Part shown: positions 1 to 64,000 of the stretch, piece by piece
How positions within the stretch are numbered: the first letter of the stretch is position 1
Layout of the letters: the number at the start of each line of letters is the position of its first letter
Source: Eledone cirrhosa
Taxonomy: Eukaryota
Reading direction: 5' to 3'
NCBI GenBank assembly: GCA_964016885.1
Contig: OZ024742.1
Location: forward strand, 35,712,001 to 35,776,000
Length of the DNA: 64,000 nt
Made by a program: the position numbers and the translations under genes
The notes under the pieces: model-generated
What the model was told of the DNA's origin: nothing
Seen by the model: only the letters and a program-made list of their open reading frames with translations
The model's database searches: none

Positions 1-203
1 GACAAGTACATATGTTGTTTAGGTGATGATGGCTGTCACTGAAATATATATAGCAGTAATAAACGAAGCGAAATTTTAATCATTTGACTTTTATTTAACT
101 TTATTTTACACTACTCCGGAGTAACCAAACCAACCTGCGCACTTCGTCGAGTGCTCCAGCCTGCATACTGAGGTGTTGGTATACAACCAACATAAACTCA
201 AAA

Positions 204-249
<46 letters not shown>

Positions 250-254
<5 letters not shown>

Positions 255-395
255 ATACTTTGGTTGCCAATAAAAACACACACACCTGTTGGTTTTCACT
301 TCAATTTATTATAAATTTCCGGCTTGTTGGTTGGTTTGATAACCGGAAGGTTCTTTTTTATATATTGTCAAGGCTCTTTCGTCACACATTCTGTC
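250..395 (-). mobile_element. Diverged 3' tail of the PLE family seen at 36630-37525, including the 3' half of its HHR
   Basis: The reverse complement reads ...GTGTGACGAAA...TGACAATATAT...GAAGTGAAA...TTGGCAAC...AAAGTATAACAA(TA)n, similar to 37340-37525. Confidence 0.55.
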
Positions 396-1106
396 GCCGA
401 TTACACCAAAGCGTCAGTCAACATTTTAGCCCATCAAATAGCACTTGTATATGAGTTATTGGATGAGCTGACAGCATTTACCTTCTCGTAGATGAGTTCA
501 TGTCATTCAACAATCAGCGGCAGATAACTCCAACGTTATCTTCATCATGTACCACACTGAAATCCCACAATAGTAACAATACATAACTATAATGTATACT
601 AGAAAGATGTTTTTCTAATATAAAATAAACTTAAATATTCGGTTACAAGTACGACATATGACAGAAATTGAAAAAATAAAACAGGCAAATGTAAGTAGGT
701 ATATGTGTACGTGTGTATATGTGTGAAGGAGGCTGTGTATACACATATTTATAAACACACAGACACACATATATATATACATAAGTATTATATATATACA
801 TATATATATATATATGTATATATATAAATATAAATTTAGCGAGAATCGCATTTCGGCGGGTAGAAATTAGCGAAACGCAACTTCCATATTGTGCCGACAA
901 GCGCTCCATGGATATGAAGAAGAAATACCAGAGCTATAAACATAAGTTAAAAAGGTCATACACGCTGAGACGATGGTTAAGAAGCCATTAACCACCATAG
1001 CCAAAAAAGTGAACAAGCTAAACGGGTCAAACAAAATGTATATATATATATATATATGAGTGTGCGTATATATATATATACATATATATATCGTTTCATT
1101 TTTTCC

Positions 1107-1170
<64 letters not shown>

Positions 1171-1211
1171 TGTAGATACATACGCATATACATGCATATA
1201 CACATTTACAG

Positions 1212-1250
<39 letters not shown>

Positions 1251-1461
1251 CGTGCGTGTGTGTGCGTGTCTGTGTGTGTGCGTGTGTGTGGAGTGTCATC
1301 GTCTAAAAGTCATATTTCTGTCTGAAAGTATGTCAGTAAAGATTGGTGGAGTCTGGTATCGGTTACCATGGAGATGACCTCTGTATGTTGTTTATTATAC
1401 AAAATAAGAAGCGGTCGGTGGGAAGGGTGGTGTGTGGTCAAAGGCTGTGGAATAAGAAACT

Positions 1462-1813
1462 GTAGTAGTAGTGGTGGTGGTTGGTGGTGGTGGTTGTGGT
1501 GGTAGTGGTAGTGGTAGTGGTGGTGGTGGTAGTGGTAGTGGTGGTGGTGGTGGTGGTGGTGGTGGTGGTGGTTGTGGTGGTAGTGGTAGTGGTAGTGGTG
1601 GTGGTGGTAGTGGTAGTGGTGGTGGTGGTGGTGGTGGTGGTGGTGGTGGTGGTGGTGGTGGTTGTGGTGGTAGTGGTAGTGGTAGTGGTGGTGGTGGTGG
1701 TGGTGGTGGTGGTGGTGGTTGTGGTGGTGGTGGTGGTAGTGGCAGTGGTGGTGGTGGTTGTGGTGGTGGTAGTGGTAGTGCTGGTGGTGGTGGTGGTGGT
1801 GGTGGTTGTCGTG

Positions 1814-1860
<47 letters not shown>

Positions 1861-1907
1861 GGTGATGGTAGTGGTGGTGGTAGAGGTGATGGTGGTGGTT
1901 GTGGTGA

Positions 1908-1971
<64 letters not shown>

Positions 1972-1976
1972 GGTAA

Positions 1977-2007
<31 letters not shown>

Positions 2008-2027
2008 GGTAGTAGTAGTGGTAGTAT

Positions 2028-2075
<48 letters not shown>
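1462..2075. repeat. Compound (GGT)n/(AGT)n trinucleotide microsatellite
   Basis: Directly visible. It is the source of the poly-G/V/P/T ORFs. Confidence 0.95.
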
Positions 2076-2379
2076 CATCAACAGCAGCAGCGGCAGCATG
2101 TGCAGCAGGTGAAACAAAAGTGACAAACCACTGACATACACACTCACACCACACACACCACACACACCACACACACACACACACTGACAGAATGGCTGAC
2201 ACACACATAATATATACACAAACGCTCTGACACACATATACACAAACACACACACATACACGTGTATGCAGCTTCGAAGATGACTGTTCCAGTTAATCGA
2301 ACGATAGGAAAGTTTGGTGATATCAACGTACAGATGCTCCAGAGACACGTGCATGTTTGTTGTAGTTCTCAGGGAGATT

Positions 2380-2540
2380 CAGCGTTAAAAAGTATGTATA
2401 AGCCATTTTATCAATTATGTGGACTGGAGCAATGTAAAATAAAGTGTCTTATTTAATGACACAATACCGCCGCACGGGAATCGAACTTACGACCTCACAT
2501 TTGTGAGTCGAACTCCATAACCACTAAGGCAAGCGCCATT
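2380..2540 (-). mobile_element. tRNA-derived SINE fragment (family of 48706-48850)
   Basis: The minus strand reads GGCGCTTGCCTTAGTGGTTA...GTTCGATTCCCG...AGACACTTTATTT...GCTCCAGTCCAC. Confidence 0.65.
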
Positions 2541-2576
2541 ATACATATGTATACACATGCACACAGACACACACGC

Positions 2577-2623
<47 letters not shown>

Positions 2624-2789
2624 TACACACGCACATACACACGCACCTACACATACGCACACACATACAAAAGCACACAGACATGATCTAACATTCACAC
2701 ATGCATATATACATATACACACACACACACACACGCACACACATATATATATATATATATATAGTTTTAATATAGATGAGATTCTACAG

Positions 2790-2890
2790 GAGTATAACAG
2801 TTTTAATATAGATGAGATTCCTGATGATTTCTAATGAATGAAACAGTTCTAGTCCTGTAGAATCTCATCTATATTAAAACTGTTATACTC
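2790..2890 (+). ncRNA. Type I hammerhead ribozyme in a (TA)n-flanked PLE-like fragment
   Basis: GAGATTC-CTGATGA(2821)-tTTCtaatGAAt-GAAA-CAGttctagtcCTG-TA-GAATCTC. Stem I extends as a perfect 31-bp inverted repeat (2790-2820/2860-2890). Confidence 0.85.
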
Positions 2891-3207
2891 TGCTATGTAT
2901 TGAGTACCTTACTTACTGTGGTTACCTCCGATTCAATCCGGAATAACGTACTTATATATGTATATATATATATATACAGTGTCTCTGTGTGTGTGCGTGT
3001 GTATGTGTGTGTTTCTCTGTGTGTATGTGTGTGTGTGTGTATATGTGTGTATGTGTGTGTATCAGTGTGTATGTGCGTGTGTATGTGCATGTGTGTGTGT
3101 GTGTGTTTATATACCCAGTGGAGTAAAGAGAAAGAAACAGAGAGATGGTAAAGGAGAAAAAGAGAAAGCTTGATATAGCTAAACATTCATATCTTATATT
3201 GCCACAC

Positions 3208-3243
<36 letters not shown>

Positions 3244-3277
3244 GCATATACTATATATATATATATATATATACAAA

Positions 3278-3309
<32 letters not shown>

Positions 3310-3315
3310 CGCATA

Positions 3316-3352
<37 letters not shown>

Positions 3353-3354
3353 AA

Positions 3355-3390
<36 letters not shown>

Positions 3391-3396
3391 CGCATA

Positions 3397-3451
<55 letters not shown>

Positions 3452-3489
3452 AATATATGTGTATATATATATATATATATATAAATATA

Positions 3490-3573
<84 letters not shown>

Positions 3574-3775
3574 GACAGAGAGAGAGGGGGAGAGAGAGGA
3601 GGATGGTAGAAGGAGTAATTACCTTTATACGCATGTGTGCTTGTGAGCGAGTTTAGCATGTGTATGACTTCTGTGTATCATGAGTTTTTTTTTACTTGTT
3701 AATAAGCAGTAATTACAAATATATACATAGACACTTAAACACACGATCACACACACACACACATACACATATATA

Positions 3776-3807
<32 letters not shown>

Positions 3808-3840
3808 GATTTGAATGGATACAGTTTAGTTGAAAGGAAT

Positions 3841-3961
3841 TTATTGACACGTGTTTCTAAAACAGTTACATAACCTGAAAACAGCTACTATCTACAAAGT
3901 TTTAGTTATGCAGACATTCAATATTTCAATGTTATTATTTACTGTCATTTCATCAGAATAA
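3841..3961 (-). ncRNA. Type I HHR with a 92-nt stem II insertion
   Basis: Minus strand: TTATT-CTGATGA-[92 nt, aatgACAG...CTGTttta]-GAAA-CACGTG-TC-AATAA. Confidence 0.7.
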
Positions 3962-4529
3962 TATTACTGAGGACCTATTTGGTTTTTATAGAGAATATTA
4001 GGAGGGAGGGGTGAAGTTGTTAGAAGAATAGTTGAGGGAGTGGTTTTTTGATAGCAGTGAGAATTTTTGGTGGCAGTGAGTAATTAGATTCCCATCTGTT
4101 GTTTTGACATTTTTATAGAATATATTATTGGTTATTTTTCTAAATCTATAGAAGGATTAGAGATAGTAAAGATATGCGTGGTTGGTTTTGTGCCTGCACT
4201 TAATTAACATTCAGACTTAAATTTTTCTTTCAAGTGTACGTATCCTTTCACCCACGCATTCACACACAAATATATTTGCACACCTCTACAAAATACATAT
4301 ACTCACATTCACATAGTAACATGTTCATACTTACATACATATACACATGCATACATATATATATACACACATGTATTCATGTACATACATACATACGCGT
4401 TCATGTGTATACATTTTCATACTCAACTTATCTTTATATACACACGTATAGACACACACATATATACATACATACTCTAGTCTATGTGTACATATATACA
4501 TATACATACACATCTATATATATATATAC

Positions 4530-4610
<81 letters not shown>

Positions 4611-4878
4611 CACTTTAATACATGAATACACTTACATCTAACTATACACATCAAACATATATATATATTTACTTATTTATATACATTTTCACATATATAT
4701 ACATACTTATGGTCGCTTTTAGACACATTCATTATCGCATTTTTGCACCTATTCTCATCAGCATATCTTTCCATTATTAGTGTGGTAATTTAAGGTTATT
4801 AATATATGTTGAGAAGAGATTGTTTTTATATTTTTCTAACTAGATTGAGGTTTATATAGTTGGGGGGATGTCCCTCTT

Positions 4879-5504
4879 TTATGTAATATTCGGCTTGTAG
4901 TGGGAAAAAAGGGTTTTAGTTCTGTGACGGCAGAATAATGTTCGTTCAATTCTGTTATTCAGCAATTTCTTCTTGTGTGTGATTATGTAATAAATCTCAA
5001 GATTACACAATTTGCAGAAATTTTGGCTCCTGGAAAAGCTTTGGGTTTTAGCTAATTTCTCCCATTTTAGGGTAAACTTTTGATCGCTATCCCTGAGCGT
5101 CCAAGCTTTTTCTGCTAAAGTTGTTACATTTCTTTGGCTCTGGTGTTTTATTGAGTAAGAATGCCTATATAATCGAGATTTAAACGATGTTGCCGTTGAT
5201 CCCACGTAATACCACTCGTTGCCTCCGGATTTAATGGTACACTTATAAATAATATTTTTTTCCAGGCAGTTATTGCCGAGGGGGCAGTTGTCAGGATAGG
5301 TGCAGTTACAGTTGTGTACGTTGGGTTTTCTCTGGAGTAGTATTGCGGACGAACTTAGGTGTGGTTTATTTATGTTCTGTAGTGTATTGTCTACTGTTTT
5401 TTTTGTGTTCTTTGTACTTAAGTTCTTAGTGTTTTCGTTTAACCTTCTAGTATTGATTTTTTTGTGTGTTGTTCAAGGTTTAACGCTGTAGAGTATGACA
5501 GTCT

Positions 5505-5505
<1 letters not shown>
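4879..5505 (-). pseudogene. PLE linker plus C-terminal GIY-YIG endonuclease (5'-truncated ORF)
   Basis: The open frame reads RLSYS...CNCTYPDNCPLGNNCLEKNIIYKC...YYVGST..FKSRLYRH...LKW...CKLCNLE...LLNNRIE...CRH. It carries a CxCx5Cx5C motif and a degenerate GIY-YIG. Confidence 0.85.
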
Positions 5506-5542
<37 letters not shown>

Positions 5543-5595
5543 AAGAGGGGGTGATAGAGGGAGAGAGAGAGGGGGAGCGAGAGAGAGGAAGAATA

Positions 5596-6650
5596 CCGGG
5601 GGACTAAAAAAATGGTCTTTCATTTATTTTTGTCTAATGCAACCATTAAAAACAACATATCAAAAATGTATTATCTGATGTTTCTGTCCAGAGCACATGG
5701 TCCAAGTATGCCCATTAGAATCAATGCACTTTTTTAGGCTTTGCTGAAGTTTAACATAACGTCTTTACAACAGACCTAAGGATGATTCTGATTTCATCCG
5801 TAATGTGTTCCTTAAGTTCAGTGATGGTACTAGATTTGTTGGGATATACCCTATTCTTCAGATAGCCCAAAAGAAACAAATCTGGAGGGCTGGAGGGCTT
5901 ATATCATTTCTGTGTGGGACCCATTCAAATCAGGCTACAAATTAATCATACGATTTCTAAAGTTATTTTTCTGCCATTCTTGTGATTCATTGGAAGTGTG
6001 AGGGTTTCCTCTGTCTTACCAGAACCAGAACTTATTCATTACAAATGGGTACATTGTCTGAGGATCCTTTTTGAAATCTTCCAGGACCTCCACATAGCGT
6101 TCCTTTGTGATTGTAGCAGTGATATTATTTTCTACGTAGAAAAACGGGTTAATCAACCCTCACTCAGGAATGGCAGCCCAGACAGTATCTTTAGTCAAAT
6201 GGAGAAGTTTTACAGCCATTTCATTGGGTTTCTCTGACTCCCAGAACACATTGTTCCTCGAGTTGATTTTCCCTCTTAAGTGAAAATGGGCATCATCAGT
6301 AGTCCACGGCAGATTCAGAAAATTTAGGTTGTTTTCCATTTTCTTCAGCATTTTCTCAGCTATAGCCTTTCTCTTAGTATTATTAGCTACAATAAGTCTA
6401 TACTCTGTGGGGGTGCTTCTTAGGATCCTCTTTGACAAACCTTTTGCAAGTTTCTGTGGAAAGAGCCAAGAATTGGTTTCTGTGCAGTGATCATTTTGGG
6501 CTCTGTTCAACAGACTCTTGGACCATGTCAATAACTTTATGTGTGACTGGTTTAATATTTTTGTTTGTTTGACAATAATGTAACGAATAAATGGGGATCC
6601 TGAATAGTGCCTTATTCTACTACAACATTTTCTCCATTATGGACTCTTTT
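5596..6650 (-). mobile_element. Degenerate Tc1/mariner transposon (transposase catalytic-domain fragment)
   Basis: WTTDDAHFHLRGKINSRNNVFWESEKP...TVWAAI and PPDLFLLGYLKNRVYPNK resemble the mariner WFSDEAHF and SPDL..FLWGYLK..VY motifs. The frame is broken by stops and frameshifts. Confidence 0.8.
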
Positions 6651-6959
6651 TATTTAAAGGAATTTTCCCTGGGATTCCCCGCTACAATTACTTCCGTCCC
6701 AGTTTGTTATCCGTCCATGGGTTCATAATCCTCGATTGAATCGTGGGGTTACGGCAGTGATATACGGTGGGTCTTGGGCATTAAAACCTAGTGAAGCCCT
6801 TCTATATAAAAGCCTGAACACAGCTAAATTACTTCCAGAGAGTGAGAGAGGAGGAGGAGGAGGAAGAGAGATGGAAGGGGAGCTGTTTTTAAAGTGTTAT
6901 AGAATGATAACAATCAACGGAGTTTCGAGTATAGAAAGATAACAACAGTGACACAAATA

Positions 6960-6970
6960 ACAATGATCGC

Positions 6971-7046
<76 letters not shown>

Positions 7047-7445
7047 GCAACAACAGCAGCAACAACAGCAACAACAACAGCAACTGCCCTGAAGGTATAA
7101 ACAAGGCAGAGTCCTTCGTGCATGAAGTGACCGAAGTCGGCCTCAACACAGCGAGGGTTGTACCTAAGAGGAATATCAGCAACAACAACCACAGAAACAA
7201 CAACAACCACAGCAACAACAATAACAACAGTAGCAACAGCAATAGCAGCAGCAACAACAGCAGCAAAACAGCAACAACAAGAACAGCAAGAACAAGAACA
7301 GCAGCAGCAATAACAGCAACAACAGCAACAACAGCAACAACAACAGCAGCAGCAATAAGAGCAACACCAGCAAAAAAACAACAAGAACAACAGCAGCAGC
7401 AGCAATAACAGCAACAACAACGAAAACAACAACAGCGACAGAAAA
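6960..7445. repeat. (CAA)n/(CAG)n low-complexity tract
   Basis: Directly visible. Confidence 0.9.
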
Positions 7446-8173
7446 CAATGTAAAATTAATAGCACCAACAAAACATCAAAAACTTTTTCCAGACAATGTC
7501 ACAATAAAAATAAATGCATCGATTAACATAACAAAATAAAGGAGTTAAAGCCAAAGACTTAATAAAATTGAAAGTTGGGAAGGCGGCAGTGATGGTGCCA
7601 CCTGAAATAGTGGAAGAAAGGGCAAAAGAAAAACATCCTCTACAGAACTGTGTCACTACGGGGCAGGTGAGCCCAACCTGTTACAGCTGTTCTAGTGGAG
7701 AAAGCTCTAAAAGAGGTAATGCCAGAAGTGGCACATATTCAACGAGGAAGTAGTAGAGGTCCTCTTCAAAAGTAAGAACTTCACACGAAAACACTTTGTG
7801 GTCGCCCAATTGAGTGAGGAATTCGTCCTCTATTCAACGTATCTTTCAAGGAGAACTGTCAGGCTGAGAATAACGGTTGTTGAAAATAAGAATCAAGTGG
7901 TCACCACTGATGCCAACGCCATCGTCGCAACAGCAGCAACAACAGCGACAACTTGCCAGACCTGCAGCAGTATCAACAACAACAGCAGCAACACCAAAAA
8001 CAACAACAGTTGTACACCAGCAGTTGTAAAGTCAATACAACCGGTAGCTGCAGCAACAGAACCAAGAACAGCAACATCAATACCCCAAACCCCACCACCA
8101 CAACACAACAGACATAAACAGTAACATCCCAAACACAACCAATCCCTCACACACACACACACAACCAATCCCT

Positions 8174-8204
<31 letters not shown>

Positions 8205-8729
8205 TCATACACACACACACACACGCATATATATATATATACACTCATCTACACACATTCACACATAAATACACACTCACACAAACAGACACACACGCGC
8301 GCGCGCACAGATATATATTTGCACACATACACACATACATATACATACATATATACACACACATATATATACACACATACATATATAGTAGAGACTTATG
8401 CTTGAATGTCATTTAAGTTATTGATTATTAATTGTAGGACTGATTAATTCATTGATTTTGTATTTTGGTGCTACATTTATCTCCATAGAAACAATTGTAG
8501 AAATTAAGACGGAATTTGAATAACAACCTTGTTTTTCCTTTACTATTGATTATTTATGGTCTGTGGCTTTCACTGTCTTCATCTACCAGTATCGTAACTT
8601 TTGTCTTCGATTCCTGCATATGTCGACTTTAATAAGGCTTCGCGCTTGACTCACGTTATCCTTAACGTAATCTTCATTCTTTAACTATATTTATAACTAT
8701 TTTCTTCATATTCAATATATCTCTATTTA

Positions 8730-9066
<337 letters not shown>

Positions 9067-9120
9067 ATATATATATATATAATATCTCTACTTAATATTC
9101 TCTCTCTCTCTCTCTATATA

Positions 9121-9166
<46 letters not shown>

Positions 9167-9184
9167 ATCTCATTCTCACTCTCT

Positions 9185-9250
<66 letters not shown>

Positions 9251-9482
9251 CTTTTACTGTGTCGCATTTGAAAAAAGAAAAACATTTTCTCATTCGTGAT
9301 GTGTTGTTTGCTGTCATATCTTTGCTATTGTTCATATTCTATTAAATGCTAGAAGGAACAACACACGAAGACAATACACAACACAACACACAACACACTA
9401 ACACACTTACACAACAGTCAACACACTAACACAACAACCAACACACGACAAGGAAGGAATTATAAATAAATAAATAGATAGA

Positions 9483-9525
<43 letters not shown>

Positions 9526-10554
9526 ATAGATAAATAAATATACGACAATATATTCACGTACAACAGAATACGTTAAAAAAATATCACATAAAAGATATTA
9601 CATTTAACAATAGACTGTTTAAGGAGCGTGTAAGAAGATTGTAATTTTAAGAGAAACATTTCGTTGTTTTCAAATGTTACTACCACGTATATCAACTATA
9701 TTTTAGCTGAATAAAATAAAGGATATAACTCATTGAGACGAAAAAATGGTGAATAGAATAACCTGCGGGAGTTAAACCCCGCCCTCTGCTGTATTGTCGT
9801 GGAACCAACACACCAAGGAGAAGCCTCCCCATTCTTTATGTTAATTTAAAGCTCATACTTTTCAGCTAGAATGTTAGGATTTAAATATTGGAAGTCTTAA
9901 TGTGCGTGTGGTAAAATGGAAATTTTTACTGCAAAGGATCTTACAACGCATATTAACTATAATAAAGTTAAACCGGAAACTGACATAACCGACCGAAATA
10001 TTAAAATGAAGGCGTAAAAATGTAGTTGTGTTGTATGATATCGTTAATTATTTCAACGATGCGTAATGAACCGTTTCACAGTGCTACTTACTGTTTTATT
10101 GTTAAACGGTTCAACATTGCTACTTCTTTACTACAAAGCTGCTAAGCATGACTCCTGAAAAAAATCAATGTAAGAACTACACAGGAATTATTACTGACAG
10201 GATGTGTTTGAATACTTTATTAAACACACCTGTTACTAACAGCATCTAGTTATTAATTACCATCGTGCCGTGTCTTGTGGAGTTGCGAACGTAATCTAGA
10301 AATCGGTTAGGGGAACATCCGTTTCATTTAAACAGAATTTATCTGAGTCAGCGATCAAAGAGTTAACACTTCTTTTGAAATATTTGGAACAATGTCTACC
10401 ATTACTGTCAGAAAGTATAGCATAAACAGTAACAGCAAATATAAGACGGAGATAAACAGTAGAAGGTAGAAACAGAGGCTAAATTTATATATAATTTATA
10501 TAATTTATATATATACAATATAATCAAATATAAATGTAAATGCAGATTCAGTTT

Positions 10555-11000
10555 TCTTCTACTTCTTTTTTGCCACTTATCCCTGGGAAGGTCGTGGGAG
10601 CAAAGTCTTCAGACATTCCTTCCAGAGATTTCTATAAAAGCAACTGTCTAAAGTTCTTCCGGCTGGATTTCCAAGAATGACCAATCAAGCTCATGGATGT
10701 TAGCCAACCATTTTGCCCGTAGTCTCGGTTGGCTTTCCGTGTTCAGTGATTCTTTCCACATGTCCGTGGTACCGGGGCTATGATCTCTTAATTCGGAGAA
10801 GTAGTGGATTAACCTGGAATGACTCTTTGATCTCCGAGCTACACACCCTATCGAGGAACATTACTCCAAAGACCCTGCGGTGGAACCCCATTTCGGCCAT
10901 TTGTATTCAGGATCGTATTATTGCGGTCATTACCCAAGGTTCGAGACCATAAGTATGGGTAGGCAAGAACACCAGATAGCCAAAAATGCCGAACAAAATG
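10555..11000 (-). mobile_element. RTE-clade LINE ORF2 3' fragment (decayed)
   Basis: The minus strand translates RIQMAEMGFHRRVFGVMFLDRVCSSEIKESFQVNPLLLRIKRS*PRYHGHVERI, a typical RTE C-terminus. Confidence 0.75.
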
Positions 11001-11320
11001 CCTCCGAGCGTTCTGATTTCAAATCCCACCTTTCACCTTTCCGATAGATGGGTTCGATACGATAAAGTACCACCAGTCTAGAGCAATGGATGGATATGAT
11101 GCCTCACCGTATTTGTTCCGGCCCATTGCAGGCTGAGTTCAAATGTCACCTGTTGCTTTTCTTTCCCACCGCAACACAAACAATACCAACTCCTATACCT
11201 CTAACAACATTCCCTGTACTACAACACAACTCTTCAACTATGTCATCCAATTTCACTTTCTTCCTTTTATTCATCAAGTCATGTCCATTGAGTATTCTGT
11301 TTGGTTTCCATATCATACGG

Positions 11321-11409
<89 letters not shown>

Positions 11410-11855
11410 TATCTAAAGTCTGTCTCAGGCCAGAAGGCTCGTCAGGCCGTTGCTTGTTCCTGTTTCATGGCGTAAAGCGACTGAGAGTACAAGACTCCCT
11501 CACCCCTGGACAGGACGCCAGTCCATCACAGGGTTAAACCCCTAGCTTATGCTGGTATTCACTTTCATCTAGGTATACTGGAGCAACGAGAAATGAAGTG
11601 TTTTGCTCAAGTACACAACACCCTGAAATCGAACCCACGACAACAGTATATATAAATAAATAAATAAATGCCATTGTTAATTAATAAAAAAAAACCAAAA
11701 AAACTAATACCTTAACACGTCACACAAAGTAAAATATTTTGTTTTAAACATTTTCTAACCCAGAAAAAAGAGAAAAAAATGAAAGGAAAAAAATATATTT
11801 TTCTTCCTAATAATCGTCTTTTTCTCCCTGTTTTCATATATATATATATATATCT

Positions 11856-11904
<49 letters not shown>

Positions 11905-12097
11905 TATAGAGATAGATAAATCTACCAAAATGTACGGCAGTGTCCAATCCGTATGAAGAACTCAATGTAATCCGAATATCATGAAAAGAGAAGATGTATT
12001 CAAAAAAATTTTTCGGTGAAAATTAACGGAAAACAGAGTCAAGATAAATTAATAAAATAATGAATAAACAAAGAAACAGTTCCTTATATTAAAAAAT

Positions 12098-12235
12098 TCA
12101 TCATTTTACGATCGTTTCTAGGATATATATGTTAGTGTTGGTATGCATATCCTATAGATCTATGTAAAAATTTTACAAACTATCAGAGGGAATATACATT
12201 CCTACACATATATATGCTGTCTTCAGAAATAATGA
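12098..12235 (-). ncRNA. Type I HHR with a 101-nt stem II insertion (mirror of 15308-15455)
   Basis: Minus strand: TCATTATTT-CTGAAGA-[101 nt]-GAAA-CGATCG-TA-AAATGATGA. Confidence 0.72.
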
Positions 12236-12923
12236 TATTTGTTTATTGAAAAAACCAACAAAGATTTAATACAATAGGTCTGTTTGGGAACAGGTTTTGA
12301 ATTGACCAATAGAAGGATAGTGAAGGTCAAGATAGTAATATAGTAGTAAAAGAACCTTAATTTATGGGTAGAGGAAGGTAGATTTCAGTTTTGGATGGAA
12401 AGAATATTATGAATGAAAGATTATTTTAGGGATGAGAATAGGTCATATGCTGACCTCAGAAATAATTATATTTGTTCATTGAATAAAACCAACAAAGATT
12501 TAATATAGTAGGTTTGTTTGGGAACAGGTTTTGAATTAACCAATAGAAAGGTAATAATTGGCCAAATGGTAAAATAGTAGTAATTGAAATTTATTTTGGG
12601 GTAGAAGAAGGCAGATTTCAGTTTTGAATGGAAGGAGTATGAAGAATGAAAAGTTTATTTTAGGGGTGAAAATAGGTCAGGTCAGTAAAAGGTAACACGA
12701 AAAGTTGCTGTTATAAAAGAATAATGTAAATATCTAAGGAGACTAAAATTTTACGATAAAAGTGTTAGTGAAAAAAATATATATGGAATTTACATCTATG
12801 AAAAGAAAATAAATTAATTTAATTGATGGGTATATTTATATTGATAAAATTATATTAATGCTTATAGATATGATAAATAAGAGTGCTGTTAAAGACGAGG
12901 GGGAATTTAAAAAAATATAAAAA

Positions 12924-12982
<59 letters not shown>

Positions 12983-13216
12983 TTGGGGGGGGGGGGTAAA
13001 TTTATTAGTGAGAAATAATAAATATATAGAGATTTCAAGGAACATAGAATCATAACCTGAAATTAAAACATTATATATGTTTACTTAATGGTATCAAAAT
13101 TAGGAAAAGATAGTTGTAAGAAGGAAAGTAAATTTATGAAGTTCATCAGTAGTAGAATATTAATTATTGGTTACCTAAATTAAAAATAGTTTTTATATTA
13201 ATTTCTAAAATGTATA

Positions 13217-13724
13217 TTAATTAGGTTTATAATATTTAAAGGTTTTTCTCAGTTTATGATTACACGATATTATTAATTCCTGTCGCTTATTTAATAGGAT
13301 ATCCTTAGATTTCATTATTTCAAAAAGTTCTTGGGAACATAATTTACATTCATATCTATTATTTTGATAAGGGGTGGCCCTTTTGAGCACACTCCAGGTC
13401 AGGTCATAATCTATATTCCTCTTTCTATAATTATTAATTATTTCAGCTAGAGATGTTGTATTAGCTAATGCGGCATTTTTAAAACTGTGTTTGTGGGTAT
13501 TAAATCTTACCTTAAATTGGTTAGAGGTAGCTCCTATATATGAATAAATTGAGTCCTTAGTGTTAACTTTACATTTATATACTATGTTATTAACAAGGCA
13601 ATTTCCTTTTAATGGGCAGTTTGCTTTGTTTCTACAGTTACAACTTTTCTTGAATCCTGTATCAGAGGAGATATTATGGTTAGTTTGATGTACTCGTGGT
13701 ATGCTCATGGTTTTTTTACATTTT
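13217..13724 (-). pseudogene. PLE GIY-YIG endonuclease C-terminus (left arm)
   Basis: CNCRNKANCPLKGNC...IVYKC...YIGAT..FKVRFNTH...LTW...CKLC..E...LLNKRQE...CNH. Confidence 0.88.
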
Positions 13725-13729
13725 TTACA

Positions 13730-14344
13730 TTTTTTACAACCACAAATACCATCAAATTTTAAATAGATCAACGGTTAAATTCTCCTACTCAACAACCAAA
13801 AACATAAAACAAAATATAAGTGACTACAATGCATATAAATGTAAAAAAAACCATGAGTATACCACGAGTACATCAAACTAACCATAATATCTCCTCTGAT
13901 ACAGGATTCAAGAAAAGTTGTAACTGTAGAAACAAAGCAAACTGCCCATTAAAAGGAAATTGCCTTGTTAATAACATAGTATATAAATGTAAAGTTAACA
14001 CTAAGGACTCAATTTATCCATATATAGGAGCTACCTCTAACCAATTTAAGGTAAGATTTAATACCCACAAACATAGTTTTAAAAATGCCGCATTAGCTAA
14101 TACAACATCTCTAGCTGAAATAATTAATAATTATAGAAAGAGGAATATAGATTATGACCTGACCTGGAGTGTGCTCAAAAGGGCCACCCCTTATCAAAAT
14201 AATAGATATGAATGTAGATTATGTTCCCAAGAACTTTTTGAAATAATGAAATCTAAGGATATCCTATTAAATAAGCGACAGGAATTAATAATATCGTGTA
14301 ATCATAAACTGAGAAAAACCTTTAAATATTATAAACCTAATTAA
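13730..14344 (+). pseudogene. PLE linker plus GIY-YIG endonuclease (right arm; +1 frameshift in the A-run at 13843-13850)
   Basis: ILNRSTVKFSYSTTKNIKQNISDYN joins KKTMSIPR...CNCRNKANCPLKGNC if the A8 run is read as A7, which is its length in the left arm. Confidence 0.88.
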
Positions 14345-14863
14345 TATACATTTTAGAAATTAATATAAAAACTATTTTTAATTTAGGTAACCAATAATTA
14401 ATATTCTACTACTGATGAACTTCATAATTTTACTTTCCTTCTTACAACTATCTTTTCCTAAAATTGATACCATTAAGTAAACATATATAATGTTTTAATT
14501 TCAGGTTATGATTCTATGTTCCTTGAAATCTCTATATATTTATTATTTCTCACTAATAAATTTACCCCCCCCCCCAATAATTATATATATATATATATTC
14601 TTTTTATATTTTTTTTAATTCCCCCTCGTCTTTAACAGCACTCTTCAATTACATCTAACTCTTATTTATCATATCTATAAGCATTAATATAATTTTATCA
14701 ATATAAATATACCCATCAATTAAATTAATTTATTTTCTTTTCATAGATGTAAATTCCATATATATTTTTTTCACTAACACTTTTATCGTAAAATTTTAGT
14801 CTCCTTAGATATTTACATTATTCTTTTATAACAGCAACTTTTCGTGTTACCTTTTACTGACCT

Positions 14864-15330
14864 GACCTATTTTCACCCCTAAAATAAACTTTTCATTCTT
14901 CATACTCCTTCCATTCAAAACTGAAATCTGCCTTCTTCTACCCCAAAATAAATTTCAATTACTACTATTTTACCATTTGGCCAATTATTATCTTTCTATT
15001 GGTTAATTCAAAACCTGTTCCCAAACAAACCTACTATATTAAATCTTTGTTGGTTTTATTCAATGAACGAATATAATTATTTCTGAGGTCAGCATATGAC
15101 CTATTCTCATCCCTAAAATAATCTTTCATTCATAATATTCTTTCCATCCAAAACTGAAATCTACCTTCCTCTAACCATAAATTAAGGTTCTTTTACTACT
15201 ATATTACTATCTTGACCTTCACTATCTTTCTATTGGTCAATTCAAAACCTGTTCCCAAACAGACCTATTGTATTAAATCTTTGTTGGTTTTTTTCAATAA
15301 ACAAATATCATTATTTCTGAAGACAGCATA
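14864..15330 (+). repeat. Diverged tandem duplication (~233 bp x2) in the PLE 3' UTR
   Basis: TGACCTATT...ATTTCTGA(GGT/AGA)CAGCATA occurs at 14864-15096 and 15097-15330. It is mirrored in the left arm. Confidence 0.85.
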
Positions 15331-15455
15331 TATATGCGTATATATGTGTAGGAATGTATATTCCCTCTGATAGTTTGTAAAATTTTTACATAGATCTATA
15401 GGATATGCATACCAACACTAACATATATATCCTAGAAACGATCGTAAAATGATGA
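15308..15455 (+). ncRNA. Type I HHR with a 111-nt stem II insertion
   Basis: TCATTATTT-CTGAAGA(15317)-[111 nt closed by ATATATATG/CATATATAT]-GAAA(15435)-CGATCG-TA-AAATGATGA. Stem I is 9 bp with one G-U pair. Confidence 0.72.
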
Positions 15456-15503
15456 ATTTTTTAATATAAGGAACTGTTTCTTTGTTTATTCATTATTTTA
15501 TTA

Positions 15504-15574
<71 letters not shown>

Positions 15575-16146
15575 CATATATATGTATTTATATATGTGTG
15601 TATATATAGATATATGTGTGTGTATATATATATATGTGTGTGTGTGTGTGTGATGCTGATGTGATATGTTACATACTGTAAACTCACATATCAGTTTAGC
15701 GATAACGACCGTAGAAAAGACAACCACCACTAAAACATCATCTGTAGCCTCCGTTAAATAAACAATTAGTTGGAAATGAACCGTAGAAAAGACAACAACA
15801 ACACCAGAAGAACCTCCGAAACATTTTCTCTATTCTCCGTTAAATAAACAATTAATTGTAAATGAAAGACAACTGTCATATTACGCATCAATCTAATCTA
15901 TTTACTTACTTTCCACTCGGTTTGGATGTGTGTGCTGTGTGTATGTATGTGTGTGCTTGTTTGTGTATGTATGTGTGTGTGTGTGTGTATGTGTATATGT
16001 GTGTGTGTGCGTGTGTGTGCGCGTGTTTGCATGTATGCATGTATGTGTGTGTGTATGTGTGTATGTATATATTATATCCTTCTTGTGTTATTTTCATTGT
16101 AATAGCGTATCATTCAATTATATATCAACAACTGTCAATCTATTTA

Positions 16147-16216
<70 letters not shown>

Positions 16217-16269
16217 TGTATGTTTATATATATAATATATATATTATAATAATAATACACACACACACT

Positions 16270-16335
<66 letters not shown>

Positions 16336-16339
16336 ATAC

Positions 16340-17090
16340 AAATACGACTAATAAAGAAGTTTGGTTATTTGGAAGCCCGACAATGCGTGTTTGTTAAAAA
16401 TTCCAGCCAAGGTAATTATATAAAATTTTACGGACAGGACCATCAGGTTAGAGACTCCCCGCTCTCCAAGAAAATGATGGCAATTCTGCAATTAAAACCG
16501 CAAGTGTTGGCAAAACATGAAGGTCAACAGAGACTGTGTACAAAATGGGACCAACAACAACTCCATAGTAAATAACCTGATGTAGATGAAACTCTCTCCC
16601 AACTGTATCTGACTATTCTGAGCTAAAAGCAGAGTGAGAATTTCGTTCTAGCTGCACAAGACCAATGTAATCCAAAATGAACTGAGCCAAAGTGTTGATT
16701 CTGCGATGAGCATGTTGAGACCATTGACCACCTGGTTTCGGACTGTAGCGTATTAGTGTACAAGGAATATAAAACAAGGCATGATAGTGATTCAATATTT
16801 ACACTGGGTAATATGCAAGTTTTATGGCATAAAATTAGAGCGAAAATGGTACAACCATCACCTAGATGTAATAACAGGAGGCGAGAATATAACAATCCCA
16901 TGGAATTTCCCTGTGAACACTCAGGGCTGTGATTAATCAAGGCCATCATACCTGATATAATTGTGAAGGACCATAGAGAAAAAACACTTCCTAATTGACA
17001 TAAGCATTCCATCAGAGCGTAACATCTCGAAAGAGTTCAGTAAATATAAAGATCTGAGAATTGAAATTTAGAAAATGTGGTATTTTATCC
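16340..17090 (+). mobile_element. Decayed RLE-type (R4/Dong-like) non-LTR retrotransposon C-terminus
   Basis: The fragments [34 protein letters not shown]...EYKTRHD and IKAIIPDIIVKD correspond to the zinc knuckle and PD..D restriction-like endonuclease motifs. Confidence 0.75.
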
Positions 17091-17712
17091 GACACTTTAC
17101 CAATTCTGCCTATCCACCACTCCTACACTACCTTAATAATTGTTTCTATGTTTCGCACAAGGCCAGCAATTTGAAGGGAAGGAGAAAGTAAATTAAATCA
17201 ACCCCAGTGAGTTACTGCTACTATATTTTATCGACCCCGTAAGAATGAACGACAAAGCTAACTTCGGCGGGATTTGAACCTACACTCTACCAACACTACC
17301 AATCCAACGCTCAACACTAACTTAAAAATAACAAATTTTTATACTACTAAATATAATTGTTGAATATTTTCAAATTGATTTGAAAATTATAGCCAGGGTC
17401 TTTCATTAGAAATATGGTAATGAATGTGCTACCATGCAAGAAATATTCATTTACAGCAGTCCAGAAGGAATAATTTTCTCTTAGAATCAGAATTATTGAA
17501 TTGGCTTTTCAAATATTGGATTAAAAGATTAGAAAATAAAAATTAAAATAGTAAATAAAAATATAAACAAAATAAATCGAAAATAGATTGCAACATATTA
17601 AATTTTTGTTAATAAATGTATTAAAATTAATTTCTGCTATTTAGCAAAAGAGAATATCAGTATAACAGAACTAAACTTAATCTCACTATAACAAAATTAA
17701 ACTAATATTTCG

Positions 17713-17785
<73 letters not shown>

Positions 17786-18722
17786 GCTTGAGTAAGGCTA
17801 CTTCAAAGCAGGCTTTTTTTTTTTTGCTATGAAAACTAGTCGGGCAAGTTGGGCATAAAAGCCGCTAGAACGGGAAAAAGTGGACATTAACGCTGTTTAC
17901 AAACACACCGAGCATTATAATAAATGTTCGGTGAATCTATACGTACATATATATATGTGTGCATGTATGTATATATATATATATACATACTACTGTACGT
18001 CTGTATACATATATGTATGTACGTATATTTAAGTAACAGCCGTACTAAAAGTGAGAAATGAAATTTCGTTTCATTTTTTCCGTTTAAGTACCTAGCTTAA
18101 AGACAAAACTCACCACCTGGAATCAAACTCACGGGCCGAACAGTCGAGCGTCTAAAGCCACGCACCTTCACACAATATTTCTAAATGATATTTTTTGAAA
18201 GACTGACTGCAGTTTTCAATATGCCCTTCATTTCTAAAGAGGTAGGTTATACTTTAAGAGTCTCCACTGCTATTTCCAGTCGTTCTAGCTACCATTTAGA
18301 AGAATGGCTCCCTCGTTTTGATCTTGGAGAACATGTATAGACTTAGTACGTTGGCTTTAAAATAACATGTTAAATAATGGCGCAAGGCCAATTGAAAGCG
18401 GTTGGCTTCCTGCCAAACCACCATATCTGTATAAGAAACACGTTTACGATAAAAAAAAAAAAATGGCGCACAGCATTGCGATTAAAAACAGCCGAATACG
18501 ATATGTAATTTTTTAATGCATTATTTTAATCTTCGTATTGGATGATAGCGTATGTATGATATAGTTGAGGATATAGTGGCGTAGGCGCTAAAGTATCTCT
18601 TTGTGCGGAGTTGTTATTGTTATTGTTGTTGTTTTTTGTTGTTGTGGTTGTTGGTGGTGGTTATGGTGGTGTAGTGGTTGTCTATAAATATAAATATGCA
18701 TAAATATACACATGCATTCATA

Positions 18723-19179
<457 letters not shown>

Positions 19180-19625
19180 TATTTATACTCCAGTCCCAAA
19201 CTGTAGAGTGCTACTTATCCGATATCTGCATTGCTTTATTGTACTACAATAAAACTCACCTCCTACATTATATATATATATATATATACATACATGCACT
19301 ATATAATAACTGCAGTTAGGTTTACGATAGTCCCTAACGCATACATATGCCACATCATACATGCAGACGACATACAGATACACATACACCAACACTACAC
19401 GCTGGGTGACATATTACTTTAGTTAAGTTGGCAATAACTAGAAATAAACGAATACAGAAATAAACAACTGAATAAATAAATATATATATAATTAGATATA
19501 AATAGATGTAAAGTATAAATAACAAATAAATACATATACAAATATATACAAGACATATATATAAATGGAAAAAATGAAATTTCATTTCTCACTCTTAGTA
19601 CGGCTGATACTTATACATATACATA

Positions 19626-19778
<153 letters not shown>

Positions 19779-19925
19779 GGAGGCTTAGTAAAATCGAATC
19801 TTTGGCGGTGTGCAAGCAAATTCGACCTACGATATGAATGAGTTAGCAAAGCACTCGACAAGGGTAGGTCATATATATATGTGTGTGTATATATATATAT
19901 ATATAGATATGTATAGATATGTATA

Positions 19926-20009
<84 letters not shown>

Positions 20010-21159
20010 TATACATATATATATACATATATATATATTATTAAATAACTGAACGAACATATTGTGTGAAAGGACAAGACACAAAACAACCTTATCAACA
20101 ACAACAACAATTATTATTATAATAATTTAAATAATATATAATATCACTACCACCTCCACTATGACCACCACTAACTCCACCACCATCCCAATCACCCCTC
20201 CACCACCATCACCCTCTTTACCCTCACCACCACCATCAAAAACATTAGCCCATCCAACAACCAGAACACCAACACCACAACCACTGCCACCATCACCACC
20301 ACCGCCAGTACGACTAACTCCACCATCCACCACCGCCACTAACTCCACCATCACCATCACAATCCCCTTCTCCATCATCCCCGCCATCACCACCACTATG
20401 AACAACAGCAACAACAACATCAACAAACACCCCCCAAAAATGTCCCCTTCTCCATGATAGCCAACCATTCAGTCAGAAAAGATATCGATATTTTTGGTGA
20501 ACACTGCAGAGTATAGAGGAGGTGTTGTTCCATGTATATTGATTCAATGAGAACCGCCACCATTCTTGGAATAAGTGGTAGCACAGTTCCTTCTCTCTCT
20601 CTCTCTCCCTCATTTAGTGAGGAGGACTCCCTCTCCCTCCTCTTCTAGCGAGGACCACTCCCTCTCCCCTCTCTCCCTCTTCTAGCGAGGATGACTCCCT
20701 CTCCCCCTCTCTCCCTCTTCTAGTGAGGACGACTCCCTCTCCCCCTCCCTCCTCTTGTGAAGTGGACTCCCTATCTTCGTCTTCCAGTGAGGAGGGGGTC
20801 GAAGACGGGGAAATAATATTGCACCAATTTTACATTTGATTATTATTATTATTACTGATAATGTTTTATACAAATATATTTTATCATATTTTTAGCAATA
20901 AATTTCACTGCTGTCTACTTTAGTTTGATTTTTCTATGAATTTTGGTTAGAATCTTGAACGTATGTATGTATGGATAGATGCATCTATGTATATATGGAT
21001 GTATGTATGTGTGTATGTATGTATATGTGTGTGTGTGTGTGTACAGACTTATACATATATATATATATATCAACACACACTCACCCGCATTTATTGTATA
21101 TATATATATAAAATGTGTGTGTATATGTCTGCCTGCCTGTACGCACATATATGCATGTA

Positions 21160-21240
<81 letters not shown>

Positions 21241-21619
21241 GTTGGTTTATCAGATGTCTAATACTATGTCAATTGTAATGAGGGTCAGGCCAAATTACAT
21301 AATTACATACACTGAAAGCATAACATTACCGCACTAACTGGTGTTGCTGTTGCTATGTGGCTTTTGGCGGGAACGTAGGGAGATCGATAGGTCGATGGGT
21401 TGCTCCATCTGTGATCCGATTTCTCAAATGCTCGTTCAATGAGAGAGAATATTTCAAGATTCGATTCACCATGTGGTTACCCCCGACTAAACCCGGATCT
21501 CACACACACACACACACACACACTGAAACACACATACCACACACACATGTATATATATATCACCTTTAAGTGCATCCTAATATAGATGACCTACTGGTGC
21601 GCAGTTTCTCCCCCTCTCC

Positions 21620-22032
21620 TAGGACTCCACCTGGTTCCCCTCTTTGTCCTCGCTCCCGCTATAACACCCGTCCCTTCATTTCCAACCTCACCACTCTCAC
21701 AGGCACTAACGGTTTTTTCCTTAACCTTCACCTCCATCAACTCTATCTACGCCTTCCGGTGTTACATTTGCGGCTCCGTATACATTGGACAAACAGGCCT
21801 TCATCTGGCGATCCATTTAGCAGAACACTAGAAGGATATAGGTCTTTGGAGGGAAACCCACGTTGGTCGTTACGTCCGTTCCCCAGCCCACTCTTCTCTA
21901 CAAGTCTCTGTCGTGGGTGTCCTATTGCATCATGGATCGCAGGCCTCGCGCAATAGGACTAAGCAGAACTTGATTTTTCGCCTTGGATCTGGTTTCCCAT
22001 GTGAACTCATCTCTGCTCCACATTTTCTTTAA
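21620..22032 (+). pseudogene. Decayed GIY-YIG endonuclease of a different PLE lineage
   Basis: FTSINSIYAFRCYICGSVYIGQTGLHLAIHLAEH...LIFRLG. Confidence 0.75.
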
Positions 22033-22260
22033 CCAATATTTACTATTACCTACATGCGTTCGTACGTGCTTCTATACACATATCTACTGTCACCCTTACG
22101 TTGTCCGCTGTCACTAGCGCGTGCACATTCACTCCTGAGATTCTGTTGGCTTCGGTACGGTCAGAAACACACACCCTCGCAGCTTTGCTCAGACCAACAA
22201 CAAACACGCATACACCTCTACACCTATACTCACAGCTTTGTACGGGCCAAAAAGAAACAT

Positions 22261-22297
<37 letters not shown>

Positions 22298-22461
22298 CAA
22301 CCCAGTAATAATTGTAATGATAACTACGGGATCGCAGCTTTATGCAAGAAATTACATTTTCCAGAGGCTGGCAGATGAGGAAGATAGATGCATTTGTCCG
22401 TTCGTCCTACATATCCGTTGATTAGTGTGCTAATATATATATATATATATACATATATATA

Positions 22462-22549
22462 CAGGTTGTCCCCAAAAATGTATACACCACTCTAATAATT
22501 ATTGTTTCTACAGGTAGTAAAAATATGTATATATTTTTGGGAGACGCCC

Positions 22550-22551
<2 letters not shown>
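22462..22551. mobile_element. Mariner-type MITE
   Basis: TIRs CAGGTTGTCCCCAAAAATGTATAC / GTATATATTTTTGGGAGACGCCCTG, within TA. Same family as 31892-31966. Confidence 0.7.
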
Positions 22552-22609
<58 letters not shown>

Positions 22610-22650
22610 AAGATTATAATAAATGGATACTATATTTATAAAACCATATT

Positions 22651-22715
22651 TATTTTATTATATATATTTCAAGGGCGACCAAGCAAATCTTGGTGCGCTT
22701 TCATCAGATAAAATA
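22651..22715 (-). ncRNA. Type I HHR
   Basis: Minus strand: TATTTTAT-CTGATGA-AAGcGCACCAAGatttgCTTGGTcGCcCTT-GAAA-TATATA-TA-ATAAAATA. Confidence 0.85.
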
Positions 22716-22966
22716 CAAAATTTGTTTTATAAATAATGACATACCCATGGAAATCACACCTTAACGGTCCGAAAGTTCGCTGGATACTCCAGTAACTTGT
22801 TGAGTGCTCTATATCAGTTATAAACATTTATGTTTGTCGGAATTCCAACAAATTAAATACAACTCCTATATATATATAACGAAGGAAGTGTGGTAAGGAA
22901 CCAGATGGACGCACCAGAAATAGCCGTCGAAACAGCTTGAGCTCTGCCATCGGGGTTAAACATTTT

Positions 22967-23062
<96 letters not shown>

Positions 23063-23158
23063 TGAAGTATTTCCGTAGAAAGGTTAAAGGAAGGGATAGT
23101 GATCTATGTAAGGTACAGAGCTATTTAATCATGTAATAAACAACACAATGCAATTATT

Positions 23159-23201
23159 CCATTTACCAAAGGTTTCACGAAGACAGGCGTTCATCAGAAG
23201 G
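23159..23201 (-). ncRNA. Type I HHR with a weakened stem I
   Basis: Minus strand: CCTT-CTGATGA-ACGcctgtcttCGT-GAAA-CCtttGG-TA-AAtGG. Confidence 0.65.
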
Positions 23202-23961
23202 TTGTCCCCCTTGCTTCTGCTGGACATCACCAGAGGGCGTTAGCCCCTCGATGTTTGCATAGCTACGGCTTCCTAAAACCGTATTTCTTTGGAGATACAT
23301 ATTGTATAAAGCTATGCTTGAAGCGAAATCCTATTTCGTGTGTAATGTAGTTACAGAGGTGCGTATATGCATTTTAATTTATATTTTTAATTATTGTGTG
23401 TCTACCCTGCCTTCCATAGGTTATAGATTCCATACACTGGTGGTTTTCCCTGTTTTATTGATGGCACACGATCTCTCTTTCTCTAGTGTGTTACCCTTTC
23501 AACATATTGTATATATATAGAGTTACAGCATAGAGTTACGACTCTTTACGTTCCGAATTTAAATCCTGCCGAGGTTAGCTTTGCTTACTGGGTCGATAAA
23601 ATAATGTACCAGTAATACACTGGGGTCGATTTAATCAACTTTCCCCTCCCCTAACATTACTGGCCATGTGCCTAAATCATAAACCATTATTTTGCTTCGT
23701 ATAAGGTGTACAATGGATTGAACAAAATACCTTGCCGTATTTATTTCGGTTTCTTACATTCTGAGTTCAAATCCAACCGGGATCAATTTTGTCCCTCATC
23801 CTTCAGAGGTTGACAAAATAAGGTACCAGAAAAGTACTCAGGGCCATGTATTCTATTTTCCCCTCTTTCTCAAATTTCTGGCCATCAGCCTAAGTTACAA
23901 AGCATAATTATGCATAGTATGTATATTTTGAGAAATTTATATAAATAAATGAACATATATA

Positions 23962-24067
<106 letters not shown>

Positions 24068-24716
24068 TTACTTAATTTTTAAGTATTCAAGCAAGTATAT
24101 AACTATTGAAGCCGTCTCAATTTTTAAGTGAACAGGAAACGAACTAAGGAAATACTGGAAATAGGATCACCCCCCCCCCCACCCTACCAGTCACTTTGTC
24201 GTTGTGTGACAGTATCTCGTGTGCCTGTGTTGTAGTTATGTTTATGTATATGAGAAAGAGTGTGTACACCCGTGTATCAATGCATATATATATACATACA
24301 TATATATATATGTATATATATATATACAAATATTAACGGATTTATAGACTTGCGTTAGTCCCTATTTATATATATATGTATGTATGTATATTTGTATATA
24401 TATATATATATATAGTACATAACCGATAAGATGTTTAAAAGCCGGTACAAAGCGATAGAAATTACGAAAGGAAAATGATGGTAAATGAAAGAAAACAAAA
24501 CAAAGTAATGTTTTACCCAGTGTATTATGATATTTCAGGGCTAATACCCTCTTTTCAGATGTAGAGTTGAAACAGTCTTAGATAAACAAACGAACGATTT
24601 GAGCTTTCCTCTCTAACTAGTCTTATATATATCTATATATACAATATATCAATATATATATATAAGACTAGTTAGAAAGCAAATCGTTCGTTCATTTATA
24701 AATATATATATGTGTT

Positions 24717-24833
<117 letters not shown>

Positions 24834-24834
24834 G

Positions 24835-25769
24835 CAGGATAACTAAAGAAAACTAACCCTATTTTAATTTTGTCTACATTATTCATTTTTTTTTTCTTAC
24901 CAAAACTGATGAAACAACTAATATGACTAATTCAAATCATTAAAAATAAAATTATCATAAAATTATCATAAAATTATCATAATCTCTCTATCTTCTTATC
25001 TTTCTCTCCAGAACTATAACACATGGTCCAAGTCATCCCCATTTTTAGGGTCTTATAATGAAGTTTAACATAACGTCTTTACAAACAGATGTAGGAATGA
25101 CTCTGGTCTGATCCCTGATGTTTTACTAATTCAGTGATACTTTTAGGTTTGTGGGCATTTACATTATCCTTCTGATGTGGTTGGTAAGCAGGGCTGTGTG
25201 GGTTTCACTCAAAATCAGTCTTCAAAGTGATCACACGATTCCCAAAGTTATTTTTCAGCCATTCTCGCGATTCATTACAGGTGAGAGCTTCTTTCGTTTT
25301 ACTGAAACCAGAACTTATTAATTTGAGGTGGGAAAATGGTTTGTAGCTCATTTCTGAAGTCTTCCAGGACTCCCACATAGCTTTCCCTTGTAACTGTGGC
25401 AATGACACCATTTTCTTCGAAGAAGGATAGACCGATCAACTCTCTCTCAGATATGACAATCAAGACGGTATATTTAAGAGAGTGGAGAGGTTCACAGCCA
25501 CTTCAGTGGTTTTCCACTGTCCGGTGAGTCTCAGATTCTTCACCCAGTTCTGTATATTGGCTTTAAAGGTAGATTTGTCTGTTCTAAAAAAAAAAACATG
25601 TAATTGCGGCTTATAGTAGTGTTTCACACAGGAGCCCCCCATTGTGATCTTGGTGTTTTCTCAGACGTTGTATCTGTCTGCCATGTCCTGAAATTTAAGC
25701 CTGGTCGGTTTGAAAATAAATATACAGTAACACAAAACGTGCGTGGGACCAGTTTTTACAGTCATCCTG
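24835..25769 (-). mobile_element. Internally deleted Tc1/mariner element with degenerate TIRs
   Basis: The ends are CAGGATAACT.../...AGTCATCCTG. The internal TCNESREWLKNNFGNRVITLKTDFE and surrounding sequence are homologous to 5700-6200. Confidence 0.7.
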
Positions 25770-25774
25770 TGTGC

Positions 25775-25814
<40 letters not shown>

Positions 25815-25821
25815 ATGTGTG

Positions 25822-25950
<129 letters not shown>

Positions 25951-26008
25951 CATATATGTGTGTGTATGTTTGTGTGTTTGTGTGTGTGTGTGTGCGTACG
26001 TTTACATT

Positions 26009-26039
<31 letters not shown>

Positions 26040-26100
26040 ATATATATATATGTGCGTGTGTGTATGTGTATATATATATATGTATATATGTATATATGTA

Positions 26101-26573
<473 letters not shown>

Positions 26574-26762
26574 ATATATAAATATATGGGTGCATGTATG
26601 TGTGATTGTGCGAGTGTATATACTAACATCTACTGCTCTATTAACCCAATTCCACAAAATACCTGTTTAAGGGGAGTGTGACAGAGTAGCAAGGGGTAAG
26701 GGTGGTGTTTCACATAGTTAGAACTCGTGTGTATGGAATGGGGCTGACGTTTGCATTCAACT

Positions 26763-26805
<43 letters not shown>

Positions 26806-26951
26806 GGGGTGTATGATTGTGTATAGAAGATTATATTAATAAAAGGAATTCCAACTTTGTCTGATTTACTCGTTTTATTTACAATCCTTTAAAATTTATA
26901 ATGGTATTAGAATGAAATAGTATGGTAGAATATTAAATGTTAAGTGTTAAT

Positions 26952-26990
26952 TGAACAAGTAGTTTCATGCTTTCGCAATCTTCAGGTTCA
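26952..26990 (-). ncRNA. Minimal type I HHR with a stem III mismatch
   Basis: Minus strand: TGAAC-CTGAAGA-tTGCgaaaGCAt-GAAA-CTAC-TT-GTTCA. Confidence 0.7.
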
Positions 26991-27030
26991 TAATGTCTAG
27001 TGACAGTCAAGTTTGCAATTTTCAACTGTG

Positions 27031-27115
<85 letters not shown>

Positions 27116-28191
27116 TTGTAGCTTGCTTGAAGCATTGTTTAATAGGAAACACAAATTTAGATTTTGAAGGTGGCGCACAGTCCCTTCTCTTCAGTCAACC
27201 TCTGGAAATCACTACAGTTTCGGTTTTTTAAGGTTCATACTATTCATTCCAGTGGACATTGAGATATAACAAAACAAGTAGAGATAAGGTGTTTCCTTAG
27301 GTCTTAGCCAAAGGAGAAAAAATATAGAAAGAGAGAAATAGTAAAACAGAAGAGAATGATAAGACTATAGTTCAAGGAGCAGACAAAGACGAAGGGCACT
27401 GAGGCGTAGGAAAGTTAAGAAGGGAGATTGTGAGAAAACAGGTGGAGCGAAGAATAAGAAATTGCAAAGTTCGGTGTAGATGTTAAAATATCCTTGATTA
27501 ATAAAGCTGTGATACACATTTCAATGGTTCTATAACGTAACCAGACGCACTACATCATCAGACGGGAAAACATAGTAGCTGTCCGTTCCCTTCTCTTTAG
27601 ACTGGATTGCCCCGGAAATGTAACCTTATTACATAAGAGGCAAAGTGCTGTGATTTGTTCTCCACCTCCAACCTTATTGCTTCGGCCACAAACTCGGACT
27701 CCGTTGCCCGCAACACAGATGAGAGGAAGTTAGTTAAATACCGGAGCTGTGACCTACTACTTCCTCTTCGTAGAGACCACTGAGACCTCTAGTTGCTGCA
27801 CCGCGGATTTCCTCCTCAAAATTGGAAAGACGGTGGACTACTTGAGAAAGGAGCCCGTTATGTGGAGTGTGTCTGTTGCAATGGCTGTCTCTGTCAATTC
27901 TCCGCGGTAACGCCTCGGCCATATTGTCCGCGGGGCGAAGTTGAGGCACCGCTCAGACTGGGGTATAGTATCTATCTCTCCTTCTCTCCCTTTCTTTCGG
28001 TGTCGAATTTTTTTTTCTTCTTTTCATTTCCTTTTTTTCTTTCTTTTTCTTCTTTTCATTTCCTTTTTTTTCTTTCTTTTTCATTCCCTTTAATAGTGTT
28101 TTGCTTTTGTATAAACAGCTTTATGAAATTTGTAATATTTAGACAATTCTGAATAAAATTCTAATAACAATTCCACTACCGCCATCAAAAT

Positions 28192-28292
<101 letters not shown>

Positions 28293-28514
28293 TCACTACT
28301 ACCACTATCACTATCACTTGCTGCTGTCTCTGTTACTGCTGCTACTGCTGCCGCTGTTGCTATTGCTAGCACTGTTGCTTTCCTTAGGACATTAAAATTT
28401 GAGAACATCAGGAAATTAGATGGAGTGTTGTGGTGAGTGGGGTGGTGGGGTGATATGAAAATATTGTAATTTGCTGACAACAGTGTTTCTAGTGGTAGAT
28501 ATATATATATATTC

Positions 28515-28568
<54 letters not shown>

Positions 28569-28571
<3 letters not shown>

Positions 28572-28741
28572 ACAACAACAACTGCGTATGTTTAACAGAA
28601 GGTGTCCACTTTGCAAGCATCAAGACCTGGTCTCTCTTCTCGAAGTTTACGCATGCGCCTTTCCGTTTTTATATACGTCTCAGAAGACCTGCAAAATGGT
28701 CACGAAGCTGCACTTTTACTATATTTGACGTTTAAGATATG

Positions 28742-28823
<82 letters not shown>

Positions 28824-28956
28824 ATATATATAATATATATATATAATATATATATTATATATATATACACACACATATATATATATATGTGTGTGTGTAC
28901 ATACATGTATAGATGCACACACGTACGCATACACATTCACACAAATACACACGCGA

Positions 28957-29037
<81 letters not shown>

Positions 29038-29205
29038 CATATCTTAAACGTCAAATATAGTAAAAGTGCAGCTTCGTGACCATTTTGCAGGTCTTCTGAG
29101 ACGTATATAAAAACGGAAAGGCGCATGCGTAAACTTCGAGAAGAGAGACCAGGTCTTGATGCTTGCAAAGTGGACACCTTCTGTTAAACATACGCAGTTG
29201 TTGTT
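28569..29205. repeat. Inverted duplication of ~170 bp around a TA/CA microsatellite spacer
   Basis: 28578-28748 is the exact reverse complement of ~29032-29202. Confidence 0.9.
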
Positions 29206-29615
29206 ATTGTTGTTGTAGTTATTGTTGTTGTTGTTGTTGTTATTGTTGTTGTTATTGTTGCTTTTGTTGTTGTTGTTTAATCCTAGGTCAGCCGTATTCA
29301 TCTCATCTGTTTTGTATATCAGGAATTACGTTGTCCAATGTCTTATTTTTCCTGTCATCTCGTACTTCTTGCTATTCCTCTTTCTTGTTTTCAAATCAGG
29401 TGTGTAATTTGAAGGACATTTCACTGCTATTTCTACAACTGGTCGAGCGACCTCTATAAACCTACTACTACTATTGAAACCTTTCTGTCAGTCTGTCTGT
29501 TCTTTTGACTTAAAACCACTAATTATTCTGACATTATGCCATTACTTCAAGCTAAAACGCTCCTTTCTACTTGTGTACGTATGCATATATATATATATAT
29601 ATGTGTGCATGCGTG

Positions 29616-29651
<36 letters not shown>

Positions 29652-29656
29652 CATGC

Positions 29657-29692
<36 letters not shown>

Positions 29693-30278
29693 CCTAAGCC
29701 AAATTATCATTTTTTTTAAGCTAAATAGGTTTTAAAAATTACGGTTTTTACTTTACATAATTTCCTAGGCCATAATTTCCGAGTAGATAATATTGTAATA
29801 TATCTTATCGTGTCATTGAGATGTTTATGTATTAGAGACAGTTAACTTTAAAGACTTATAAATTGATATTGACTGCTCCATCAATGTTGAGCTGATTTAT
29901 ATGGTTTTGGGTTGCTATTTCCAGCGTCAATATAAGCCCGATTATGTATTTATATATATATATAGGAACGATCGACTTTCGTCAAATCGGACCGAGGGAA
30001 CAATGTTTCCGTTGGTCTTTCCAATTGCTAATACTATCTATCGGTCGCAACTCCAGGTAGAAGGAGCAACGTGAAATAAAGTGTCTTGCTCAAGGACATA
30101 ACGCATCGCCTGGTCCAGGAATCGAACTCACAACCTTACGATTGCGAATCCAATTCTCTAACCAGTCAGCCACAGGCCTTCACTAAAATATATATATATA
30201 TATGTATATATGTATATATATGTATATATGTATATATATGTATATATGTATATATATGTATATATGTATATATATGTA

Positions 30279-30420
<142 letters not shown>

Positions 30421-30497
30421 TAGCGAAACAAACGGTTATTAAACAATTTTCTAAATAAATTAAAAAATGATTAAATAATGTTGAAGTATCCATCCAC

Positions 30498-30557
<60 letters not shown>

Positions 30558-30728
30558 TCTTCCAATATTGGTTATTCCAATGTCTTGGAATAACCAATTT
30601 TGTATCTTGAGTTCCAGAAACAATGGTTGGAGTATTATATCAGTAAAAACTGACTTATTTTATCTGATGGAGCTTATATCCCACCAAAACGAGATTTTGG
30701 CTTAAATTTAGTACATACATACATACAT

Positions 30729-30978
30729 AGCTTCATACCCATCATTATTGGAGCTACGGGTTATATACCAACCCGCTTGGACCAATGTATAACTGAACTT
30801 GGATTTGCGGACAAAGAGCTCCCTAATTCATAGTCTACAAATGGTTGCAATAGCTGGCACCTTCAAAGTTTGCAAAGCATTCTTGCGATTCAAGAGATGA
30901 CAATTTCTTTTCTTTTACAACCTTGCCACCAGGAAGGTGGCCGGTCAAAAATATACTCGAAATTAAGAGAAAGAAAGA
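30729..30978 (+). mobile_element. 3' end of an RLE-type non-LTR element embedded in (TACA)n
   Basis: FIPIIIGATGYIP...LQMVAIAGTFKVCKAFLRFKR*, with (TACA)n on both sides. Confidence 0.65.
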
Positions 30979-31462
30979 CATACATACATACATACATACA
31001 TACATACATACATACATACATACATACATACATACATACATACATGATGATGGCTGCCCCCTCGTTATCGAGTATGGCCATTGCACGAGGAGAAAGAAAA
31101 AAAAAAAAAATAATAATAATAATAAATAAATAAAAAGAAAATAAAAAGAAAAAAAAAATACATACATACATACATATACCTATATATATATGTGCATGTG
31201 TGTGTATGTGTGTGAGTAGGACCGCTGTTGTCATGGATGAATGATCTGAAAACTAATTTCAATGATAAACAGATGGAATAATGGGTCACGGAAGAGCAGA
31301 ACACCGACATGATATTAAAATAGGGGCCTCACAGACAGAGACGAGGGGACGAGGGGACAGAGTCATTGAAACACGGAAGTAGTAGATACTGAAAAATGTT
31401 ACATTGTCTGATTGTAGTAGTAGTAGTAGTAGTAGTAGTAGTTGATGGTGGTGGTGGTTGTT

Positions 31463-31550
<88 letters not shown>

Positions 31551-31891
31551 AAGCAGCAGCAGTAGTAGTAGTAGTTGTGGTGGTAGAAGAAGAAGAAGAA
31601 GAAGAAGAAGAAGAAGAAGAAGAAGAAGAAGAAGAAGAAGAAGAAGAAGAAGAAGAAGAAGAAGAAGAAGAAGAAGAAGAAGAAGAAGAAGAAGAAGAAG
31701 AAGAAGAAGAAGAAGAAGAAGAATGAGTGAGAGAGGTGTGTGTGTGCGTAGACGGAGTGCGTGTGACAGAATAATTAACTATAGAGAAAGAGAAGGGAAG
31801 TACTAAATCTCTCTCTGTATACACATATACGTACACGCACACAGATACACAGATACACAGATACACACACACATATATATATATATACACA

Positions 31892-31966
31892 CAGGGTGTC
31901 CCAAAAATTTTTATACACTTCAACAGCATTCTAATAAACATGTATATACATTTTGGGGACACCCTG
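31892..31966. mobile_element. Mariner-type MITE (75 bp)
   Basis: TIRs CAGGGTGTCCC...GGGACACCCTG followed by TA. Confidence 0.8.
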
Positions 31967-32058
<92 letters not shown>

Positions 32059-33976
32059 ATATTAGTATGTGTGGGTGCTTGCTCTGGAGTGTGAACATAC
32101 GTGTGAGATACTGAACCCAGCACGACTCCATCGAAATGTGTCGGACGGAAAATGGCTGATGACACGTGTAGCAGTAAATACTGACCAGAACTTGTGATGA
32201 CGTGGAGTAAAAACAGCCAATGGCATGACAAGAGTAGAAGTAGGGTTTTTTAGGGGGGTTTTTTATGATAACACCCCAGTAATAAAATTTGCTCCAAACG
32301 AACTACCCGTGTCTGAAAGAACCTGCAGCCGTAGACTCAGCCAGATCCATACAGGGACCATGTCTCGAGCTACCCGCCGGCGAAACAATTGTAACACGCA
32401 ATAAATTAAGTCCAAATGCATCACTGATTTTTCGTTTTCTTTATACTATCCACACTCTACTCTGGTGAATATCGAGTGCTAATTTTGGCATACCGCCTAT
32501 GGAAGCACCATAGCTACCATTATACACAACTATATATATATATATTTATATATATATATATATATATATATAATGTTTTAGGCCATACGAAGAATTAGCT
32601 TACGAAGAAACATAATATAAAGACAAACGGATTTTTCAAATATTTAATGTAACTATATAAACTTACACGAATTGACGATGTATTAAATTTGGAATAAAAT
32701 TTAATATAATTTCCTTTTATTGTTCTCTCTGTTTTATTAAACATTTCTTGATGTAGTCGTAAATATAAAAGACAAAAATAAGAGATGGTCAGAAACAGGA
32801 ACACTGTTGATAGGTTTTATTGGATCGATACTGACGTGGCCCTTAACAACAATAAAAATAACAATAACAATAAATGTAACGGATTAAGGAAGTGGACTCA
32901 CTGGACTATTGCCAGTGCCCCCACAATATTTAAGGGGCTCCTAAATATTGTTTGTTCTTCAAATGGACTAATTTGCCGGTCCCGGTAAAATAGACAAGCA
33001 TGCTTTTAAAGCTTATTTTACAGGTCCCTGGTAAATATATATAGTGTTAGTGTTGGGTTTGGGTTAGGTTTAAGATATAAATTGTCATAATAATGGTTTC
33101 TATATTTGACACAAGGCCAGCAATAACCCAGTACATTACTCGATTAACCTCGGCGGGATTTGAACTCAGACCGTAAAGGGACGTAACTATACTGGAAAGC
33201 ATGGCGTCCGACTCTCTACCGATACTGCCAATCCCATAATAATGGTTTCTGATTTAGGCACAAGGACAACCGTTTTGGGGAGGGGGGATAGTCAATCAAA
33301 TCGACCCTCAGTACATTACTGGTGCATTATTTTATCGACTCCGAAAGGATAAAAGGCAAAGCTAACCTCGACGGGATTTGAACTCAGAACTTAAAAGACT
33401 TAAAAGACTATAACTAAATACAGCAAAGCATAGTAACTGGCACTTTTACCGGCAAAATAGCCTGGTGGTCTATTTTACCGGGACCACGAAAGTAGCCTCT
33501 TTTTTTTTCTTTTGCTACCACACTCACTGGTATCAGGGTGAATTTGGCTACCCACAAGTGCGAGTCCTGCAAATTGGAGTAGCCATTCCCCGGAGCAATG
33601 TCTTCCTCATTCTATCCGCCGGGTCTACGAGACGGACTATACCTTAAACAGTGAATAGTAAATACAGATCACACAGACACACACGCACACACACACAAGG
33701 GCTCTGATGAAAATTCCAGTCAGAAGCACCATGTAAGATTCATCATCCCCCGTTAAGGACACCACCAACCGTAATAAATATCAGAGCTACCAGTTAATGT
33801 AACAGTTGGCTCTGATGTTTGTTATTGCCGTTGATGGGGCTGTTAAATCAACTTCCCTCGCTCCACCAACAAGTGTCATTGAGGCAGACAGCCAAGCAGC
33901 AGACAGCAGTCTGTCAGTCCGGCATCTTTGAGAAAGTTTGACAAGAAACTTCCCCGTGTATTATAATATTACTCAT

Positions 33977-34167
33977 GGCGGTGGATTGGCAGTATCGGTA
34001 GAGGGTCGGACACCATGCTTTGACGCATAGAGTTACGGCCCTTGCCATTCTGAGTTCAAATCCCGCCGAGGTTTACTTTGCCTTTCATCCTTACGGGGTC
34101 GATAAAATAAAGTACCAGTAATGCACTGGTTCTTGCTGGCCTTGTGCCAAAAGTAGAAACAATTATA
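33977..34167 (+). mobile_element. tRNA-derived SINE. Other copies: ~17135-17280(-), 23530-23905(+), 33088-33440(-), 36312-36502(+), 51958-52170(+), 54375-54563(-), 54648-54860(+), 56118-56288(-)
   Basis: A-box-like TGGCAGTATCGG and B box GAGTTCAAATCC, followed by the conserved GCCTTTCATCCTTACGGGGTCGATAAA core. Many copies are present. Confidence 0.85.
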
Positions 34168-34436
34168 ATATTACTCGTGAGTGAGCACACGTCGTCAAAA
34201 TTGACGGTGATTCACAAACCTGAAAGGAAAGGTAAGGAGCCCATCGCCAGATCGGACCAAGACAATAATCTTTCCATTGGTCTTTTCTTTGCTGATAGTA
34301 TCTCTAAGGTGCAACTTCTGACAGAGGGGCAATGTCAAATAGTGTTGTTGTTTTGTTTGTTTGTTTCTTCGCTCAAAAACACACCACCACCTCACCCAGA
34401 AATCAAACCCACGCCCTTACGATCGTACAGACTAGC

Positions 34437-35963
34437 TTCTTCTTCTTCTTCTTCTTCTTCTTCTTCTTCTTCTTCTTCTTCTTCTTCTTCTCTAAAAGCT
34501 CATAGATGTTATCCAACCTTCTAGCTCGTGCTCCACCACTTAGTCTTCTGTTGGTTGGTTTTGCCCATAAAACTGCCCAGCAATTCTTTCCTTACACATA
34601 CTACCCACATGTCCGTAGTACTGGGGCTGGGATCTGTCGATATGGGGAAGTAGTGGCTCTATCTGGAGTTGCTCCCTAATCCCCAGGCTACACACCCTAT
34701 CTAGTACCGTCTCTCCAAAGACATTTCGGAAAAACTCTATTTCGGCCGCTTGTATTCTTTTGACCACTAATATATGTAAGTGTATGCATGTACAAAAAAA
34801 CAATAGTATCGCGAATACAAGGGACCGAATGGTGTTCCTACGTAGGGTCCTTGGAGTAACGTTAGCTGGTGCGTAGCTCAAAGATCAGAGGGTGGGTCAC
34901 TCCGGGTAGAGCTGCTACTTCTCCAAATTGAGAGATTACAGCTCCGATATTACAGATATAGGATTAGAATGTCCCAGGAAAGAATCGCTAAACAGATTTT
35001 ATGGGTAAAACCAACTGACAAGGAGACCCGGGTGTAAACCATGAGCAAGATGGTTCGATAACTTCTATGAGTTCGTCTGGTCTCGCTTAGGGATCCAGCC
35101 AAATTGATTGGTGACGGTTGCTTCTGACATGACACGTTGTAAGGTGTGCTTGAAGACTGCCTTCACAGTGAGCGAAGAAGAAGAAGAAGAAGAAGAAGAA
35201 GAAGAAGAAGAAGAAGAAGAAGAAGAAGAAGAAGAAGAAGGAGAAGAAGAAGAAGAAGAAGAAGAAGAAGCAAGAAGAAGAAGAAGAAGAAGCAAGAAGA
35301 AGAAGAAGAAGAAGAAAAAAAAGAAGAAGAAGAAGAAGAAGAAGAAGCAAGAAGAAGAAGAAGAAGAAGAAGCAAGAGAAGAAGAAGCAAGAAGAAGCAA
35401 GAAGAAGAAGAAGAAGAAGAAGAAGAAGAAGAAGAAGCAAGAAGAAGCAAGAAGAAGAAGAAGAAGAAGAAGCAAGAAGAAGAAGAAGAAGAAGCAAGAG
35501 AAGAAGAAGCAAGAAGAAGAAGAAGAAGAAGAAGAAGAAGAAGAAGAAGAAGAAGAAGAAGAAGAAGAAGAAGCAAGAAGAAGAAGAAGAAGCAAGAGAA
35601 GAAGAAGCAAGAAGAAGCAAGAAGAAGCAAGAAGAAGAAGAAGAAGAAGAAGCAAGAAGAAGCAAGAAGAAGAAGAAGAAGAAGAAGAAGAAGAAGAAGC
35701 AAGAAGCAAGAAGAAGAAGAAGAAGAAGAAGAAGAAGAAAAAGAAGAAGAAGAAGAAGAAGGAAAAGAAGAAAAAGAAGAAGAAGAAGAAGAAGAAGAAG
35801 AAGAAAAAGAAAAAGAAGAAGAAGAAGAAGAAGAAGAAGAAGAAGAAGAAGAAGAAGAAGAAGCAAGAAGAAGAAGAAGAAGAAGCAAGAGAAGAAGAAG
35901 CAAGAAGAAGAAGAAGAAGAAGAAGAAGAAGAAGAAGAAGAAGAAGAAGAAGAAGAAGAAGAA
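34437..35963. mobile_element. Two divergently oriented RTE 3' fragments (34490-34765 minus; 34890-35173 plus), each ending in (GAA)n. The right tail is expanded to ~790 bp.
   Basis: The minus strand reads KRIQAAEIEFFRNVFGETVLDRV...YYGHVGSM. The homologous VELLLLQIERLQLRYY...RMSQERIAKQIL is on the plus strand. Confidence 0.75.
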
Positions 35964-36629
35964 ATCTATAAATAATTTATGAAGAATATATAATATGACG
36001 GGTAATTTTGAATAACAGTAATAAAAATGTATAAATATATGAAAATATAATTAAATATCGTTGTCTTTTTAAACTGCATTCTTTAAGACGTCTTTCTTTT
36101 ATTTTCAAAGAGAAAAAGGTGTAGTGTGGGTGAAATATGCTTACTGGTTTATTTTAGCAGGTTCAATGACCATATAACTGTTTTCTAGACAAACTGGAGC
36201 AGAATTATCATCGAAGGTGTACAAGCCATAAGGAAAAAAGTCACAGAAAAAAGTTACAATTTGGGTTAAGAAAAAAGAAAAATATCACATCTCATTATAT
36301 ATATATAGAAAGGGCGGTGAATTGGCAGTATCGGTAGAGGGTTGAACGCCATGCGTTGACGCATAGAGTTACTGCCCTTGCCATTCTGAGTTCAAATCCC
36401 GCCGAGGTTAACTTTGCCTTTCATCCTTACGGGGTCGATAAAATAAAGTACCAGTAATGCACCGGGAAATTGCTGGCCTTGTGCCAAAAGTAGAAACAAT
36501 TATATATATATAGAAAAAAAGATGAAATCGAAAATGCAACTGGAGTGTTATTTTTTTTTAAAAATATATATTTATTTGGTTCCTTTACGGATTTCGCAGT
36601 TCTTCTGCTTTTCAAAAGTAGAGTTGAGA

Positions 36630-37519
36630 TGGAGGGTCTGTGGTTTTTCTCACATCAGATGTGGTACCTCCGTAAAAACACTTATTAGCAAGACATACCC
36701 GTTCCAAAGACCCTCATGTATAGATAAGAAATGTATAACCTGTAAAATAAGCCCCCATATTAACTGTAAAACTAGAAATGTAGTGTATAGCATAAGATGT
36801 ACTGAAGGACAATGTAGAAACAAAAATATAGTGTACATAGGTGAGACAGCTCGTAGTATAGGGGAACGAATAAATGAACACTGGCGAGACCTTCAAGATA
36901 ATAAAGAATCATCTGTGCTCTACCAACATGCTAAGATAGAACACAGGGTTAAATTAGAGAACATAGAAATAAAAATAGAATCCACACACAGAAAAGATGC
37001 AATGTTTAGGCAAATTACAGAGGCAGTAAGCATAAAAGAATTATAACCAAAATTAAATAGAAAATATGAGTGGAACAGCAACATCACAACTTACAATTAA
37101 GGACAAAATGAAAACACACACACACATAGAACAAACAACCAACCAACAATAAATAAATAAATAAATAAATAAATAAACAAATAGATAAATGAACACAAAC
37201 ACACACAGACACCCGGATGTGGCGCATGCGCAAACTGAGCACACAACACACACACAGAAACAAAATGGCGTAGGACAGAAGAAAGGAAAGCCACAGAAAC
37301 AAAGAAAGGAATCCCCAGTCACTGAAGAGGTCACAGAGTGTGTGACGAAAGGACTATGACTATATATAAACAACTATCTGGTTGTGGAACCAACCAACCA
37401 ACCAGAAATTTATAAGTTTGTAGATTTGTAAATTTATAAATTTATAAATATATAATAAATTGAAGTGAAAGCAGCTGGTGCGTGTGTTTCTTATTGGCAA
37501 CATGACCCTCCCAAAGTAT

Positions 37520-37525
<6 letters not shown>
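36630..37525 (+). mobile_element. 5'-truncated Penelope-like element: Cys-rich linker, GIY-YIG, 3' UTR HHR and a tail ending in (TA)n
   Basis: CIDKKCITC...NCKTRNVVYSIRC...VYIGETARSIGERINEH...SVLYQH...RQITEAVSI, with an HHR at 37317. Confidence 0.88.
37317..37361 (+). ncRNA. Minimal type I HHR
   Basis: AGTCA-CTGAAGA-gGTCACAgagtgTGTGAC-GAAA-GGAC-TA-TGACT. Confidence 0.82.
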
Positions 37526-37604
<79 letters not shown>

Positions 37605-37607
<3 letters not shown>

Positions 37608-37772
37608 GTAAAATTCTGTTATAACAAATACCATTTTAACGAGCTTTTCAGTATAACGAAACTTTTTTCAATCCCCGGCCACACGCTCGATGTGTTAGGT
37701 CGATCTCGTTATAAAGAATTTTTCATTACAACAAATTTTTTTATACCCCGTGAATTTTGTTATAACGGAATT

Positions 37773-37778
<6 letters not shown>
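37605..37778. mobile_element. Pogo/Tigger-like MITE in (TA)n
   Basis: TIRs CAGGTAAAATTCTGTTATAACAAA / TTTGTTATAACGGAATTTCACT, plus internal TATAAC repeats. Confidence 0.75.
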
Positions 37779-37845
<67 letters not shown>

Positions 37846-38170
37846 GGTATGGATTGAAGTTGTAACGACCATATAGCAGGTACTAAACGAGTTGTTTGAG
37901 GCAATCTCAAAGCACTCAATGGATCGAGAAGCAAAACATTATCGTCCAATATATAGTTTACAAAAGATTGTTTTCGAACAAGAGAACAGATAAGTATAGG
38001 TGAAGAAATTATTATAGCTCAAAATATGAGATTTATTACAGTGAATTATTCAGAAGACTAAATACAATTTTGTTTAAGTTGTATGAAATCTTTATGTGTA
38101 GGTATTTAAGTAAACTCAGAGGAAATATTACAATGATAAGACCAAAACGGTTAATTATATTACATTTCTA

Positions 38171-38267
38171 TAAATGAACGCACGTTTCTTCCATATCTTA
38201 AGCAGATATATAATTAATTATTATTTAATTAATTATATGAACAGAATATTGGAATCATCAGAATTAA
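38171..38267 (-). ncRNA. Type I HHR with a 66-nt stem II
   Basis: Minus strand: AATT-CTGATGA-TTCCA...ATATAATTAATT/AATTAATTATAT...TGGAA-GAAA-CGtgCG-TT-cATT. Stem I is imperfect. Confidence 0.65.
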
Positions 38268-38590
38268 TAAAAAGAAAATATTAGGAAATGTTTACCTCTT
38301 AAATCATATCGATTTCATATTTAGTCTAACGACTAATGTTTAACGTGTGTTAATTAAAATGTAATAATAATGTATAATTAAACGTTTGGTCTTATTTATC
38401 ACTGTATATTCCATTTCAGGTAGACGCGCTCCATCATCCACTTTTCTAAAATAATAGATTATACACAAAACGCCAGCACCAACAGTTTTCCAAGAGATGT
38501 CAATATGAATGGAACTCTTATTTTTATCTAAAGACATGTTTTCCTATTCCAACCCGCCCGTCCCCTCAATCTGTCTTATTTCTCATTCTT

Positions 38591-38626
38591 TCTTCTGATG
38601 AAAGACTAGCGTCCGAAACGTTAAGA
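38591..38626 (+). ncRNA. Minimal type I HHR
   Basis: TCTT-CTGATGA-aaGACtagcGTCc-GAAA-CG-TT-AAGA, with palindromic AACGTT. Confidence 0.7.
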
Positions 38627-38702
38627 TCCTCTTCCTGCTATTTAACCTAATATATTCCTTCCATATACTGTACCGATTGTGTTGTTATTTCTGTTTACCT
38701 TT

Positions 38703-38783
<81 letters not shown>

Positions 38784-39586
38784 ACTTGCTACAAATAGCA
38801 TCTAATTCTCTAAATACAGCAGTGGTTGCCACTCTGAGCTCAGCATATGTAGTATTGACTTCTCTGAGCTAAGTTTAAATGTTCATGTACTATGTTTAAA
38901 ATATAATATTCACACACTACAGGTTATCCAGTCCTCTCTAAATGTAAGTATTTCTTTCTTTCAATTGATTTTCTCACTGTATAATATAGGAGAGGAATAA
39001 TTTTAATGTGGGGTGTGTATTTAAATGAAAAGGGTAATTGGCAGAAGCGGACTAAGCTTGAGCATTATTTCACCTATCAGGTTCACCCATTGTCCACTGA
39101 AGAATTTCAGCTGATTTTTTATTTTTAGTTTTTTTATTTCAGCTTTTTTTTTTTGTTGACATAGCCCAGTGACCTTGCGGCGCAGCGCTCCACAAGGCAT
39201 TGCTGAAATGCTCGTATGGACAGTGAACCTCGAGTCCTTGGTAGGTTAGTTAGAAAAAGATTGGGAACCATTGATGTAGTGACAACTTTGTCATGCTAGA
39301 CACGGTACCCACATCGATTGGTTAAAAACAGCCATGTAGACAGCAGGCAATCAACAACGTAAATATGCGATGTTAAGTTAAGCCTGAGTGTCAAAGTTTC
39401 GACTCTCGATAAACATGACAGTCTCGACAATTCGATATATAATCGATTTTCGATCATCATCAATAAATCAAAAACATCCTGTGCTTACTCAACGTTCCAT
39501 CAAAGGTTGCATTCAATCATTCCCATATATATATAAATATTCATAATAATATTCGATTCATATGCAATTATGTATATATATATATA

Positions 39587-39684
<98 letters not shown>

Positions 39685-39793
39685 GTAGGATGTGAGTTTT
39701 ATTGTAGCACAATAAAGCAATGCAAATATCGGATATGTTGATTTAAAACTTCACTACTCACAAGTGTTTTTTAAGCTTCATATCATGTCTCCC

Positions 39794-39861
39794 TATTTTA
39801 TCTGATGAGAACGCAGATATCATCCCATGATGATATTTGTTTTTGAAATGCGCATAATAAA
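39794..39861 (+). ncRNA. Type I HHR (family of 19074)
   Basis: TTTAT-CTGATGA-stem II-GAAA-TGCGCA-TA-ATAAA. Confidence 0.82.
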
Positions 39862-40243
39862 GCAACTGGTGCGTGTGTTTCTTATTGGCAACATGACCCT
39901 CCCAAAGTATAACAATATCGGTTTCAACACACGATTTCAGATAAAGAATCTTGCTAAACAAATTCAGAAACGAAATATATATATATATATATATATATAA
40001 CGAAGGAAGTGCGGTAAGGAACCAGGTGGACCATAACGCACCAGAGTACTCGATACTTTGGGTAGTAGAGTGGGTAATAGGAAAAGGTTGAGGACCCCGA
40101 CGGCAGAGCTCAAGCTGTCGGGATCCTGAACTTTTTCCTATTACCCACTCTACTACCCAAAGTATCGAGTACTCTGGTGCGTTATGGTCCAGAAATAGCC
40201 GTCGAAACGGCTTGAACTCTGCCGTCGGATTCCTGAGCCTTTT

Positions 40244-40421
<178 letters not shown>

Positions 40422-40426
40422 CGTGC

Positions 40427-40538
<112 letters not shown>

Positions 40539-40972
40539 GCACGACAAATACAAAAATGTATATAAGAGATAGAGAAACACTCGTCGACAACACGGAAAAC
40601 AATGCTTGCCTTTACAACTGCCCCCTATATATGGCGTGACAACTCGGTTTCGATGCATACGGCGGTATCGAACATATAGCTGTATCAGTAATTTATAAAT
40701 CTCTAGTGTCAAATAATTATATAACAGGTGAAACAAATATTCAAAACACGTGTCTTTAGCAGGAAACACGAGATACGAACCGAACTTATCAACAACAAAC
40801 AGAAGACTGAATGATTAAGAAAACAAAGTTGAGAGAAAGACAACGAACGAATTGAGATATGTAAATACGAATAAAATATATTCTCGAATGTAAATACAAT
40901 GCAAGGAAGAACAACACATATAGTAGTGCAGATAGAAAACGCTTACGGAATGAAAATATATAGCGTCATACA

Positions 40973-41275
40973 CAGGGCTGGATTTAGACCTTGGGGAGCC
41001 CGGGGCATTTCAGTTTTGGGGGTCCCTTACACACACAAAAAAAAGTAGAACATACAGCAAACCCCTAAATTTTACATTTTAAAGTTAGCTTGCCCCTTGT
41101 AATTGGAATTGAAAGTTATACATACAGGTATTAAATTCAAAAATTCTAACCACCCTAAAATTAAAAAGCCCAGCTAAGGGCATAAATAAATTGCTACGGT
41201 CGTTGCTGGTGGAGTCCCCACACTGCAGGGGCCCGGGACAATTGCTCCATTTGCTCCCCATTAAATCCGGCCCTG
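40973..41275. mobile_element. Non-autonomous hAT-like element
   Basis: TIRs CAGGGCTGGATTTA / TAAATCCGGCCCTG, with a degenerate 8-bp TSD GTCATACA/GTTATACG. Confidence 0.75.
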
Positions 41276-41454
41276 GTTATACGACTAGACACAGAACAGA
41301 AACTGATCTCAATGATGTAAACACGGAATGGTTGGTCAGTAAAAAAGGTGCATGACTGGTAAAGGGGGCAGTAGGGTTATGAAGAGTTATAATATATATT
41401 TATGTATACATATATTATTTAAATCATGACAAACAGACGGAAAGAGCGAGAGAA

Positions 41455-41546
<92 letters not shown>

Positions 41547-41653
41547 ATGTAGATATATATATATGTATGTATGTATATATATATATATATATGTAAACAT
41601 GACATACAAGTTAACAGGTTATAAATCACTTCGTTTTTATTCATAATAGCCGT

Positions 41654-41694
<41 letters not shown>

Positions 41695-41717
41695 GATAAC
41701 AAGGTATCGTTTAAGGT

Positions 41718-41780
<63 letters not shown>

Positions 41781-41783
<3 letters not shown>

Positions 41784-41969
41784 GGAACCAGTAAGACCCC
41801 GACAGCTGAGCTCAAGCCGTTTCGACGGCTAATTCCCAAAATTAGCCGTCGAAACGGCTTGAGCTCAGCTGTCGGGGTCTTACTGGTTCCTATTACCCAC
41901 TCTACTACCTCAAGTATTGAGTACTTTGGTGCGTTATGGTCCACCTGGTTCCTTACCACATTTCCTTCG

Positions 41970-41971
<2 letters not shown>
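41781..41971. mobile_element. Short fold-back (TA)n-inserted repeat carrying an HHR 3' half. Other copies: 22878-22970, 39999-40247, 42050-42140, 46308-46337, 46361-46552, 49720-49858, 50424-50623
   Basis: The shared sequence is GTC-GAAA-CGGC-TTGAGCTC(T/A)-GC(C/T)G-TC-GGGGTC...CTTCCTTCGTT(AT)n, with internal inversions. Confidence 0.8.
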
Positions 41972-42011
<40 letters not shown>

Positions 42012-42136
42012 CAGGATGGGTTCGTTTTAAAACTGGTTAGACCATAAGTTAACAGATTACTCGATACTTGGGGTAGTAGAGTATGGTTATATTATAAAGA
42101 GTCGGGACCCCAACGGCTGAGCTAGGTCCTACTTCT

Positions 42137-42206
<70 letters not shown>

Positions 42207-42314
42207 CATGCAATGCCTGTTGTCTATGTGTATGTGAACGAGCATGTTGTATACGTCTATAAATATAAATATTTTAGCATATATATATATATATATATAT
42301 ATATATTTCTACAT

Positions 42315-42351
<37 letters not shown>

Positions 42352-42553
42352 GTGTATGTGTGTGTGTGTGTGTGTACAACATGCTCGGTCACACACACAT
42401 AGACACGCATTGCTCAACAAATTGACACTTGCTTAGAATGTGACGAAATGAGTTATTTACTACTGTGTTTAGCTACTTAAAACTAAGATTATTTGTACTG
42501 CATAACAACACTAATGACTAAATATAAACACACACACATAAACACACACACAT

Positions 42554-42639
<86 letters not shown>

Positions 42640-42823
42640 AGATAGATAAATATTAGTTTAACCATGATAATAATAAGAAAGGCAAGTTACTTTACATATT
42701 TTTACATATTTCATTCATTATATATATATATATATGTGTGCGTGTGTATGTATATATACATATATGTATATATATATATATCTATATCTATATATATATA
42801 TATATATCTATATATATATACAT

Positions 42824-43694
42824 AGGACTTAAAATTAACCTGGCTAAGACCAAAGTACTAGTTTGTAGGAAAGAAAACAAGGCGGCGGTCCCTTCTGGGA
42901 AATGGTCGTGCTCGGTGTGTAGGAAAGGCGTAGGTAGAAACTCCATTTTATGTCCTAAATGCAAAGTATGGGTGCATAAAAGATGTAGTGGGATCACAGG
43001 TAGGCTAACTAAGAACATAGATTTTACATGTGGCCGGTGCTCTGGTGCAATAAGTAGCAGCAAGTGCCCACAAACTACTAGCTCTTTCAATTGCGCAGAG
43101 GGTTCTATAGAAATAGTGGACAGCTTCCGTTACCTGGGCGATAAAATCAGCAGTGGGGGAGGGTGCTCTGAAAGTACTGTAGCTAGAGTCAGAACTGGTT
43201 GGAAAAAGTTCAGAGAGCTTATACCACTATTAGCTGCTAAAGGGTTCTCACTAAAAATGAAAGGCAGGTTGTACGATGCCTGCATACGAACAGCAATGCT
43301 GCATGGCAGTGAGACCTGGGCATTGTGTGCAGAGGATATACGCAGACTAGAGAGGAACGAAGCTTGCATGCTCCGCTGGATGTGTAACAGTAATATACGT
43401 GAACGGCAAAGCATAAACGAACTAAGGAATAAATTAGAGATAAGAGGGATCAGATGTTGTTTACTCGAGAGAAGGCTACGTTGGTATGGACACGTGATGC
43501 GCATGAAAGTCGATAGCTGTATAACAAAGTGCAGGGCAATAAAGATAGACGGTAGTCACGGAATAGGCAGACCTAGAAAAACCTGGGACGAGCTGATAAA
43601 CTCCGACATCACACACTTACACCTCTCCAAGACAATGTCACTGGACCGAGACCTTTGGCGGTACTCAGTAACAGAGAAGACCCGCCTTACCTAA
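42824..43694 (+). pseudogene. 5'-truncated RTE-clade LINE ORF2 (end of the RT domain, an inserted PHD-like finger and the C-terminus); the frame is still open
   Basis: GLKINLAKTKVL...EIVDSFRYLGD...WKKFRELIPLL...MLHGSETW...RRLRWYGHVMRM...GRPRKTW...DRDLWR. The N-terminus of the tracked ORF is microsatellite. Confidence 0.92.
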
Positions 43695-44086
43695 ATATAT
43701 AGTAAAACCTACTCCAGCCAGTAGGCATCTCTAACAAATACACCCCGTCCCACCACCCCCACCCGATCCACACCACCCCGTTCTATGTAAAGTTATGTTG
43801 GTGCCGCGCCATCGAGGCCGAAACAAATGAGATCGTGTAGGTGTCACGACAAAAAAACACACAGTCCACGCTGTAATGTGGCCGTGTAGGCAACACGGTA
43901 AAAACCTCCCAGACCCACACTGTAAATGTGGTTGGTGTTAGGAAGGGCATCCAACTGTAGAAAACCTGCCAGACAGTCCTATGCGAGCAAGACAATCACT
44001 CTTGCCTCAAGTGGGACTACCCCCGTCCAAACCCATGCAAGCGTGGAACACGGACGTTAAACGCTGATGATGATGATGATGATGAT
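43695..44086 (+). mobile_element. RTE 3' UTR with a (TGA)n tail
   Basis: It follows the ORF2 stop and ends GACGTTAAACGC(TGA)n. Confidence 0.8.
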
Positions 44087-44942
44087 ATATATATAAAGGC
44101 AATATCAATGTCTGGGCCTGTGAGAAATAGCAAATCAACATTGCATGATATATTATTATAACATGCACGATAGATAGATATAGATACAATATACGAGATG
44201 TGTGTCTGTGTGTGAGAGAGAGAGAGAGAGAGAGTGGGTGTGTGTGTGTGTGTATGTGTGTGTGTGTGTATGGGTGTGTATGCGTGTGTGTGTATGTGTG
44301 TGTTGTGTGTGTGTGTAAAAGGTAAACAGCAACAACACAAACGGTAGAGTATATGGAAGGAATATATTAGTATAACGTTCAAATCGATTAGTTTACCAAT
44401 ATATATGTATATCTATAAATACATACAACACATTAATGAGGTTATTGAATGATAATTAGTAATTAAAAAAATATTAATTAATAATTAGTTAATTAATTAA
44501 AAAAATAATTAGACTCACCTTGGTTGGTAAATAAAAATTTGATCCAAAAAATCCGTTTTTCGTTTGTATGTAAACACCAAAATAATGATAATAATAACAA
44601 CAATAACAATAACGGTATTAATGAAGATGAATATTGATTGTCGATTATGTTCAATTGGAAGTTGATAATGGCAGGCAATGAATGATATTGAATATATATA
44701 TACTACCACAATAACAGATATTACAGTCACTACCACTACTACTACAAGTATAATAATAGCAACATCAACCACTATTACTACCACTGGCTTTTTAATCCTC
44801 CGTAACAAACCACCACTAATACTACTACAACTACTACAACCACTCCACCACTTCCACCCCACCACCTCCGCCGCCTCGACAACGAACCGTAAGAACCACG
44901 GAAGTAATAGTAATACTACTACTACTACCACTGCCAACAAAC

Positions 44943-44981
<39 letters not shown>

Positions 44982-45340
44982 TATTGTTTGGCAAACGATA
45001 GCATGTTTGTTGTTATAGTTCGTACAATAATTTCTACTTTAGACACCACAAGGCCGGCAATATATTGCTAATAATTGTAACACAAAAAAATTTCTCAGGG
45101 TGTCATCTACACGAAAAGTATATAGTTAAGTTCGGGCTAGCATACTTCTGTATACAGTGTACTTTTTTTTTTATATAAATTTTATTTTCTAAATAAACCG
45201 GTAGCCGTTGTTGTAATACTTGTAGTGGTAATAGTTGTGGTTTTCGATATCACATACTAAAGCCTGTAATATCTGTTCAGTGTGTGTGTCTGTCTGTTTA
45301 TATGTACGTTTGTTTGTCTATATGTATATAGATATATTTA

Positions 45341-45399
<59 letters not shown>

Positions 45400-45662
45400 G
45401 TCTGCTCGTGTATGTTTGTATGTAGGTATTTTTTCTCCAACAGTGTGTTTTAACACACAACAATACACCAATAAGCAGACGACCGTCTGCCCCTTGCTGG
45501 AGTTTAACTTACAACTAAAAACTTTAGCGATAAAATTTCCTTCCTCACATGCCTACGTCATCGGCCGAACCAATACAACTGGGTGCTGTGTGTTGCTGTA
45601 GGACTGCCTCTCCATATGTGTGTATGTGTGTATGTGTGTTTCTACGTGTGTGTGATGTATAT

Positions 45663-45856
<194 letters not shown>

Positions 45857-46205
45857 TTATACACACAGACACATATATATATTTATTGTATATATACATA
45901 TTTATATATATATTATATTATAAATATGTGTGAGTGTGATATATAAATATATATATGTGTATATACATAAATACATATATATATATACATCATACAAAGA
46001 CACACGCAGAGGTGTACACACATATATAAAACCCACGCGTGGCTGAGTGGTTAAGCAGTTCGCTATATAACCAGTAGGTTCTGGATTCAGTTCCGTGGGA
46101 AATCTTCCACTTTAGTATCTGGTTGACCAAGGTCTCGTGCGTGGAATTTGGTAGACGGAAACTACAGAAAATCGACTCTTATATATATATATATATATAT
46201 ATATA

Positions 46206-46261
46206 TTTTAATATAGATGAGATTCTACAGGACTAGAACTGTTTCATTCTTTAGAAATCAT

Positions 46262-46263
<2 letters not shown>
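46206..46263 (-). ncRNA. HHR of the 2821 family, 5'-truncated inside the core, between TA runs
   Basis: Minus strand: TGATGA-TTTCtaaaGAAt-GAAA-CAGttctagtcCTG-TA-GAATCTCATC. Confidence 0.75.
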
Positions 46264-46310
<47 letters not shown>

Positions 46311-46548
46311 CTCTGCCGTCGGGGTCATACATTTTCATATATATATATATATATATATATAACGAAGGAAATGTGGTAAGGAACCAGATGGACCATAACG
46401 CACCAAAGTACTCAAACTTAGGGTAGTAGAGTGGGTAATAGGAACGAGTAGGACCCCGACGGCTGAGCTCAAGCCGTTTCGACGGCTAATTCTGGACAGA
46501 ATTAGCCGTCGAAACGGCTTGAGCTCAGGCGTCGGGGTCCTACTCGTT

Positions 46549-46587
<39 letters not shown>

Positions 46588-46816
46588 TCTGATATATATA
46601 TATATAATCTTTTCCTGGGTCCTGTATTTTCGTTGCTCTAGTGATGCTGGACTGCCGACCGCTATATCTGATTTGCTAAGCTGTCTGAACGTATTATTAT
46701 TACTCTGGGGTCTTTTCCCCATCTGAGTGCTAAAGCTACAGACCGATTCTGCATTCGTTAGCTTGGCCGTGTTCTAAAGCTTCGTTAATGCTGTACTAAA
46801 ATTTATATATATATAT

Positions 46817-47749
46817 ATACTATATATATAGAGTTATAAACTCAAACAGTCTTTTACAATTAAATAGCTCAAAGAAAGAAATATTTCTGAGCCGTGAAAT
46901 ACAAGTTAATATAAATTAATATATATGATAAACACCAATACAATCATATTAGTGTTTGTATTGTAAATGACCAAGTTAGCTAGATTGAAGAATACTAATT
47001 ATATAAATACAGTTTGCCTGTCTCGATTTAAAACAATAAATCAATAAAAACAAACCCATATTGGCAATAGCCGTGGTACTTGGACAAATTTAAATTTCAA
47101 AATCCAAACCTGTTCCGTAGATAAGTTTAAACTTCAAAATCCAAATAAGTTTCGATAGTTGAAAAAGTGAAAAAATACCATTTTCAGTTCTCATCAGCAA
47201 GTACCCAGAAAATTGGTATGTTTCACCTCAAAATATTTAAGAAGACTGATCAACGCACATGGTTTTTCAGTGTCTAGCCACCACATACTCGTGCTGCTAG
47301 AAATAACAGCCGTTTTTATGGAAGGAGCCGTAATACTATAAATATAGAGTTATAAACTCAAACAGTCTTTTACAATTAAATAGCTCAAAGAAAGAAATAT
47401 TTCTGAGCCGTGAAATACAAGTTAATATAAATTAATATATATGATAAACACAAATACAATCATATTAGAAAATGGTATTTTTTCACTTTTTCAACTATCG
47501 AAACTTATTTGGATTTTGAAGTTTAAACTTATCTACGGAACAGGTTTGGATTTTGAAATTTAAATTTGTCCAAGTACCACGGCTATTGCCAATATGGGTT
47601 TATTTTTATTGATTTATTGTTTTAAATCGAGACAGGCAAACTGTATTTATATAATTAGTATTCTTCAATCTAGCTAACTTGGTCATTTACAATACAAACA
47701 CTAATATGATTGTATTGGTGTTTATCATATATATTAATTTATATTAACT

Positions 47750-47754
<5 letters not shown>
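46817..47754. mobile_element. Non-coding 516-bp-period element: ~1.26 tandem units (minus sense) plus an inverted segment (47468-47754), (TA)n-flanked
   Basis: 46817-46952 repeats at 47333-47468. 47468-47754 is the reverse complement of ~46899-47185. Confidence 0.88.
47075..47205 (-). ncRNA. Type I HHR with a 65-nt stem III containing a 12-bp palindrome
   Basis: Minus strand: GGTACTTG-CTGATGA-GA..TGAAAA...TTTTCA..TC-GAAA-C[...AAGTTTAAACTT...]G-TC-CAAGTACC. Confidence 0.75.
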
Positions 47755-47794
<40 letters not shown>

Positions 47795-48205
47795 ATGTGT
47801 GTATGTATGTATGTATGTATGTATGTATGTATGTATGTATGTATGTATGTATGTATGTATGTATGTATGTATATATACGTCAGGTCACCAGTTGGTGCTA
47901 CTGGTAACATGTATCCCAGTACAACCTGTCTCATGGTCGGGTCTTTGGCGACTAAACTGGCAACCCCACCAAGGTTTCTTGGTGAGGAGGGTGACTTTGG
48001 ATATCCTGCAGGACTAAAAACAAAACCTGTCAAAGGGCAAAGGAGCTCGTAAGAGTCAATGGCCATCCAAAATCACCGGGAGAGATGACCCCTTAGCCTT
48101 TGTCAAGGCATAATTCTATGAGAAGGAAAACTCTGATATATGTATATATATATAGCACTTTCCTATAAACAAGTGCTATTATGCCTCATATCATTGTACC
48201 CTATT

Positions 48206-48271
48206 TTTTATCTGAAGAGAACACAATATCTGTCCCAGGATGATTTTGTATTCGAAATACGTATAATAAAA
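48206..48271 (+). ncRNA. Type I HHR
   Basis: TTTTAT-CTGAAGA-GAAcACAAtATC...GATtTTGTaTTC-GAAA-TACGTA-TA-ATAAAA. Confidence 0.85.
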
Positions 48272-48357
48272 TATATGGAACTCTTATAACCATCTTTTAT
48301 TTCATCTTTATTATATATATATATTGACAGTGAAATTTGGCATATGGAAAATGTCCG

Positions 48358-48413
<56 letters not shown>

Positions 48414-48705
48414 GTCAAGGCTCTGGTAAACCCAAGACTATATAGTGTACTGCACTTGCCTAAGGTGTCAACACACACTCGTGGGACTGGTTTCGAAACC
48501 ACACAGTCAAGAATGCGCACACACACACTCACATACATATATATACACATGCACACACACACACACACATCACACACCCTCACACACATGCGCACACTTA
48601 TTTGTATGGTTTTTTTCCACTTTAATCCTTTTATTGATTTCAATCTTTGGACAGTGTCTATGCTGGAGCAACAGCTAAAAGGATTTATCATTGAACATAT
48701 CGAGT

Positions 48706-48850
48706 GAAGGCGGATGGCTTAGTGGTAGAGCATTGGGCTTGCAATCGAAAGGTTGTGAGTTCAATTCTCGGACCGGGTGATGTGTTGTTTCTTTGAGCAA
48801 GACACTTTATTTCACGTTGTTCCAGTTTACTCAGCTGTAGAAATGAGATG
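48706..48850 (+). mobile_element. tRNA-derived SINE, second family. Other copies: ~11560-11645(-), 30055-30182(-), 57098-57230(+)
   Basis: A box TGGCTTAGTGG, B box GAGTTCAATTC, then TTGAGCAAGACACTTTATTTCAC...CTCAGCTG. Confidence 0.8.
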
Positions 48851-49260
48851 TTGGGACTGGGGTCATTAAAATCACCCAAGACACCTCCAACGAGATATAC
48901 CTTGGAGGAGGCCAGCTGAACCTGCATAGGTGTGAGCTGTCACACACGTATCGATCCAAGTACTTATTTCTATCGGGTACTTTATTTTATCGATCCCTAT
49001 TTGCAGAAACCGCTAATTACCGGACAGAAAGAATATGACAGACAAAAACAAACAACGTGGGCTATAGACGGTAATCAGAAACACAAGTGCGGGCATAGAT
49101 GAGTGGTTGAGAGGGTCTCTCAACTCGGTTGTGGGTTCTGTCCTGCTACATGGAACCTTCGGCAAAGTGGGGTTTTTTTTTGGGGGGGGGGGGTACTATA
49201 GACTCCAGTTCATTAATTCCTTGTGAGCAAAATTTAGAAGGAAACTGAAAGGGACCCTTC

Positions 49261-49308
<48 letters not shown>

Positions 49309-49684
49309 TTAATTAATTATACTATTTATGGTTATGTAAATACAAAAACCTTTTGCAGTTATATGTATTTTTTATACAAACCCTAAATAGTGGTAGGCAG
49401 TAATGTATTACTACCTTATTACCAGTAAGTTAAGTAGCTCAATGTAAAAACATCAGATGATTTAGAGTGGCAGTACATACTTCGAGTATGTACTGCCACT
49501 CTAAATGCTGTAATGAATGTTGACCCACAATATTTGCATATGTATCGGTATGTCTCTTGGCTGAAAAGGAGGTCAGATAACTGTCCATTCATTAATAAAT
49601 TGCTCCGAAGAATCAAACCTCGGTTTGGAGGAAACGGCTGTAAGCACAATAATGTTTTAAACAGTTCTTTGATTCTTATATCTC

Positions 49685-49719
<35 letters not shown>

Positions 49720-49931
49720 AGGAAAAGAGTCAGGACCCCGACGACTAAGCTCAGCCGACGGGGTCATGAGTCTTTTCCTATTACCTACTCTACTACACTA
49801 AGTATCGAGTACTCTGGTGCGTTATGGTCCACCTACTTCCTTACCACACTTTCATTGTTACACACACACACATATATATATATATCGATGATATTAATAA
49901 ATGGAAACTATATTTATAAAACCATATATAT

Positions 49932-50257
49932 ATATATTAGTAAAAGGAAAATAAAATGCTGACAAATTGTTCCCAGTGAAATATAGTTTAATTAGTAATA
50001 AGTAAAAATTAGTAATAAGTATTGGTTAGTATTCAGTTTTAGTTTTAAGTTTTTACTGGTTGCGCATTTCTAATGCTTTTCAAAAATAATTTTGAGATAG
50101 AGCGCCCGTGATGTTTGCTCTAATCCGATTAAAACTAAAACTTAAAACTAAAACTGAATACTAACCAATACTTATTACTAATTTTTACTTATTCCTAATT
50201 AAACTATTTTTCACTGGGAACAATTTGTCAGCATTTTCTTTTCCTTTTACTAATATA
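49932..50257. repeat. ~123-bp inverted repeat around a structured 80-bp spacer
   Basis: 49932-50054 pairs with 50136-50257. On the minus strand the spacer ends GAAA-TGCGCA, like an HHR 3' half. Confidence 0.85.
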
Positions 50258-50288
50258 TCACAACGCATGTGTTACACCTCTATTCTTT

Positions 50289-50358
<70 letters not shown>

Positions 50359-51273
50359 CATATATATACATATATATGTGTGTGTGTGTTGGTATGTGTG
50401 TGTGTGCGTGTATATATATATATAACGAAGGAAGTGTGGTAAGGAACCAGGTGGACCATAACCAACCAGAGTACTCGATACTTTGGGTAGTAGAGTGGGT
50501 AATAGGAAAAGGTTCGGGACCCCGACGGCAGAGCTCAAACCATTTCGACGGCTATTTCTGGAGACCAGAAATAGCCGTCGTTCCGGCTTGAGCTCTGCCG
50601 TCAGGGTCCTGAACCTTTTCCTATATATATATATATATATATCCTCAGTCCACTATTTGCCTCCATCGTGGTATCATGGATCAACTAAGCAGTCTTGCTA
50701 TATCAACACATTTTGATCTGCTTAACATCAACAACTTTGCCGGTAAGTAACATTATTTTTCTTCCACATTGACTTTTTATGCTCTACATTATGTACTTTT
50801 TTTTTTCTTTTTCTTTTTTCTTTTCACTTCATAAACCTTGTTTGTAAATAACATTATTCTTTCTGCACCTTCTGTTTAACATGTTCGACACCACCATTCT
50901 ACACCAATACATTTCACTATCATTTGATAATGCATAAAAATGCTGAAACCGGTAATAGACAATTATTAAATAGATAAATAGATAAATAAATACCATTGTT
51001 AAATAATAAATAAATCAACTAATACCTTAACACATCACACAAAGTAAAACATTTCGTTTTAATCATGTTCTAACCCAGAAAAAAGAGAGAGAGAAACAAA
51101 AAATGAAAAAAAAAATGTTCTTCCTAATAATCGTCTCTTTCTCCCTGTTTTCATATATATATATATAGGCATACTAGTAATCATTTTCTTGCTCAAGTTT
51201 AAGAGTTTGAGTAACGCAGTGAACTGTGAATCGGTGTAAATCTTTATCTAATTATATATATATATACATATAT

Positions 51274-51366
<93 letters not shown>

Positions 51367-51371
51367 CGTGC

Positions 51372-51462
<91 letters not shown>

Positions 51463-51596
51463 AGTGTGTGAGTGTGTGTGTGTGTTTATGTTTACAGTTA
51501 TTTTATGTCCGGTAATTTGTATTAAATTCATTGAAGGCGGAAAGGTCAGGGTCAAATGACTGAAACGGGTAAAAGAATAAAAATACACACATGTAC

Positions 51597-51639
<43 letters not shown>

Positions 51640-51834
51640 TATATATGTATACACACACATGTACATATATATATACGCATACATGCGTGTGTGTGTGTGC
51701 ATATATATGTATACACACACAGGTACACCACCGATTAACTAAGTTTTATTCATCTATCTATCAATCTCTCTCTCTTTCTATATATCTCTCTCTGTCTCTC
51801 TCGCTCTCTCTCTCTCCCTCTCCCCCCCTCTCTA

Positions 51835-51873
<39 letters not shown>

Positions 51874-53060
51874 GTTTCTCTCTCTCTCTCTTTATTTCAC
51901 TTACTAATTCTCCATTTTCTGTTCTTTATCTTTCTCATCATTATTTCCTTCCATTGGGGGCGGTGGATTGTCAGTCTCAATGGAGGGTCAAACAACATAC
52001 TTTGCACCACAGAGTTACAGCCCTTTACGTTCTGAGTTCAAATACCGCCGAGGTTAACTTTGCCTTTCATCTTTACGGGGTCGATAAAATAAAACACACA
52101 AAAAAACAAAACAATGGGGTCGATTTAATCGACATTTCCCTGCTACCCTTTAAAATTGCTGGCTTTCTGCCGTGAGTCTGTGGTCGGGAGTTTGTTTCTG
52201 ATACAAATTCCTTCTCATCCTTTCATTCCTCCCTTCCTTCCATTCGCTCCATCCTTCACCACCCTCCCTCCCTTCTTTTATTTCCTAACTCCTCCTCTTT
52301 CCTCACCCATTCCCCGTTCCTTTTTTTTATCTTATCCCTTTCTCTACTTTACAATTTCTCTTTATCTCTCACACCCGTCCTCCTTCCTCTATTTTTTCCT
52401 CTCTTCTTCCTTTCTACTCCTTTCCTGCCCCCTCGTCTCATCCCTACCTCCCTCTACTCCCACCCCTCAAACCATCACCCCCAGTCTCTCCCTCTCCATC
52501 TCTCCCTTTTTCCTTTCTTTGTCTCTCACGCTCTCTCCCCATGTTCTTGTTTATCTTTCCTAAATACAATAAACCAACCACAAATCGATTCAATTAGCCT
52601 TCGACCTCAAACCATAACAAATTCCTCGGTGATCAAGCTGACGAAGGAAGGGCGGTGCTGGGGCATTTGTGTGATCGGCCAAGCTGATAGAAATAGCAGT
52701 CAAATCTCCTTTAAATGACACTCTGGAGTGGAATAGACCTTCTTCGGTTCCGAGGGTGAGTAAATGGCCCAGGTGTTCGATCAACATCTTGCTCATTAAA
52801 TTAACTTACAAGTAGTTGAGTATTCCACGGGCCCATAGGCCCTTAATATGGTTCTCATGAAAATTCAATATGACACAGTTTGTGACAAGGCTGACCTTTT
52901 GGGTCACATGGTACAGTTAATCTTGCATTACAATAAAAGTAACTGAGTATTCCACAGACACGTGTCCTTTGAACGGAATTCTCAGAGTAATTCAACGTAA
53001 TACAATGCATAACAAGTCTGACTATTTGAATTAGTAGTTCAGTCCATCATATATTGTAGT

Positions 53061-53524
53061 CAGTGGCGGACTGGCCAGGTTGCCAGGTTGCCCAATGGCA
53101 AGTGGACTCCGGGAGGGCCCACGGTGGCATTGCAGTAGTATTTTAGGGCCAATGCTTTGCTTTCAAAAAACACCTGAAATCTAAGAGAAAGAATACATTT
53201 TTTTTAAAAATAAATAAAACAATTAAGCAAAGCTGAAGAAAGTTGAAGAAAATATTCTTAAATTATTAAACTCTAAATATTCAAATTTTATAACTACTAA
53301 ATCTATTAATCTTTCCGTAACATAATAATTTATAAAAAAAAAACCTTGGTCAAGCACGGGGGGGGGGGGGGGGGGAGAAAAATGAGGTGGAACAGAAATG
53401 AAACATGGATTGCAGGTTAAAATGTAGTCTAGATAGATGAGAAACAAAACGAGGGTGTAGTTTATAGAACACCCAAATGATTTATCTCCTGGCAACCAAT
53501 ATTTTTAGACCCACTCCGCCACTG
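53061..53524. mobile_element. Non-autonomous hAT element with a perfect 8-bp TSD
   Basis: TIRs CAGTGGCGGA / TCCGCCACTG, with ATTGTAGT on both sides (53053-53060, 53525-53532). Confidence 0.9.
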
Positions 53525-54167
53525 ATTGTAGTATAAATTAGTAGTACAGTCCATCATATATTACAGTATAGGTGGCTAAGTATTGCATAGACATGCGTAC
53601 CTTTAATGTAATTTCCCAGATTTAGTATACTACACTGTGTGACAAGGCTGATCTTTTGAATTACAAATACAGTACATGAGTCGGGCTTCCAAACAGTTTC
53701 TGTCCACACAATTTCAACTCGAGGCTGTGGTAAAAGGCAATTATCCAAGGCACCACGCAGTGGGATTAGAACTCGGTATGTTATGATTTCGAAGCCAAAT
53801 TTTTAAACAGTTGGTCATATTGCTTCAAAATTACACTCTACTATATTAAAAGATTGACAGAATAGTCACGGTTGGAACGTCTTTGATAATAGGTTTGATC
53901 AGAGTTGACCTGGAGTTAAACAGAAACTATTACATTGAAACAAAACAAGCCTATCTTCCTTGCATCTTTTATTAATGTTTTAGGATTATGCCTTTGTGAG
54001 CAAACAAGTGAGCAAACCTGTTATTAGTGACTGCTTGTGGTCTCCAAGGTACTAACGTGGAAACAGCCTCATAGGTCCAACGACAGATATGTGTGGGAGG
54101 TCGGGATATATCTCTCTCAAAGTCAGATGTCGCCAGCTTATATATATACATATATATATATATCAGG

Positions 54168-54218
54168 GGCTTCCTGATGATTTCTCCCGAATTAAACAGT
54201 TCTAGTCCTGTAGAAGCC
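54168..54218 (+). ncRNA. HHR of the 2821 family with a core mutation (GAAA>TAAA)
   Basis: GGCTTC-CTGATGA-tTTCtcccGAAt-TAAA-CAGttctagtcCTG-TA-GAAGCC. Confidence 0.75.
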
Positions 54219-54990
54219 TTTCTATATTAAATATTTATACTCTGCTTTGTATTGAGTACCTTACTTACTGTGATTACCCCCGATTGAACCCTGGATAAAC
54301 TTATATAGTTTCAGAAGATCCCGTTAAGGGTGAAAGCAGCGATTCTTTGCTTAAACTTTAATCTGTTATTTTAATAATTGTTTCTACTTTAGGCACAAGG
54401 CCAGCAATTACCCAGTGCATTACTGGTACTTTATTTTATCGACCCCGTAAGGATGAAAGGCAAAGTCAACCTCGGCGGGATTTGAACTCAGATCGTAAAG
54501 GGACGTAACTATGCTAGAAAGCATGGCGTCTGACTCTCTACCAATACTGCCAATCCACCGCCTCTATTTTAATAATATATATATATATTATATTATTATT
54601 TTAATAATATATATATATTATATTATATATATAAATATATATATATAGGCCGGTAAATAGGTAGAGCATCGGAGACCATGCTTTGCAACATAAAGTTACG
54701 TCCCTTTACGTTCTGAGTTCAAATCCCGCCGAGGTTAGCTTTGCCTTTCATCTTTACGGGGTCAATAAAATAAAGTACCAGTAATGTACTGATGGTCGAT
54801 TTAATTGATTTTCCCTTTCCCCCAAATTGTTGGCCTTGTGCCTAAATCAGACACCATAATTTAATAGATATATAGCATATATGGCAGTATGGCTATGCGT
54901 ATGTGAGTAGGTGTGTGTGTGTGAGTGTGTGTGTGAGTATGTGAGTGTGTGTGAGTGTGTGTGTGTATGTGTGAGTGTGTGAGTGTGTGT

Positions 54991-55024
<34 letters not shown>

Positions 55025-55026
55025 GC

Positions 55027-55062
<36 letters not shown>

Positions 55063-56349
55063 GTGCGTGCGTATATGTATGTGTCTGGTTTTACAGTTGC
55101 TGTTTGTTATATGACATGCAACTTAGTGGCTCAACAAAAATAGATCGATAAAGTAAGTACTGGAGATGATATGATCGATATGATCATCTGAGTACCGTTA
55201 AGGCGGTGCCCCAGCATGGTCACATTCTAATGAATGAAACCAGAAAAATAATTATATATTTCTATTGGCTAATGTCCAATCAAAAACATACCTTTAACAA
55301 CTTACAAACAGGTTTACATTCAAGACACTGTCTCTCCCTTTCCGTCACTTTCCCTCTATTTTCCTCTCCCACTTTCTCTGTCTCTCCTCCCATTTTCTTC
55401 ACTACCACCCCTCCTCATGTTCCCCCTCTCATGTACAGAGAGCAGAGCAACGGTGTACTTGTCTGTCAATATATTGCTGAGTAAGCAAGCCCACACCTAA
55501 ACGGTCTGATGATGTGTGTGACTGTCTGCTTCTACGTGCATATGTGTATATATATATATATATATGATGTGTGTGTATATGTGTGCGTGTACGTGTATAT
55601 ATGTATGTAAACGTGATACTAAACGGTCTGATGATGTGTGTGACTGTGCGTGCTTCTACGTGCATATATATATGTATGTATGCATATATATATGTGTGTG
55701 TGTGTGTGTGTATGCATATATATATATATTATGTGTGTGTATATGCGTGCATGTACGTGTATATATGTATGTAAGCGTGATACTAAAAAAGAATTTGTAT
55801 TTTCCATCCCAGTATTTGTGTTGCCATTTCTTTAACTATATAAATATATATTATATTAGGTGTGAATCGAAGTTATAACTACCATATAGCAGGTACTAAT
55901 CGAGTTGTTTGAGGGAATCACAAAGCACTCGACAATGGGGAATGTTAATACATTACCGTCTTTAGAGTAAACACGACAGTTAAAACGTGTGACACCAAGA
56001 AAAACAACCGAAGGCAGTTTATATAAACCCCAACAACGATAAATACAGAAATCTAATCGCCGAAGTTAAGATGAAAGACAAATTCAAAATCAACTTACAG
56101 AAATGAGTATGATAGTAATAATTGTTTCTACTTTTGGCACAAGGCCAGCAATTATACCAGTACATTACTGGTACTTTATTTCATCGACCCCGTAAGGATG
56201 AAAGGCAAAGTTAACCTCGGCGAGATTTGAACTAGACCGTAAAGGGACGTAACTATATAAGAAAGCATGGCGTCCGACTCTCTACCGAGTATGACAGTAA
56301 AAATAAAAATAAACACTTTGCAAATATAACAAAAATACATACAGTCTGT

Positions 56350-56990
56350 CTGCGTGTGTGTGTGTGTCTGTGTCTGTGTGTGTGTGTATGTCTGTGTGTG
56401 TGTGTATGTTTTGGTGGGGGGTCTGTGTATGTGTGTGCGTGTGTGTGTCTGTGTGTATGATTGGGGGGGGGGTATGTGTGTATGTGTGTGTGTCTGTGTC
56501 TGTGTGTATGTGTTGGTGGGGGTCTGTGTGTGTGTGTCTGTGTGTATGTATTGGTGGGGGTCTGTGTGTGTGTTGGTGGGGGGTATGTGTGTGTGTATGT
56601 GTTGGTGGGGGTGTATGTGTGTGTGTATGTGTTGGTGGGGGGTATGTGTGTGTGTATGTGCTGGTGGGGGGTATGTGTGTGTATGTGTTGGTGGGGGTTT
56701 GTGTGTGTGTATGTGTTGGTGGGGGTGTATGTGTGTGTGTATGTGTTGGTGGGGGGTATGTGTGTGTGTGTGTTGGTGGGGTGTATGTGTGTGTGTATGT
56801 GCTGGTGGGGGGGTATGTGTGTGTGTGTATGTGTTGGTGGGGGGTCTGTGTGTGTGTCTGTGTCTGTGTGTGTGTCTGTGTCTGTGTGTATGTGTTGGTG
56901 GGGTGTCTGTGTGTGTGTGTCTGTGTGTGTGTTGGTGGAGTGTCTGTGTGTATGCGTGTCTGTGTGTCTGTGTATGTGTGTGTGTGTGTC
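56350..56990. repeat. Compound minisatellite (TG)n-TTGGTGGGG
   Basis: Directly visible. Confidence 0.85.
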
Positions 56991-57657
56991 TAAAGTATCT
57001 TAGCGGAGAGATCAATAAACATGAAATTATTTAACATAACTTCTACTGGCTTCATATGTAGAACTTATCCTTTATTAGACAAGAGACATCCAAGCAGTGA
57101 AGGCTCGTGTCCTAGTGGTTAAGTTGTTGGTATCATGTTTATTAGGCTGTGAGTTCAATTACTGACCCTTGTGATGCGTTGAATTCCTAAACAAAACACT
57201 CCATTTCATGTTGCATTTCGTGACAGACCGAGTCCCCGATCATTAAAACACGCAAAACCCCATCTGAATTGCAAACTAGTAGGTGGCTATCGACGCTTGT
57301 ATAAGAGCTGTAAATTACATTTTTAGGCATCTCAGGTCCAGTTTTTGCAAACGGTATAGTCTTTGATGAATCCGCTATACTGTGAGCTGAACGGAACAAG
57401 GAACGGAGCACAAAGAGTAATTTCCGTCTGAATCAGAAAGACACGCACACACACGTAAAGAATACAGTAACAGTTTGGAATCTTAAAACTATGGAGCTAG
57501 AATGTGACTAAAAAAAAAAGAAATCCCTAACAAATGTCTTTTCCAAGTCAAAAAGTCTCCCACGGAATTCTCCATATTTTTGGTACTTACCAACTTTGTA
57601 TATATGCAGTAATTTTTTTATACGTAACAAACAAAATTTAGTAGAAAGAAACTGAAA

Positions 57658-57714
<57 letters not shown>

Positions 57715-58339
57715 GATTGGTGCTCTGAAATAGCGATGTATACATGAATGTATATAGTATATCTGGCGATATACTGTGTTTAATTACAAACATGTTGAAG
57801 ACCTTGCGCTATTATTTTAAAATAATAGCGCAAGGTCTTCTTTTTTTTGTACTGTTGACCATGTTATTCTCCACGTTTTCAATTTTATTACTCCAAGATA
57901 AACTTACATAGGAATACAAGTGAAATCATAAACTCGTCATCTACGTAAACCCCTTGTTGAGTCAAGCAACGCCGTACGCTAAAACTATCCATAATAAGTA
58001 TTCACAACCTTTAATTGGATTACCTATAACGATATTTTGTTATCCTTTATATATATTATTTAATTTATCAATTCTTCATTGAGCCACATCGTGAACGGTT
58101 GCCACATATATATATATGTGACTTTATGTATATGTAAATCTTTATATTTAAGAATCTCCCGTTGGGTTGAGATGCAATTTGGGCGATATTGGGCTGCGCT
58201 TTCTAGCAACCAGCCTACTCGCCATAAGCAACTAATCACATTCTTTCTAACTTGACCACTGCCACGTCACGATTCTTAGCCATTTTTTAAATCTATTTCT
58301 AGCGGGATCGCTTTGGAAAATTAACTGTCCTATTGAGTT

Positions 58340-58418
58340 TGTCTCCTGATGAGTTCGATACTCGAGATTTATCCTTAATAGGATATCTCAAAATACGAAC
58401 GAAACCATGGTAGGGATA
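58340..58418 (+). ncRNA. Type I HHR with an extended stem II
   Basis: TGTCTC-CTGATGA-GTTCG..GAGAT..ATCCTtaatAGGAT-ATCTC..CGAAC-GAAA-CCATGG-TA-GGGATA. Confidence 0.85.
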
Positions 58419-58717
58419 TAATTACGGTATGTACACATTCTTCTAACTTTAAATTTATATCTAATTGTGTATAGTTGACGATATATTTGGTCAGTTTCTA
58501 CATGCTGTTGAAATGTTGGGTAAATACTCTATTGTGGTCAACCGCGAAGAGGCTGCTTTCGGTTATTTATCAAATATTTCTTCATAGGAGCCTTTGTTCT
58601 TATAGCCTGGTCTAATTAATTTTTTATATGGTTAATTATGCTAATTGGGAGAGGAAATTGTATATATTTTATCTAATAATTCTAAGGACATGATTTATGA
58701 TATATATATATATATAT

Positions 58718-59476
58718 AATTAAGTCAAAGATGTACATCCATATATGTATACTGAAATACTAGTATGTATATGAATACACACACGTATACATATGTAGAT
58801 GTACCAAGTTTTTTTTCACTGATCACTTTACTGTGAGTGGCCAGCTATTCTGTATGTAAACACACAGACAAACCGGTTTTTAGAGTCATACTGGTTTTTG
58901 AGGAAACACCTTTCCTCTATTCTCCAGAAAGCCAGACAAGGAATATTGAACTAGTTTCGTTGTTGTTACAACTCATCAGCAATATTTACCTATCTTCCGG
59001 CCTCTCTAGAGAATCGTAAAAGCACATATCGCTATATGCTTTTTCTATGAAAATTAGTAGTGGGCAGACCAACTTGCATAGAGTGTGAGTAAGTACCGGT
59101 TCAACGGAGACGATAAAAACAAATAACGAAACGAAATTAAATTTCGTTTCGTTTGTAACTCACTTTTGTATGACTGACGCTCAAACAATTAAGTCAAAGA
59201 TGTACATCCATATATGTATACTGAAATACTAGTATGTATATGAATACACACACGTATACATATGTAGATGTACCAAGTTTTTTTTCACTGATCACTTTAC
59301 TGTGAGTGGCCAGCTATTCTGTATGTAAACACACAGACAAACCGGTTTTTAGAGTCATACTGGTTTTTGAGGAAACACCTTTCCTCTATTCTCCAGAAAG
59401 CCAGACAAGGAATATTGAACTAGTTTCGTTGTTGTTACAACTCATCAGCAATATTTACCTATCTTCCGGCCTGTCT
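58718..59476 (-). repeat. Inverted ~1.6 units of the 470-bp repeat, abutting (TA)n; HHRs at 58942-58986 and 59411-59455
   Basis: Reverse complement of the downstream unit. The junction is at 59476/59477. Confidence 0.95.
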
Positions 59477-62400
59477 TTGGTCTGCCCACTACTAATTTTC
59501 ATAGAAAAAGCATATAGCGATATGTGCTTTTACGATTCTCTAGAGAGGCCGGAAGATAGGTAAATATTGCTGATGAGTTGTAACAACAACGAAACTAGTT
59601 CAATATTCCTTGTCTGGCTTTCTGGAGAATAGAGGAAAGGTGTTTCCTCAAAAACCAGTATGACTCTAAAAACCGGTTTGTCTGTGTGTTTACATACAGA
59701 ATAGCTGGCCACTCACAGTAAAGTGATCAGTGAAAAAAAAACTTGGTACATCTACATATGTATACGTGTGTGTATTCATATACATACTAGTATTTCAGTA
59801 TACATATATGGATGTACATCTTTGACTTAATTGTTTGAGCGTCAGTCATACAAAAGTGAGTTACAAACGAAACGAAATTTAATTTCGTTTCGTTATTTGT
59901 TTTTATCGTCTCCGTTGAACCGGTACTTACTCACACTCTATGCAAGTTGGTCTGCCCACTACTAATTTTCATAGAAAAAGCATATAGCGATATGTGCTTT
60001 TACGATTCTCTAGAGAGGCCGGAAGATAGGTAAATATTGCTGATGAGTTGTAACAACAACGAAACTAGTTCAATATTCCTTGTCTGGCTTTCTGGAGAAT
60101 AGAGGAAAGGTGTTTCCTCAAAAACCAGTATGACTCTAAAAACCGGTTTGTCTGTGTGTTTACATACAGAATAGCTGGCCACTCACAGTAAAGTGATCAG
60201 TGAAAAAAAAACTTGGTACATCTACATATGTATACGTGTGTGTATTCATATACATACTAGTATTTCAGTATACATATATGGATGTACATCTTTGACTTAA
60301 TTGTTTGAGCGTCAGTCATACAAAAGTGAGTTACAAACGAAACGAAATTTAATTTCGTTTCGTTATTTGTTTTTATCGTCTCCGTTGAACCGGTACTTAC
60401 TCACACTCTATGCAAGTTGGTCTGCCCACTACTAATTTTCATAGAAAAAGCATATAGCGATATGTGCTTTTACGATTCTCTAGAGAGGCCGGAAGATAGG
60501 TAAATATTGCTGATGAGTTGTAACAACAACGAAACTAGTTCAATATTCCTTGTCTGGCTTTCTGGAGAATAGAGGAAAGGTGTTTCCTCAAAAACCAGTA
60601 TGACTCTAAAAACCGGTTTGTCTGTGTGTTTACATACAGAATAGCTGGCCACTCACAGTAAAGTGATCAGTGAAAAAAAACTTGGTACATCTACATATGT
60701 ATACGTGTGTGTATTCATATACATACTAGTATTTCAGTATACATATATGGATGTACATCTTTGACTTAATTGTTTGAGCGTCAGTCATACAAAAGTGAGT
60801 TACAAACGAAACGAAATTTAATTTCGTTTCGTTATTTGTTTTTATCGTCTCCGTTGAACCGGTACTTACTCACACTCTATGCAAGTTGGTCTGCCCACTA
60901 CTAATTTTCATAGAAAAAGCATATAGCGATATGTGCTTTTACGATTCTCTAGAGAGGCCGGAAGATAGGTAAATATTGCTGATGAGTTGTAACAACAACG
61001 AAACTAGTTCAATATTCCTTGTCTGGCTTTCTGGAGAATAGAGGAAAGGTGTTTCCTCAAAAACCAGTATGACTCTAAAAACCGGTTTGTCTGTGTGTTT
61101 ACATACAGAATAGCTGGCCACTCACAGTAAAGTGATCAGTGAAAAAAAAAAACTTGGTACATCTACATATGTATACGTGTGTGTATTCATATACATACTA
61201 GTATTTCAGTATACATATATGGATGTACATCTTTGACTTAATTGTTTGAGCGTCAGTCATACAAAAGTGAGTTACAAACGAAACGAAATTTAATTTCGTT
61301 TCGTTATTTGTTTTTATCGTCTCCGTTGAACCGGTACTTACTCACACTCTATGCAAGTTGGTCTGCCCACTACTAATTTTCATAGAAAAAGCATATAGCG
61401 ATATGTGCTTTTACGATTCTCTAGAGAGGCCGGAAGATAGGTAAATATTGCTGATGAGTTGTAACAACAACGAAACTAGTTCAATATTCCTTGTCTGGCT
61501 TTCTGGAGAATAGAGGAAAGGTGTTTCCTCAAAAACCAGTATGACTCTAAAAACCGGTTTGTCTGTGTGTTTACATACAGAATAGCTGGCCACTCACAGT
61601 AAAGTGATCAGTGAAAAAAAACTTGGTACATCTACATATGTATACGTGTGTGTATTCATATACATACTAGTATTTCAGTATACATATATGGATGTACATC
61701 TTTGACTTAATTGTTTGAGCGTCAGTCATACAAAAGTGAGTTACAAACGAAACGAAATTTAATTTCGTTTCGTTATTTGTTTTTATCGTCTCCGTTGAAC
61801 CGGTACTTACTCACACTCTATGCAAGTTGGTCTGCCCACTACTAATTTTCATAGAAAAAGCATATAGCGATATGTGCTTTTACGATTCTCTAGAGAGGCC
61901 GGAAGATAGGTAAATATTGCTGATGAGTTGTAACAACAACGAAACTAGTTCAATATTCCTTGTCTGGCTTTCTGGAGAATAGAGGAAAGGTGTTTCCTCA
62001 AAAACCAGTATGACTCTAAAAACCGGTTTGTCTGTGTGTTTACATACAGAATAGCTGGCCACTCACAGTAAAGTGATCAGTGAAAAAAAAAAACTTGGTA
62101 CATCTACATATGTATACGTGTGTGTATTCATATACATACTAGTATTTCAGTATACATATATGGATGTACATCTTTGACTTAATTGTTTGAGCGTCAGTCA
62201 TACAAAAGTGAGTTACAAACGAAACGAAATTTAATTTCGTTTCGTTATTTGTTTTTATCGTCTCCGTTGAACCGGTACTTACTCACACTCTATGCAAGTT
62301 GGTCTGCCCACTACTAATTTTCATAGAAAAAGCATATAGCGATATGTGCTTTTACGATTCTCTAGAGAGGCCGGAAGATAGGTAAATATTGCTGATGAGT

Positions 62401-64000
62401 TGTAACAACAACGAAACTAGTTCAATATTCCTTGTCTGGCTTTCTGGAGAATAGAGGAAAGGTGTTTCCTCAAAAACCAGTATGACTCTAAAAACCGGTT
62501 TGTCTGTGTGTTTACATACAGAATAGCTGGCCACTCACAGTAAAGTGATCAGTGAAAAAAAACTTGGTACATCTACATATGTATACGTGTGTGTATTCAT
62601 ATACATACTAGTATTTCAGTATACATATATGGATGTACATCTTTGACTTAATTGTTTGAGCGTCAGTCATACAAAAGTGAGTTACAAACGAAACGAAATT
62701 TAATTTCGTTTCGTTATTTGTTTTTATCGTCTCCGTTGAACCGGTACTTACTCACACTCTATGCAAGTTGGTCTGCCCACTACTAATTTTCATAGAAAAA
62801 GCATATAGCGATATGTGCTTTTACGATTCTCTAGAGAGGCCGGAAGATAGGTAAATATTGCTGATGAGTTGTAACAACAACGAAACTAGTTCAATATTCC
62901 TTGTCTGGCTTTCTGGAGAATAGAGGAAAGGTGTTTCCTCAAAAACCAGTATGACTCTAAAAACCGGTTTGTCTGTGTGTTTACATACAGAATAGCTGGC
63001 CACTCACAGTAAAGTGATCAGTGAAAAAAAACTTGGTACATCTACATATGTATACGTGTGTGTATTCATATACATACTAGTATTTCAGTATACATATATG
63101 GATGTACATCTTTGACTTAATTGTTTGAGCGTCAGTCATACAAAAGTGAGTTACAAACGAAACGAAATTTAATTTCGTTTCGTTATTTGTTTTTATCGTC
63201 TCCGTTGAACCGGTACTTACTCACACTCTATGCAAGTTGGTCTGCCCACTACTAATTTTCATAGAAAAAGCATATAGCGATATGTGCTTTTACGATTCTC
63301 TAGAGAGGCCGGAAGATAGGTAAATATTGCTGATGAGTTGTAACAACAACGAAACTAGTTCAATATTCCTTGTCTGGCTTTCTGGAGAATAGAGGAAAGG
63401 TGTTTCCTCAAAAACCAGTATGACTCTAAAAACCGGTTTGTCTGTGTGTTTACATACAGAATAGCTGGCCACTCACAGTAAAGTGATCAGTGAAAAAAAA
63501 CTTGGTACATCTACATATGTATACGTGTGTGTATTCATATACATACTAGTATTTCAGTATACATATATGGATGTACATCTTTGACTTAATTGTTTGAGCG
63601 TCAGTCATACAAAAGTGAGTTACAAACGAAACGAAATTTAATTTCGTTTCGTTATTTGTTTTTATCGTCTCCGTTGAACCGGTACTTACTCACACTCTAT
63701 GCAAGTTGGTCTGCCCACTACTAATTTTCATAGAAAAAGCATATAGCGATATGTGCTTTTACGATTCTCTAGAGAGGCCGGAAGATAGGTAAATATTGCT
63801 GATGAGTTGTAACAACAACGAAACTAGTTCAATATTCCTTGTCTGGCTTTCTGGAGAATAGAGGAAAGGTGTTTCCTCAAAAACCAGTATGACTCTAAAA
63901 ACCGGTTTGTCTGTGTGTTTACATACAGAATAGCTGGCCACTCACAGTAAAGTGATCAGTGAAAAAAAACTTGGTACATCTACATATGTATACGTGTGTG
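59477..64000 (+). repeat. Tandem array of 469-472-bp non-coding units, each with one HHR (retrozyme-like); runs off the window
   Basis: CTGATGA occurs at 59570, 60040, 60510, 60979, 61451, 61920, 62392, 62861, 63330 and 63799. The only differences I see are in one A-run (8, 9 or 11 A). Confidence 0.97.
59563..59607 (+). ncRNA. Minimal type I HHR of the array unit (first of 10 plus-strand copies); predicted cleavage after 59600
   Basis: AATATTG-CTGATGA-GTTGTaacaACAAC-GAAA-CTAG-TT-CAATATT. It has a perfect 7-bp stem I, a 5-bp stem II, an intact core and a GUU triplet. Confidence 0.92.

Follow-up and report, generated by a model that had tools for sequence, protein, structure and literature searches.

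In a 64,000-nucleotide stretch of the Eledone cirrhosa genome (contig OZ024742.1; the whole stretch is called the window below), we find a hammerhead ribozyme motif whose stem II is enlarged into a 111-nt arm. The arm is predicted to form a single long, irregular hairpin, whose pairs show compensatory changes. The motif (positions 15308–15455, + strand) is the pseudo-LTR (pLTR) hammerhead of a Penelope-like element (PLE) of the Hydra clade. A PLE hammerhead at the Hydra-clade pLTR is known; the long arm, and a conserved bulge module inside it, are new. Our favoured reading, held at slightly less than even confidence, is that the arm docks a protein, most likely the element's own reverse transcriptase (RT)-endonuclease, in a dimer-type and likely protein-assisted hammerhead.

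A Hammerhead with an Extended Stem II

The requirements of a type I hammerhead core (CUGANGA, GAAA, A15.1-U16.1 and H17) are present in the motif. The 5' strand of stem I (15308–15316) pairs over 9 bp with 15447–15455; this open-ended helix flanks the core and is weaker (3–5 bp) in some families. There follow the CUGANGA box (15317–15323), which is retained in 29 of 30 aligned copies of the family to which the motif belongs (family A), the arm (15324–15434), predicted to be an unbranched irregular hairpin with a C·A mismatch at its base, and then the GAAA box, palindromic stem III and cleavage triplet GUA (15435–15446), with the predicted cut after 15446. Family-A arms are 99–116 nt long, and the 111 nt found here include a 10-nt duplication (15328–15337) that the alignment of family-A copies places in this copy alone. 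Stem II is closed beside the core, in family A by a covarying A-U/G-C pair one step away. The G10.1-C11.1 pair is absent: its place is taken by C·A in 59 of 64 family-A sequences and by A·A, U·U or A·G elsewhere. Stem III is an 8-nt palindrome, short for closure of a monomer, which is a feature of dimer-type PLE hammerheads, and folding two copies together predicts an intermolecular stem III (P 0.86–1.0 in families A and B; 0.92–1.0 for this motif).

An earlier note on this DNA had listed five split cores in the window, and all five spacings are as it gave them. Besides the 111 nt at 15317–15446 (+), they are 101 nt at 12226–12107 (−) in an inverted mirror copy of the family-A element (11925–13774, −); 92 nt at 3956–3846 (−) in a second family, family B, whose arm has two modules; 66 nt at 38261–38177 (−) in a degenerate copy without the double module and without a linked ORF; and 48 nt at 58346–58412 (+) in a motif (58340–58418) that has no module and belongs to a group with arms of 48–59 nt. 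The same note held that stem I still pairs across the gap. It does so over 9 bp in the motif at 15308 and over 5–6 bp at 3956 and 58346, but at 38261, the degenerate copy, it begins with a mismatch.

The suspicion that searches with short stem limits would miss such motifs proved justified. No Rfam hammerhead is found at 15308–15455 among the 150 of 401 window matches listed, and the Rfam hammerhead models give no match at gathering score to any of ten long-arm loci. A descriptor that allows 44–125 nt finds four matches in the window and none in each of 40 dinucleotide shuffles.

Elsewhere in the window, tandem units of about 470 nt lie between 58926 and 63852. Every unit contains a short type I hammerhead that scores 37.7 bits with Rfam HH9, the gathering score being 52; the array has an inversion near 59470–59550 and resembles a non-LTR retrozyme array. 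Four positions (18886–19136, 22659–22707, 39802–39856 and 48212–48265) belong to very common hammerhead families with a stem II of 26–36 nt and palindromes started by U-A, with no ORF linked. A GIY-YIG fragment of a non-Hydra PLE (36447–37046, +) is followed by a short-stem hammerhead-like core at about 37320–37360, and a 345-codon frame (42657–43694, +) resembles, by eye, the C-terminal region of an RTE-like reverse transcriptase of the non-LTR kind.

The Carrier Elements

The motif forms the 3' end of a 5'-truncated family-A element that lies in a 3.6-kb inverted pair. GIY-YIG frames with a CxCx5Cx5C motif, which had been noticed upstream of the longest inserts, are found at 13820–14344 (+), 13217–13774 (−, in the mirror copy) and 4879–5472 (−, family B). 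In the family-A element the first of these, a C-terminal endonuclease frame, is followed by the 3' UTR (14345–15307), by the hammerhead, and by a tract (15447–15509) that holds the 3' strand of stem I and reaches a first element end at about +55–63 nt, after which comes (TA)n. The mirror copy has a longer tail that reaches a second end (11925–12045, −). The UTR contains a 234-nt tandem duplication (14863–15331) that is family-wide, and the first unit of it ends at a decayed CUGA half core (15083–15089).

Full-length copies (L061, L062 and L194) have the layout pLTR-ORF-pLTR, with the long hammerhead in both pLTRs and ORFs that are intact or nearly so. Their single ORF, like that of L379, encodes an RT with a C-terminal GIY-YIG endonuclease and is flanked by pLTRs. 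As read from the translations, the proteins have RWK (family B) or RWR (family A) together with DKT. They also have a CxCx5C linker and, towards the C-terminus, CxxC and CxH, and they lack CCHH. Such features define the Hydra clade in Craig et al. (PMC8557442). Since Pfam gives no match for the long-arm Hydra proteins, the assignment rests on motifs and homologs. The copies are joined to (TA)n, as expected for Hydra-clade insertion, and the units from hammerhead to hammerhead measure 3.3–4.3 kb, above the <3 kb that is typical, although not strict, for Hydra. The earlier description of the motif as an enlarged kind of hammerhead in the 3' ends of PLEs holds, with core boxes conserved across families and the clade now named.

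Family B is young: 149 of the 150 genomic matches listed for its endonuclease are identical in protein, and intact 785-codon frames are present. The ORFs of long-arm families such as L061 and L194 encode 772–819 amino acids with an added N/T/K-rich linker, most homologs having about 700–720. Several long-arm groups show no ORF in the fetched loci. We considered three other identities. A Naiad PLE is out since the endonuclease is C-terminal and not N-terminal, a non-LTR retrozyme since families A, B and E are ORF-bearing PLEs, and a SECIS reading of the arm since the ORFs lack an in-frame UGA and Rfam has no match.

All 58 intact cores found downstream of endonuclease matches (29 each in families A and B) continue past the cut to one of two ends, at about +55 or +190 nt in family A and at +42 or +157 nt, or further, in family B. 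Because insertions end 42–190 nt beyond the cut site, the template would be uncut RNA with the arm in place. In most double-module families (B, E, F, G and J) AATAAA stands 0–12 nt past the cleavage triplet (3845–3840, −, in the window); unlike these, family A lacks it there.

Fold of the Arm

For a 105-nt family-A copy the predicted fold consists of stem I plus a single long, irregular hairpin (z −4.4). The alignment for covariation that had been proposed was made for family A: RNAalifold on 19 divergent sequences (two rows being misaligned at the 5' end) gives 23 consensus pairs, 8 of them changed on both sides, including an A-U/G-C swap adjoining the core. One A-U/G-C double change divides 14 copies 8:6. 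When arms are folded alone, 16 of the 27 clusters tested have a median member at z ≤ −2; the 92- and 66-nt window copies with their flanks fold no better than shuffles (z −0.5). Pair-breaking changes make up 9 of 31 changes shared by at least three copies versus 26 of 50 private ones, a difference that is not significant (p = 0.064) and is suggestive only as a sign of selection.

The internal hairpins first proposed for the insert fared unevenly. TGTAAA/TTTACA is the real apical hairpin. GGAAT/ATTCC arises from a substitution unique to the two window copies among 30 aligned, and ATAGATCTAT and CATAAC/GTTATG form no hairpins in the family folds; the family-A insert is a single unbranched hairpin and not a series of them. 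MAFFT does not align the arms across families, so that no cross-family covariance model was built, and our covariance model (R1) is one of family A only, with its two copies as the only strong matches in the window.

Other groups differ in design. One with arms of 93–97 nt (L132–L140, L199, L200 and L373) has two hairpins on one stem, often in motifs about 1 kb apart, with no ORF found; a supergroup with arms of 58–63 nt (L161–L187, L209 and L210) has its own shared internal pattern, without the module. We also looked for genomic traces of A-to-I editing, as the module holds UAG. At the DNA level, rare changes in 45 copies of a 101-nt subfamily comprise 3 A>G, 2 T>C and 8 G>A, with no A>G excess, and family B shows none among the contig matches listed. 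No joint across the arm is seen among the matches listed in contigs X1–X3, which are of unrecorded kind and from one sample.

A Bulge Module Shared by Families

Hydra families whose arms are not alignable have a short module in common, 5'-A-N-U-N-3' facing 5'-Y-A-G-3', which we read from the predicted fold as an A·G pair, a bulged variable base, a U-A pair, and a wobble or mismatch. It is usually present twice, at a spacing of about one helical turn (10–12 nt along the 5' strand, 9–13 nt along the 3' strand). Among 35 clusters with arms of at least 75 nt, 9 have the double module in their median representative; over 300 shuffles the mean is 0.22 and the highest value 3. We drew the descriptor by eye, using some of the sequences so tested, and the families are related by descent. 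Four families fetched later (L227, L238, L240 and L239) also fit, their first 80 bases having been known beforehand. Across 11 families the closing pairs take both G-C/A-U and U-A/C-G forms. The anchored columns pair by construction, and the unanchored neighbours of the module pair in 10, 6, 9 and 7 of the 11. The unpaired letters are invariant where adjacent pairs vary.

Family A has the double module in none of 64 sequences. It keeps a single one in the distal hairpin (15369–15396), where A-N-U-N at 15372–15375 faces U-A-G at 15391–15393. Except for the bulge, its positions are identical in 19 of 19 divergent sequences and are the least variable part of the arm. The module lies 15–26 nt from the core in double-module families and about 38–50 nt from it in family A, and several long-arm groups lack it.

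An A·G pair beside a bulge is one architecture of protein-binding internal loops. The variable distance to the core is easier to reconcile with an outside ligand than with a fixed stem I contact, and together with the fixed unpaired bases and their position on one helical face it makes the module, in our model, best read as a site for such a ligand.

Abundance in the Genome

We counted exact-pattern matches in the 3.0-Gb genome, with reversed patterns as controls; the copies are not independent, and the pattern is restricted to a single form of stem III and to spacings of 8–38 and 52–144 nt. Cores split by 52–144 nt number 40,752 (1,723 in the control), far from the equal frequency that would mark chance matches. 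They comprise 14,023 at 52–82 nt (control, 632), 11,688 at 83–113 nt with A before GAAA (290), 7,489 at 83–113 nt without that A (292), and 7,552 at 114–144 nt (509). Cores with 8–38 nt number 11,799 (2,409). By the same pattern, long-split cores thus stand to short ones at about 3:1 in this genome. The fetched loci hold 204 distinct long motifs, which fall into 52 clusters, 21 of them with at least two members; some of the singletons are chance matches.

In family A, 11,092 pattern matches retain the arm, against four in which stem II is short. The splice junction that an intron would predict is absent from all four, and they resemble microhomology deletions in single copies, none of them amplified.

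Lineage of the Long Arm

In trees of the endonuclease the long-arm families fall to the same side of a branch whose SH-aLRT support is 92 (75 rows) or 97 (43 rows), both being quick trees of about 145 columns. An 11-nt family of the same genome (L368, beside a Hydra endonuclease and on a long branch) groups among metagenome relatives. Of 77 marine metagenome loci, 34 have a credible hammerhead, all with 10–30 nt, and many others lack a 3' UTR; relaxed inspection of 21 of these loci gave no convincing long form. Two long matches among them (155 nt in L265, 118 nt in L289) were dropped, as they lie in or run into ORFs and lack the palindrome. A metagenome search with a single protein query found no relatives, nor was one found in viral contigs. 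The 26 published Hydra rows are all short-stemmed (Craig et al., PMC8557442, File S2); published and metagenome relatives together span 9–30 nt. From these comparisons the arm looks lineage-specific, and it may have a single origin.

Arms of 91–102 nt also occur in L212, L211, L218, L222 and L229. In L212 (1864–3260) a long-arm motif lies 760 nt behind the endonuclease of a non-Hydra PLE; long arms may therefore have arisen more than once, with L212 as a possible second origin.

Comparison with Known Hammerheads

Published Hydra-clade hammerheads share with ours the pLTR position downstream of a C-terminal GIY-YIG domain, the type I topology, a short palindromic stem III, a frequent mismatch at the base of stem II (U·U is common) and (TA)n targets (PMC8557442, File S2). 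They differ in stem II, which has 3–7 bp and loops of 3–10 nt in the published set and 75–116 nt with a repeated internal module here, where the UTRs are 400–1,100 nt long. Craig et al. searched for bare cores with a spacer of 7–17 nt (PMC8557442). The minimal PLE hammerheads of Cervera and de la Pena (2014, PMC4209133) likewise have a dimer-type design, a weak stem III and an extra or unpaired base starting helix II, but their "larger than usual" helix II has 7–8 bp and G10.1-C11.1 is conserved in them.

Longer spacings have been hinted at. Entries in Craig et al. include two long-loop cores from plants (PLE-X1_sMoe and PLE-X1_sTam, loop II about 30–35 nt) and eight Naiad cases named HHR_half_core (35–50 nt). 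They resemble the long arms in having a split core; they are shorter and few, belong to other clades, and have no shared internal structure described (PMC8557442). Our literature search returned no report of a structured stem II of 50–120 nt; Arkhipova et al. 2017, Lunse et al. 2017 and the supplementary figures of PMC4209133 lay outside its scope and could hold long-loop cases.

The discontinuous CLEC2 hammerhead of rodents is likewise interrupted by a long insertion. There, however, a type III ribozyme within an mRNA has the insertion in its stem I loop, where the retroelement motifs described here have a structured arm on stem II.

What the Arm May Do

We propose the following model. Two copies of the RNA would pair through the palindrome to form stem III, and uncut RNA would serve as template. 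The bulge module of the 75–116-nt arm likely binds protein; where there are two modules, one helical turn apart, they would present the same face to it. The bound RT-endonuclease would hold the ribozyme or help it fold. Its binding would serve to time or to aid cleavage and would not set the site of priming. The arm's conservation in the pLTRs of intact copies, the fold scores, the paired changes and the conservation of the module are the evidence we bring to it. The earlier note had likewise suggested an RT-binding or regulatory domain.

PLE hammerheads cut poorly alone.

The closest biochemical parallel is the Anolis Poseidon element PAc (PMC11167929), where there are two internal sites at which the RT starts, and where the hammerhead needs added protein in order to cleave. 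It too has two insertion ends downstream of the cut site and an uncut RNA template. It differs in having a short stem II that overlaps the ORF start and a tail of 30–40 bp; in our elements the ends are 115–135 nt apart and the ORF starts 210–360 nt past the cut site. In PAc cleavage is not required for insertion, and the RNA that insertion needs is +20 to +172 of the ORF (PMC11167929), so that the 5' half of the hammerhead is dispensable there. As this RNA lies downstream of most of the hammerhead, our analysis makes a role of the arm in gating cleavage as likely as one in priming.

The module could instead be a surface on which RNA docks, contacting the partner arm or the downstream tail and replacing the loop I-loop II contact without protein, which we think unlikely. 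Fixed spacing of one turn and non-canonical pairs are typical of tertiary receptors too, and the palindromic stem III would join two copies. However, the distance from module to core varies by up to two turns between families, stem II stacking on stem III would probably make the arms of a dimer point apart, and an informal look brought out no covarying partner sequence.

It is also rather improbable that the arm merely grew by slippage in AT-rich sequence and was tolerated, with selection only on closure of stem II and the module a relic. Arm length is free (48–116 nt across families) and small duplications are visible in the arms, module-less groups are abundant, and the comparison of shared with private changes fell short of significance. 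Longer UTRs and protein linkers in the same clade make general growth possible, a counterpoint to protein docking. Another is that short-stem Hydra families thrive, also in this genome (the 11-nt family L368), which means that Hydra elements in general can move without the arm. What speaks against mere growth is that the module has the same unpaired letters in families whose endonucleases are only 36–62% identical and whose arms are beyond MAFFT, and that arm deletions by microhomology do occur and yet were not amplified. The conserved module, in our model, favours a binding site.

For family A one may think of a retained spliceosomal intron of about 85 nt, whose 3' AG supplies G12 of the GAAA box, so that splicing leaves a short stem and the unspliced RNA is the template. 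We regard this as improbable. A donor-like site (AG/GTATGT in the family, AG/GAATGT at 15350–15357 in the present copy) is found in 61 of 64 family-A sequences and YAG at G12 in 63 of 64, and both occur in the two divergent sister clusters as well; in full-length copies the segment falls within the 5' UTR. In D. virilis the intron of Penelope adjoins the hammerhead (PMC4209133), and PLEs retain introns (PMC8557442). Yet the donor site is base-paired in the arm, which alone explains its conservation, a polypyrimidine tract is absent, some subfamilies have lost the branch-like CTAAC, and in one sister cluster splicing would remove G12. There are no precisely spliced genomic copies against 11,092 unspliced ones, although intron retention in PLEs would give the same result. 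As a general explanation the intron is out, since many related families lack GT or AG (among them the 7,489 matches without A before GAAA).

That the conserved letters act in DNA, as an internal pLTR promoter or an endonuclease recognition site with the hairpin incidental, is very improbable: PLE pLTRs do contain internal promoters (PMC8557442), but the compensatory changes, like the many G-U pairs, suggest that it is RNA structure that is conserved, and the two halves of the module stand at a variable separation of 17–37 nt.

Docking of a protein remains the reading we prefer. The conserved module can be mutated without touching the catalytic core, and this can be done in the young family B with its intact ORFs, which makes the question of protein assistance directly testable. 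Since long-split cores are about three times as numerous as short ones here, hammerhead counts obtained with short-stem descriptors may be underestimates, and so may reports of PLE clades without hammerheads or with half cores only. It is tempting to speculate, although we hold it only as a tentative possibility, that a natural hammerhead has been fused to a protein-binding arm to give an RNP switch, in which a module repeated at one-turn spacing would dock the RT-endonuclease, possibly as a dimer, and control the time of cutting, in tens of thousands of copies that are invisible to current models.

Follow-up and report, generated by a model that had tools for sequence, protein, structure and literature searches.

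Architecture of the element

Which kind of element leaves a non-coding repeat that is partly tandem and partly inverted, carries a hammerhead motif and sits between two TA repeats, and what copies it? We addressed this question for positions 46817–47754 of the window, by which we mean the whole 64,000-nt stretch of Eledone cirrhosa DNA analysed here. Our answer is that the element probably belongs to the Penelope-type retroelements and, being non-autonomous, is a non-LTR retrozyme. A Hydra-type Penelope-like element (PLE) of the same genome, which has both of the unit's end signals, likely provides the RT-endonuclease that copies the RNA of the unit into (TA)n.

The main arm (46817–47468, minus strand) is 652 nt long, i.e. 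a 516-nt unit plus 136 nt of the next one, and is followed by an inverted arm of 287 nt (47468–47754, plus strand) that corresponds to unit positions 83–369. These boundaries follow from a 136-nt direct repeat with 99% identity and a spacing of 516 nt (46817–46952 and 47333–47468) and from a 287-nt inverted repeat (46899–47185 and 47468–47754), in agreement with the first-pass annotation, which had described ∼1.26 head-to-tail units plus an inverted segment. It had also reported (TA)n at both ends and no ORF. Indeed, both outer ends join (TA)n, at 46804–46818 on the left and 47752–47780 on the right, and no frame inside exceeds 40 aa, the longest ATG frames being 30–40 aa. Any target-site duplication would be masked by the (TA)n target. 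The proposed period of 516 bp, in turn, had to be corrected: compared with close relatives such as L002, the window unit is 20 nt short at ∼47321, and the units of these relatives, likewise non-coding and arranged head to tail, measure 533–536 nt with a GC content of 0.31.

The family in the genome

A DNA search of the 3.0-Gb source assembly returned 3452 candidates, 40 of which were scored. Searches for exact patterns gave lower bounds of at least 161 cleavage-site 20-mers, at least 586 junctions between TA and unit position 83 and at least 338 tail 29-mers. The 138 loci collected represent 114 distinct insertions, or 112 without the segmental duplicates L025 and L028; these 112 come from five modes of collection, and two of the modes are biased towards full-length copies. 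L024, L025 and L028 (G000:C4:320.0–320.4 Mb) are one insertion in triplicate, a segmental duplication. Sister lineages of the unit share ∼75–90% identity. The insertions are dispersed and inverted and comprise 1–3 units, a third unit being reached by 4 of 165 arms. Two or more consecutive units with complete hammerheads are present in L002, L008, L010 and L017. The window copy has a single complete hammerhead, because its inverted arm contains the 3′ part only (47468–47578) and thus lacks the CUGAUGA half.

A type I hammerhead with a duplicated helix III

The type I hammerhead motif lies on the minus strand (47205–47075) and consists of stem I (GGUACUUG/CAAGUACC), CUGAUGA, GAAA and GUC, with 65 nt from C15.2 to G16.2. 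The 8-bp stem I, intact core, GUC site and 65-nt stem III region noted earlier were thus all found, and the hammerhead three-way junction was the minimum-energy fold (−39.3 kcal/mol, z = −5.06; none of 200 shuffles scored as well), with pair probabilities ≥0.9 throughout stem I and helix III except for one terminal pair (0.79). Self-cleavage is predicted between 47083 and 47082. A scan of the window against Rfam at gathering thresholds gave no match for the hammerhead. We discarded the strong self-pairing of the unit circle as evidence, as the antisense (z = −5.2) and sense (z = −4.9) circles behave alike.

We then aligned the ribozymes of 59 copies with two helix III arms, one per insertion (54 parsed by pattern and five by eye); 31 of 127 segments could not be parsed, and an alignment of parsable motifs favours intact pairing. 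Four of the eight stem I pairs showed two-sided changes, C3–G8 was replaced by U3–A8 in four copies, and the second stem II pair was either A–U or C–G. In total, 98.1% of cells were paired, a level reached by none of 500 shuffles, and registers slid along the alignment gave at most 56%. Relatedness of the copies inflates these covariation counts, yet different pairs change in different lineages. Conservation of the hammerhead pairings, on which the first-pass annotation had staked its reading, was therefore borne out: they are kept with compensatory changes, and stem I covaries across subfamilies. RNAalifold, when applied to the family, recovered helix III and missed stem I. The core is less uniform: G10.1–C11.1 is broken in 15 of the 59 copies, which belong to lineages that have inserted independently many times. 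Spread may therefore not require full ribozyme activity. An axolotl retrozyme still cleaves weakly despite a U·U mismatch at the base of helix II (PMC7229834), and core-damaged copies may therefore be slow rather than dead.

Repeats, fold and alignment all indicate that the 65-nt helix III region (47085–47149) is a tandem duplication of a 37-nt palindromic arm (47074–47110 and 47111–47147). In the lineage of the window copy, GAAA was kept in the first arm and GUC in the second. The two arms pair with each other as a 24-bp, G·U-rich helix (98.8% paired across the 59 copies, with mostly A–U/G·U variation), which is capped by cUACGg (47115–47120 in the window) or cUGCGg, presumably a tetraloop of the UNCG class. 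The palindrome seen in the stem III region, AAGTTTAAACTT, maps to 47123–47134 and is maintained in the family by two compensatory changes (AAGTTTAAACTT, AAATTTAAATTT, AGGTTTAAACCT). Several lineages contain copies with one arm and hence a helix III of 28 nt, and in L085 and L074 one-arm and two-arm units are mixed within single insertions. We did not retain the one-arm form as ancestral, since such copies are found in several lineages and beside two-arm units and loss by slippage is as likely. The energy of a single arm is −3.8 kcal/mol when folded alone and −18.4 kcal/mol as a dimer. Animal hammerheads usually have a helix III of 1–2 bp and work as dimers (PMC4209133). Duplication of the arm would therefore supply the dimer partner internally, so that one ribozyme is predicted to fold as a monomer, and the two forms offer a natural experiment on dimeric versus monomeric hammerhead activity.

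Insertion ends and start signals

Across the family, unit positions 1 and 83, 82 nt apart, are the points at which outer ends fall, apart from a few at position 93. Each of the two fixed points lies directly 5′ (RNA sense) of a hairpin, ACGGCUC-loop-GAGCU, the loops of which differ between the two sites and between lineages. In the window, repeat comparison and relatives show that the main arm begins at unit position 1, the distal start site, and the inverted arm at the proximal one. The 82-nt tail between them (46817–46898, minus strand) was delimited from relatives and end counts. Signal matches identified the proximal start signal, ACGGCUC-loop-GAGCUA, at 46865–46895 (minus strand), directly 3′ (RNA sense) of unit position 83, and a second copy in the next unit at 47381–47411 (minus strand). 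At the unit–unit junction (47321–47332, minus strand) there is no signal match; comparison with L002 and others revealed a remnant of the distal signal there, its GAGCU half having gone with the 20-nt deletion. The window copy, which has a single complete ribozyme and has lost the distal signal inside it, has probably reached a dead end. On the minus strand of an intact unit, ACGGCU occurs four times: once in each start signal, once immediately after stem I and once downstream of the distal signal.

Globally, the signal matched the assembly 2272 times, compared with two matches for the control, and seven of the first 100 matches listed belong to other families. Isolated signal hairpins folded no better than shuffles. 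Among 62 insertions whose two ends both lie at start sites, position 1 was used at exactly one end in 61, and this one-tail rule held in all five ascertainment groups. (TA)4 adjoins 157 of 173 start ends versus 15 of 33 truncated ends. The inner ends were scattered along the unit, and a truncation pile-up at the hammerhead cut, which we had considered, was absent (1 of 165 inner ends at the predicted cut versus ∼4 if uniform). A test for circular permutation of the ends, suggested by the first-pass annotation together with more-than-unit-length, permuted copying, thus gave a divided answer. Copies do exceed unit length; they are not randomly permuted, since the outer ends of the arms stop at two fixed points and the inner ends alone vary. 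The insertions combine a partial tandem, an inverted truncated copy, a one-sided tail and two fixed RT starts. The first three are the known PLE insertion pattern (PMC8557442; PMC3846280), and an anole PLE uses two internal RT starts in vitro, priming on both DNA strands (PMC11167929).

The template

Which RNA is copied? It is not a cleaved linear monomer, because copies cross the cut site without a pile-up. We favour, with some reserve, an RNA circle made by the hammerhead. Each arm loses its own start signal, so copying of linear RNA would shorten arrays with each generation, and no long donor array was seen: arrays of more than three units were absent from the complete list of 33 exact matches and from the first 100 listed of each of the 161 cleavage-site, 338 tail and 2272 signal matches, with the caveat that assemblies can collapse arrays.

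A less probable but substantial alternative keeps the same element and helper and takes the template to be an uncleaved linear multimer from tandem genomic copies, with a slow or dispensable hammerhead and no circle. Lineages with damaged cores have spread, L085 mixes one-arm and two-arm units, and the single inner end at the cut site fits uncleaved RNA as well as circles. Published in vitro data also point this way, unprocessed RNA being the main substrate of the anole PLE (PMC11167929) and Xenopus retrozyme dimers being cleaved in 1 of 9 cases (bioRxiv 10.64898/2026.07.22.740005). Against such a template, some arms do reach a third unit, yet no longer array was present among the matches just described; stem I and C3–G8 covary; and only 18 of 749 within-insertion differences are polymorphisms common to relatives, nearly all others being private. 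Arms in the same register differed slightly less than units in different registers (2.3% versus 2.7%; Fisher p = 0.04, paired Wilcoxon p = 0.15), a weak lean towards the linear template. A search of sequencing runs for the sequence listed none of RNA; three runs share ∼0.3 of its words and are no evidence. On balance, the genomic data fit either template, and the circle is somewhat favoured.

A candidate helper

A PLE carrying the same signals is present in the genome. In L207, a minimal hammerhead is followed by TTGTAT and the signal, 92 nt, a second signal, an ATG ∼70 nt further on and a frame for RT and endonuclease; in 15 of 30 further loci, the ORF also comes directly after the signal. 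Among the 40 copies scored, the second (distal) signal is the end point of 26, and 14 run on towards the ORF. The 27-mer at the first signal was found in 30 places, where 13 copies stop, two run on to the ORF and 15 enter the tail, 10 of the latter being seen to end in TA (L263 counted from its sequence). All six opposite-strand pairs combine one arm with a tail and one without. The protein has RWR (RWK-like), DKT, CxCX5C, CxxC and CxH motifs as well as a GIY-YIG-type domain at its C-terminus, and L249 retains an open frame of 831 aa with these Hydra-clade motifs. Searches of Pfam and PDB with the protein gave no match, and a homolog search returned 194 relatives, mostly unnamed. The element is young, with 99% identity between copies, and shares with the unit both the TTGTAT of the proximal start and the ACGGCTCC...GTTGAGCT of the distal start. 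As this autonomous Hydra-type PLE has the same two hairpins, ends and one-tail rule, it is likely the helper. Outside the signals we found no DNA similarity between unit and candidate, and descent of the one from the other is unsupported by these parts of the sequence.

As a control, we looked for the start signal in a second abundant PLE family and found it in none of 34 loci. This family is represented in the window at 12044–15509 by head-to-head 3′ fragments of an autonomous PLE (63801 candidates) with Hydra-type motifs, an 830-aa open frame in L079 and an extra ∼135 nt at the left end only. Because its 34 loci have neither the signal nor DNA similarity to the unit, we rejected this family as the helper.

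It is rather unlikely, though worth weighing, that the retrozyme is mobilised by a different PLE family, such as that of L209 or an unsampled one, or by a group of families with this signal in common. The signal does occur, with different loops, in several families; the listing covered the first 100 of its 2272 matches; and the tail is 82 nt in the unit versus 92 nt in the candidate. Nevertheless, the candidate shares the flanking motifs at both starts, has nearly identical copies and retains an open frame. The family of L209 (3960–4145), L300 and L308 has a hammerhead and the same signal, is inverted and TA-flanked and possibly represents another PLE of the candidate's group; it could be the helper instead. 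A non-coding hammerhead family with a 478-bp period, the same start signal and TA end and a short helix III was observed at L297 and L305 (G000:C2:11699659; C2:126632638).

We also asked whether the unit might be a pseudo-LTR or the truncated 3′ end of an ordinary autonomous PLE, a reading to which the insertion architecture lends itself (PMC8557442; PMC3846280). The first-pass annotation had named constant joining to a PLE ORF as the sign of an ordinary pLTR; no copy in the 112 insertions runs into an ORF. Among 95 segments that reach the far end of the unit, the next unit follows in 79; the remaining 16 stop, invert, or meet TA or unrelated DNA, and none enters an ORF. The unit furthermore has no similarity to the flanks of the two PLE families, which makes this origin very improbable. 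PLE coding fragments beside some copies are separate neighbours or targets, L126 being inserted into one. Apparent chimeras at L020 and L169 were likewise dismissed as template switches, since the unit is a neighbour or an insert there. Finally, a satellite or foldback repeat arising at the DNA level, with a hammerhead-like motif by chance, would suit the AT-rich sequence and the equally strong antisense folding of the circle, but can hardly account for copies that are dispersed rather than arrayed, that have polarised ends and whose pairings covary in the register of the ribozyme but not when it is slid.

The window holds other elements as well. A 469-bp tandem array at 58718–63591 has an inverted head and a minimal hammerhead with a palindromic CTAG loop III. 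In a BLAST of the window against itself, it had no similarity to the unit, and the earlier statements that the two are unrelated and that at least two such families coexist in the window therefore stand. As it also lacks the ACGGCUC signal, the 469-bp family probably has a different helper. Short TA-flanked foldbacks of one family (46337–46553, 41727–41995, 39975–40266, 49718–49902 and 50292–50642) are probably truncated PLE-type insertions, and further hammerhead-like motifs with minimal helix III occur at 18940, 19082, 39802, 48212, 22707 and 58346. Positions 4879–5472, 36447–37046 and 42657–43694 comprise two more PLE endonuclease fragments and one RT C-terminal frame, which we take to be LINE-like.

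A possible mechanism

If the candidate PLE moves the unit, its protein would bind both start hairpins and cut both strands of a TA repeat, priming one cDNA at each start. The two cDNAs would extend in one direction along the RNA, end at random points and be joined head to head, and this join would produce a tandem plus an inversion with a tail at one end only. We tentatively suggest, as a conjecture that may well prove wrong, that one hairpin, present twice, positions a pair of RT molecules on a circular RNA, one per cut strand, which would explain the tail, the inversion and the one-tail rule, and that duplication of the palindromic arm makes a dimer-dependent hammerhead monomeric.

Comparison with known systems

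Both the retrozyme class and its suspected dependence on PLEs are already known: animal non-LTR retrozymes have been proposed to be non-autonomous dependants of PLEs, as argued from co-occurrence, shared hammerhead type and pLTR similarity (PMC7229834; bioRxiv 10.64898/2026.07.22.740005). Like them, the unit is a non-coding, low-GC tandem with one type I hammerhead per unit. Its length lies above the 150–450 bp of PMC7229834 and within the 51–972 bp of bioRxiv 10.64898/2026.07.22.740005, where two or more consecutive complete hammerhead units define an ‘active’ retrozyme. Judged by sequence, the family is an animal non-LTR retrozyme, with a damaged core in some lineages. It differs in forming short, dispersed, inverted insertions instead of long arrays, in a helix III of 28 or 65 nt instead of 1–2 bp with a tetraloop, and in that its link to a PLE consists of shared end signals and the same end usage, unlike the earlier arguments.

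PLE insertions (PMC11167929; PMC8557442; PMC3846280) resemble the family in their partial tandem, inverted truncated copy, one-end tail, two starts and AT-rich target. In contrast to them, the family has no ORF and a tail of 82 nt rather than 30–40 nt, each start is accompanied by a separate copy of one hairpin motif, and the one-tail rule has been counted (61 of 62). The candidate helper resembles Hydra-clade PLEs (PMC8557442) in its RWK-like, DKT, CxCX5C, CxxC and CxH motifs, GIY-YIG-type C-terminus, hammerhead and (TA)n targets; its period is 5.2–5.7 kb compared with ‘generally under 3 kb’ in that clade, to which it is assigned from motifs alone. The minimal, dimer-forming hammerheads of PLEs (PMC4209133) share a palindromic loop III with the unit, in which it shows compensatory changes. 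Unlike theirs, the palindrome of the unit lies in a long duplicated arm and gives a helix within one molecule. Large helices III are reported in PMC4209133 for fungal and protist PLEs and not for animals.

A literature search, with subscription papers and supplements outside its scope, found no description of the family, of a start signal shared by a retrozyme and a PLE, of a counted one-tail rule or of a duplicated helix III; related elements may be listed in the supplements to PMC8557442 and to the 2026 preprint. In PMC7229834, PMC8557442 and bioRxiv 10.64898/2026.07.22.740005, two questions are left open, namely what autonomous element mobilises animal retrozymes and in what way PLEs produce tailed tandem and inverted copies. 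The family described here offers an RNA of ∼535 nt, a co-resident helper candidate with an open frame, a short motif that may serve in recognition and a strict rule for the pairing of ends, and therefore makes both questions testable in the existing in vitro PLE assay.

What the first reader, a model, noticed from the sequence alone, without database searches (positions are those of the whole stretch)
58718..64000. Homogeneous 470-bp tandem array with one self-cleaving hammerhead per unit: a candidate retrozyme/circular-RNA system
Seen: at least 12 copies of a non-coding unit, each with an intact type I HHR (AATATTG-CTGATGA-GTTGTaacaACAAC-GAAA-CTAG-TT-CAATATT). The units look identical except for one A-run. 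The array starts at a (TA)n tract and its first ~1.6 units are inverted. Established: tandem type I HHR repeats (newt satellite 2, schistosome Sm-alpha, metazoan non-LTR retrozymes) yield monomer and circular RNAs, and minimal type I HHRs are typical of Penelope-like elements. Inference: a multimeric transcript self-cleaves into ~470-nt monomers that may circularise. A PLE reverse transcriptase/GIY-YIG acting in trans would then write the array by rolling-circle reverse transcription into (TA)n. I do not recognise this family.
Basis: partly seen in the sequence, partly recalled or inferred. Interest (0 to 1): 0.93.

Follow-up and report, generated by a model that had tools for sequence, protein, structure and literature searches.

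The report
Two-armed Penelope-copied hammerhead retrozyme
This is one of thousands of insertions of a 470-base non-coding repeat that carries a predicted self-cutting RNA motif; the copies land as two back-to-back arms ending at two fixed points, which likely shows a Penelope-type jumping-gene enzyme copying one probably circular RNA from both sides of a DNA break.

Summary
Observation confirmed. The array holds 12 intact type I hammerhead motifs in 469–472-bp units that differ only in one A-run. A 1.6-unit inverted arm and a 9.9-unit direct arm sit between (TA)n tracts; the array ends 134 bp past the window. It is not a lone satellite: one end motif occurs 2,017 times in the genome. Of 100 insertions examined, 73 have two divergent arms, always one ending at unit position ~232 and one at ~306; one separate same-end exception was found. 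That is the two-start-site 'tail' of Penelope-like elements (PLEs), and coding PLE families here show it too. In 18 of 34 young arrays a substitution is fixed in every unit of both arms, and 595 of 596 passes over the cleavage site show no indel. Both favour rolling-circle copying of one monomer. A few arrays point to multimeric or two templates. No autonomous partner was identified, and expression and cleavage are untested. Verdict: a new member of the metazoan non-LTR retrozymes, with genomic support for a proposed mechanism that the papers read do not show. This scan reported the same system before, at other places in this genome.

The parts
58700..58717 (.). Left (TA)n target tract; it is also the 3' flank of a different hammerhead repeat
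58718..59472 (-). Inverted arm, 1.6 units; its outer (3') end is at unit position 232, site A
58942..58986 (-). Type I hammerhead core in the inverted arm (second copy at 59411-59455)
59473..59476 (.). Central head-to-head junction (4 nt; reads as the inverted arm's continuation with one mismatch)
59477..64000 (+). Direct arm, 9.9 units in all; continues 134 bp past the window and ends at unit position 306, site B, in (TA)n
   Evidence: L021
59554..59615 (+). Type I hammerhead: extended bulged stem I, CUGAUGA and GAAA core, 4-bp stem II, 2-bp palindromic stem III, GUU triplet; predicted cut after 59600, repeated at 60070, 60540, 61009, 61481, 61950, 62422, 62891, 63360, 63829
   Evidence: cleavage itself not tested
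59601..60070 (+). One predicted monomer, cut to cut (470 nt): non-coding, strongly self-paired, ends brought together by stem I
59824..59910 (+). A-B 'tail' region: site A at 59832-59836, site B at 59906, hairpin at about 59865-59894; the best-conserved part of the unit (81 of 87 columns invariant); likely the reverse transcriptase initiation signal
59938..59951 (+). Hot spot of stepwise A-to-G changes in a predicted hairpin; an octamer-like ATGCAAAT in older subfamilies
58340..58418 (+). Hammerhead (GUA triplet) of a different non-coding repeat family, unit about 660 bp (about 58040-58699), in whose TA flank the array sits

Best explanation
This is a young non-coding hammerhead repeat (a non-LTR retrozyme) dispersed to thousands of (TA)n sites, likely pasted by a Penelope-like element's protein that copies one probably circular RNA monomer from both ends of a DNA break. 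Steps: (1) an array is transcribed (inferred). (2) The hammerheads, probably acting as dimers through the palindromic stem III, cut out 470-nt monomers that a host ligase closes (inferred from published retrozymes). (3) A PLE GIY-YIG domain makes staggered nicks 10-13 bp apart in AT-rich DNA (duplications shown; enzyme inferred). (4) Each free 3' end primes cDNA on the same-sense RNA, one at position ~232 and one at ~306, either side of a conserved hairpin (end positions shown; priming inferred). (5) Both enzymes run round the template for up to 10-20 units (arm lengths shown; circle inferred). (6) The two cDNAs are joined head to head at random positions, often through 1-5-nt microhomology (shown). 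A-to-G changes likely record RNA editing of the template.
For: Dispersal: 2,017 exact site-B/TA junctions, control 0. Architecture: of 100 insertions, 73 A+B, 0 A+A, 0 B+B, 21 one-armed, 5 open or gapped, 1 interrupted. Positive control: coding PLE families in this genome also end at two discrete sites, about 35, 57, 92, 113 and 145 nt apart, and two PLE families have many near-identical intact ORFs. Duplications of 10-13 bp where flanks are informative (L041, L044). One template unit: 18 of 34 young arrays with both arms of at least 470 bp carry a substitution in every unit of both arms; 13 of these carry a change seen in no other young array sampled. No stop or scar at the cut: the 116 central 5' breakpoints are uniform over the unit (p = 0.73; 1 within 5 nt of the cut, 2.7 expected) and 595 of 596 crossings have no indel. 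RNA-level signs: catalytic core intact in 596 of 598 copies, a compensated stem II pair, A>G 18 against T>C 8 among array-fixed changes (p = 0.018). Literature: two internal start sites and extension of both strands by a PLE protein in vitro (PMC11167929); inverted 5' copy, one-sided tail and (TA)n bias in PLEs (PMC8557442).
Against: No autonomous partner: none of 20 PLE clusters in 1.27 Mb of fetched DNA shares the A-B region, and no sampled family has a 70-74-nt tail. One true A+A insertion exists (L179). In L133 the two arms come from different subfamilies, and in L145 a 1-nt insertion is confined to one arm, so one template is not universal. L027 and L044 share a variant between a minority of units of both arms, and L026, L045 and L053 show periodic variants, which fits multimeric templates or later duplications. 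PMC11167929 found that hammerhead cleavage was not needed in vitro, that uncut RNA was the main substrate, and no difference of start site between strands. The GUU triplet and 2-bp stem III predict weak cleavage, and only 1 of 9 predicted Xenopus retrozymes cleaved in vitro. The A>G excess is modest and rests on one parsimony tree.
Confidence: 0.66

Rival explanations
1. Same PLE-driven two-ended insertion, but the usual template is an uncut linear multimer transcribed from an existing array; the hammerhead is incidental or acts only at transcript ends.
For: Uncut RNA was the main substrate of a PLE in vitro (PMC11167929). Weak GUU, 2-bp stem III ribozyme. L044 and L027 carry a variant in single units of both arms; L045 and L053 have higher-order periods. 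Seamless crossings of the cut site fit this too.
Against: It does not explain how a new substitution becomes fixed in all units of both arms in 18 of 34 young arrays, 13 with changes seen in no other sampled young array, when 66 of the young subfamily's listed site-A ends were examined. A one-unit bottleneck is needed somewhere in the cycle.
Confidence: 0.22
2. Linear cut monomers are copied repeatedly by template jumping from the 5' end back to the 3' end of the same or another monomer.
For: It would also give array-wide variants; L133 shows that a switch between templates can occur.
Against: No pile-up of 5' ends at the cut (1 of 116) and 595 of 596 crossings without indel.
Confidence: 0.05
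3. Short PLE-type insertions are expanded afterwards at the DNA level (slippage, unequal crossing over, gene conversion), as in an ordinary satellite.
For: Periodic variants within one arm in L026, L045 and L053; the satellite-birth route is the one discussed in 10.64898/2026.07.22.740005.
Against: Arrays that are 99-100% identical across chromosomes already hold up to 20 units, in both inverted arms (26 of 61 with both arms over two units); private variants are shared by both arms.
Confidence: 0.05
4. Assembly artefact: a collapsed repeat or palindromic chimera.
For: Units are identical apart from a homopolymer run; long reads were not available here.
Against: The same two ends recur at 73 loci with different flanks and target duplications; arrays carry their own variants; contigs of a separate public run show both A-to-TA and B-to-TA junctions (X1, which may be the same sample).
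Confidence: 0.02

Closest known systems
Metazoan non-LTR retrozymes (coral, mussel, axolotl; Cervera and de la Pena 2020, PMC7229834: passages and parts 3-4 of 6 read; Li, Clavereau and Pollet 2026, 10.64898/2026.07.22.740005: parts 1-3 of 5 read)
   Same: Tandem non-coding units with one type I hammerhead each, low GC, strongly self-paired monomer, weak palindromic helix III, duplications longer than 4 bp, co-occurrence with PLEs; circular RNA and PLE mobilisation proposed.
   Different: Unit 470 nt (170-400 nt in the 2020 study; 51-972 bp in the 2026 one). The parts read describe head-to-tail repeats and do not describe two divergent arms, two fixed ends or array-wide private variants. The review PMC7761336 (passages) states that the repeats show no conserved motif pointing to their mobiliser. 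Circular RNA is shown there and untested here.
Endonuclease-positive Penelope-like elements and their insertion unit (Craig et al. 2021, PMC8557442, passages; Frangieh et al. 2024, PMC11167929, parts 1-2 of 4; Adineta vaga study PMC3846280, passages)
   Same: Inverted 5'-truncated copy head to head, a tail at one end only, two internal start sites around a stem-loop, AT-rich or (TA)n targets, 8-10-bp duplications, hammerhead in the repeat; non-autonomous multi-copy derivatives are known in Chlamydomonas (MRC1).
   Different: No ORF; tail 70-74 nt rather than 30-40; both arms are multimers of one unit; the hammerhead is of the full type with an extended stem I; no coding element sharing the unit was found.
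LINE-1 twin priming (search listing and abstract start only; the mechanism otherwise recalled)
   Same: Both target strands prime cDNA; inverted arms joined by microhomology; target duplication.
   Different: Here both priming sites are fixed and internal, there is no poly(A) tail, and the two arms copy the same sequence many times over.
Newt satellite 2 and schistosome Sm-alpha (known here through PMC7229834; otherwise recalled)
   Same: Tandem type I hammerhead repeats; dimeric cleavage when helix III is short.
   Different: No sequence relation was tested; insertion architecture was not compared.

Membership tests
Metazoan non-LTR retrozyme | Short tandem repeats with one type I hammerhead per unit | tested here: met
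Metazoan non-LTR retrozyme | No protein-coding capacity | tested here: met
   longest ATG ORF 19 aa sense, 31 aa antisense over a tetramer; no tRNA
Metazoan non-LTR retrozyme | Dispersed copies, GC under 50%, target duplications longer than 4 bp, no LTR layout | tested here: met
   PBS and PPT were not searched separately
Metazoan non-LTR retrozyme | Highly self-paired monomer | tested here: met
   -156 kcal/mol, z = -9.2
Metazoan non-LTR retrozyme | Self-cleavage of monomer or dimer transcripts | not testable with these tools
   needs in vitro transcription
Metazoan non-LTR retrozyme | Accumulation of circular RNA in vivo | not testable with these tools
   needs raw RNA reads or a Northern blot
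Non-autonomous PLE derivative | PLE insertion signature: inverted arm, one-sided tail from two fixed ends, AT-rich target, short duplication | tested here: met
   control in coding PLEs
Non-autonomous PLE derivative | Sequence similarity to the pLTR or 3' end of an autonomous PLE | tested here: inconclusive
   none among 20 clusters in 1.27 Mb; most of the 3-Gb genome was not examined
Autonomous Penelope-like element | RT plus GIY-YIG ORF between pLTRs | tested here: not met
   arms consist only of units in all insertions examined
Rfam hammerhead families | Score at or above the gathering threshold | tested here: not met
   HH9 37.7 bits against 52; core and stems are nevertheless present

The most novel reading that the evidence does not exclude
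Penelope retrotransposition is a coupled two-headed reaction: a protein dimer clamps one RNA hairpin, starts one cDNA on each side of it from the two ends of a staggered break, and on a ribozyme-made RNA circle both heads roll round the same molecule. This retrozyme would be a self-circularising parasite of that reaction whose lineage evolves partly by A-to-I editing written back into DNA.
Probability: 0.4. Interest if true: 0.8.

Novelty: new member of a known kind. Interest (0 to 1): 0.57.

Why it matters
Which enzyme moves animal retrozymes, and whether their circular RNAs are real transposition templates, has been proposed since 2020 but is not shown in the papers read. How PLEs make their inverted arm and one-sided tail is also unsettled. 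This family gives a countable footprint for all three: one arm from each of two fixed sites in 73 of 73 two-armed insertions of the main sample, one sequence in both arms, and no scar at the ribozyme cut. It names a 470-nt substrate with two predicted start sites, in a genome with intact young PLE ORFs, for a direct in vitro test. A confirmed enzyme-circle pair would be a compact system for writing multimers from circular RNA into DNA.

Tried and rejected
No RNA holder was listed by the run search; this says nothing about expression. The low-share holders in organisms B, C and D were not interpretable. The partner search led nowhere: low-stringency BLAST of the unit against 45 loci of two intact PLE families and against all loci then held, scoring of DNA downstream of 91 GIY-YIG hits (the high scores were neighbouring retrozyme arrays), and tail comparison. 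Pfam barely recognises these PLE proteins. Two apparent same-end pairs were rejected after inspection: L061 is two separate insertions, and L180 is a composite of two subfamilies fused at the hairpin. Rfam microRNA and snoRNA hits far below threshold were rejected as hairpin or TA matches. Covariation over the whole unit is uninformative (1 of 150 pairs). The target duplication at the window's own locus cannot be resolved in pure (TA)n. The paper on the snRNA-type promoter of newt satellite 2 was not held, so the promoter idea stays recalled and untested. The host taxon was not tested; 'cephalopod' appears only in earlier scan notes. Supplements of the bioRxiv preprint and of the other papers were not seen and may describe inverted retrozyme arrays.
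Full report
Observation. The window is G000:C3:35712001-35776000 of a 3.0-Gb, microsatellite-rich genome. There are 10 plus-strand and 2 minus-strand copies of an exact 45-nt hammerhead motif, and the nine complete plus units (469-472 bp) differ only in an A-run. Positions below are numbered from the base after the predicted cut (position 1 = window 59601). The inverted arm covers 58718-59472 and ends outward at position 232. The direct arm starts at 59477 and ends 134 bp beyond the window at position 306, again in (TA)n. The whole insertion is about 5.4 kb and 11.5 units.

The ribozyme. The motif has the CUGAUGA and GAAA core, a 4-bp stem II, an extended bulged stem I, a 2-bp stem III closed by a palindrome, and a GUU triplet; older subfamilies have GUC. 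Rfam finds nothing at gathering threshold and HH9 at 37.7 bits, E 2.8e-7. One stem II pair is compensated between subfamilies (A-U in 6, U-A in 4 of 10 rows; probably one event). The core is intact in 596 of 598 copies. The monomer is non-coding and folds at -156 kcal/mol, z = -9.2, with its ends paired. Cleavage itself was not tested.

A dispersed, young family. A DNA search gave 305 candidate places, of which 28 were scored, with 324 matches; the 150 listed are 99-100% identical. The junction of position 306 with (TA)n occurs 2,017 times, control 0. The position-232 junction gives 107 partly redundant matches for the window's subfamily (66 distinct places among the 100 listed) and 827 forward-strand matches for the wider family. 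Subfamilies range from 86 to 100% identity.

Architecture. I examined 100 insertions: 26 from the best DNA hits, 21 anchored on the first 20 listed 306-ends, and 53 anchored on listed 232-ends not already counted. In 73, a minus arm and a plus arm diverge from a central junction, one ending at 231-236 (site A) and the other at 300-306 (site B); 8 of these have one arm of only about 10-40 nt and 2 were resolved across two loci. None was A+A or B+B; 21 had one arm, 5 ran into a gap or the edge of the fetched DNA, and 1 was interrupted. A separate pairing by coordinates over the first 108 Mb of contig 1 gave 36 divergent neighbours: 33 A+B (9 already counted), 2 A+A and 1 B+B. On inspection one A+A is real (L179), one is a composite, and the B+B is two insertions. 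The rule is therefore strong but not absolute. Where flanks are not pure TA, duplications of 10-13 bp are visible (L041, L044). Central junctions overlap by 1-5 nt in 28 of 58 cases and are blunt in 5; the rest have extra or mismatched bases, partly because A-run and subfamily variation stop the exact mapping. The A-B stretch is the best-conserved part of the unit (81 of 87 columns invariant, against 74-86% elsewhere) and holds a hairpin.

This is the PLE signature. Craig et al. describe an inverted 5'-truncated copy, a 30-40-bp tail often at one end only, and (TA)n bias (PMC8557442, passages). Frangieh et al. show a purified PLE protein that nicks and extends both strands and starts at two adjacent internal sites in a stem-loop, the tail being the stretch between them (PMC11167929, parts 1-2 of 4). 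As an internal control, five coding PLE families sampled here end at two discrete sites about 35, 57, 92, 113 and 145 nt apart. Two families are young and intact: 58 scored matches at 98-100% identity with frames of about 777 aa, and 101 scored at 95% or more, many with 785-aa frames. None is shown to be the partner. No homology to the A-B region was found behind 91 GIY-YIG hits in 20 clusters or in the 45 PLE loci.

The template. In 18 of 34 young arrays with both arms of at least one unit, a substitution is present in every unit of both arms; 13 of them carry a change found in no other young array sampled (four older arrays were left out of this count). A new change can fill both arms only if all units descend from one unit at or shortly before insertion. 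The 116 central breakpoints are uniform over the unit (p = 0.73), with 1 near the cut where 2.7 are expected, and 595 of 596 passes over the cut have no indel. The enzyme therefore does not meet a free 5' end there, which favours a closed circle or an uncut multimer over template jumping. Arm lengths correlate (rho 0.47, 61 loci; partly an effect of how loci were chosen) and B arms are longer (median 1,333 against 904 bp). Against a single rule: the arms of L133 come from two subfamilies, L145 has an arm-specific insertion, L027 and L044 share a variant in a minority of units of both arms, and L026, L045 and L053 are periodic. Multimeric templates, two-template events or later duplications account for a minority.

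Editing-like changes. On a tree of 67 arrays (L133 left out; branch to the five outgroup arrays not counted), array-fixed changes include 18 A>G against 8 T>C on the sense strand (p = 0.018), while G>A and C>T are 9 and 7. Sporadic within-array changes show 8 A>G and 7 T>C. At positions 338-351 five haplotypes differ only by stepwise A>G. This suggests A-to-I editing of the RNA template but does not prove it. I took this lead from an earlier scan note and tested it here.

Comparison and novelty. By every feature testable here it is a metazoan non-LTR retrozyme (PMC7229834, passages and parts 3-4 of 6). That paper proposes rolling reverse transcription of circles with PLEs as strong candidates, and a 2026 preprint argues a PLE origin from co-occurrence and pLTR similarity in vertebrates (10.64898/2026.07.22.740005, parts 1-3 of 5). 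A review states that these repeats show no motif pointing to their mobiliser (PMC7761336, passages). Five literature searches and the parts read gave no description of two-armed retrozyme insertions with fixed ends; supplements were not seen. The scan itself has reported the same system several times in this genome, including 467/468-bp units that are probably this family; those notes are not independent evidence.

Verdict. A real, young and abundant element of a known kind, not an artefact and not a new class. Its value is the quantitative footprint linking retrozymes to PLE enzymes and to a one-unit template. Shown: structure, dispersal, ends, duplications, variant patterns. Inferred: transcription, cleavage, circularisation, the enzyme and editing. 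Interest 0.57.

Noticed in passing
window about 58040-58699: One unit of a different non-coding hammerhead repeat (about 660 bp, GUA triplet, long stem II); 4,812 candidate places, 94-97% identity among those scored, also two-armed with ends about 100 nt apart. The array sits in its TA flank.
   Followed up: partly
window 11909-15507: Head-to-head pair of truncated PLE 3' ends (GIY-YIG ORFs at 13217-13774 minus and 13820-14344 plus) with 234-bp repeats in the 3' UTR and outer ends about 130-145 nt apart: a coding example of the same layout.
   Followed up: partly
window 17783-18090; L048:7540-9400; L054:270-700: A distant sister repeat family sharing the hairpin, the octamer-like motif and the palindromic stem III, with a GUA hammerhead; also two-armed.
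   Followed up: partly
window 18830-19270: Inverted pair of short hammerhead-bearing ends (cores at 18946 minus and 19076 plus; another at 39796), of a family that follows a GIY-YIG ORF in L046.
   Followed up: partly
window 3800-5472 (minus) and 36447-37520 (plus): 3' fragments of two more PLE families with hammerhead-like motifs in their terminal repeats; the first is 98% identical to the intact 785-aa family.
   Followed up: partly
L133:5443-9571: One insertion whose two arms come from different subfamilies, with a switch inside the longer arm.
   Followed up: partly
L180:1643-4381: Two insertions of different subfamilies fused at the palindromic A-B hairpin, suggesting recombination or self-targeting there.
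   Followed up: partly
window 59940-59947: Octamer ATGCAAAT in older subfamilies and the sister family, eroded by A>G in the youngest; a possible snRNA-type promoter element (the link to newt satellite 2 is recalled, not checked).
   Followed up: no
window 42657-43694: Fragment of a non-LTR retrotransposon-like ORF (judged by eye) with a PHD-finger match; similar fragments recur in several loci.
   Followed up: no

Follow-up and report, generated by a model that had tools for sequence, protein, structure and literature searches.

The window analysed here, a stretch of 64,000 nucleotides from Eledone cirrhosa, closes with 5.3 kb made up of an array of a 470-bp unit that carries a hammerhead ribozyme, and the question raised by this locus is how such an array comes into being: whether its ribozymes cut RNA between adjacent units, as the initial annotation proposed, and from what template, and by what machinery, the units reach the genome. 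The ribozyme reported there was confirmed as a complete type I hammerhead at 59563–59607, with a stem III of the form A-CUAG-U and one ribozyme per 470-bp unit (Table 1). A motif scan of the window located ten copies on the forward strand and two on the reverse, at a period of 469–472 bp; all 12 unit junctions in the window carry a type I hammerhead, the full units there differ solely in one A-run, and 347 hammerhead copies were counted in the 73 loci examined. All 12 copies in the window matched the Rfam model RF02275 (Hammerhead_HH9) over its full length with 37.7 bits (E = 6e-6), each falling short of the gathering threshold of 52 bits.

Table 1. Positions of the ribozyme, repeat and insertion features in the window, with the frames of a nearby Penelope-like pair.
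Feature	Position	Strand	Remarks
GIY-YIG-type frames of the 12212–15331 pair	13217–13774; 13820–14344	−; +	
(AT)n target flank, left end	58697–58717	.	
Short inverted arm	58718–59476	−	1.6 units; abuts (AT)n at its outer end, unit position 232
Long arm	59477–64000	+	9.9 head-to-tail units of 469–472 bp
Type I hammerhead	59563–59607	+	putative cut after GUU at 59600
Stem I, AAUAUUG/CAAUAUU	59563–59569/59601–59607	+	7 bp, extendable
Core CUGAUGA	59570–59576	+	
Stem II, GUUGU/ACAAC	59577–59590	+	
GAAA	59591–59594	+	followed by CUAG, UU
ACUAGU, 6-nt palindrome	59594–59599	+	could form inter-unit stem III (sequence and folding)
One unit, cut site to cut site (unit positions 1–470)	59601–60070	+	predicted RNA monomer or circle; 36% GC
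'Tail' between the fixed ends (unit positions 232–236 and 306)	59832–59906	+	70–74 nt; long hairpin

The unit is non-coding, no ORF of 110 aa or more occurring at 58.7–64 kb of the window, and G or C makes up 168 of its 470 bases. No reverse transcriptase or GIY-YIG ORF was found in the array, the insertions fetched consist of unit sequence end to end, no LTR-like layout was seen in the loci fetched, and simple patterns for TATA, A-box and B-box gave no match in a promoter check. The circular monomer has a predicted folding energy of −152 kcal/mol, compared with −96 ± 5 for 60 shuffles (z = −11), with stems I and II both predicted. Variants in the unit fold comprised 3 compensatory, 36 one-sided and 26 breaking pair types, a compensatory pair lying in stem II at 448/459. 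None of the 16 positions in CUGAUGA, GAAA, CUAG and U16.1 varied array-wide, compared with 121 of 470 over the unit, and cleavage therefore appears to be needed at some step. Metazoan non-LTR retrozymes are likewise described (PMC7229834; 10.64898/2026.07.22.740005) as tandem units that are non-coding and low in GC, each carrying one type I hammerhead, with a highly self-paired predicted circle, thousands of copies and Penelope-like elements (PLEs) in the same genome; the 470-nt unit lies above the 170–400 nt given in the first of these sources and within the 51–972 bp given in the second. By every feature that could be tested, the element is a non-LTR retrozyme.

The initial annotation rested its case for cleavage between units on an 8-nt palindrome, AACTAGTT. 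This is indeed present at 59593–59600, but the working palindrome of stem III is only the 6-nt ACUAGU (A15.1–U16.1): the outer A and U of the 8-mer are the core base A14 and the cleavage base N17, and pairing throughout would take in core bases. The 8-nt form is confined to copies with a GUU cut site and is missing from all GUC copies. Neither the GUU triplet nor the inverted arm of the array was mentioned there. By itself the palindrome is weak evidence for dimers, because the fold already demands the A–U and C–G pairs and leaves only a 2-nt loop free; four of the 16 possible dinucleotides are self-complementary, and U is one of three bases allowed at N17. Across the 73 loci, CUAG is preserved in 345 of 347 copies, and the base at N17 is U, C or G in 276, 69 and 2 of them respectively. 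Genome-wide, one exact pattern returned 4,976 GUU copies and a looser pattern 3,109 GUC copies. A GUU site is cut more slowly than GUC. Copies with a single change in stem III numbered 73 genome-wide (25, 16 and 32 at three positions), and no copy in the genome had a double change of the loop that keeps the palindrome. The sole stem III variant that fills arrays is CUGG, in two loci. It can still self-pair (predicted −4.8, where the ACUAGU duplex is predicted at −6.2 kcal/mol at 25 °C), and was the only one of nine folded variants to keep a strong self-duplex; this is no proof of selection for pairing, since CUGG is also an editing-type change.

Folding, with models that take no account of core and tertiary contacts, suggests how two units might cooperate. 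When an RNA holds two ribozymes of the window, the unit lying between them is predicted to close on itself with the stem I strands swapped (P = 0.7–0.86), and the palindromes to pair as an inter-unit stem III (P = 0.43–0.63 at 15–37 °C), in agreement with the proposed pairing of neighbours; in a three-ribozyme RNA, however, it is units 1 and 3 that would pair. Most of these window-dimer folds include an A14–U17 pair (P = 0.32–0.55), which should hinder the core, and in five GUC-type two-unit RNAs the predicted inter-unit stem III reached a P of just 0–0.29. Dimer cleavage between units is nevertheless likely, judging from the folding, the preservation of CUAG and the axolotl precedent, although the full 8-mer would hinder the core and the idea is already published. 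A short palindromic helix III that works as a dimer in tandem repeats, with multimers cut and monomeric circles not, is described in PMC4209133. The axolotl ribozyme HHR_Amex1, with a one-pair stem and a palindromic tetraloop, was 6% cleaved in 1 h as a monomer and much more as a dimer (PMC7229834), and PLE ribozymes are likewise reviewed as cutting as dimers (PMC6765202). Newt satellite 2 and HHR_Amex1 share with the present ribozyme the one-pair helix III, the palindromic tetraloop, the long stem I and the tandem context; here, unlike there, the host is an invertebrate, Eledone cirrhosa, and most sampled copies are cut at GUU with a palindrome reaching core bases. By analogy, dimer cleavage can be regarded as established for this helix III design, and hence not new. 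That multimers would be cut while a single circle stays stable is plausible and also in print (PMC4209133, and the axolotl tests of the same helix III design), whereas for the copy-number switch built on it we found no support; arm length ranges across loci from under one to more than 14 units. The mechanism first proposed is probably right in outline, but known.

We think it unlikely that the monomer instead cuts well, with contacts between loops I and II offsetting the weak stem III and the circles protected otherwise, for example by protein. A long stem I that contains an internal loop and the small loop of stem II would favour this, and PMC7229834 reports coral and mussel monomers cutting at ~0.8 and ~0.1 per min and argues that in vivo it is not self-pairing but another mechanism that blocks the circles; but those two ribozymes have two pairs plus a tetraloop, unlike the design here, which equals that of HHR_Amex1, where the tertiary contacts are kept and the monomer still reached only 6%.

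Five other type I hammerheads in the window, at 19082(+), 18940(−), 39802(+), 48212(+) and 22707(−), have a stem III that differs and stays palindromic (UGCGCA, UACGUA and UAUAUA among the variants), and on sequence grounds they would offer better covariation support for dimers than the 470-bp family. The 18940/19082 pair is an inverted insertion adjoining (AT)n. A separate hammerhead at 58346(+), 370 bp left of the array, combines a long stem II with CCAUGG as its palindromic stem III; its cut triplet is GUA.

The new part of the analysis is how the arrays arise, the paired-ribozyme mechanism being already described. The array in the window consists of two arms in inverted orientation (Table 1), the long arm extending 134 bp beyond the window, where its end, at unit position 306, abuts (AT)n (G000:C3:35776134). 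With the unit as query, at least 324 matches were obtained, 25 of 328 candidates being scored. In a sample made up of the window's own locus and 13 from the unit matches listed, chosen by identity alone, unit position 306 formed an outer end in all 14 loci, and in 13 the opposite end lay at 232–236 (for one of them judged by eye on a short stub); the remaining locus ends in an N gap. Two long arms pointing apart were found at 12 of the 14, the inner joints between arms varying among loci, and the flanks were rich in AT repeats at 12 (C2a was not, and C4b has one end in a gap). Genome-wide, exact junctions of position 306 with AT numbered 2,094, compared with none for the reversed control, and the family therefore has at least 2,094 insertions.

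A further 60 loci were chosen by the 306+AT end from the first 100 such junctions listed, all on contig C1. An inverted arm ended at 219–236 in 34 of these (at 231–236 in 33), two of the 34 being one duplicated locus; a further 6 had a short inverted stub, 15 took other forms and 5 were unreadable because they run off the stretch, so that, stubs counted, 40 of 55 readable loci have an inverted copy. The far flank was AT-rich in 33 of the 34 loci with an inverted arm. In run X1, which may be the source sample, loose ends followed by AT were found at both fixed places, in 12 contigs and in 1 contig. None of 130 5' ends lay exactly at the cut site and five lay within 5 nt of it, with no pile-up; four apparent cut-site ends in the 60-locus reading were rejected as alignment artefacts. 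A satellite-only origin was rejected because the ends are fixed across chromosomes, and an assembly artefact because haplotypes are specific to each locus, flanks are unique and the ends recur in run X1. Within the sample, L080 and L081 are one insertion, duplicated ~18 kb apart, and L063 holds two insertions of the family near each other. At L053, L083 and L100 the left part aligns with clustered differences around unit positions 147–230 and is probably a short fold-back arm inside a long AT-rich hairpin.

Two inverted arms with fixed ends at an AT target match the inverted-copy-plus-tail signature of PLEs. PMC8557442 describes PLE insertions as an inverted truncated copy with a tail at a (TA)n target, and the same signature is described in PMC3846280; PMC11167929 accounts for it by a pair of internal start sites together with cleavage of both strands, and PMC3846280, alternatively, by self-priming on an antisense template. 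The 'tail' here would accordingly mark a pair of reverse-transcription start sites. Endonuclease-bearing (EN+) PLEs, as described for the Hydra clade (PMC8557442) and for Anolis Poseidon PAc (PMC11167929), share with the present insertions the inverted 5'-truncated copy, the one-ended tail, the (TA)n or AT-rich target, the two internal start sites and a hammerhead in the repeat. Unlike them, the 470-bp family has neither a reverse transcriptase nor an endonuclease gene, both of its arms are pure repeat, and its tail is 70–74 nt rather than 30–40, which counts against the match; a DNA comparison of the unit with two local PLE families found no likeness beyond simple repeats. The non-autonomous Chlamys elements, such as MRC1 (PMC8557442), are also PLE-moved and form multicopy head-to-tail insertions, but as a rule they have 3' sequence in common with an autonomous family, and their clade is reported in that source to be without canonical hammerheads.

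Candidate enzymes are close at hand. The window holds GIY-YIG-type PLE fragments, two of them from abundant families, and young PLE families with Hydra-clade motifs are abundant in this genome. A very young PLE family is represented by its 3' end at 4879–5472(−); dozens of its copies are 100% identical, open frames of 785 aa are numerous, and a hammerhead-like core lies downstream at 3956(−). Two PLE 3' ends lie in inverted orientation at 12212–15331, each outer end carrying 234-bp repeats; an 830-aa frame of this family contains RWR, DKT, YRDD, CxCX5C, CxxC and CxH, and compared by eye appears to match the Hydra clade, which targets (TA)n, as PMC8557442 describes it. Pfam returned no family in the 830-aa ORF or in two of the window fragments. 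A further GIY-YIG fragment lies at 36447–37046(+), with a weak Pfam match (E = 3e-4). The 345-aa frame at 42657–43694(+) contains a PHD finger and is probably the end of a LINE.

In order to characterize the template, we compared sequence variants between the two arms of each insertion and between the units of each array. The variant counts exclude L081 (the duplicate of L080, kept in the classes of the 60-locus sample), pieces shorter than 60 nt, 8–10 nt at joints, and positions prone to indels, both near the A-run and in a handful of further short stretches. The two arms were identical at family-variable sites in 34 of 43 loci, compared with 16 of 1,275 random locus pairs; they differed at one such site in seven loci and at two or more in two, with two to three differences in L058 and L078. 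A-to-I editing leaves A>G changes on one strand. Among private changes shared by a whole array, 13 of 28 in the pooled data were A>G as read on the ribozyme strand, compared with 18 of 217 changes confined to single units (Fisher, 2e-6), in which A>G was outnumbered by T>C (18 versus 30). The first 54 loci less one duplicate gave A>G in 14 of 21 array-wide changes, and allowing the allele in one other locus (the relaxed count) gave 24 of 45. In a second sample of 20 loci the signal was weak, at 2 of 11 strict and 4 of 17 relaxed changes (A>G versus T>C, 2:2 and 4:2). Half of the A>G signal in the first sample came from L089, the strict ratio of A>G to T>C being 7:2 when it was excluded (p = 0.10); counted by locus, the numbers were 7 versus 2 strict (p = 0.18) and 13 versus 2 relaxed (p = 0.007). 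L167 was selected because of an A>G in stem III and repeats six A>G changes in all 14 covering units; setting aside the one that prompted its selection, its rare array-wide changes are five A>G and one T>C, three of them at L089's sites. The recurrent A>G sites are unit positions 318, 319, 340, 344 and 345. Where one edit pattern fills an array, a single unit must have been the template, and a circle copied repeatedly is the simplest way for this to happen. Of 101 arms, 62 are longer than one unit.

Against a circle stand the weak A>G signal of the second sample, the mosaic arrays with recurring minority variants (9 of 41 arrays of at least three units) and L087, in which a haplotype missing from the inner units is common to the outermost ones in the two arms, a pattern that fits a multimer template. 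The template might then be an uncut multimeric transcript of an existing array, with a ribozyme that is slow (the GUU site and the over-extended palindrome) or dependent on protein, and with uniform arrays reflecting uniform parents. Single-unit variants are shared between arms in L087 and C4b, the predicted A14–U17 pairing (P = 0.32–0.55) would be consistent with a slow ribozyme, unprocessed RNA was the main in vitro substrate of a lizard PLE (PMC11167929), and only one of nine Xenopus dimers was cleaved (10.64898/2026.07.22.740005). Editing of a multimer should, however, give unit-specific A>G changes, and the single-unit changes show none of this excess; the edits of L089 and L167 are common to whole arrays, and the core never varies array-wide. 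We consider a multimeric template quite unlikely.

Growth after insertion bears on the same point. A PLE-type event might insert one or two units per arm, the arrays then growing by unequal crossover or slippage, and periodic variants in C9, L055, L096, L110 and L167, a median arm of just 597 nt and the crossover model proposed for satellites in 10.64898/2026.07.22.740005 would agree with this. The youngest loci, nearly identical between chromosomes, however, already reach 19 units in which no internal substitutions occur. Expansion would be needed in each arm separately, and short arms also cross an intact junction, so that a circle or multimer would still be required; as the source of the arrays, growth is distinctly improbable.

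The explanation that we favour, with reasonable confidence as a whole, is that an edited monomer circle is copied round and round by a PLE enzyme from two internal start sites, the family being young, non-coding and moved by Penelope-like machinery. The array would be transcribed, and two hammerheads would swap stem I strands and pair their ACUAGU palindromes to release a 470-nt unit, as the anatomy, the folding and the axolotl precedent suggest. The unit would be ligated into a highly self-paired circle, which would persist because a lone ribozyme cannot form stem III, and which would sometimes be A-to-I edited. A PLE protein would nick both strands of an (AT)n run, the target observed at these loci, and reverse transcription would be primed at internal sites 306 and 231–236, usually on the same molecule, as the fixed ends and shared haplotypes indicate. 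Each polymerase would circle the template until drop-off, and joining of the two cDNAs back to back would give the observed architecture; the mosaic arrays suggest that some arrays later gain units through local DNA duplication. It is possible, though doubtful, that each array is a single-molecule record of one A-to-I-edited circle copied many times by a Penelope-type enzyme on both target strands and that GUU is a selected brake keeping template circles intact. Were the record reading true, RNA editing would be written back into a genome, and RNA edits would become heritable DNA and feed the evolution of the family.

PLEs have been named as candidates, with the circle as template, by Cervera and de la Pena (2020; PMC7229834), and Li et al. 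(2026; 10.64898/2026.07.22.740005) tie retrozymes to PLEs by distribution and phylogeny and state that the mechanism of re-entry remains to be elucidated; in these papers PLE reverse transcription of the circle is a hypothesis, or growth by crossover is proposed. The available text of these two sources does not describe inverted arrays with two arms, internal ends that are fixed, (AT)n targets or array-wide A>G changes, and a search of the openly accessible literature turned up papers neither on inverted insertions of retrozymes with fixed ends nor on editing across whole arrays. It is the insertion architecture and the edit pattern that make the standing hypothesis testable; the dimer claim alone adds little. 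The family allows the start sites to be predicted exactly and provides a target sequence, candidate enzymes whose frames are open over 785–830 aa and ~2,000 young insertions, and rolling-circle retrotransposition of a natural circular RNA thus becomes directly testable.

Closed unit-length contigs in runs X3 and X6 (one each, depth ~10) were not used as evidence for circles, because a tandem array yields the same. The unit at 59480–59949 was present at low depth in runs X3, X5 and X6, which are labelled as three other organisms, and was almost identical in X3; this could reflect contamination, diet, relatives or horizontal spread.
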